A stretch of 50,660 nucleotides of DNA, from NCBI GenBank assembly GCA_013115125.1, contig JABANN010000223.1, forward strand, positions 1 through 50,660, read 5' to 3'. Of this stretch, positions 1 through 50,660 are shown piece by piece (the stretch's first letter is position 1; each line of letters starts with the position of its first letter). The notes under the pieces were generated by a model. The model was not told where the DNA came from. It was given only the letters and a program-made list of their open reading frames with translations, and searched no databases. This stretch comes from Perkinsus olseni. Taxonomy: Eukaryota. The translations under genes were made by a program, and so were the position numbers.

Positions 1-613
1 TCCGTACTCGTCCAGGTGACAGTGCACGAGTCGAAAGACCGGATATGCTAAGAATTTGTGGAGGGGTGTACTGTCCCCTGTCCGCTGCAGCTGACACATA
101 TTCTGCCTCCACATACCCTGGGAGAAGGAACGTCGACGCAACGGAACAAATCCTTCGGCGCGCTGACATCAATATCGTTGCAGTATAATCGAGAACACAG
201 CGTTCTTCGCCGCGCTACTCGAATTAGGAGTTTCGTCCGCTGCAATTGAGATACTAGCCGGCTAGCTTACAAGCAGCACGTCTTGTCGAAATGATACTCG
301 ATTCAGAGGGCTAATGCTCGTGAAAGCGATGGCACTAAGGCGTATGTTCTGGGATGTCCCTGATCATCTTCCGACAAAGATTTTACTAGAACCCGTGAGA
401 CAGAAGTGGGCAGAACTGGTGAGACAAGGCGGTACAGTACTGTCTACTAGGAGAGCGGTTAATGCTGCCCGCAGCCCTGGAGACGCCCTCACCACAGTCT
501 CGAAAAGAAGATCATATACATGTGGATACTGATGTTAGCTCGACAAGCGAGCCACACAGTACCACGAAGAACCGGGTCCAACACTACGAGGGATTCACAA
601 TAGGAAACAGGAA

Positions 614-2182
614 TCATGATGGCAGAGTTGTGAACCTAGTGGGCTCAAAGTTAGTTAAACTGATGTGCTTCGGTCTGCCATGAACAAGCAGCTCAGCCAT
701 AGCCTCTCCCGAGACGAGGGACCAGAGTATGCCCCAACAGTTATGACCCGCTACGATGTATCTGCGAAGGCCGTCCTGATGGATGGGCTTCACACGACCG
801 CGTCCGCCGCCCTCACAGATTGTTGATGCTGTCAGACAGCCGACCGATAGCGGGCAGAGCATCGGGTAGTATCGGTCTCAGGCAAGCTTGCTTGATATCA
901 GGACCCTTCCCACTATCGATTAGTGATGTCATAGTGGACAGGGACTGACAACAACAAGAACCATCCACATCCCTTCACAGCCAAGGACATCCACCTTGTG
1001 GCCCGCCGCCGCCCTGCTCAGCTCCGGCTGTACGTCGCTCGGGTTCAGAGATCGAAGGTCCTCCGGCCGCAGCTGAGGGGAGCCACCCAACCCGCAAATA
1101 TAAATATCACCGTCCGGGCGAGGGTAGACTTCCAGGTGGCAGCCATTGGCATCATCAGAACTGATAGAGTGCAGTGGCACCCAAGGACGCTGGTAGGGTG
1201 AGTACCAGAAGAGGGCATGTGGGTCGGGTACAGCAGGCATCCGAGTATCCCTATACACTAGACTGCTACTCTTGATGCCACTCATCGGCATTCGCACTTT
1301 ACCCTGTAAGGCGGACCTGACACAAAGGACGCACTAAATGCACTCGACTGCAGCGGCGTCGTCGGACCAGGCCTCAACTTCGCATGACCAAGCTCCCATC
1401 GCTAGGATGACCTCTGACCCGTGCACCACACAGCCATCATCCAACACTACGCCAGTAACGGCCTGCTGGAACACCACTAAGGACCCCGGACCTAGTAGGC
1501 GACGAGACTCCCCACCTTGCCCTCTTCCTCGACGACAACGTCAACCGCCTTGGCATCTGTTCGCAGTTCCAACATCCCTAGATTCGTAGCTTCCGCTATC
1601 AGCGACTCAGTGAGCTCCAACGGTGTTATCTAACCGACCCATCAAGACTACCAACAGGAGAAGCTGCAGCTCACCTGAGCCGTCTCGGAATCCATAAGGC
1701 TGGATTGTGTAGTCCCCTTGTCCAGCCACGAGCATTGCCCATCACTCTTCCTCCTCTTGCTGCGGTGAATCTGACACCCGCCTGAGCACGCCCAGCCCAA
1801 CGGGTTAGGACCTCAGTTTGAGCCGTTGGAAGATCTCTGTAGGATTCCAAGTGATGCTGCTGGGCATACTGCCGTATGAGGTCGAAGCCTCGGTAGTGCA
1901 GCTGGCGAGTGGGGCCCGAGGAGCACCAGCCTCTAGCCAGGAAGCCGCCTGATAGGCAAAGATGACTGAGCCTTTGAAGTGGAAGATCCGGAACTGGGCG
2001 GAGCTTTGTGGTCCATGGATGGTCAAGTACACAGTGAACTAGCCTGAGGCCCCACCTGCCTTGCCACTGGCCGAGCACCCCACTGTCTCTCGCTCTATTA
2101 TGATGCTTGACTTCCCTAGTGTAGCGAGGTAGTAGGCAGTCGATGCTGCCATGATACCGCCACCGACGATCACCACCGGCAT
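614..2182 (-). CDS. FAD-dependent oxidoreductase, DAO/glycine oxidase family (multi-exon)
   Basis: The N-terminus reads MPVVIVGGGIMAASTAYYL...IIERETVGCSASGKA/GGFLA (GxG Rossmann motif). Internal VYPRPDGDIYICG. The C-terminus reads AGHNCWGILWSLVSGEAMAELL. Exons are joined by short GT-AG introns. Confidence 0.85.
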
Positions 2183-2653
2183 AGCAAGGGAGCGAAAAAT
2201 AAGCAGCTACGTCCGAGGGTGGCCCGCGTAAATGAAGTAAGACCAAGGAAAGAGAGAAACTCCAAAGGAGGGTGTCCAAATGTATAGGTGATGTTACCGG
2301 CGATACTGAAGCCGTCGGTTCAAGTAGCGCAGAAGAAGGAAGGGGCCCAAGAATAGCAGGAGATGGATGAAGAAGTCGTAACTGAGAGACAGTGTTGATG
2401 ATGACGGTGCATGCGATTGTTACCCGGAGGTCATGGGATAGTCCCCGAAGAGGACGAGAGGACCGAGCATGATGATACCGCCACTAGAGGTGTCACCTGA
2501 ACTCGAGGTTGCCCAATGATGATGAACGCTACGGTGGCCTACTCATTCGAGTGGGGGATGGTGACGGACGAACGCTAGCCTGCTGGTAGGGTGATGGTGA
2601 GAATTGTTGCTGTGCAGCAGAAGGCGAGTAAAAAAGTAGTGGATGACCCGCAG

Positions 2654-4036
2654 CTAGCCGCAGCAAGAGGGCCAGCAATACCTACGATTGGTACGAAAAT
2701 CAAAGCCCATCACCACTTGCTGAGCTCTCGTCCAAGGCAATCGAAAAACGGAGCCGCTCGCCAACTCTTTGACGCGAATCCCAGTGATCGACAACAACCC
2801 AAAATGATTCTTCCAAGAGTTCTCTACCTCGGAAGAAATCGAGGCTCTGCGCGGATACAGAACCACGTGAAGCATCCGGTCGAAAAGAACTGTCCAGCGA
2901 ACAGTGCGTGAAATTTGGGCTCGTTGGAAAGAAGTGGAGCATCTGATAGCCACTTCGTTGACCTCGCGAGTGATGTCAACGGCGATTGCTGATTCGCCGA
3001 AGTTGTCGAAAAAGTCCTCGTTAGCAAAGGTTTCACCGCCGCCACATGAATTTTCAGTCCAACCAGAGGCGCGAAAAGCCAACGGCGTCTATCCTGGAAG
3101 GCTCAGAGGCTCGAGTGCCGAATCGTGCTCGACAGTCTGTTGCACGTACTCTCGTCATCTGATGACTCTGATGTCCTCTTGCTAACCACGGATTTCTCGT
3201 CATCCACGGCGAATGAGCAACCGCCGTGAAAATCATACGTCCTATTCGCCAGCATAGGCCTCGATAACCCACGCAAATCTCGCTGAACAGTTTCTTGACC
3301 GAACTCTTGTATTCCAGTGGAGAGCTCTCACACCTCTCCCTCAAGCCTCAGAAAATTATCGTCAAAAAGGTCCCTTCCTATCCGGTATCTCCCTGCATTA
3401 CCGTAGTCCATGCCCAGCATATCCAAGTCCAGTAGTCTGGGCTGATAAACCGCTGCATGAAGCCAGCAGGCATTATCCCCGCAATAGCTCGAGGATAAGT
3501 ATCAGAGCAGAAGGCCGAAAGATGCGCATATAACTGCTGAGCTATACGGCCCGTGTGCTCTAGGGCAGTACGAACGGCGGTATGGCCGTGGCTGATGGAG
3601 CCCCGAGCGTACTGGGCCGAGTACCGGTCCAGCTCCTTACGCACGTCACTCTTGACTGAGTCCTGAGGGGCATCTTCCATTCTACCTAGCCGGTCTCGGA
3701 TGCGCTACTACAGCCACTTCTGTCTGTGCGGTCAACCAAACCAGTATCCGATGGGTAGCCAAGCGCGGGGTCCAATCCCTCTCTTGGCGCTCCGCTCGAT
3801 GTAGCAGTCTCACTATCTGATTCACACGTCCGTTCAGCTGCCGAATTTTCCACCTCCCCCCTTACCTTTTTAATTTGGCTATTATAAGCTCCAGAGGCTC
3901 TTTCCCAATACCGCAAGGACCGCATTGACTGGAGAGCCTCGTCGCGACATTCTTCTACTAACTCCTGGTTGGTAGACGGGTTCACCCTGGGCGTTGAAGT
4001 GCTGAGGAACAGCCCATTCCATACCACTCCTTCCAC
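2654..4036 (-). CDS. hypothetical protein (probably multi-exon, boundaries uncertain)
   Basis: Chain of adjacent same-strand ORFs (3686-4036, 3378-3680, 3054-3344, 2654-3082). No family recognised. Confidence 0.35.
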
Positions 4037-4943
4037 AACTTCTGTTACCTTTCTCTATCGCTCTGAAGCGTTGAACGAGTTGCCATCAAAGATTTACCCA
4101 CTGAAGGTTTGCATCACGCGCCACAAAGATTCCTCCCAAGATAGTATCTTTCAACTTGATCACAACTCAACATATCTTACACGAATTCAGACACTAACGT
4201 CTCGCAGCAAGTTTGGCAGCAGCTTCCAGCATTGGCCAGCAGCGCCCACGTGTCGTTGTAAGTAATGGTGGAAGAGGAGGAGGAGGAAGTGACAACCACA
4301 TCATCATTATCACCGGGACACTGCAACCCGTGTACGTGCGTAAGGAGGATGACCAACAGCAGCAGAGATGGTGGCGAAGACGACTCTTACCATCGGGTAC
4401 CATACGGATGCCACATAGAGAGATAAACCGAAAGGGGCCAGATCAAAGAGCATCAACCTTGCACGAAACGGGTGCCTCGGATACGGTTCTGGTAGCAAGC
4501 GTTGGCATGGTACAAGGCTGATAACAGTAGGGGTATTTAATGACTAATGATACGGCAGTGTTTGTTGACATTGCCAACGACACGGCAGTTAAGCAGCTTA
4601 AGGCCTCAGGCCTCGATGACAGGGTGAAAACTACCGATACGCAACCGTACAGAGGGAAAACAGTAAAAAGAAAAAAAGAACGATGCCGCACCACTCAGGA
4701 TGCTCAGAGATCAACATGACAGGAGCAGCAGCAGAACGACAATCCATCGTCGCCCTTAACCATAGTGCAGCAGCAGAGCGATGATGATGATGATGACTAC
4801 CACCATTAAGACTCGATCACAACAACACAAGGGAGGCGTACTGGGCTTTCCAACCACACAACCCGCCCCACACCACCACCGCCACGACGATGACAATGAG
4901 TGGGAAGGAGGATTGAATATCAATAAATGTGGTTTAGAAAAAC

Positions 4944-6591
4944 TTAGGCGGTGGCCTCGGTGGTCTCGGTAGTAGCCTGCTTAGCAGTCTCATCAGCCTT
5001 CTCAGCAGCGGCCTTAGCAGCGGCCTCACGAGCCTCACGACGCTTCTGGCGGTTCTCGTACTCGACCTTCTGGAGATCCTTGTACTCGCCGAGCCTCTTG
5101 TTGAGATCCTCGAGGCACTTAGGGATGTCATCCTTGTTCTTGGGAGCATCAACCTTCATGTCAGCGAAGAGCTGGAGGGTATCAAGGCCATGCTTGAAAG
5201 CAGAATGGCTGGAGCCCTGCTTGTTGTGCTTGCCCTTCTTCTTCTGGACGGTGGGAACATAGTAGTAGTTCTGAGCTCTGTCCTTCTTCTGAACAAGGGC
5301 CTTAGCACCGTCAATGGTAGGAAGGTCGGCCTTAGCGGCAGCCTCTTCCTTCTTCTCCTCAGGGGCCAAGGACTTGCAGTACTTGATGGCGTTCTCGACC
5401 AACTCAATCTCAGCGAGATAAGGGATCTCCTACAACACACAGGCAAGTCACAATGGCCCGACTCATACTCAAAATCTACCTTCTCCTTCTCGAGCTCCTC
5501 CTCAAGGCGCTTCTTCTCCTCCTCAGCCAATCTGGCTTCACGCTCCTCTCTCTCGCGAGCGGCGCGCTTCTCCTTTTGCTCAGCAACCCAAGCGGTATAA
5601 GCGCTGATCTTGGCGGAGCGCTCGTCGCGGAGCTCCTTGATCTGACCGTATTTGGCCCTGATCTCCTTGTTCAACTTTTCACGCGCCTCGAAAATATCGG
5701 ACATGCCCTCCATGGCCTTGCGACGGCCGTCCATGAGCTTGGAGTACTGCTCATGGAGCTTACGCCTCTCGTCACGGGCGCTGTTGAGGTTACTGAAGGG
5801 ACGTCACAAGTAAAAAGATTCCTACAAGGATGTGGCTCCTCTCACGTCTTAATATCCTCCAAGTTGGCCTTCAGAGGTCCAACGTTGGTGGTATCATACT
5901 CTCCGGAAGCGGCCTTCATGGCATCAAACTTCTTGAGCTGAGGCTTTGTCTGCTTGAGCTCCGAGATCTGCTTCATCCTGATCATAGCATACCACTCCAA
6001 CAGGAACGTACGCGAGAAGATGATAAGGGACTTACAATTCCTTCTCCTTTTTGAGGTCCAAGGACTCGGTGTGCATCCTGTACTCGATATCAGCAATCTT
6101 ATCATCGATTTGGTCCTCAGTCGAGAAGCCCAACTTCTTCTGCATGCTGCTCAATTCAGCACGGAGTTGACGACCCTGAAACAGCGAGCCAATGAGCAGC
6201 TTACTAATAAACCGGATGACGGTTACCTCAGTCTGTTTGGCGTGGATGCCATCCTGGGTCTTGCTTCTCTTGGTCTCCAGATCGGACACAAGCTTCTGCT
6301 GTTCGTCCATCTGCTGCTTCAGCAGATCGCGCTTACGAAGGAACTCCTCCTTACCCTCGGACTTGCCGTGGATTTGATCGTTGAGTTCATGAACCTAAGA
6401 CAAGCCACACAAGTCGCCGCCTAGTGGCTCAGCCTTAATGGACGTACCTTAGCTTGAAGGCCCTTGATCTCCTCACTAAGCTTGTCGATCTTCTTCTCAT
6501 AGTAAGCACGATCGACTGGCTGAGGCCTGGTGTGGGCGGTGGCAGCCTCCTTAGCAGGAGCGTCAGTGGTGGCGTTTTTAGCGTTCGACAT
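4944..6591 (-). CDS. coiled-coil protein, Bfr1/proton-pump-interactor-like
   Basis: ATG at 6591 (MSNAKNATTDAPAKE). E/K/R-rich heptads. Spliced EKEK|EIPYLAEIELVENAIKYC. C-terminal KKKGK...HGLDTLQLFADMKVDAP..IPKCLEDL motif. Confidence 0.7.
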
Positions 6592-6775
6592 GTCGGAAGG
6601 GTTGCGAGGCGTGTTGAGGGTGGAAGCCGAGCAGCACTAGCTCAAACGAGGGAATGCACTGATGATGACACAAGGTGCCTGTGGCGTGCGAGAACTCATT
6701 TCCAGCCCTTATCGATCTCGCTATCTCGCCAATTCTCCGACCCATCCAATGAAAACGCTTAAGCTTAATATTTTC

Positions 6776-6847
6776 GTCCGCTTGGCTGCGCGGTGAGGCG
6801 CGAAGTTAGATACCTATAGGTCCCCGGTTCAAATCCCGGTGAAAGCA
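6776..6847 (+). pseudogene. tRNA-like element (intact 3' half, non-pairing 5' part)
   Basis: A-box-like TGGCTGCGCGG at 6783-6793, AGGTC variable loop, B-box GGTTCAAATCC at 6826-6836 and T6 run at 6858-6863. The acceptor and anticodon stems do not pair. Confidence 0.6.
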
Positions 6848-6926
6848 TCTTTCGGCCTTTTTTCCCGTCGCAGTAAAATTGATGCTAAGCCTGTTGCGTT
6901 GCAGTTAGCCATACATTGCGCTATTC

Positions 6927-9900
6927 ATGGCAGCAACAGCGATGATAAAAACGACAACGACAGCATCAGACTCGTCATCAAGCGGATACCATTACGATAG
7001 ACAACAGTTACTTAGGTATGACCTAAAATACGAAAGTCAAGGATCAACCTTGGTTGCTTCAGGATGTACCCAGGGCGTCCCGGGCCTGACATCCCCAATC
7101 CTATAGGAATCAGAGTGCATCGATTCCCTCCACCTACAGCGAAGCAGCGGCCGCAGCAACAGCAGCAGCAGCAGTCTGGTGAGGACTTCAATGCTGGGGA
7201 CCTTGGGGGTAATGCTACCACCGCGACTATAACCGTCACCGCGCCATAGCACTGTAAATAATGATGATCAGGTCGAGGACCCCATTCAGGAGCTAAGGGA
7301 AGAGGAAAAGGGACTGGTGGTAAGGGTGGAGGAGCTGTGGGGTTCGACTCGGCTGCTGGGGGAAAGGGGCTTGGTAAAGGCAAGGGAAGGGAACACGTTG
7401 AAGGTGAGGGTTGCTGTCGTCACCCAGCATCCCAGCATCGTCCTTCCCTTCGCCACCACCATTCTTACAAAGATACTGCTGCTGCTGCTGTAGATACGGC
7501 CGGTGGGAGCTCCCCTAGGGCATCAGACCAAGATGATGGTTGGCAAGTGGTCAAGCCAAAGCAAGGGAATAGGGACTGGGGGGCCCTCAGAGGGGGACGG
7601 ACGGCTGCTGCTGCTGCAAGTGAGCTCACTGGGCCCTCATCAGCTACAGGCCGATCGTTGCACTCAGACGAAGAGGAGGGCAAGGCACTACCACCGTGGC
7701 GGAGGGGTGCTGCTGCTACTCACCATCAAGGAGCCAGTGGTAGTAGGAGAGGTGATAGTAGTATTGGCGTAGGCTCTGATGGTGACAGGCGTCGCCTAGC
7801 AGATACATCTCCTGTACACTCCCATGGTCCCGAGTATCATCACCGTGTTGATGCTGCCGCTGCGGCTGGTGATCTTGGCCATCAGCACCAGCATGGACCA
7901 TCCAAAGCCCCAACCATCACTCCTTCTAAGAAGTAGTTGATAGTGTACTGAAGGGTGACGCTTACTTCACTCGATCAGGGTGCCGCCGAAAGAGGAGAAT
8001 GAGCATCTTAAGGACCCCACCAAGCCTACTTCCGGATTAACCCCACCTACCCCTGCCGCCGCTGTGGACCCTTTCACGATGGCCCTCTTGAGAGGGGCTT
8101 CTCCAGAACCCCCTACCAACAAGGACTCATCAGCAGGCCCGTTCGGTCCTACGGTAGTAATAGCACTCGAGGCACTGGATGTCGTACTGTGGCTGCAGGT
8201 ACCGCAAACTTCAGCCGCAGCTTCTATGGTGAAGAGTACTCCTGCTGCTGCTGCTGAGCCTTCCTCCAGTCTGTTCGGCGACGCCCCCGGCTCTGATAGC
8301 CTCTTCGGCCCTCCATTAGACCATGACGGTGGACCAGCCTTCACGGAGGTAGTAGTTGGGTATCACCTCACCGTACGCATCATTGCCTTCGACATCCTTC
8401 AGGGCCCAGCGTCATCATCCGGCAGCCGCTTTGCTCGGCTCTTCGAGACGCTGCACGCTGATGAACCCAAGACGACCCCTCCGGCCACTACCGCTGGCGT
8501 CCAATCATCATCATTCCCTTCTGCCATCCCGGGACCCTTCTCTACCACTTCGGCTGCGTCCCCATTCGCCCCAGTGCCGGGCAGTGGCTCCAGCTCCCTT
8601 TGCGGGGGGCTGCCCTCCGCCGCCCCTGCCGCTGCACAGGCGCCCAGCAGTATCTTCGGGGCTCCACCTGTCGTCCCGACTGGACCAGATCGCCAATCGT
8701 CCGCCCCCAAGGTTCCGACGGCCTCATCTGTACGCGACACATGACACCTGCCCTGCTCACTGGGCACTCTTTCGTTAGGCTCAGCCAGCGCCAGCGAGTG
8801 CCACTCAAGCGCAACTTCAACACGCCCTGCTACAGCAGTTGAGGGCCGCCCCTCCCGCTACTACGGCCAAGGTCCAACAGATCTTGGAGAGGGCCTCGAG
8901 TAATGCCTCCTCACAAGGTGGCGGAGGTGTACCAGCCCTACTACATCAACTGCAGGCACAGGCTCAGCAGAAGAGGGAGCAGGCCGAGCAACAGGTAGTG
9001 GGGACAAGTCGGCGGAGGTGGGTGTGGATAGCGGTAGTCTTCAGGCGAGGGCAATGGCTGCGGCAGCGTCACAGCAACAGCAGCAGCAGGCCGCTTTGGT
9101 CAGACTACAGCAGATGCAGGTCCAACAGCAGATGAAAAAGTTGTTACAGGAGCAGCAGCAAGAGGCTAGACCGGTACTATCGCGAGCGCCCTAGCATCTG
9201 GACCAGCCAGTCTATTCACCAGCAGGCCCAGTACGGAGGCCCTTCAAGTACCGTTAGCGGTATGTCCGCCTTGAACAGGCTCATTAGTGCCGGCAGTAGT
9301 AGTAGTCATCATGGGGCTCCCCCTACTGGAGTTCACACTCCTACCAGTGGATCCGCTCCTGTCGGCACCCCCTCCCCCGGCCTTGATGTCAATGCCCTCT
9401 TCTGGACATATCTGGATCCCCATGGTCATAAGCAGGGACCCTTCTCTAATGCTCAAATGAAGAGTAATATTTGCCACATCGGTCATTGCCGCTGTTCTGT
9501 ATCATCCTGTCATCAGCTTGGCACGCTGCCAACTACTTCGACGCGGATCTTCCGTTGGCCTTTTCCACCTCGAGCGCTCCCACTCCCGGTAGCCGATTCG
9601 CCCCTTTAAACAGGATCTTCCCACCAGGGAGCAGTCCATTCATCGTAATACCACAACAACCGCAACTCTTCCCTACTCTGTGCTATCATCAGGATGCCCC
9701 ACGTCCAGTGGGAGTGGCGGCGGCTCCTCCGCGACCCTCGTCCAGCAGCGCCAGCCTAGGAGCTACCTCCAGTACATCTCCCGCCCAGATCCGGGCCCCG
9801 AGGGTTGATATCGAGAAGCAGGGATCTAGCATGTCTATCGCCTCAAGTGTCCATTCTATCGGAAGAACAGCAGGGGCAGCTGGAGTACCCGTCCCTCCCC

Positions 9901-10848
9901 CTCCCCCGCCTGTCCAACCCCCAGTTCAACCTCCCAATGCTCGGAGGCCCTATGAGGGTGCTGCGGGTAGGAGTGGAAAGCCAACCCGACATGTAATACG
10001 GCGTAGTTGCATCGTTCCTGTCTCCATCGACTTACCTTCAGCAACAGCAGCAGCAGCAGCCGCCAATGGTTCCCTCTACTTCGCCCCCGGCCAATGGCCG
10101 CCGATCGATCTCTCCCGAAGCCGCTGGCTCCCATAGTGACAGAAGCCGCGGCAGAGACTCGGCATCAGAGTCGTTGAGGGGCCTGCTGGGCATCAACGCG
10201 TCCCAGTCGCCACAAAGCGCCTCTGAAAAGGCTCACACCGGATTCTCAGGAAGCAGGCCCTCGGGGGACGACAGAGTGAGGGGGTTGGGGAAGCCAGCGA
10301 AGACACTCAGGTGGTGCTCTTCTGTCAGTCATCCGTCGAGGCCGAACAGCAGCAGCACAACAGGCAAGGCAGTGGCAGTAGTCGTGGTGGTGGACGACGC
10401 GTCAGTCCGGAAGCTGCGTCTTCCGGTGACCGTCCGAGGACAGTGTACCCTAGGAGACCCGGCGATGAGAAGGATAAGCCGAAGACTGTGGTAGGAGGGG
10501 GTCTGTGAGGGAGGGTATGATAGGGATTTTATATGGTATGGTGATCAGGTTGCTGGTAAGGACGTCGCTGACCCCTCCTCGCTGCACAAGGGATGGCTGT
10601 GGTCGCCGAGTGACGAAGCCGCTATGAGAAGGAAGGAGGCGGGCGGCGGTGCAGTCGCCGCGCCTGTTCCGAAGAAGATGTCCTTGAAGGAGATAATGGC
10701 TAATGAGAATGACGCTAATAACATCAAGGCATTGATGACCGGCCACAACCCTGCCCAGCCGCATAAGATGAAGATTCCTGCTGCTAAGAAGAAGAGTCAG
10801 AAGCAACTTAAGAAGGAGGCTGCGGCGAAGAATGCTGGTTCGAGCTAG
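6927..10848 (+). CDS. GYF-domain protein, GIGYF-like (multi-exon)
   Basis: Exon 1 (ATG 6927, intron 7016-7062) gives YHYDRQQLLRM, a YxYxxxxL-phi eIF4E/4EHP-binding motif. GYF domain WTYLDPHGHKQGPFSNAQM..WHAANYFDADL at ~9404-9560. Q-rich tracts. C-terminal KKMSLKEIM. Confidence 0.8.
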
Positions 10849-11895
10849 TAGCGAGCGAACGACCTCGATGATGTTGATAATCATCGTGATCATCCAATTC
10901 TAAAGGACGACGAGACGAAGACCTCCTCCTCCTCCTCCTCATCATCATCCTCTTACTCCTACTAGTATGTATTGTTGATATTTCTAATAAAGCATATGCT
11001 AATCATCACGGTCATCTCTCGACCTTCGGCCAATGTTGGTGATGGTGTGGTATCAGCGGAGGGAGGGTGGTAGTATCGCATTTTTGCTACTAGGGTTCAT
11101 CATCATCACTGCATCATCCCTAATGGGACAAATGTTGTCGTTGTTGTTGCCTTCTCCTTCAATCATAGGTTGTAGTAGTAGCAGCACCCCCATGTACATC
11201 ATCTTCACCATTATCATTACTACTCATACCATCACTAGCACCACCACTACTATCGTTGTCCCCTGTACACCATCATTCCTGCTGCTACCGATGACGCTGC
11301 TGGTAACTTTGACAGTATAGTCTCAACGTTGTTGCCACTCTGGAATTTCTACTGCTACTCATCTATCACTGCCTTGTGTTACACTAGTGGATCATTTGCC
11401 TCGGGAACCTCGTGTGGTCTACTGATAGCGGTGGTGTCTGCTCCGCTATAGTCAGTGGGCCAGGTCAGGGGTGGCATTAATTCGCTGATCGATCATCCGC
11501 TGAAAGTCAGCTGATAAGCCGATGCACTCGAAGTACTGTCGTGTTCGTGAGGCGATGTTCGCGAAGGTAAAGGTACTTCAGTCTGATTGACTTTTTAACA
11601 CAGCAAACACTGAGGAAGGGAAGATGAGTACTGTCCTCTCCCGCACGAAGCACCAGGTTCTGAGTACCTACCATGGGAGGCAATAATCAACGACTATCCG
11701 ATGCCATCGTATGCTCCAGGGATGCTTGTCAAGCCCAGTTTAGTCGATTGGAACTATTGCGGGTGTTTCAGGAGCGCGTTTGATTACACGCGAGTCAGCG
11801 CCGCGTGAGAGTTTCTGAACCAAGATACTGCAGATGTTAGCGGCCCGCAGGGCCACCAGTGATGAGTTCCAGCAGACTCCGTAATTTCATTGTGC

Positions 11896-12034
11896 TGACA
11901 TTGTTGTTGTCTCTTTGCGCATGCGTATTTTGCGCTTGCGTGCGGAGATGGGGATTGAGTCAGCTAAAGTCTTATACCTCCTCTTCTGATATGTCTGGTG
12001 TTACACAGTCGGCGGGGACAGCGGATGGGCAACA
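11896..12034 (+). repeat. 5' LTR (shared portion)
   Basis: TGACATTGTTG...GGGCAACA, identical to 17833-17971. The true LTR may extend upstream to ~11835 (TGTTAG...). Confidence 0.9.
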
Positions 12035-13601
12035 TAATTCTGGCGACAGCGGCAGGATCGAGAACCCGGTTGACCCACCTATTCCCACGATAGCCGACTT
12101 GAAGGCTGCTCGGAAGTTGGCGCGTTGTAGGCGCACTAAGACGGCCAATCGCCTCCAGAGGGTGAAAGCATTGATTGCCGAATATGAGGGGCCAGTTGAT
12201 GGTGTAGAGTTGGAGGAGGATGAGGAGTACGCCAAGCTCCAGGAGGAGGAAGAGTCTCTGGAACCGCTCTTGATCGAGGCTCAGTTGGCGGCGGCTAATG
12301 CCGAGAGAGCCGTCTCGGATTGGCTTCGGGATGATTTGAGCCAGCGCCTGCCATCCCCGTCCTTGTCGGTGGGGCGTGAATCGCAGGCCTTCGTTACACC
12401 CGATGCGTTCGGGGACTCTCCGGGTCCGGCAGCTCACACCGACGGGAGACAAGCTCGCACCAATGCTTTGGTGACCGAGACTTCCCCGGCGTCTCCACCT
12501 CCCCCTGCTGCGGTTCCGCCTCCAATGGGAGTTTCCTCTGGCGTGACGTCCCTGGGACCGCAACCGTCTGTCAGGAGCCGTGTGTCGTCGTCCAAGGATG
12601 CGATAGGGAAGTTAGTTATACCGCACCTCTTGGATAAGTATGAGGTCTTGTCCCATATAAATATGTTCTGCCTTATCCTCTCGGACAATGGGTACGGCCA
12701 ATATGATGGTGAGAGGTTTGTCCCAGCTGAGCGGGAGACCACCATTGTTGTGCGGCTTCTGGAGACTCTCGACAAGTGTCCGGAAGTCCATGCGTTTGCT
12801 GAAAGCACTGCTCGGTCGTCGCAGTATGGGTGGGACCAGACCATTGATATCCTAAAAAAGCGGTTCGGCTCTAAGATCTCTCTCAGGGGCGAGGCGAATC
12901 GCCGTCTGAAGGCCTTGAGGTTCTTGGGTCCTTCGATGGCTGAAGGATTCAATCAGGAGGTGGTGGTTATTGCCAATTTGTGGCTGTCGGTCTACGGCAA
13001 GGAAGGTGCAGAAGTCCGGCATCTGGTGTCGCGTATTATGGGGAAGTTGCCCTATGAGGTCCGGCAGTTGGTGGTGGCATCGGTCCTGGATAAGTTACCT
13101 GAGAGCTGTGTGCACAGGTGGGATAATCATGTTCAGCTGCACGAGCATGCCAAGCATTTCCAAGAATCACCATCGGTGTGCCTGACCGAGATCATCTCTG
13201 TGGTATGTAAGTCTATGGAGATCACCGAATCCCTCAACCCCATGGAAGCTCAGAGGAGGCGCGATCCGGTGCGGAGGATCGCTGAGAGCGATCCGTCGAG
13301 GATGACCAATACCATGTTCGCCTCCAAGTATCCCGTCGGTGCTGTCTTGTATTTCAGGACTGACCAGAAGGAGGTGACGGATAGTCAGATCAAGGAGCAC
13401 TTCCGCAAGCTCGGGGCAAAGGATTCGATGGTGGTGCATCATTCCCACGGGCACATCTATGGATTGGCGGGATTCCCTACGGCGGCCGAGATGAAGACCA
13501 AGCTGGGCCAGGCGGCTTGTTCCGCTCTGGGGATCTGGGCTAGGCCTTTTTCATCTGCGGCGCGGGGAAACTACCAGAGGGCCTTCGAGAGCCGGCAGTA
13601 A
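11991..13601 (+). CDS. gag: retrotransposon Gag (starts inside the LTR)
   Basis: Long intron-free ORF. N-terminal coiled coil, Pro-rich linker and capsid-like WDQTIDILKKRFG. No CCHC knuckle. An in-frame ATG further upstream at 11862 also exists. Confidence 0.85.
   Translation: MSGVTQSAGTADGQHNSGDSGRIENPVDPPIPTIADLKAARKLARCRRTKTANRLQRVKALIAEYEGPVDGVELEEDEEYAKLQEEEESLEPLLIEAQLAAANAERAVSDWLRDDLSQRLPSPSLSVGRESQAFVTPDAFGDSPGPAAHTDGRQARTNALVTETSPASPPPPAAVPPPMGVSSGVTSLGPQPSVRSRVSSSKDAIGKLVIPHLLDKYEVLSHINMFCLILSDNGYGQYDGERFVPAERETTIVVRLLETLDKCPEVHAFAESTARSSQYGWDQTIDILKKRFGSKISLRGEANRRLKALRFLGPSMAEGFNQEVVVIANLWLSVYGKEGAEVRHLVSRIMGKLPYEVRQLVVASVLDKLPESCVHRWDNHVQLHEHAKHFQESPSVCLTEIISVVCKSMEITESLNPMEAQRRRDPVRRIAESDPSRMTNTMFASKYPVGAVLYFRTDQKEVTDSQIKEHFRKLGAKDSMVVHHSHGHIYGLAGFPTAAEMKTKLGQAACSALGIWARPFSSAARGNYQRAFESRQ
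12041..12058 (+). promoter_or_regulatory. primer binding site, probably tRNA-Ser
   Basis: TGGCGACAGCGGCAGGAT, 6 nt after the LTR. It is the complement of a tRNA 3' end ...ATCCTGCCGCTGTCG-CCA (G discriminator, Ser-like). Confidence 0.85.
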
Positions 13602-13630
13602 GCTCGGAGGCCCCCGTCATCGAGGCCGGC
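13565..13630 (+). promoter_or_regulatory. programmed -1 ribosomal frameshift signal (slippery heptamer + pseudoknot)
   Basis: G GGA AAC at 13565-13571 in the gag frame, a 7-nt spacer, then an 11-bp stem 13579-13589/13603-13613. Loop GCCGGC (13591-13596) can pair with GCCGGC at 13625-13630. The -1 frame is open into pol. Confidence 0.85.
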
Positions 13631-16600
13631 GATGCCACCCTGCACCATTCGTCGTCTTTCCCAACGTCCCTTCCTTCTGCTCCGGGACGATATGATTCTA
13701 CGTCTTGTGAACCGGCGTGCTATACATCGTTATTATGTGACGACTCTATTCAAGTCTCAGACACGACAGATCCGGATGTGGTGCCTGAGATCGTTGTTAA
13801 AGCTCGGTTGGCGGGAATAGTGGTCGACTGTATTATTGATTCTGCATCGGGATTTTCTTACCTATCTTCGTATGACTTACCTAATATCCCTCTGGCCCCC
13901 TTGGAAGTTGTTCGGCCCACGGCGGCCAGGGTTGCTAACGGAGTGGTGGTTCGTATCCACCAGTATATCTCCGGGGAGCTCGAAGTCTCCCACTGTCATA
14001 ATGATCATATTGTATGTAAGTGTATTGTTGAGGTTCGTATCCTCCCTTGTAAGAGAAGTCTGGGAGCACGTGGTCTCCCTGCCGTCCTTGTAGGACGGGA
14101 TTTGATGTCCAAGCTCAGTATACGGGTCGAAGCCCATCGGTGTACTTGTCAAGGTCAACTCGTCTACGATAGTAACGGCGAAGATGTTAATTGTATCACG
14201 TCTCTTCTTGAGTCCGACTTGGTCTGTCGTCTGGTTGAAACCCTACACGGCAGTTCGAGTGGCCCAGTATCCCAACTCTCGGAGTTCGTAGAGCTCGCGG
14301 TCTCCGATGTGCAGAAGGGAACTGCCTTGAAGTATTGTGAGGCTCTCGGAGAGCGCCTTCCCTTTCAGGGAGATCAGCGCGGTTACTGTGCCGCGTTGCT
14401 GCCTTTCTGCCCTGATGTGGAAAAGAAATTCCCTAGCTATCAGCAGTATTTCTGGGAGATATGCTGTCCTCGTCCAGGTCCAACTAGGCGCCCTCACTTG
14501 TATGCCGATAAGATGTACCGGCAGCTGACTCTGGAAGGCCGGCAGTTGTATCAGGAACTGGTCAACAAGTACGTGGCTCGAGGACATTGGCAGCCTATCT
14601 CCAAGCCCCATACCGACGCTGCGGCTGAGGTTTTCTTGACGGGGTCCCCTTCGAAGGGGAGACTCGTTTGTGATTTTCGGTGCTTGAACAGCACTTTGCC
14701 TAGAAGCTCTACTTCTGGGATTCTTATACCTGTACTTATGTGCTGCCTGCGCCTCCTCAGGCCGGCGGTACTGGTGGTGGCGGACTGTCACAGTGCGTTC
14801 TATATGTTGAGGCACTGTAACCACGAGGGGTGTTTGAATGAGGTTGAGCTCCACACCGGCGACGGTAGGTATTATTCCTCCAAATGCGTATGTTTCGGGG
14901 TCTTGCATGGCCCCGAGTCATTGGAGTGTAGCTTGGGTCGGCAGATAGAGAAGGTGCTGGAAGAACCCCCTGAGACTGTACAGGCCGGTGGCATTGCTAA
15001 GTTTGTTGATGATCTCACCCTTGCCTTCAGCGCTGCTGATGCAGCTAGGTGCCCCGCTGTTGTCGCTACCATCATCTACTTCCTCGGGTTGTGTGGCTTC
15101 CTCTGTTCTTTGAAGAAGTTCGCGGTCATCGTCCAGGCGGCCTGGACCAGGCCGCGGTGGCTGATCTTCTGGGGGCCTTGTCTGAGTTTGTCCTCCCCGA
15201 GGGGTCGATGCTGGGCGTGCGGGTCACTTTTGATGATGACTACTTATGCTTCCGTTGTGATCAGGCTGATCGTCTTAAGGAGGCCCAAGCCATTCTCGAG
15301 GATTCAAGTTGGAGTAAGTCACAAGTGTATGCGGCCTGTGGCGCGGTCGGGTATGATCCGCTCGCCTTGCACGGTGAGCTGAAGCCACTCTGCGACGCCA
15401 CTCGCCGCTTGTTTGGAGCGTGCTTTACGAAGGCCAGCTGGTCTCAGCGGTTGCAGAAGGCTGACTTCAACGAGGCACAATGGCGATGTTGGAATGAGTT
15501 GCAACATCACTTGTCTACGGCCATAAAAGGTTTACTGACTCAGCCGTGTGAGCACAAGATCCGGTTGTCGCAGGAGCCCTTGAGGCTCATTCTACAGACG
15601 GATGCGTCGCTGTCAGGTGGCGGAGTCTTCATCACTGCCAGGTCACTCGATGGTTCGACGGTCTCTTTGATACGGGATGCCTTTGCTTGGAGTCCGCTCC
15701 AGCAGAGGTACCACTCTAACAGGAGGGAGATGTTAGCTCTTCATAGGGGTATCTGTTGGCTGAACCGAGTGTTGGCCGAGTTCAAGTCCATGTCATTCAA
15801 GTCGTCATCATTCCCTCTGTTGCCGCCGGTGATATAGTCTGATAACAAGGCGACGGTGCGCCTCTGCCTGTCTTCAGCCTCTACACTCAAGATCACTGCT
15901 GTCGAGAGAAATGCCTTGTTCCGTATTGTTTCGGCCATAGGCAGTGAGTTGGCTGAGATTCGAGCACTCTGCGGCTGCTATGAGATTGAGCATGTGGCAG
16001 GACAGGCGAACCATGAAGCTGACCGGTTGAGCCGGGTTTTGAGTGTACCAGTCCGTGGTGAGTCTGCCAAGCCGCTTTTCCAGCTCCTGAATGAGGCCGT
16101 CGGTGGTAACGAAGTGCCGGTCATGGACGACGTCTTCGAACTTGCCGAATTCTTGCATTCTCGGGTCAACCATGATCTGTGCTTCGCCTTCTGTGGAGAA
16201 GGATGCCCACGGCCGACTGATGACGAACTCTACGTCCAGGCCCCGTGTCATCCCGATGAAGATTCGCTGAGGCGGGTAGCAGAGATCTATCCGGCTTTCA
16301 ATGTCCTCGAAGCTGTTGAGTCGTTCGTCGATAGGTGTTGTGCGGTGGTTTTTAGGGCCTGAGAGCCCTGGTCAGTCCCCAAGGGACCGTGCCCGGTGCC
16401 GCCTCACCCTACGCCTCAGGAGTTTATGCTGGGGAATGGGACAGGCTTGCCGGTTAGTGCGGGTTACTAAGTGGTGTCTGAGGGCCTGGTTCACTGCAGC
16501 CTGCACTACTGAAGGTCGCGGAAATCGTTGTCGGTCTCGTCATTTCGAGCCGTTCCCACAGCACTGGGAAAGACAGGACCTGGTGGACTGGCTCCGGGTC

Positions 16601-17926
16601 GACCAACAGAGTAACCCCAGACTACCATGCAGAGTTGTGGACCTCGGCGAGTCGGGTGATGTTGTTGCAGTAGGATCTGGTCCATATTACAGGATCGACG
16701 GCGTTGTCTACCTGCGATCTACAAAGGCGAACGGTGTGGTATGCTTTAGAGCCGTGGTGGACGGCGTACTGAGAGACATGATACTTCGTGATCTCCATCG
16801 TGCTAACCGTCATGGGAGTGTTGAAACTATGTGTGACAAGTTCACCAACGCCTTCCATGCGTCCGGGATACGCCGCGCGGCCTCGGCTATCAAGAAGCAT
16901 TGCGCCATCTGTGCTCGCCTGAATGCTAGGTTCGCTAAGGGTTGGCTGGTTCCGTGCGGAGGACCTTATCATGATATCAGGGCATTGTTGTCGATGACAC
17001 CTTATACTGTGGTCGGCATTGACTTTGTGATCATCGCCCCATCTGTTAAGGTGATGATCGGTGCTTGTATTGCTACTCGGCATGTGACTCTGTTGTACGC
17101 GGCCAAGGAGGACTCCAACACCGCGGTGTCTCTGATCCACGAGCTGTCCCTTTTGAGGGGTTTGCCCGTGGAAGTGTTCTCCGACCGGGCGTCCTACTTT
17201 CGATCAGTCACCTTTCAGAGTGGCATGGAGCGGATGGGGATAAAAGTTTCTTACCTGGCTTCTCATAGCCCGTTCGAGGGCTCGGTGTACGAGCGAAGGA
17301 ACAGGGAGCTTAAGCGGGTGCTCCGTTACTTGTTGGAGCTTCCGTCGGTCAAGAAGTTGCTGAGACATTTCGACCCTGACTCGGTGGAGCACGTCCGTCG
17401 TCTTCGGTTGGTGTTGTTGGAGATTGAGTTGATGGTCAACCAACGTCCTCTCGGATTGGTGGATACAGGCGCCGAAGTGCGGACTATCTCTCCTGATAGC
17501 CTTTGTTACGGCTACGCCAGGAGAACCGACCAGGTGGCCGATCCGGGGATAGCGATCTTCGCATCCCCTACTGATGAACCAGAAGATGATGGTGATGTTG
17601 ACGGTATCCTAGGCTCGGTGTCGCCCTATACGAGCCGCCCGGGTGTACGTCCCAGTCCGATCGCAGACGCTGCTCCCAAGCGACTGTCGGCGATCCGCAA
17701 CAGTTTCCTTTCTTTTCATTTTCAGTACTTGAAAGATCGATCTGATAAGGCCATGGCGCGTGGTGCTCCTCAGTCGTCAGTGATGCCACTTTTTGGCAAG
17801 GACGATCTGGTATTTGTCCGCGCTGGTAAATCTGACATTGTTGTTGTCTCTTTGCGCATGCGTATTTTGCGCTTGCGTGCGGAGATGGGGATTGAGTCAG
17901 CTAAAGTCTTATACCTCCTCTTCTGA
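13565..17926 (+). pseudogene. pol: retrotransposon Pol (protease, RT, RNase H, integrase) with two frameshifts and one stop
   Basis: PR IIDSASGFSYL. RT GRLVCDFRCLN / ADCHSAFY / FVDD. RH QTDAS, REMLAL, HVAGQANHEADRLSR. INT H-H-C-C plus GIDF / SDRASYF / YERRNR. Lesions at ~15130 (-1), TAG 15835-15837 and ~16350 (+1 in a T5 run). Confidence 0.9.
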
Positions 17927-17971
17927 TATGTCTGGTGTTACACAGTCGGCGGGGACAGCGGATGGGCAACA
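17833..17971 (+). repeat. 3' LTR
   Basis: Identical to 11896-12034 and ends in CAACA. Confidence 0.9.
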
Positions 17972-18232
17972 AGATCAACTTGATATTATCAACTTATGCG
18001 TTTTCGAAAGTGCTAACGAGGTTTTAAGACGCCCTAACGAGGGAGCGGGCTTCTCGAGTAGCCCTCTTGTAACCTACCGCGAGGAGAGGCTGTTTGGGGG
18101 GTCTTCCATGACTGGAGCATTGGAATTTTTACGCCAGCGGGAAGCGACGGTTTTGTTCCCCCATGGGGTTCCACTTGACAACTCGATGCATTTGAGTGCA
18201 GAGAAACTACACCAAAACCGAAAACACAAACG

Positions 18233-20725
18233 CTAGTCTTTTTTATTTTCAGTCGACACTCTTAACAGCTGCTCGTTCTTCAACGCCAGTAGGGCGCCGG
18301 CAGCCAGTAAAGCCTGACGAAGGGAGTCCGCAGGAAGCGGAGGCTGTTGAGGCACTTACAGAACAAGTAGCGAATACTGTGGATTCGTCCATGCTGCCCA
18401 CACTAGTGCAGATCTTGGCAACGACCACGTTGAGGGGTATCCGATAGAGGTTGAACATAGTAGCGCGAATTGACGCTGGTACGATGCCTGAGGGGAAGCT
18501 GTCGAACACGAGGCCGAGCGTTGAGCTGCCTCACTCGATCGTATTGAATAGTGAGTTGGGAAGTAGACACCACAGCAAGCTTCGAAGATGCAGAAGGCCA
18601 GCAGCCTTCGCATGGGTGATGCTGTGAGGCAAGGGACCTAACAGGGCTCCATAAACGATGGCGGGAGGACACAACGTGAACGTACTGCCAAGGCGGCCGC
18701 AGCAACGAGAAGAACATAAGGCAGGACACTGGGAAGTCGAAGCGATCGGCTCTGAAAAGGTAGAGGTCGAGTTCCCACGGCGGAGGTGATCCGCTGCTGC
18801 TCACGGTGATGCTTTCGAATACTTCACTTCCGATCATCATTGCTATCATAAAATCAGTGAATACTGTGCCAGGGTCCATAGATTCGGGCAGGGCCGGCGT
18901 CCACATGAATACGAAGACGTACATAGCGGACTCGAAACAGGACTGATCAACGACGATGATGACGATGATAGAAACCTAGACGAATGCACCTACCTGCACT
19001 AGACCGCAAAGAAGGACACTTGGCTGCGCCAGAGCAACCTTGAGGGCCTCCGCCATCGCCCGCATCATCCCCGAGAACGGAGATGACGGAGCAGTCGCTG
19101 TGGGGCTGCCGCCGTGATTTTCGTTCCTGAAAATGACGAGCTCTTCAGAGGCAGCTTTCACGCGCTGTGAACCCTCCCACCAGAAGAGGATTATCATCAC
19201 GCCGCACACAACCAGCGTGAAGGCAGAGAGCTGGAAGGGCCCGATCGGACCGTATTTGACAGCGGCAAAATGGGAGAGCACTCCGGCCACGATCGCCGCC
19301 GTTCCGTTACCTACACGAGGATAGTACAGACAGGAGCTGGCGAGCAGCACACCAGTGGGCACCTAGAGTGGCCTTCGCGAAGGTATCATTCAAAGACTTC
19401 GCATCGAAACCCCGCACTGCGTGCTCTTCCAACATCCATGCTTCGAATACCGAGAAGAGGAGCGAGGTGGAGACCCCACCTAGGAAGCTGAAAGCAGTTG
19501 AATTGGCCGCGGGAGAGGCGATCCGGCTTACCGGCCGAGCAGCAGGACGTAGAAATGACGAGAATGGTAGAGCAGGCAGGCTAGAGCATAGAGGATGCAG
19601 TACCTGACGGGGAGTATTGCCACGGTTGCCCGGCGGGTGCGGTGGAATACATAAGACATGCCTTCTTCCGACCAAAGGAATCAGCCAAACCACCGACGAA
19701 CATACCGAAGACACCGGACGTGAGGAAACCAACGATGAAGAGGGAGCCTGATAAGGGAGACATGCAGCTCAATGGCCATCATCGATACGATCAACAGAGG
19801 CGCGTATGAATGATACCGAAAACACGAGCAAACCACTGGTTCGCACGAGGGAGAGTATGAGCAAGGGCTAGAGCCTATACTTCTCCAGGGAATCTCCCTC
19901 TGGAGAGCCGCCATCGCCGGTACCGAGCGTTGAGAGCTTCTCTTCATACTGATCGCCTCCAGCTGGCGTCGTTCATCGAGGTTGGCATTAGCTCCGCTGT
20001 AGAGTAATAGTATGCAATAGATTACGTGGCACATTCAGTTCACTTCTCACTGGTTTTCTAACCCGCCCATCATTCGTCGCGATAGAAAGAGCATGTAAAG
20101 AATTAGCAGGGCGAGATCAAGAAACAAGCAGTTCAGAGACGGTCAATACGCGATTAAGCGAGCCATAGCCCACCCGAAGATGCAGGAAGAGTCAATAAAC
20201 TAATACCATATTTCAGAAAAGACTCTGCAACCGCAATTTCCGTGCAAAAATCACTTCCTGAATCGGCAATGGGTTTCAAAATTCGTTTATCGAGCAGAGG
20301 GCTAGTATCACCACACGATCGAGTCCAACATGGACCTCTGGCTCATCTACCCATCAGCAACGTCCTCCCGCAGTAGTACCTATATCCTCAATGCTGTATC
20401 CATAGGATCGGTACAGGGCGTAGACGAATGGTCCCTGCAGCCAGTCCGCCAACACCGCTAGGAGGTAGACGCCGAGATAGACGAGTTGGAAGCGATGGAA
20501 CTCCTCATTGCCGGCACTCCCACTGCTGCTGCTGCTGTCTTTCGTCTGAAGGATACCACTATGTGTGTGAGTTCGAGTTGCCTTCCCCCTGACTACCACC
20601 GAGGATCGAGGTCGTAGGGTGCTGTTATAGAGAGGTTTGGCCGCACACAGGGCAGCTAGGAACACACAGAGGGCGCTCTCGGTAGGCAGGGATGGCCATG
20701 GGGAGAACACCGACGAAATCGTCAT
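18233..20725 (-). CDS. MFSD5: MFS molybdate-anion transporter family (MFSD5/MOT2)
   Basis: Motifs ADWLQGPFVYALY, GGLADSFGRKK, GGVSTSLLFSVFEAWM, FESAMYVFVFMWTP, IFEACCGVYFP and RATMFNLYRIPLN. Multi-exon. Confidence 0.9.
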
Positions 20726-21487
20726 CTAGTAATCAAAGTTCGATTATGGAACCCAAACGGCGGTAATAATCACGCACAGTGCAGAGCGTATCTCTCAGTA
20801 CGAAAATTCTAATGGTTTCCTGCACAGAGCCCCGCCTCTACTCGTACCTTAACTATTTCTAGTCGCCAAAGTTTACGATTCTTACGCAGTACTGGTGGGC
20901 GAGCGCCGAATGAAGAGTAAGATGCGCACTAATGGCGCTCAGTGAACCAACCCTGAGACTCGGCGCAAGAGGAAGGCAGTCGAAGTTGAGGTCTCGAACG
21001 CGTTTTGGCTGACTTCGCTTCGGGGGAGTTCCGCTCTCGAGTTTGAGGAATTTCAATTGAATACTCCCTCAGGATTGCGATCACTTTTGATGTATTGAAA
21101 ACGAATCCCAGAATGTTGTCAAGTGGATTGAGGTTAGCACCGGGAGAAGGGGTCATCATTACCATCTGGGAAAGGGGCAGGAGGGGGCCCAGGGCCTTGC
21201 CCTACAGAGACTACCAGAACGCAAGATTGTTGATAGGCAAGAGGCAACTAAATTTATTATTATCACATGCATTTACTTCCATGTAGTAAGTGCAGCAGAT
21301 AATAACAATAACGTTGCTCAACGGACTGGATGGGGGGCAGTAGGTCATAATTACCATCATCATCACGGGCAGCAGCTAAATAATAACAACAATAGTAGTA
21401 TTATCATTTCGCTACCACTGCGACGAAGGAAGGCTGTCAGCTACATTAGTAGTGGTAACAATAACAGCAGCAGCAACAACGCCACCA

Positions 21488-25746
<4,259 letters not shown>

Positions 25747-25990
25747 GGACAGGGTGATCCAAAGGCGAGAATAATGCTCTCACAGTGGATCGACGAACGC
25801 ACAGCGTCTGGCTCCCTTCACGCAAGCCGAACGAGAAGATGTTGTGGCACTAAGCTTCATGAAAACTTAGACACGTCAGTCAAGATCGAATGGATAGTTG
25901 ATAGAGTGATGATGACTACAAGGCAGCATGCCATGGCAATGCGGTGATGGGATGAAAGAAATGTCCGAGTTCACCCATGGCATTCGCATC

Positions 25991-28971
25991 TTACACATTG
26001 TCTTCGTGAACCGAGCTCTCCCCAGACACTTCGACAGCAGTGCGGTGAGAACCTCTAGTTCTTCTGGTCCTCTCCAAAAGATCCACCAGCCCTTTCTGCA
26101 CTCCTGGCACGTCAACACTCCGTCTCGAGACCCGGCCAATTATTTCGCACAGCTTTGGTGCCCAGATATCCATAGCGCATTTGGCGTTCCAGTCAGCAAC
26201 GCTCGGGAGGACTTCGGGCCACTTGCGCTTAATCCTTCGCAGACAACCGCGTAGAGCTGCCGTCAAGATCGCCAAGGGCTCGCCTCCATTCGATGGCGCA
26301 AAACTCACCAGCGCTGATTTTGACAGGGAACCGAACTGGCATTGGTGATTGTCCACATTGATGAAGATCTCGAGGGCCTCCCATTCACTCGGGCACTCGG
26401 CGAACATGGTACAATCGATCTCAGCAGTCAGTACCCCGAGGGGCCGAGGCTGGGAGCCCACTTTTATGATACCGAACTCATCGCCTGCCCTCCCTTCGAA
26501 GGCATCCCGGATGGCTCCCAGCAAACAGCATTCCGACCAGCCTGGCAGGTTTGCCATGACCGTGCCATTGACAAGACGCGTTGCCAGAATAGTTCGATCA
26601 GATCCAATACGAGCAGAAGAGTCCCGCTGTGGTCTAACCCTAGTCATCACGGTGACGCCGTCGACGCTGTAGCGCGCTACTGGCTGGCCTGGTATAGAAC
26701 GGAACAAGGATGAGCCTGAACAGGGCAACCATCGCGAAGACACAATTGAAATGCTATGCTATAAAAAAGTCTTCCCCGAGAACGACTAGCACCTTGGAGC
26801 TGTTTGTCATTGAACTCGAATGTTGGAGCCTTTTCGCCCAAAAATTGGGAGGAGAGCGCCAGGTACTCCTCGGTCAAGCTTCGCACAATATCGTTGTCTA
26901 CGTCCGGTGACTGAGGCAGCTGTAAGGAGACCTATAATACAGCAAAGAAGAGGCAGCAATCATCAGGCATCGCACCCCGATGATCGCAGGAGGATAAATT
27001 GTCCGCCATGGCCAGGAATTTCCAAGATACCACCCCCTCCCCACCATCCACACACGCGCTGTGACTCAGTGACTGAGTCTCAGTCGGTGAAGAAGCTCTA
27101 CAAAGGTATAAAAAGGTATAAAAAGACATATCCGTCAGCTCAGCTGCTGAGCCTCCGTATGCCCTTTCGACGCCACTGATCCCGTAAGTGCTGACGGACT
27201 GAGTAGCCGTCGGCTACTAACCGAATCTTTCAGCCTGAAGTTCAGGCTGGAAGTTCAGGCCCTGAACTACTCCGTAGTTTCCGGATGTTCTCCAGAGCCT
27301 CTTACCAGAAGAAGCTAGTCTGAATGCTCTCGCGTTCTTCTGTGACATATAGCTTAAAATGTCACAATGCTCGATGTGTCATGCTGCTGTACCACCATGT
27401 CGTTAATCTCCACAATTTTTGCAGTCTGATGCTTCGTCATATCCGAGCTCTTCTATCGTCCTGTGGCGCAAGAAGCTCCTCACACTGTTACTAGCCAGGA
27501 AGTAGGTCGCCAACAACATAATTGCCACCGCTACGTTTCTGTAGCGCTGCAATGGCTCGCAGCAAGCTTACTATGACTCAGAGCTGCATGATGATGCCGA
27601 CCAGGATCACGGCAGCGATGACCAGGATTGCGATCAATCCTGTCTTGTACTCCGAGCCTGTCGTCGCTCGGTGCACTTGGCTCCTTTGGAGCTGGACAAA
27701 TTAACGTAGTCAAGCACCAAACTACTCAGCTCATACCAGTAGTCCTCTGGTTTATAGAATATAGAGCCCAATAATACGTCCCCGCCATTTTATGGAAGAC
27801 AAACTGGTAGCCAAACAGTAGAGTCTGCTGGCCGGACTCAATCAAATGTATTGAACGACAAAATAGAGCCTCCCGAAGGGTTCTCTGCAGCTTTCCCATC
27901 CGCCGCCTTCCGCAAGCCCTAGAGGCGACGCCAGCATCTCTGTCTCACAAACCATATTGGTATGCTTATTGGCATCATGGTCAAAACAAAACTCTAGAAC
28001 TGAGCGGCTCAGCGAGAGGCAACATTGAGCCTGGCCTGCACCTTCTTGTACTACGGATCGCATAGTCCCCGAGAACGCGAAAGGCACGTCCGGGCGACGA
28101 AGGATCCATAAGGAGAGAGATGAAAAAGACTGTCAGAGAACCACAGAATGATGAGAACCCCTGGGACCTAATGTCATGTGTTCTGCGAACTTGGTGAGAT
28201 GAGAGACTCTGAGTGTGACTCAAAGATCCGACGTGGGCTCTAAACTGTAGAGCACTCTGAAGTCTAGGGGAAGACTCACCCTGGTAGTGAATCCTGGATC
28301 ACCATCAATCTTGTCTATCCGAACCTCTCCCACTTTAATACCGCCATCTTCCACCAAGAGGACGAATTTAACGAGACGTACCTCATCCGTCACGACCTCG
28401 AAGCTGATGAACGAGAAAAGCCAAGAATGCCCGTTCGCCGTCATTACCTACTGTATAGCTGCACATCCTGCCTGGTGTAGAAAGAAAGTAACGAACTTCA
28501 ATCCCAAGCCAAATTTGCCACTAAAACCTGGTACATGAGTAAATTACAGATAGCTAGGTGAAGCACTACCAATTCTACCTGTTCCGCTATCTGCATGCTT
28601 CGTGGATGAGAACATGCCGCGGATGCTGTCGACCCCATCCGCTGCTATTCCGGGACCACCCAGATCCGAGCAGATGAGTTTGAAGTCGCTCTTTAGTGTC
28701 ACGCTGACCTTCGGTTCGGTACGCGGATCTGCGGCAAGCAAACGAAGGAAGCTACATCATTAACGGCAGTCGGCCCCTGGGCTCTGCCCTCATAACAAAC
28801 GCAGTTGCTACCTTTCAAATGCCGACAGGCATCAATGGCGTTATCTAGTATCTCTTTGACTACTAGGAAGACGCTCCGGTTATCCACTCGCTCGCTGCCA
28901 CATAGTGACATTCCGTGCTTCATGAACCACGATGAGAGGAGGGGCCTCTCATTGTCAGAGTTAAGTGGCAT
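25991..28971 (-). CDS. topoisomerase VI subunit B-like protein (GHKL ATPase + transducer)
   Basis: GHKL motifs VKEILDNAIDAC, SDLGGPGI, SGKFGLGLK and GFTTR. Splicing 28279 to 26932 gives TR|VSLQLP...EEYL. Transducer-like RLVNG...IFINV..QFGSLSKSAL..ILTAALRGCLRRIK. Start codon uncertain. Confidence 0.72.
27063..27366. repeat. cluster of short perfect inverted repeats
   Basis: Six 7-9 bp palindromes with a 1-nt centre, plus three further stems, within ~300 bp. Confidence 0.9.
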
Positions 28972-29290
28972 AAGTGCAGAAAGGAAACGAGAACCGAACA
29001 CTTTCTCATCCTACAGGAACCTCTGCCCAGCATGTTGCCCCTCTCGATTGACATACTGTAGCACATCGCCCAACAGTTTGCTAACACCTGGTTTACACAT
29101 ATTCTTCATGCAGCGGCCTCTATCTCTCCACGAACACAGGTGACATTGAACAGTATCACTCTGTAATGCCTGACAAGATACCACTGAGCTAGTAGCTCAG
29201 AGCTACCATAGAACGGTATAGGTAAGAAGCATCGCAAGCTACTCCACAGTCGGCCTTGGAATCTAGAGGGAAAGAAACCAGCCCACGTCC

Positions 29291-31299
29291 CTACCCAGTT
29301 TTAGCCCTCATCTCCTGAACCCTATGCATGATAGTAGCATCACCAGCTCCCTCCACTGCATCCCGGAAGTACTCATCCGCGGCAACTATATACTCCTAAA
29401 GACCGGCCTCTTGCCAGGCCTGACGAGCCCCGGGCGTTTGTCACCGACCTTAGCGGTGGGCAAGTCCATCTCCATATGGAACAGCATCAGTGCTAGGACG
29501 TATCTGAGCAGGGCTGCACTCAAAGTAAACGGTCAAGATTGGCACCTAGTCTCGGCTGCCGCATCAGCCCTCCTTCCTCCCACAGTATTCAACTCATCGG
29601 CAGCATCTATAACAGCACTAAGCGGTGGTTCTCGGCTTCGTGCCGAGCGGCGCCTACCATCCACTGTCTCCTCCTGATACTCCAGAATATACTTCAGAAT
29701 GTCCACGGCTTCCTGACGCTGGACCGGGGACAACAGGACTTCATCTTCCCCTCCCTTGGCCGGAATCCCCGCTTGCTCACCACCCTCCACTCCCGCGTCT
29801 GACCCGTCTACTGACATAGAATACGACCCCTGCGGTAGGGGTTGGCAGGGGTCCTGCCATTCCTCGCCCGCACAAGACGACGAGGGTGCTAGTTCACCAT
29901 CAGTAGGAGCAGAAGGGTAGCTCCCCCATCTTTAGCAAACGCTCTCCTCGAGCCGTCAGGCCCACTACCCGTCACTTCCATTTCACTTCCCCTATGACCA
30001 GTCACCAATGCCCACTCGTATGGTGAGAGTCCGGCATCCACAGTGGGTGTTCGGTATAAGCCTCCTGGCCTCCGGAAGGACTGAGACCTCATCGATACAG
30101 CAAGAATACGGCAGAGCAGCGAACCTCAGGCAACCAAGCATCAGCATCGATCACCTTCTCGAGCCACTGTGCGTACGTGGACGTAACGGTAGTGTAAAAG
30201 GAGGCTGCCTGAACAGGAAGCCTTCCTGAGGAAGGGAACGCACACGCGGGAGAATGCGAGCCCGAAAAGCACCTTTGATGCCTCATTCATAGCCTGGAAT
30301 ACTCTACCCATATTATTATAGCACGGTGCTGTCCTCGGGTCCCTAGGACCGAAACGACATGTCGTTTGATACGTATCTTAGGCGGTTGAAGCTGCGACAG
30401 TAGCATGAAATATCTCTACTACCCTCTGCAAAGGATCGAAGAGCCTCCGAGTACTTCTCCTGAGCTACATACAGTCTACCAAAGTTCCTCTGCATTGCCG
30501 AGACCAGAGCCGAGCGATCGCCTGCATACACCGTTCATTCCACCCTTACGTGCCACTCGAGTTGAACCATACCAGCGTTCGGATTCTTCAGGATAATCCA
30601 CTTGGCCAAGCCTAGGAATTTCTCCGAGACCTTCAATTTATTCAAGCCCAGGTTACATTCCGCCAGAAGGAGGTAGCTTCCTGAAGGCAAAAACTGCAGC
30701 ACTCATCTATACCCTGAGAGCACGCCCATGCCTCTTGAGTTGGTGAAAAGATGGTAGTCTCATCGGTCGCCTACCCACGAGCTCTGTCGAGTTAGTCCCG
30801 AAAAGTTCGATGGCGAGTTTCAGGCCTTGCAAGGCACCCGGGATAGCTAGGTTGCACTCTCCTTGAACCTGACCCATCACAGTCCCACAATCATCCGGCG
30901 ACCACTGCCCGATACACCTACTACCACTCTTCGACCTACTGCAGACTTACGAGAAGCTTCTGTGCCGTTTCCGAGCATATGTCTCGGACTTCCTCCCGTA
31001 TGCTTATCAGCTCCGCGTCCCTCCTTTTCCGTTCCTCGTCACTGCCCAGTGTACAAGGCCTCTCTCTCAACAACACAGTGTCCTGATAGAATCATACTCC
31101 AGCATCATCACGGCTGGGGCGACTGTATTACCTTCGCTATGAGCCCACGGATGCCCCTCCAATCCTGATCGAAATGCTCCGCGCCACAATAGTAGGTGGG
31201 GCACTCATTGCATCTGATCTTTGCCTCTCTTCCACAGAGCTCACACTCATACTTAGCACCACGAGGCCGCGAGAGAGCGCTTATTGGGCTGGTGGTCAT
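29291..31299 (-). CDS. ZMYND12: zinc finger MYND domain-containing protein 12-like
   Basis: PRGAKYECELCGREAKIRCNECPTYYCGAEHFDQDWRGI, followed by TPR-like RNFGRLYVAQEKYSEALRSFAE. The 3' end is approximate. Confidence 0.82.
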
Positions 31300-31715
31300 T
31301 TCCTAACCTCAAGATACTACTCTCATGCATGTGATTAGCGGCAGAGGCAGACAGGGGTACAGGAGAACATAGGAATTTCTCGTGAATCAGAGCGAGGCAC
31401 TTCATCAAAGACTACCTCTCAGTCACACTTACACAAAGGATAACACGTGAAGCGGCACCGGAGGGGCAACCGATTCTCATCGACTGGAGTGAGTAGACGT
31501 ATCGTGGCCTATGAGCTCAACGTAGTAGTTACACAAACGATCACAATAGAATGTTTAGCGATCGAGGACGATTGGTATCAACAGCAGCAGCAGCACAGTG
31601 AGGGGAGCTAGGATGCTCGCTGCTTCTCCCCTGTAAAATACACTTAACTCGGACACATAATGTCAGAGTGATTTAACATGGACACATGAACATCGTTACA
31701 TCTATCATGTCAGCT

Positions 31716-32738
31716 TCATTTTTTCATCAATGGCAATTCACCCTCGTCGTAGTGAAGAACAGTTTCTCCCTTATCCTCACAAATTCGCAGCTCTTGAGGG
31801 CTCAGCTTCACACCAACAGCGTCAGAAAGCTTGCTGAAGTCGGACTCAACCTTTCGATCCACATCCATCAGCTTCATGCAGTTACTCGATGCCAGGAGGA
31901 GGGCCACAGGGTGCACAGCGAGGCGGCGGCCCGGCTCACGAGAGACCACTTCCATAGCGAAACTGAACCTACCCGAGTCAAGTTGACCAATTGTGATAGA
32001 GAGAGGAGTGGAGCCCACAACGGCCTCGTACCCTCCCTTCGCCAGACCGGTCGGCAGAGGTAGTATCATCATAGGACTTTTTTTCTTCGTTGACGCCGTC
32101 GTTTCACGACTCTCAACCTCTGCCTCATTCAGAAGAAGCCTCAAGGGTGAAGGCCTTGCAGACGCCTTCCTTTTCCGCGTGTTATCCCTCGTCGGCAAAG
32201 GTTCAGAAACTGCTCTCAGGTGGGGTCCCCAGGCACTTGCCCCTGGCGCCGGCCCCACAGCCAATAGTGGTGGCGCCATGACCGGTATGAAGGGTATGAG
32301 CGCTTCCCAAAAATTCTCAACCACAAGGTAGTACCTCGGCGTACCTCGAAGGTACGCCAGTGGCGCATAATTGCCCACACAAATACCAAATAGACGGCGA
32401 GGGACCTCGACCGGAAGTTGAGCGTCCAAGAGGTCATGGTAGGTCCACACTCGTGCATCGCCACCAAGGTCGAACGGCACTGCCAGCCCCGGTATGGTCT
32501 CAGCAGGATGAGCGTTGTAGTCTATCCTCACTGGCCTCATGCTCATCTGCAGGCCAGCTGACATGGAAACATCTGTGTACTCGATTTCAAAACCGAGGGT
32601 GTCGCGTTTCACTCTCATTCGACCATCCGAAACGGAGTATGAACCGAAAGGCAGTCCTGGCCCCATAGCCGAGCAAATGACCAGACCCCCAAGGGTGAGG
32701 AGGAGTACATCGCATATTCTAAAATTAAACATCCACAT
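31716..32738 (-). CDS. hypothetical secreted protein, single exon (340 aa)
   Basis: Long uninterrupted ORF with an N-terminal hydrophobic segment LLLTLGGLVICSA. Confidence 0.6.
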   Translation of the reverse strand: MWMFNFRICDVLLLTLGGLVICSAMGPGLPFGSYSVSDGRMRVKRDTLGFEIEYTDVSMSAGLQMSMRPVRIDYNAHPAETIPGLAVPFDLGGDARVWTYHDLLDAQLPVEVPRRLFGICVGNYAPLAYLRGTPRYYLVVENFWEALIPFIPVMAPPLLAVGPAPGASAWGPHLRAVSEPLPTRDNTRKRKASARPSPLRLLLNEAEVESRETTASTKKKSPMMILPLPTGLAKGGYEAVVGSTPLSITIGQLDSGRFSFAMEVVSREPGRRLAVHPVALLLASSNCMKLMDVDRKVESDFSKLSDAVGVKLSPQELRICEDKGETVLHYDEGELPLMKK

Positions 32739-33435
32739 CGGGTGTCAGTCGAGTGAGGCAGCGACGCAAACGTATAAAGAGACGGGGACGGGCGAGATGT
32801 GAAGTGGCGAGCGATTGACGTTCGCATGGAGCCTAAATGTAGAACAAGAGCATAAGATCGCACTATAATCAAAGAGGAGGGTTCCAGTGGAAGAGTGCCC
32901 TCTCAATGTGAGACGTGGATGTGTGACGAGTGCAGAGCATCAGCTGTCAGCAGTGCTGGAGGCAGTCCTGCGACATTCGATTGAAGACGGCTTAAGAGTC
33001 CAAGAAGCATACACGGAGACAATACGCATGTGCGAAGCCGCTTTGCCAAAGCTTGATCGATATGAACGCAAGTACATATTTTGTTCTAACAAAGAACATG
33101 TCCAGATGAGCGAGGATTGGTAGTTCCATAGAGCCGCTACAACAGAGTCAGCAGATCGTCATTAGAAAATGCTATTTCAAGTGTATTGCACACTTACTAG
33201 TCTTCGCTACTCTACCAGTGGACGTTGAGTTCCAATACATGGCGTGTGACGTGGCGTAGACGCGCCGTTCAAAGCTTGATCACGCTTAGATTTCGAGTGC
33301 ACTTCCTAAAGGAAGTCCTTAAGGGAATCGGGCGAAACCTCTCAAGGGTATCATAGCATCCTAAGATTCTAAATATCATGGCACATATCTACTCTGGCTT
33401 CTCATTTCCCCTCCTCGCAGGCGCTTTAACTCATC

Positions 33436-35109
33436 ATGACCAGCTCGACCCCCTTCATTATGATCCTCGTTCTTCCCTTGAGAGCAACGGACATCCCGCT
33501 CCTTCCCGATCCACCCCTACCGCCCTGTGCTTCCCAGTGCAGTCTCGAAGTCAACCCAAAAATTCTACAGCGGAGCGGAGACCTCCTGGCTGTGCATTGG
33601 GAGCTCCTGTCTGGGGTCCCGAGTAACGAGTCGGATAAAATCGCATTGTTTGCTCCACCCTTCAAAAGTGAGGAGGCGAACGACGAGGACTGGGTGGCCT
33701 ACTTCAAACCGTCCACAATTGACGGCTCAACCCATTCCGTCCCCGTCACGAATGTTCGAGCCCCCTTCTACGACATCCGTTATCTCTCCGGTGTCACTGG
33801 GGAATGCCTTTGCCGAGCTGATAAAGTGCGATTCGAGATGGGACCCTCGGAGCCCACTCAAGGCCATACTACAATAGACGCTTCGACAGGAGCTCTCAAG
33901 GTTCACTGGGTCACCGATGACCCTCTACCGTCTACTGTTTGGTACAAGGAAGAAGGATCCAATACTTGGCGGAGCAGCTTGTCTCTGGTTACGACATATA
34001 CTGACGCTGATATGTGTGATGCTAGGATGGATAGATACTACGCCCCTGGATACTTCCACACTGCTGTGCTCCCAGCAAGCTTCCAAGGACCACTCGAATT
34101 AACGTTCGGTAGGAAGAAATTGAGGGCAGAGCAGATGCAGGTCAACCCGCCGCTGGGGCGTGGTGATCGTACGGAGTACAGCGTTGCTCTTTTCGGCGAC
34201 ATGGGCGTTCAAGGGGCCGGCCGAGGCCCGCACAAGATGTGGGTCCCTCATGGCGTCTGGGATGCCTACTGGGTCAAACAGCACATGGAGTCCAACGACA
34301 GAATCAAACTTACGGTCCATTTCGGGGACATATCATACGCCGATGGCTTCAGTCGAGTGTGGGATATCTTCGGTGACTCCCTTCAAACCATAGCCATGCG
34401 TAACCCAGTCATGGTGAGCCACGGTAATCACGACTACGACTACAAAGGCGCATGGAATCCATCATGGGCTTCCGGGGACTTCATCAAAACCAAGTACGGG
34501 AATGAGTGTGGTATTCCCCTGAATCACCGTTATGCGCTCGAGAATTGGTGGTACTCATTTGACTATGGAATGGTCCACTACGTCATGTTATCCTCTGAGC
34601 ATGACTGGACGGAGGGCAGCGCCCAGTGGTTGTGGCTCGAGCACGATCTCTCTACAGTCGACCGGAGTCTCACACCGTGGATCGTTCTGACTTCTCATCG
34701 CCCGATGCTCGTGGCTGTCATTGGCGAGCCTCGTAATACTATAGAAGATCATATGGCTGATGCACTGATGCCCCTGCTGAAAAAATATGAAGTGGATTTG
34801 GTGACAGCAGGTCATTGGCATCACTATGAAAGGACAAAGCCAGTAGACGGCACCGTTCACACCCTCGTGGGCTGTGCTGGGGCTCAGGACTTACCCGTTG
34901 AATTTCGGGACTTGGAAAGAACTGCGACCATCTGGGCCGAGGTAAGAGGCTATCTAGAATTGCAAGTGAAGGAGGATAAGCTGGTTGGTATCTTCTGGGG
35001 GATCAACGACACCATGACTGACCGTCACCTAATCGAATTCGATCGTTTTGAGATTCACCGTAACGATCACAGAACTAGGACCATCCTGAGGGGTGGGCAA
35101 CAAGTATAG
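33436..35109 (+). CDS. purple acid phosphatase family metallophosphoesterase
   Basis: Intronless 557-aa ORF with the five PAP metal motifs GDMG, GDISY, GNHD, SHRP and GHWH, FN3-like N-terminal regions and a signal-like N-terminus. Confidence 0.92.
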   Translation: MTSSTPFIMILVLPLRATDIPLLPDPPLPPCASQCSLEVNPKILQRSGDLLAVHWELLSGVPSNESDKIALFAPPFKSEEANDEDWVAYFKPSTIDGSTHSVPVTNVRAPFYDIRYLSGVTGECLCRADKVRFEMGPSEPTQGHTTIDASTGALKVHWVTDDPLPSTVWYKEEGSNTWRSSLSLVTTYTDADMCDARMDRYYAPGYFHTAVLPASFQGPLELTFGRKKLRAEQMQVNPPLGRGDRTEYSVALFGDMGVQGAGRGPHKMWVPHGVWDAYWVKQHMESNDRIKLTVHFGDISYADGFSRVWDIFGDSLQTIAMRNPVMVSHGNHDYDYKGAWNPSWASGDFIKTKYGNECGIPLNHRYALENWWYSFDYGMVHYVMLSSEHDWTEGSAQWLWLEHDLSTVDRSLTPWIVLTSHRPMLVAVIGEPRNTIEDHMADALMPLLKKYEVDLVTAGHWHHYERTKPVDGTVHTLVGCAGAQDLPVEFRDLERTATIWAEVRGYLELQVKEDKLVGIFWGINDTMTDRHLIEFDRFEIHRNDHRTRTILRGGQQV

Positions 35110-35748
35110 GAACTCTTAGCTAACTACGTCAAAAGCACACGCTTCTGCTCTCCGCTACTTCTTCTCGCTTTCTTAACCGTGCATGTTCTCAACCCATGTT
35201 TATCAAACTCGTTTGATGCTCATCTACGCACCGAGAGCTTCTGTGTTGCATTCTAATGTTTCTGGTCTCCGAGGACGGGGCGGGTGCGGTCCCTACCGAC
35301 AGTTAAGTTCACGATGGCGCCTTTGCCACCGAGCGGGCGTAGCTTCAGACTTCTCATATGATCTGCGCGCAATCACAGCGGCGTGAGCTGTGGGCACCTG
35401 TACAAGGAATAGTGAAGGCTTTGGGCTTGGGTCCTACTCCGTTCAAGGAAATAACGACAACAACATCGATTATGATGAAGAGCGCGGCTGCCGCGCCGCG
35501 GCATCTCACGGCGCGCTCTCTGACCAGATCGAAAAACTGATTCCGAGACGTGTACGAGCTGGTTTACTCAGATAGCATTCGCGATTGATTTAATTCTATG
35601 TTCATCCACACTGCGTGATTGCTTGCTTTCGACTGCCACCGTTGGAATGGTCGTTGCGAATCGAAATATACTCGCAGATGCACGAGTAGGCTACAATGAC
35701 ACGTGCTAATTGGTGTCGATGAGCAGATTTCCCTCGTAGTTTTGGATC

Positions 35749-36572
35749 ATGTCCTTTCCCTCCGGACTCGTAGTTCTCGTGTCGATTATTGCTGCTACCG
35801 TGGCACTGGGCACGTCCAACGCCAAAAAAAGGAAATACTACACCAGAAATGAACGCGAGCGTATGAGCGCCCTCGAACGCGAGGGAGTAAGGCCTCAGCA
35901 TATGGTCCCCTTCCATTCTCTTATCTATTGCTCAACTCCCGGTGTGATTCCATCTCGCGATTACAATGCTTCCGCAGATACATTTTAAAGAAGGTATGTC
36001 AGGCTGTGGGATCAGCCAGAGGCCTCCTCTGGAGAGAATGGACTTCTGGGTCTACCTACGTCCAAAGAACGTCCCTGCCTCTTCACTCAACGTAGATCCC
36101 CCTGGAACTGTGGTGCGCACGTCTCTAAACGATACTGAGAGAAACAAAGAATACATCTTGTAAGTCGCTGAGCGCTGAGCGACTTGTGATCTCACATGGC
36201 GACTGTCTCCTCCTCAGCGCCAAAGACAACAGATATTTCTACGGCAAGGTTGGTACTGTGAAACTTGACTGGGGGAAATACAAAGCACACTACTGGGACG
36301 AGCTCAGAAAAGCTGACGTGTTACCCTTGGAGCACCTCTCACCGGAGACTCGTCGAATTCTGAGGGCATACACCCCCAAATCAAAAGATCACGGCATAGA
36401 CACGAGGGGATGCCTTAACATCGCTGAGGCGATTGTCAATAATCCTCCATCCGGGTTCGCGGGCAAGGGCTGGATACTAGACTTCCACAGAAGTAAGGAC
36501 AGCGAGATGGAGCAGGCCTTGAGCAAGGTGAAGGAGTTGCATGACGAAGATGAGAAGAAGCGAAGAAAGTAG
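35749..36572 (+). CDS. hypothetical secreted protein (multi-exon)
   Basis: Signal peptide MSFPSGLVVLVSIIAATVALG. Three consecutive ORFs can be joined by GT-AG introns. Confidence 0.55.
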
Positions 36573-37450
36573 ACAGAATAGAATGAGTCTCGATGTCATT
36601 GTCTCCATCTTCATATGTTGCTCAATCATGATCATGTTTATGTGTGTGTTACATGTGAGCGTGCTTTGGGTTACAAGTGTTTGCCATAGGGGCGAGAGAG
36701 AGCTGAACAAAGCGTTGCTCATAATGATGTGAACAGTAGCGGGCGTATTGAAATAGGTCGTGAGTGCTTTAAGAACTCCTGCTCCTCGTACCACAGCGAA
36801 CACCGAAAGGTCGGGGTTTGTCCACCAAGTATACTCTAGAAAGGTACTTTCAGTCGAATGTGGAATATCCCCTTCACGAAAACGATGCATGGCCCGGTCA
36901 TGGCGAGGTTAGGAGCAGTTCGAATACCGAAAGCAATCGTGATCATGAAGGTGACCGCTACGTTAAGCACAGCCCTGCATACCCTTGTTGGGAACTCACT
37001 GAGCCTACTTGGTGACACCTTCATCCAAAATCCCTTCAACAACATAGGATGCAGATAAGGCAAGTTGATTGGTTTATAGGCCCTTTAATATAGGGTCCCA
37101 GATTTCTCGGACGTTCCGAAAAATCACCGCCCACATCATCCCCTTAGATAATCTTGAGCGTGTTAGAACAGAAATAGAGACTCTCCTAATCCACACTTAT
37201 CGTGAGCCCTCGGGCGATAGTCCACGTAGTGGACTCCACTACATTCAAGCGAATTAGTTCTACCCAGCGCTTGCTAACATAAATACGACTATGTTACGCA
37301 CTACTGATCGCCACCATTCCCCCGATTGACGACAGCATAGCCTCGAACACTCGCACACTCTCTGCGAACGAAGATGAAGGGAAACGTTGTCACCAGGCAC
37401 ACAGTAACTCAGTAGTAGACAGTAGCACAAAAGCAACGACCAGTCGGTAT

Positions 37451-40189
37451 TCACATCACAATCAATCTTCTACTATTGTTCAGAGTGGCGATGAACTGGA
37501 CAGGGTCGACCATGGCGTCGCCGTCACCGTCCAGAGCTCCGTCACAGTCGGGGGTGAGGTGCATCTCGGAGATAACGCGCTCTCTCAGTCTTTTCCATAC
37601 ACCAGGTCCTTGTTTGCGTGACCACAGCTTCAAATTCTCCGGTGACATGCTTCCTTCCTGCTCGATGGTGGGGCTGCCGACATTACACCACAACCAATCA
37701 AGCACGCAGCTCTCTGCGCCCAGCCTGTAGCAATTAGGAGACAGGCAGACAGCCACGAAGAGCTGAGGTGGGGAGTCACCTGAGAGAGCGGTCATGCCGA
37801 GAGGCTGAGGGCCGTTAGCGGGAGAGATGGCGATCCAGTAGTTCTATGCTAAGGAGCTTACCATCGCTCTCGCTGTCCCATAGCGTGGCTCCCCAGTCGG
37901 TGCCATCGGATACCTCAGGCCTGATTAGCCGAACGGCGGTCTTCCCTCTCAACCAACGCTGGTGCTGATGCCAAGCGGACCGGCAGAAGAAGGCGTGGGA
38001 CTTGATCTCGACCAAAGCCACTGCCTTGGAAGTGGCCATGTCGACGATCTGAGAGAGACTGAAATTTGAGAGTTGAGTGGTGCAACAACGGTAGATAAAA
38101 GCGCCTTCGACGAGTAAGAAAGCTTGATCTGTTGAGATCGGCCAGTGCGGTGATAATACAAACTCCACCTGGCGGGAGAAGCCGCAATACAATTGATGCC
38201 GTTCTAAGAGGCGTGGCTAAAGGGTTCAACGTGAGCCTAAGCCGCCTGGAGACCGGCTGAGGGAAGGTGAAAGGAGCTTCACCAAGTGAAGGGCTGAGGT
38301 GAGAACTGTGTGAACCGCATGCACTGGCACGTTCTAAGACTCTGCCTTTACGCGACCTACCGCAACATCAACCTCTCCCACTTGCTCCCCTCCTTGCTTC
38401 CATATGGCGCCAATAACTTCCTCCGTGTCCTCGGGGCGGAGACCCAGACGTCTGCAGATCTAAGACCCAAGACCACCTGAATCCGTAAGGCCGTGCGCAT
38501 CCTACCTCGTCGCTGGCTACATGGACCTTCACGTCATTAGTCTCCATTTGATGCCCTCGAGAAGCTCTATCTCGTCCGATGCGCTCATCCAGCTCCTTCC
38601 ACTTCCGTTCAACTCCTCCTAGTCCACTCTTGGCCCAGTAATCCTCAGCGCGCAGTAGATCAGCATAGCCCTTCTGAGACTTCCGCCAGGCAACCATCTC
38701 GGCAAGCTTCTCCTGAAACGAGAGAGAACGCAACCCGGTCAGCATATTGACAACATCGTTGAAAGCTCGAGGCGCTCACGATGTCGCACTAGGCAAAATC
38801 ACGAGGCCTGGTGGATCACGGGGGAGACGAGCAGGAAGAACAAAGTTGAGAATACGAATTCACTCAGTGGGCGGAGGAAGCGAGCAGCTAACGAACAGCC
38901 GTGGTGGAACTCAGAGAGAAAACCGTATTGAAGTAACGCCCAGATCGCATCGGAGGTCGCCGACTGTAGAAGAGCCGAAGCTAATGAATAAATCATCAAA
39001 GCGTCGAATACGATACCTTCCGCAGATCGATCTCTTGCTGCCGTTTCGCCATCAAATCCTTCACCGTGCGCGTGTCTTTCGGGTGTTTCTGACGTATCTT
39101 CCGCAAGATTCTCTCAGCATCCTTTTCCGACATGGGCTTGCTGACGTGCTCAAGCTGCCAAGTAAGCGTTATCTCTCCTTCACGGGGAGAACCCCAATCT
39201 TGCCGCATCCGCTCCATCACGTTCAAAACCGACGTGAAGGACAGAGACTTCTCAACGGGAACTGAAGACGCCATCAACTCGACAACGAGTCTTTAGGACT
39301 ATCCACTATGCGCTCATAGATGATAGGACTACAATGACCACTCAGCTGACCCGTTGATCTGTCTTCTCAGGTCTGACATTCCGGCCCAGTTCACTACCGG
39401 TTTGAGCGTCACCACAAGACACGATACGTAAACGAAAGGTCGAGTTTACGCCCGGAGGGAGATGCAGTCCTAGCAACCCTCCTGTCGTACCTCTGTCCAC
39501 GAGCAGCTGCAACTGAGGATCCAGACCCGTCATCAACTTCCGGAGCAGTTCATCTCCCTCACGAAGCAGCTCATTACGAGGCGACTCGGCCAGCTCCAGC
39601 GCAAGGTGTCCAGCGAAGCGTTCGAACTCGGCGTCCCCTTGCTTGCAGTCCCGCGTGTAGAGGCCACAAGGAGTGATTGCCGACAGGCAGCGTAGCAGTA
39701 GAGGTACCAGCAACCTCTGGGAGAAGGCGAACTGAAGGGACAGCGGCACTACTTATCCCAAACCCAGCAGCGTTTCGAATGCTCATTCTCCACTCTCCAC
39801 GAGGGTACACTGTGGAATACGGAAGAGGTTGAACCTGAGTCGACTCAGGTTCCCTCTTAATCCGTGATTGCCAACGAGCAGGCCGACCGCCCTCGTCACA
39901 CAGTAAGGCGCTTCTCGTAACCCGAATCCGATCTTTCCGCAACTTCCCTTACTACCATTTTAGATCTGATCTTGGAGGGGATGAGACCCTTTTGGCAAGC
40001 GGAGTAGAAGGTGTCCATCAAGAGCCTTCCTAACCTGTGCCCCAGACGACCGTGGTAAAGTCGATCGAGCGTCGTACTTGCATACGGTAGATATTCATTT
40101 GAGGGATAACTCATCCTCGTCATCATAATATAATACGTCGAGGCTGGGAATCCCTTCCGACTGCCGCGAGTTATCGAAGATCTTTTCAT
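37451..40189 (-). CDS. one or two hypothetical multi-exon genes
   Basis: Series of same-strand ORFs separated by intron-sized gaps. No family recognised. Confidence 0.4.
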
Positions 40190-40433
40190 GGCAGTGCCAT
40201 GCGTCTCCCATGGACGCCATCGTGGAACACGCGAGGGACGACGCGGTTGCGGCTGTCATGCTTAGCTCCTAATACTTTCCCAACGCAAAAACATGAGATT
40301 GAGTGAAATCCTGTTAACAATGGGGATATGCAAAAAGCTGCGGACAGACCCTCAGAACGGGACTGATGTACTATCGTATTAATAATCGGCGGCCAGTTGA
40401 TGGGACCGGGAATCGGAATGAACTTAACAAATC

Positions 40434-41324
40434 TTACAACTCGGAATAATTGATATCGTTGTAGATCTTTCTCATATTCTTTGTTGTTACTGAAGTGTAC
40501 AGGGGGTCTTCGAAGAAGTACCTACACACAAGAGAATAACAACGAAACAACGACAGCAATGGGCCACCTACCTTGGAATGGCCCAGAAGAATCCGGGTAG
40601 ACGACGAATGGCTTTAACCCTCTGAGGGCGAAGGCCTATAGGGTTATAATCAGCGTAATCAGGCTCATTGTCGATCAGACTGTTAGTGTACCTGACAACA
40701 CTGGCCTCACGAATCATGGTACACCTGAATCACGTACGGCATGAGGACATTCTTGAGCCTTATGTTGAGGTAGGGCAGAGCATAGGCGAACTGTCTGTGC
40801 CTATCAGGCCACATCTTGCGCAACTCCTGACGACGGAGATATCTGAGCCATGGTACCGAATGTGCTACTGACACACTACTAACCGATCAAGTTAGAAGAC
40901 AAAGACGATCACTGCTACACGCGGATAAAGGAACGGACGAGGCAGTGCAGGAAGGCCATGATGATGCGCGAACAAGGACTTACACGTCCGGGTTGAAGAG
41001 GAAGTGTCTCCATGAAATTGCCACTAGGATGCCAAGAGCCGTCCCCAGTAGGGCGGCGTAGTTGTACAGAGGGACATCATAGAACCATTCCCTCACTTGC
41101 TGACGAAACAGGAATTCGGCCAGCATTGGATCGGTCTGTCGACGGGAGTATATACCGTAGCGATTGCGCCACCTGAGCGGTCATCAATAAGGCACACAAA
41201 GAGGAGATGAGTAGCAGACCCACCATTGAACGGTGTGGGCACCGTCCTCTGAGTACATGGGCGTACCCAGCTTGAGGGGAGGGCCGTAGCACTTGAGACC
41301 TCCAGACAGGATTCGACGGAGCAT
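40434..41324 (-). CDS. mitochondrial protein, NDUFA4-like complex IV subunit, paralogue 1
   Basis: Spliced product MLRRILSGGLKC...WRNRYGIYSRRQTDPMLAEFLFRQQVREWFYDVP-(TM)-WRHFLFNPDV...RYFFEDPLYT...YSEL*. It has a transit-peptide-like start and a TM + NPDV motif. Not captured in the ORF track. Confidence 0.65.
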
Positions 41325-41961
41325 TCACAGATACCTCTACACAAGTCACAAAGGTAACTACTCGACAACATCAATCGCCTATGATGAGGTTGGAACGAAT
41401 TCTGTGAGGCCTGATCACCAACCATAGAAGTTGACGCCGAAATGCAAAAGAACGTCACCGAAAAGGAGACGTCCACTGTCCTCGCAGACTTCGCAATAAT
41501 GATATAAGTTGTTGTTGTTGTTGATGCTGGGCGGGTCAAGAGGCTTGTCACCGCAACGGTGTTACGCCTTAACGGCACAGCAGTTACATCATGATGTCAG
41601 CCACTTGTAGACTTCTTCACTGAACTATCTAGCCTTACCCATTGTTAGCCATACTATTTTCAAGAACTTAACGAGACGCCTCAACCCATTATGATATAGG
41701 TTGTTGATTGAATTCTCCTATGGAGTCAAGCCACACGGACGGGTCAAGAAAGCAGGAGCGAGGCAGATGGCTTCCCGCCAGGAGAAGGGAATACCGGCAT
41801 CGATCATGACATCACATAAAACACTTAACCCAACACTGGCGGGCAATGGTCACCTGTAAACCCGATAGTATCCATGATCTCCGAAGAGAATACTAGGACA
41901 AAATTGATGACAGCCCCCGAGGGGACTGATGTGCGTTATAAAAATGAGCATGTTACATCAC

Positions 41962-42766
41962 TCAGAGCTCAGAATACCCCAACTTCTTATACATGGCCTG
42001 CATGTTCTTAGTAGAGCAACTCGTGTATAAAGGGTCCTCGAAGAAGTACCTGCAGCGGAACGTGATCGACAAGCAACCGCTAGAGGGCTGATACGACTCA
42101 CTGTGGTATTGACCAGAAGAATCCTGGTATACGGCGGATAGCCATGACCCTCTGGGGACGGAGGCCTACGGGGTTGTAGTCAGCATAGTCGGGTTCGTTG
42201 TCGATAAAACTGTTCTTGTACCTGATCAGACGACCACTGATCGTCACTGACGACACCCAACTGAGCTCCCCTACGGTAGTAGAAGGTTCTTCAGCTGAGG
42301 GTTGAGGTAGGGCAGAGCGTAGGCGAACTGTCTATGCCTGTCGGGCCACATTTTACGAAGTTCTTGGCGACGCACGTAACTGCGGGGAAATCTTTTAAAT
42401 AATAGACTGTTGAAAAAACTCTTACACGTCCGGGTTAAAAAGGAAGTGCCTCCAAATGACAGCCACTAGGATGCCGAGAGCCACTCCCACCAAGGCGGCG
42501 TAGTTGTAGGATGGGACATCATAGAACCATTCCTTCACTTGCTGACGGAATAGGAATTCGGCCAGCATCGGGTCGGTCTGTCGACGGGAGAACAAACCAT
42601 AACGATTGCGCCACCTGAGCGGTCGAAGAGTACCGACGGCTGGGCCATTTGATACCGGTACTCACCAGTTCACAGTGAACGCGCCGCCCTCCGAGTACAT
42701 GGGGGCGGAGAGCCTGGTGGGCGGATGGTAACATCTCAAACCCCCAACCAAGCCTCGACGTAGCAT
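41962..42766 (-). CDS. mitochondrial protein, NDUFA4-like complex IV subunit, paralogue 2
   Basis: Spliced product MLRRGLVGGLRC...WRNRYGLFSRRQTDPMLAEFLFRQQVKEWFYDVP-(TM)-WRHFLFNPDV...RYFFEDPLYT...YSEL*. Confidence 0.65.
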
Positions 42767-42920
42767 TTCAAAAAAGGAGCTGACCGAGGCTTACGTCACC
42801 GACTGCCCTCAAAGGCTCAGAGCAATCGTAAGTCAACTCTTTCCGTAGTGCCTTCGCGGGTTGACCTCAAGTTTACTACGCGCAGTGCGACTCGCGCGCG
42901 CCCAAATAATCGATTCAACA

Positions 42921-45545
42921 GGTGCACTTTGTCCCGGAGGCTACTTGGTGGAGAATGCAACGTGAGTACGTGGGGGGCCGGTGTTCACTAAAGCTGCATT
43001 CGGGCGCGTTGATGTATGTGACGTATTCCTTTTTTTCATCAGTTTCGTCTGGGTCCATGAGCCATGTTTTGGCGAGGGCTCAGTGGCAACAACGCTGGAC
43101 CGCGATAACGATAAAGCCGCAGAGGCCCCGTGGACGGCCTTCCCTCAGTGTGATCAGGATCGATTAGATGCCGCTGTTACCACAGGCAAAGTAGTAGACT
43201 CTGCTCGGGCAAGGCCGGTTGACTTTCACCAGGATGAGGTGTGCGTCTACGGCTGTCGGTGGATAGTCGACATACGGGCTGGTAAATTGACGGCCCGTTT
43301 TTGGAGGGCTCAACCCAAGCGAGTAGCGAGAGCACTGTGGCATAAGGAAGGTAATACTGGCAGGAACACGGGGTATGAAAGGAGATGGCGTCCCTGTAGG
43401 TGTGCCTTACACGGAGGAGGAGTCTATCATGATAGACAACTGGGCAAAATCAACTATCATCACTACCACACCTTTGGTTAAAAAGCATCCTGAGCCAGGG
43501 TTACCTTTTATTTTTTCGCCCGCGATCAGGCACTACCGGATGGTAACAGACGGATCGAGCTGAACCCCGAAACGCGAGAGATTGTTGAAGTTGTGAACAC
43601 CATGGGATGGTTCCTGAGGTCCTATGGGAAATGCGCGTTGCCAACTCTCCGTTAAGAACGTGTCGCCGTCCATCACGCTGACGTTCAACTCCACTCAGTC
43701 CAAAGACCCCCATCACTCGAGGCTGGCCCGGCGTACCGGTCCATGGCGATAGTGCAGCGCCAGTGACCAACCTAGTGCGCAAAGCATGGCAAATTCTCCA
43801 GTGGGGTATCGTAGCCCATCAGGTTATATGTATCCATGGCATCGGAGAGCATCTCTGGTCGCAGCAGGCCTTCTCCCAGTTAGGATTAGTGGAGCAATGC
43901 CGAGGTTTACGGTCCATGGTTAACGAAGAGGGGGCTGCCACCAGAATCGAGTGAGCCCAGCACTATATGAGCCTCCGGCGTGCGACTGCGTCCGAGAGGC
44001 AGGGCATGATTATCTCCACAACAGTGTTCGCTCCCACCGATCAGATTCCTTCCTGTAGAATGGCATTCTGTGATACACACTCAAGGTGATGCTGTGCAAC
44101 GTCAGCTGGAGGCCATCACTCTACCGTCGGTCCCGATGCTACGTAATAATGCTCCTATCGAAGCACGCTATCTCGTCTGCTTCATAAGCAGGCACCATGA
44201 CAAACGATTGCATTTCTGATGTGCTATTCTACCAAGGTTCGGAGTACCAGTTCAGGATAAGGGAAGCTGTCGTGCAGAACATCAACAATACCGTACGCAG
44301 TAACTTTCCGAAACACGTCGGGAAATTGTCGAACCTTCGCCCCCTTCAAAGTAAAGGAGACTACTTGAATAGCCCTATTTTCCTATTTTCCTATCAGAAC
44401 CGATATGTACTCGTGAGTTGTCGAACTCTATTCTCCTCCAAGATGCTTCCTGTCAAAAATCAGAATCTCGACTCGGGTGGCGCCGGTAGTCGATCGTCTA
44501 TAGAATATCTTTCGTTCCGTATGGATCGTCCTTTCCCCTACTAAAAGCACCCCAACATACCGCCTGTCAGGTGAGGTCCTATTTGGCCGCCCTGGGTCCT
44601 TCGAACCCTCCTGTACGGGTCTCCTTCATATGCCACTCACTCGGCTCAGTTATAATATACGATATCCTGCAGAGACAGAAGGATGCCACTGTAGGTCGTG
44701 TTCCGGACCTGCGTTGTGAATACTCATACCATCCCTTTGCCAAATCAGATACCACCGAAGGAGCGTCTGGACTTCGGTCCCCAGTGCCCTGTAGCAGTCG
44801 CCAGCTTATTTTTAATAGGCTCCCCCGTAGCACTCTTCCTTACCTGTCGAGGCTCCTGTGCCGACATCATCCCAGAAGTGAGCGCAGTGCCACTAGCATG
44901 CGTTGTACTCGGTGCTGTCAGCACATCTGCGCGCGGATGTTCAACGTCTTCAATCCGACCGATCCCGTAGCGTATCGCTTGGAGCCTCTGCTGAGCCTCA
45001 GGATGAAGGACGCTCCCCCAGAGCATGTACGCCACCACCTCTGCTGAATCACGTCGCTGTCATCTCGTTGGCACAGGTACCTGACTATAGTGGAGGTGGT
45101 GGCGTGAAAGCCCACGTGCAACTGAAGGGAGTCATGAAGGCCTTCGCGGATTCTGCCTACGATGTGGCTACCAAGGATGGCGGCATCAAGAAGGCCTTCA
45201 TCGCTCCAATGAAATCACTACTCGGACTGGACGCGGATGAGGTGAGGCTGACCCTGGGACTGAGGAGACGTATTAGTCGCAGGTGGCGAGTCTGCAGACA
45301 GCTACTGAGAGCATCAAAGCGATCAATGGTGGGGAGCGTATCGACTGGGTAGTAGGTCTTTCTTGGTGACGGGATTACAGTTAGCAGGCTGGGTGGGTCT
45401 TCAGGAGCTCCAGGAGGGTTTGATTGAATCTGCCAACGATTATGTTACAGCAGTCGTTAGCCACAATCGCTACTTCAATAATGCGGATTTCGCTGCATTT
45501 GTCAAGGCCAAGTTACTGATGACCTTCTCGTCGTCGTCGGCATAG
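42921..45545 (+). CDS. DDHD-domain phospholipase A1 (PA-PLA1/SEC23IP family)
   Basis: Motifs IHGIG, FLPVEWH, DVLFY, lipase HSLGS, FLIGSP, FNVFNPTDPVAYRLEPL, RIDW and SHNRYF. The 5' end is unresolved. Confidence 0.88.
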
Positions 45546-47033
45546 CACACTGGGGCAGCACGTCAGGGCTCACTGTTGCAGTGTCATGGATGCATCATCA
45601 CTAAGGTGTGGAGCAAGTAGTGAGTATTCCCACGGCGACTGGACCATTGACCCACATCTTGGCATTCTGCCTGCTGTTGAGATTGATCTTCTGTTTGTTA
45701 TTGCTTCCATCGTTTTACGCGACTCCGTTGTGATGATCTCGTTGGAGTGATAACAACTGAGAGCTGCTGAGGAGTCGGGATCGATAGCGTCATCATCATA
45801 GTCGTCTAGTATCTGTTCTCATCGGTGCTCATCGCTTCGATAATGCGCTTCTGACGGCCGCCCTCGCCAACTCAGCAGCTCTGGGGAGAGGTCTCTGCTG
45901 ATTCATCGCCACGCCGATGGTGTAGTGGATAAGACTGTATAGCTGAAGTATCAGCTGCGGATTCTGTAAATTGGGGCGGACTGGCCAACGTGCGCGGTCG
46001 GATAGCGAGCATGAATATTTGTAAACTTGACGTGCAGCGGCTGGGCGGAGGTGTTACTCCGAGACCGTTCAGCGTTTTTACTCCGGACGGAAAATTATGG
46101 AATTTTCCGAGATACTGAGCCCGCCAAGGTCGAGTTTCGTCGCCAAACACCCGTTCCTCGAAATTGAAAATGTACTCAAAGTCACTCCCGGGAGAACGCC
46201 ATTCACAATAGCTGGGTAGTGGAGCCGAAATGAAGAGCAGAGAGACGCATGAGCGTCAGTTGAAGGAACTGGGGGGGGGGCGCCCAACCGGGCCACAAAC
46301 TGCTTTCAGTCGAAGGTGAGATCCTTCGCCGTGAAGGCGGTGGTTCGGAGATTGATGGCCGATATCAACCTTGATGCACTCAAGGAGGTTGGTGGATACT
46401 TGGTCAGGCTAACCAGAGGGCCTCTTAGAATAGAACACTTGTAGTGGCCTTTGGAACAGGAACCTTGATGTCCTTCGGGCGAGGTGCCATTCAACCTCGA
46501 CCGCTATGACTCCGCCCGAGGATGGTGTGGTCATGTTGAACATGAAAGGAGTCTAATAATGGTGATGCGGTAATGATATGCTGTTCCTTATGGATCGCCG
46601 GCAGCGTTAGATCAATATGGGCGGTGCCCGTGTGGGCGCCACCAGGTTGCGGTCTCGAACTAAACGCTGCTCCAGCGAGGTGATCAACCATTGGAAATCT
46701 TTTGAGTGGGAATGCGGTTGTGAAGAAGAGAAGGATGACGACCATAGCTCAGCCCGAGCAGAATGTGAGTGCCTGTGGGATGGAGAAAACTAATGACGGC
46801 GGCTTGAGGCAGCTGATACCATCCTCTAGTACGGTACAATCTCTTCTACCTGCGCTGGTACGTCATGGTACCGCTGATCCTCGAGGAGGATTGCTGCGAC
46901 TGGTCGCAGGAGACATAGGGGGAATCTCCCACTGGGAAAATGGCCGCCGATTGCCTATCGATGGCCCATCGACTATAGGTGGTGGAGCTGGGATGACGCC
47001 TCCGGAAGTTGTCTCTTGTAATGTCGGGAATGA

Positions 47034-47225
47034 TCACAGGCAGTTACAAACGACAGCTTCAGCACCGCGGCAGAAGCATTCACCCGGGCAATCACCGCAG
47101 CCACTGTGCCCGCTGCCCTTCAGTTTACGTAGTGGGTCACCACCACTGTGAGGGATATTGTCTTGGACCCCCATAGCCAGGATAATGCAGGTGGTGAAGA
47201 CCAGGGTAGCTAGGAGGCGGAACAT
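47034..47225 (-). CDS. small secreted cysteine-rich peptide precursor (63 aa)
   Basis: Signal peptide MFRLLATLVFTTCIILAMG, a short pro-region with RKLK, and six clustered C-terminal Cys. Confidence 0.5.
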   Translation of the reverse strand: MFRLLATLVFTTCIILAMGVQDNIPHSGGDPLRKLKGSGHSGCGDCPGECFCRGAEAVVCNCL

Positions 47226-48995
47226 TAAAGTGAGGGCAGTTCGTAGAACTTGGGATGAGAGTCTCGAGGCAGCAGATGCGGCATTGACTTGTGGTTCAGC
47301 CTGCGTATGGGAGCTCGCCCCGGATACAGCTCCCGAGGGCTCATATTGCCTTGGGGCATGCGTGCAACTTTGTGAGCTCTGCGGTTGTTAGGATGACGGG
47401 ACTCAACGCGATTCTGTGCGGGCTCCCTCGTGCAGGTTTGCGCGGCGCTCTCTCGAGTGCGCTGTTGGGCCCAAGCAGTCCTTAGAGACTCTGCTCGTTT
47501 CTTTCTCAATGTGAAAATCTGATACCTCTTTATTTGTGTCAGAGAGATTCTCACCTCTTGCCTCTCTCTGATACACTCCGTTCGTATACTCGGCCATCGA
47601 GTTCCACGATTACTCCGCGCCCGCTAACGTGGAGTCCAGGGGTAGGTTCTTGGGCTTCCTTCCATCGCTTCGGGTTTCGTGTTGTCACCTCTTACTTCGA
47701 TTCAGTCGCCTGTGCTGGAAATTCCTTGGTTAGACTCTGAGATATTCTGCTTTGATGAACTCTCTCTAGCGACCGAAGGATGTCAGCCGTGTTGCCAGCC
47801 TGTCTCTCACGCACAACCCCAATTTTCTACACGTATCTGTTCCGTGATCAGAAAAGTCGTGGTTTTCCTTTGTAGGGATCAGCTCACTGCAAGGTTAACT
47901 CGTGGAAGTCCTAGTGCTCTGCTCGGTAACCTGCCGTGGGCTGACTGATAGCACTACGCCGACAAAGGAGGAATCGATTGAAACGGTTCTTGTGTGTGGG
48001 TCACGCACGACGCGTGCAACAGCATTGCCGTTTTGTCCACAGTCTTGGTCAAGAGTGAAACACTAACGCACCATAGGGTGCTATTCACGTACCGCCAGCG
48101 CTGAGAATAAGCATGAATCTGAACTATGCGATAATGTCCTCCAATAGAACGCATTTCCGTTGACAACTGAAGATACTGAATGGTATCGGTAAAGCGACAG
48201 GAGCATGCAACGTGCTTCTTGTAGTAGAAGAGTTGTACACAGAATATGGGTTGCAGAGGCTCATGACAAACTGTTACCGAAAGTATCAACTTCTACGGCT
48301 GACTTGTCAAGTGGCGCGTGGGTGGACGGTCACAAACGATTTAAAGAATTAAGGAAGGGCGAATCTGATGATCATGCATTGGTGCTCGCCAACGGACAAT
48401 TCCGAAGTCGGATTCGACCCCAAGGACACGAGATAGTCGGACTATCCTAGTGGTCTTTGGGGTCAAATCTCGAGTCCTTGGATGAAGCCTCAACTATGAT
48501 AGTCCAGCTAGCATCGCACGAGAGCGTATGAACTTGGCGTCAAGGCAGTTTGAGCTGTCGCTTGTCCGAAGATTGACGGCTGCTGATCCATGAATACCAT
48601 TCATACACCTTTTGCTCCTAGATATGAGGATATCAACGGAGGGCCTATCTCCCGGCCCTGCCGTGCCCCTGACTCAAGAAACTTGTGACCAGTCGCAGTC
48701 GCGCAGCTGCGGTCAGTACGCATTGTGTCCTTCGATCCGCCTGCCGTCATGCGATGTACTCGCAACGCAGTACAAACATGGAAGGTGGCACCATTGGGTT
48801 ACAAAGGCAGCACTGCCATAGTTCCATTGGGACGAGAACATGATATACTGTACGTCCGTGTGGTGCTCCGTTATGCAGCGGCATCTTCTGAATCTTCTCA
48901 CCGTGTTACACGGTTTGTATTTACTCGAGGATTGGTGCCGAGTCGGTCGTCGAGCATACTTTGGCAGTATTATTTAAATTCACCAACTTGATGAT

Positions 48996-49568
48996 ATGCC
49001 GCTGACATCCGTCCTCACGGGGTTCATCGACAAGCTCTACCACTACGGTGACGCTAACGAGGACTACGCTGAGGTAGAGAGCGAAGAGGGGGCAGACCCG
49101 TACAAGGAGTTGGCAGCACGTGACCAGGTATTATTAATGCCCCCGTCGGGGATCGAACCTGGGACCTTCAGATACTAGACTTTTTCGAACATGATTATGA
49201 CGATGTGATGGGGTATCTTCCTGAGGCCCTACAAGGTATAGCGCCGAAAGAGGTGGTGGATCGAGGCCGGGCAGGAATTGAAGAATACATGGAGGGGCTG
49301 CGGTAGCAATGTGGGTATCACAGTGGCCCGTGGAGTGTTGCTGGTCAGGATCGCCTATTATAACGCTGTCAATGGTGAAGCCTTCCAGAATAAACAACTG
49401 GAAGTTCTAGTGCCGCAACTGATAGAAAAAAAGGAAAATCTGAAGAGGCTCCTGTTAATAGGGATGTCGCGGAGTACGAAAGTTTACAAGGTGAGGATTC
49501 CTGCTGTTGAGGGGTCGACACTTCGTCGAATCAGGAAAAGAAGATATCACTCGAGCACACTAAACTAG
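48996..49568 (+). CDS. hypothetical multi-exon gene or gene relic
   Basis: Exon MPLTSVL...ARDQ splices (49128-49171) in frame to ILDFFEHDYDDVMGIFLRPYK. A further ORF follows at 49278-49568. Confidence 0.35.
49138..49173 (-). pseudogene. tRNA 3' half (positions ~38-73; Phe/Met-like)
   Basis: The minus strand reads ATCTGA AGGTC CCAGG TTCGATC CCCGA CGGGGGC A. No D-arm or 5' half lies upstream. Confidence 0.7.
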
Positions 49569-50660
49569 ACTTACAAGATCGATTAGACAAGAGAAATCTT
49601 AAACACCGGGAGCGAATGAATTTGGTACCAAATCTGACCAAAATCATCGGGCGAGCTAAATTGGCGAAGTTCCTGGCGACAACTGGCGATGGGAATAATA
49701 GTAAGCACAGTGGTGAACTCCATTTCGATATTCGCACATCTCCCAGATAACTGTGTGGAGGTGATGAGCCCCAGCAGCGGCAGTCGGAGTTCGGACCAAG
49801 AGCCGGCTCTCAGGCATCGACGGAGAATATACTCCGATAAAGAGCTGGCCGCCCTTCTACGATCCGATGATGATGACGACGTTTGAATGATATTCTCAAT
49901 ATTTCATCCCTGGTCGCGGGCCAGTCCCGAGCACTTGCTGGTGCTATATCCGCCGCTTTAAAGTACAAGCAATCGGCTTTCGTGAGGCACCGCTTCTTCA
50001 GCACAGTTCTGTCAACTTGACAGTGTCAAGTGATCCGCTGCCCGCGTGGCACAGAATAGGTAGCTCAGTTCACAGTCTTCAACGTGTGGTGTTCTGGTGG
50101 GCGGCCAACTTTCCCTTCTCTGATATTATAAGTTGACTGGAATGGTGTACACCGGCAGTCGAATACCGTGGTACCGAACTTGGGGAGTATTCTGGCCCGT
50201 AGCGTACTTGATCGGTAGGGATCGATTCGGCCGGCGACCTACTATTATGCTCCCCCTCGTTCAGGTGTGCCTACTTTGCTTTACATTGGCCATCGAGTGA
50301 AGAAAACTCTCGAGTACGAGCTTGACTTCGCCACTGCTCGAGAGACGTGGAAATATACAAGCAAGCCGGAAGCGATTCGAGAACCTGTACCGGAGAGAGT
50401 TAGAGATGATCGAAAAGATGTTCAATGATGAACTGTTACACGTTTTCTGAAGTTAAGAAAGAGTTGACTTCGTAAAGAGGGACGCCCGAAGTACGTAAAT
50501 GTGACAGGAAATGGTGTCTTAATCGCTGGCAGCGACAACAGCGCCACGCGTACGAGAGGTGCCAACGTATTCTCGTCGTGAATGGATTGTGACAGCGGGA
50601 CACGCAGCGTTGTGTCGTCAGATACCGATCCGCTAGCACTGAAAGAGGAGCTGTCGAAGT

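Follow-up and report, generated by a model that had tools for sequence, protein, structure and literature searches.

The locus considered here raises the question of what stands at the C-terminal end of a Gag protein when the expected zinc knuckle is missing. The CCHC zinc knuckle is typical of LTR-retroelement Gag, although it is not universal. The window analysed is a stretch of 50,660 nucleotides from Perkinsus olseni, a parasite of shellfish, in which bases 11895-17971 form an LTR retroelement that encodes Gag, followed by protease, reverse transcriptase (RT), RNase H and integrase. A sequence-only reading had suggested that its Gag ends in an RRM-like domain. The features relevant to Gag are as follows.

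11895 to 12034, forward strand: 5′ LTR, 140 bp, with TG...CA termini, the TG being at 11896
11991 to 13601, forward strand: Gag ORF (P0002), 536 residues
12594 to 13256, forward strand: two-lobed helical region resembling a capsid (CA), at about Gag residues 202-422, from the AF2 model
13305 to 13550, forward strand: RRM-fold domain, Gag residues 439-520, about 85 residues, from AF2, Foldseek and VIA-align
17832 to 17971, forward strand: 3′ LTR, a direct repeat 100% identical to 11895-12034

Gag and its capsid region

The 536-residue Gag is 100% identical to a hypothetical protein of P. olseni. Its first ATG lies inside the 5′ LTR, and the start at 11991 is therefore only provisional. In a pattern search the CCHC motif (C-x2-C-x3-5-H-x3-5-C) was absent from Gag and from all 61 of the 61 stored relatives, and its sole match in the element, across the three forward frames, is interrupted by stop codons, which bears out the earlier claim that this Gag lacks CCHC. 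A Pfam scan of Gag and of its 103-residue C-terminus gave nothing at E≤1, and thus no Gag family match.

The identity of the protein as Gag is supported because the region upstream of the RRM-like domain has a retroelement capsid fold. The AF2 model of Gag 190-445 is a two-lobed retroelement capsid (pLDDT 89.9), and when it was compared with 48,161 PDB chains using VIA-align, the first 24 rows were all retroviral, retrotransposon or domesticated capsids. They include the Copia capsid (Z 8.9 over 171 residues), PEG10 (8.8) and Ty1/Drt2 (8.0), with dArc1, MLV, RSV, PNMA2 and Ty3 among the other capsid matches. Foldseek gave no match to the same model at E≤1e-3, and a CA profile searched against PDB sequences gave weak coiled-coil rows only (E 0.4-0.75). 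Gag is thus predicted to begin with a helical, acidic part, to continue with the two lobes of a retroelement capsid and to end in a compact domain with an RRM fold at 13305-13550. Residues 1-60 carry a net charge of +6, and the R/K-rich stretch there is kept in relatives.

Predicted structure of the C-terminal domain

The elements of the C-terminal domain, all on the forward strand, are:

ahead of b1: helix a0
13344 to 13361: strand b1
13380 to 13409: helix a1
13422 to 13439: strand b2
13455 to 13472: strand b3 (RNP1-like)
13482 to 13514: helix a2
13533 to 13547: strand b4, followed by a conserved R-P-F motif

The peptide on which the RRM suggestion was originally based (VLYFRTDQKEV...AAEMKTKL) was confirmed in the Gag frame, its first base being exactly 13344, and base 13550 is the final base of the Phe codon in the R-P-F motif that closes the domain. 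AF2 predicts the domain as helix-β-α-β-β-α-β, in the order H2-6 E14-19 H26-35 E40-45 E51-56 H60-70 E77-81, with a pLDDT of 91.8 and a pTM of 0.81. The input was a shallow alignment of 24 sequences, from which all five models scored 84.7-91.8.

A Foldseek search of the domain against the PDB (350,542 chains) gave 23 matches at E≤1e-3, and those listed are RRM proteins: SFPQ/NONO (1.6e-4), TIAR (with the highest TMq, 0.73), Pes4 RRM3, TIA-1, ALYREF, CBP20 and PABP1 are among those named. VIA-align, which is independent of Foldseek and was run against 48,161 chains, listed 50 rows with Z of 7.8-9.2. Each row is either an RRM-type domain or a chain from a spliceosome, ribosome or cap-binding complex, and none of the 50 names any other fold. 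The best is the RRM of MEC-8 (Z 9.2, rmsd 1.8 over 74 residues), although according to the tool a Z of 8-9 is in a range common for best matches. Searching a library of viral structures gave RRM proteins of giant viruses as the best matches; the 50 rows listed include neither a Gag nor a retroviral protein. The AlphaFold and Foldseek comparison proposed in the sequence-only reading thus gave the predicted β-α-β-β-α-β order, with solved RRMs leading two structure searches. It is concluded that the models support an RRM fold for the C-terminal segment of Gag.

Sequence evidence for the domain

The sequence gives a less decided picture. The Gag domain matched Pfam RRM_1 (PF00076) with 11.8 bits and E 0.23, against a cut-off of 20.7. 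RRM_1 is the most frequent Pfam family among the aligned members, being found in 6 of 24 at E≤10 (best E 0.0073), and further families named after the RRM appear among them (RRM_3, RRM_Thc1 and RRM_fung); none of the 24 attains the RRM_1 gathering score. When the family profile was searched against PDB sequences, the best match, at E 0.0084, was the chloroplast protein cS22, which has two RRMs; the alignment covers RNP1 and helix 2. A phmmer search of the Gag C-terminus against the PDB gave chance-level rows only, including PDI A6 at E 0.69. A search of the ESM Atlas with Gag 425-536 reached 0.80 at most, with an RRM cluster in fifth place at 0.76; all of these scores are below the tool's 0.9 line, and the RRM cluster is therefore a lead only. 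The RRM-like pattern originally read from this one sequence does not, together with the Pfam RRM_1 check, rise above chance, but it becomes convincing only with the family alignment and the predicted structure.

The register of the RNP motifs was taken from the HMM alignment to cS22. In RNP1, position 1 is basic in 15 of 24 members, and position 3 (Gag Y490, the RNP1 Tyr) and position 8 are aromatic in 21/24 and 18/24 respectively. Positions 5 and 6 are hydrophobic throughout (24/24), with an aromatic residue at position 5 in 5/24 only, and position 2 has Pro in place of Gly in half the members (12/24). Position 2 of RNP2 is aromatic in 12/24; the RNP2 Phe of Gag is F455. Judged from these aligned residues, the RNP signature is partial and not textbook. 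Beyond it, 16/24 members have a basic b2-b3 loop, 18/24 have R/K/H and 21/24 have F/Y in the R-P-F tail, and 22/24 have W/F in the N-terminal helix of the domain. The domain segment in Gag has a net charge of +6.

Conservation in relatives

The alignment of the domain (A1, 24 rows) was composed of hand-chosen rows, six weaker-looking tails being left out. In it, 23 relatives with 9-41% identity to the Gag segment align across the whole domain, so the segment, for which conservation among copies had been proposed as a check, is kept far beyond near-identical copies. Among distant relatives the domain is present in 29 of 43, of which 24 match by construction, as the model was built from them, and 5 representatives lie outside the model-building set. 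A further 7/43 have a long tail after CA without a significant match to the domain. The relatives are from P. olseni, P. marinus and P. chesapeaki, together with metagenome proteins, and in the 23 that are aligned the domain always lies between CA and the K-N or G-N end. No relative emerged when metagenomes were scanned with P0013 and P0009. According to these alignments, the same arrangement of CA followed by an RRM is found repeatedly within a diverse family that spans three Perkinsus species and metagenome proteins. An RRM at the Gag C-terminus, where a zinc knuckle is usual, is a rare design, common to a family of Perkinsus elements.

The frameshift site

The domain ends close to the point at which Gag passes into Pol:

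13544 to 15382, forward strand: pol ORF part 1, in the -1 frame, with protease and a divergent RT
13565 to 13571, forward strand: -1 slippery heptamer G_GGA_AAC in the Gag frame, of the canonical form X_XXY_YYZ
13579 to 13613, forward strand: 11-bp stem-loop, 7 nt 3′ of the heptamer, a possible frameshift stimulator

The pol frame is open from 13544 and overlaps gag by 58 nt, and the overlap contains the heptamer. The description of the segment as lying directly before the frameshift was thus correct. The heptamer starts 14 nt after the end of the RRM domain, so that the RRM would belong to both Gag and Gag-Pol. Of the 22 relatives of Gag length, 18 have K-N or G-N in the last 20 residues, where about 10% would be expected; the presence of a slippery site in relatives, read solely from these protein ends, is probable. 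The energy of the stem-loop is similar to that of shuffled sequences (z -0.14), 82 of 200 shuffles folding equally well or better.

Proposed function of the domain

Every capsid-forming retroelement depends centrally on nucleocapsid function, which CCHC knuckles or disordered basic tails nearly always provide. The RRM occupies the exact position in Gag that the CCHC nucleocapsid has in Ty3-type and retroviral elements, and the zinc knuckle is absent. We infer that the RRM is probably the nucleic-acid-binding module of Gag, binding the RNA of the element and doing the jobs of a nucleocapsid. Contacts with element RNA would be made by the face of the β-sheet, by the basic loop between b2 and b3, and by the R-P-F tail, which is conserved. 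The RRM would in this way bring genomic RNA into the particle, and would assist strand transfer and the annealing of the primer. Such a solution would be convergent with that of LINE-1 ORF1p, which also has an RRM.

Many RRM folds bind proteins rather than RNA, and UHM-type and other pseudo-RRMs are protein-protein modules. The domain could therefore be a true RRM fold that serves in Gag-Gag assembly, Gag-Pol docking or recruitment of a host factor, in which case RNA binding would fall to another region, such as the basic stretch near the Gag N-terminus described above. The incomplete RNP signature is in keeping with this, as are the extra conserved N-terminal helix, which could cover the sheet, and the top Foldseek matches, SFPQ/NONO, which belong to the DBHS proteins and use RRM2 to dimerise. 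We consider this alternative rather unlikely, given that the RNP1 aromatic and its flanking basic residues are the most conserved positions of exposed type, that the domain is in the nucleocapsid position, and that no other nucleic-acid-binding motif was found.

It is very improbable that the domain is a generic ferredoxin-like fold, or an over-confident prediction, outside the RRM superfamily, with a likeness that comes from the common β-α-β-β-α-β arrangement. Such a reading could appeal to the lack of any sequence search reaching a curated threshold, to VIA-align scores in the common range and to the shallow alignment, but only RRMs top the two independent aligners despite the many ferredoxin-like folds in the PDB, the best PDB sequence match of the profile is an RRM protein in register on RNP1, and all five AF2 models agree in their high scores. 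Finally, the segment might have been captured once from the host, or be a relic decaying in this copy only, and so be irrelevant to the biology of the element. This would fit the broken pol of this copy but is scarcely credible for a domain found in 23 aligned relatives, in every case following CA and preceding the K-N/G-N end, and matched by the 5 extra representatives.

Comparison with known systems

The proposed nucleocapsid role of the RRM can be set beside three kinds of element. The ORF1p of LINE-1 and other non-LTR elements consists of a coiled coil, an RRM and a CTD, and its RRM coats and chaperones its own RNA. The likeness is that of a first-ORF RRM for the element's own RNA (here as the proposed function), and the N-terminal part of the Perkinsus Gag is likewise helical, and acidic. 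In contrast, LINE-1 ORF1p has no capsid domain and its element has no LTRs and no integrase, all of which the Perkinsus element has. Neither Foldseek nor VIA-align has a LINE ORF1p structure among the 50 PDB rows listed, and so nothing points to common descent.

The element resembles Ty3/gypsy-type (Metaviridae) and retroviral elements in its two-lobed CA, its -1 frameshift from Gag into PR-RT-RH-IN, its weak matches to RT_RNaseH_2 and Integrase_H2C2 and its TG..CA LTRs. It differs from these in that its Gag has an RRM in place of the CCHC nucleocapsid, its RT is too divergent for a Pfam match at E≤10, and its LTRs are just 140 bp and enclose the first in-frame ATG. Ty1, Drosophila gypsy and foamy viruses have Gag proteins without a zinc knuckle, with disordered basic or Gly-Arg-rich tails instead. 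They indicate that nucleocapsid function is possible without CCHC, as proposed here, but theirs is not a folded RRM.

The nearest published case is the PNMA-type Gag of vertebrate Metaviridae (Gypsy-30_Ami and relatives; human PNMA1-8 and CCDC8), which has an N-terminal RRM-like putative RNA-binding domain in the order RBD-CA-NC, found by structure prediction and of putative function (Henriques et al., Mol Biol Evol 2024, PMC11011659). Both are LTR Gag proteins with an RRM-like domain adjoining the capsid, but on that account the PNMA-type domain is N-terminal and the zinc-knuckle NC is kept, whereas the Perkinsus domain is C-terminal and takes the place of NC, the zinc knuckle being absent; the hosts also differ, being vertebrates in one case and a perkinsid protist in the other (PMC11011659). 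The earlier statement that an RRM is typical of LINE ORF1p and not of LTR Gag therefore needs amending, because of the RRM-like domain that this source describes in PNMA-type Gag (PMC11011659). The Pfam PNMA family was not found in scans of the aligned members. Neither a C-terminal RRM in an LTR Gag nor these Perkinsus elements were found in the titles and abstracts of the literature on Perkinsus retrotransposons, on RRMs in LTR Gag and on RRMs with capsids and zinc knuckles, with Repbase and subscription journals outside the scope.

A conserved folded RRM in the nucleocapsid position would, if true, be a third solution, and would tie the way in which LTR elements work to that of LINE ORF1p. 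An RRM-Gag would offer a compact and structurally tractable model of how a capsid protein chooses RNA, with possible relevance to engineered Gag-based RNA delivery, for example with PNMA2 or PEG10. The analysis also flags a Perkinsus-specific retroelement family that is annotated solely as hypothetical proteins and is overlooked by standard domain scans. A bolder reading, on which we consider the balance to be even, is that perkinsids host a deep undescribed LTR lineage, with an RT invisible to Pfam, in which a folded RRM has wholly replaced the zinc-knuckle nucleocapsid and selects and chaperones genomic RNA in a retrovirus-like capsid. If so, capsid-forming retroelements would have arrived independently, by convergence, at the solution used by LINE-1 ORF1p.

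Pol and the integrity of the copy

The remaining coding features, all on the forward strand, are:

13796 to 14014: protease, a weak Pfam match (aspartyl protease)
about 14243 to 15139: RT, with an F-V-D-D motif, the RT motifs being read by eye
15199 to 15834: RNase H region, shifted by another -1 from the RT frame (Pfam RT_RNaseH_2 at E 2e-4, short of the cut-off)
15835 to 15837: in-frame TAG within the RNase H homology
16679 to 17830: integrase, in another frame (ORF 16280-17926)
16763 to 16927: integrase zinc-binding H2C2 (Pfam Integrase_H2C2, 25.1 bits, cut-off 25.5)
17012 to 17272: integrase catalytic core (Pfam rve, E 1e-3)

The domain order is PR-RT-RNase H-IN, with integrase last, as given by weak Pfam matches in order and, for RT, by motif. 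The RT has no Pfam match (RVT) at E≤10 and no PDB match at E≤1, and in a word search its sole relative was a P. chesapeaki polyprotein. Searches by tblastn with P0020 and P0049 place a frame switch between 15136 and 15199, and the alignment of P0020 continues through the TAG. The pol of this copy is broken by two frame changes and one TAG, and the copy may therefore not make particles itself. Assembly errors were considered as a source of the frame breaks and rejected: contigs of 4 runs have no indel or differing letter, and the TAG is the same, in coverage where the X19 contigs leave out 13488-13698 and 14121-14542 and those of X1, X8 and X19 leave out the flanks of the window.

Ends of the element and putative primer-binding site

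No target-site duplication was found on reading both flanks, as the bases before 11895/11896 and after 17971 differ. The window contains no tRNA gene that could be the source of a primer. A putative primer-binding site follows the 5′ LTR:

12041 to 12056, forward strand: TGGCGACAGCGGCAGG, inferred, 6 nt past the 5′ LTR

The only occurrence of the primer-binding site complement with 0 mismatches is at 12041 to 12056 itself, and the site starts with TGG, matching what is expected for pairing with the 3′ CCA end of a tRNA.

The retroelement

An LTR retroelement occupies 11895-17971, and its genes follow the Ty3/retrovirus order. The features discussed here are as follows.

11895-12034 and 17832-17971: direct repeat of 140 bp (the LTRs), copies 100% identical
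11991-13601, + strand: Gag ORF of 536 codons in the ORF map, from the ATG at 11991 to the stop codon at 13599-13601
13305-13550, + strand: predicted RRM-fold domain at the C-terminus of Gag
13565-13571, + strand: canonical slippery heptamer (X_XXY_YYZ), cg G_GGA_AAC in the Gag frame

The LTR pair is the sole repeat detected there. Reading from 11896, the LTRs start with TG and finish with CA, and no target-site duplication was found at 11880-11900 and 17965-17985. Between them, + strand ORFs encode a protease-like D-S-A-S-G, RT-like motifs including F-V-D-D, RNase H and integrase. Pfam matches in pol are weak, and follow the order PR, RT-RNaseH_2, Integrase_H2C2, rve. The RT is highly divergent, with no Pfam match even at E≤10 and none in the PDB at E≤1. 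A word-based search found a single database relative for it, a P. chesapeaki polyprotein (46% identity), and the element may belong to a deep-branching LTR lineage. The motifs R-L-V-C-D-F-R-C-L-N and F-V-D-D are recognisable by eye within the RT (14243-15139). The flanks at 9468-11320 and 21091-21504 translate as long stretches rich in homopolymer runs (Q, A, S, N, P), and are typical low-complexity coding or non-coding sequence of the P. olseni genome.

The C-terminal domain of Gag

Gag has a CA-RRM architecture and lacks a zinc knuckle: as the sequence-only reading had stated, there is no CCHC motif in Gag, and none was found in the forward frames of the element or in any of 61 relatives. 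The peptide quoted in that reading as RRM-like is in the Gag frame and starts at 13344. Its pattern is not significant in the single sequence (Pfam RRM_1, E 0.23, 11.8 bits against a cut-off of 20.7), and it becomes convincing when combined with the family alignment and the predicted structure.

An alignment (A1) was made of the window segment 13305-13571 and the matching stretch from 23 relatives, which are 9-41% identical to it; six less cleanly aligning tails were omitted (P0012, P0018, P0026, P0027, P0035, P0040). AlphaFold2 on A1 gave a mean pLDDT of 91.8 and a pTM of 0.81, with the predicted order helix, β1, α1, β2, β3, α2, β4. Foldseek against 350,542 PDB chains produced 23 matches at E≤1e-3, and those listed are RRM proteins, namely SFPQ/NONO, TIAR (TMq 0.73, rmsd 2.3), Pes4 RRM3, TIA-1 RRM2, ALYREF, CBP20 and PABP1 RRM2. 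VIA-align, which is independent of Foldseek, was run with the model against 48,161 chains. Each of the 50 matches listed (Z 7.8-9.2) is either an RRM-type domain or a chain from a spliceosomal, ribosomal or cap-binding complex, with no other fold named among them; an example is the MEC-8 RRM (Z 9.2, rmsd 1.8 over 74 residues). Z values around 8 are common in VIA-align, and it is the uniformity of the list that carries the weight. The best PDB sequence match of the A1 profile is chloroplast ribosomal protein cS22, which has two RRMs (E 0.0084), and is in register on RNP1 and helix 2 in both. Among the 24 A1 members, the commonest Pfam family was RRM_1 (6/24 at E≤10), followed by RRM_3 (2), RRM_Thc1 (1) and RRM_fung (1), with none reaching the curated cut-off. 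For the predicted structure, assignment to the RRM fold is sound.

Table. Conserved positions in the 24 A1 members, in the register of the cS22 alignment
RNP1 position 1, basic: 15/24
RNP1 position 3, aromatic: 21/24
RNP1 positions 5 and 6, hydrophobic: 24/24
RNP1 position 8, aromatic: 18/24
RNP2 position 2, aromatic: 12/24
Conserved position in the β2-β3 loop, basic: 16/24
Closing R-P-F, Arg position, R/K/H: 18/24
Closing R-P-F, Phe position, F/Y: 21/24

Judged from the alignment columns, the RNP signature appears partial but present. RNP1 departs from the textbook in having Pro for Gly at position 2 in 12/24 members, and an aromatic residue at position 5 in just 5/24.

Conservation among relatives

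With Gag as query, HMMER was run exhaustively over 1.84 billion representatives and gave 43 relatives at E≤1e-3. A hypothetical protein of P. olseni matches Gag with 100% identity. Twenty relatives were looked up: the named clusters are all from P. olseni, P. marinus or P. chesapeaki, annotated in every case as hypothetical protein, and the rest are metagenome proteins. Another P. olseni assembly contains a second copy with 94-98% identity, whose gene model is fused to a different upstream gene. Most distant relatives share, after the conserved centre, a tail of the form W..xF / V.Y..G / helix / G-K-P-Y-x-L-v-G-F / helix / l.v-R-P-F. The A1 HMM matches 29/43 representatives at E<1e-3, 24 of them by construction and five outside the build. 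Of the 14 others, seven are models truncated directly after CA, and seven have long tails that give no significant match. The fold and an RNP1-type surface are conserved.

A copy-specific relic and an artefactual or generic ferredoxin-like fold are both unlikely, given the 23 aligned relatives, the 29/43 matches to the HMM, the cS22 match and the RRM-type matches listed in both structure searches.

Gag as a capsid protein

The CA region was modelled from Gag residues 190-445 with 35 relatives (alignment A2), giving a two-lobed helical structure (pLDDT 89.9). Foldseek found no match to it at E≤1e-3, and only low-probability rows for Arc, PNMA2, Copia, Ty3 and HIV capsids. In VIA-align, the first 24 rows were all retroviral, retrotransposon or domesticated capsids, which indicates that the modelled protein is a capsid-forming Gag, with the predicted RRM in the nucleocapsid slot. 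They include the Copia capsid (Z 8.9 over 171 residues), PEG10 CA-CTD (Z 8.8), Ty1-derived Drt2 (Z 8.0) and dArc1 (Z 7.8), together with MLV, RSV, MOAP1, Arc, PNMA2, Ty3 NTD and HERV-K.

The frameshift site

The domain adjoins the frameshift, as had been noted from the sequence: pol opens at 13544 in the -1 frame, overlapping Gag by 58 nt, and the heptamer starts at 13565, after the domain has ended at 13550. The RRM would be included in both Gag and Gag-Pol. An 11-bp stem starts 7 nt downstream of the heptamer, with an energy no better than that of shuffled sequence (z -0.14). K-N and G-N would be the products of A_AAA_AAC and G_GGA_AAC, respectively. One or other occurs within the last 20 residues of 18/22 Gag-length A1 members, against about 10% expected from the dipeptide background frequency. 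These protein ends suggest that the layout of RRM, slippery site and pol is common to the relatives.

Possible function and comparison with known systems

We consider it fairly likely that the domain takes the nucleocapsid role by binding RNA of the element, which would cover packaging, primer annealing and strand transfer; this would parallel the RRM of LINE-1 ORF1p. The main rival, to which we give a rather small chance, is that the RRM fold serves protein-protein contacts, in assembly or in recruitment of host factors. LINE ORF1p structures were absent from the 50 matches listed in either PDB structure search.

Among the papers listed in full-text searches, none describes these Perkinsus elements or an LTR Gag that ends in an RRM. 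The nearest precedent is the Gag of the vertebrate Metaviridae ancestral to PNMA genes, described as RBD-CA-NC with an N-terminal RRM-like domain of ~100 residues (Henriques et al. 2024, PMC11011659). The vertebrate domain lies at the opposite end of the protein and alongside NC, whereas the Perkinsus RRM is C-terminal, and scans of A1 members showed no Pfam relation between the two. Among the 50 matches listed from BFVD for the RRM model, none was Gag-like; the best were giant-virus RRM proteins.

State of this copy

Pol is interrupted, although the LTRs are identical. Using one P. chesapeaki and one P. olseni polyprotein as reference, the homology changes frame between 15136 and 15199, continues across an in-frame TAG (15835-15837, inside the RNase H homology), and changes frame again within 16280-16362. 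Inspection by eye showed no canonical slippery heptamer at the first break. In four public runs, one a declared metatranscriptome and three of uncertain library type, contigs match the window across the breaks with identical letters and no indel; a single base differs, at 12918 in one run. Assembly errors were therefore rejected as the explanation. The breaks may be mutations in a copy that is dead, or they may be decoded in some way.

In two runs, X1 and X8, a contig forms a closed unit in which 17831 is joined to 11895, and the flanks of the window are left uncovered. This unit has 5937 bases, made up of the internal part and a single LTR, and its word depth is high. Such a contig is expected from assembly of identical LTRs or of a terminally redundant transcript. 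It fits an element present in many copies, a transcript with terminal redundancy or a circle with one LTR, which contigs cannot distinguish. By itself it is no proof of circles, tandems or expression; contigs cannot establish transcription.

The start and N-terminal part of Gag

The first in-frame ATG of Gag, at 11991, sits within the 140-bp LTR, and in 11991-12056 the ORF passes uninterrupted through a putative primer-binding site, TGGCGACAGCGG, translated as S-G-D-S-G. Several distant relatives start M-A-T-P or M-V-T-A instead, for which the coding sequence would be ATGGCGAC or ATGGTGAC; in these relatives the start codon and a primer-binding site that opens with TGG may overlap. Gag residues 1-190 (11991-12560) contain a basic stretch, K-A-A-R-K-L-A-R-C-R-R-T-K-T, followed by a long segment that is acidic and looks helical. 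The profile of the family gives weak matches to keratin and myosin coiled coils in PDB sequences (E 0.4-0.75), and a putative coiled coil before CA and RRM would recall ORF1p.
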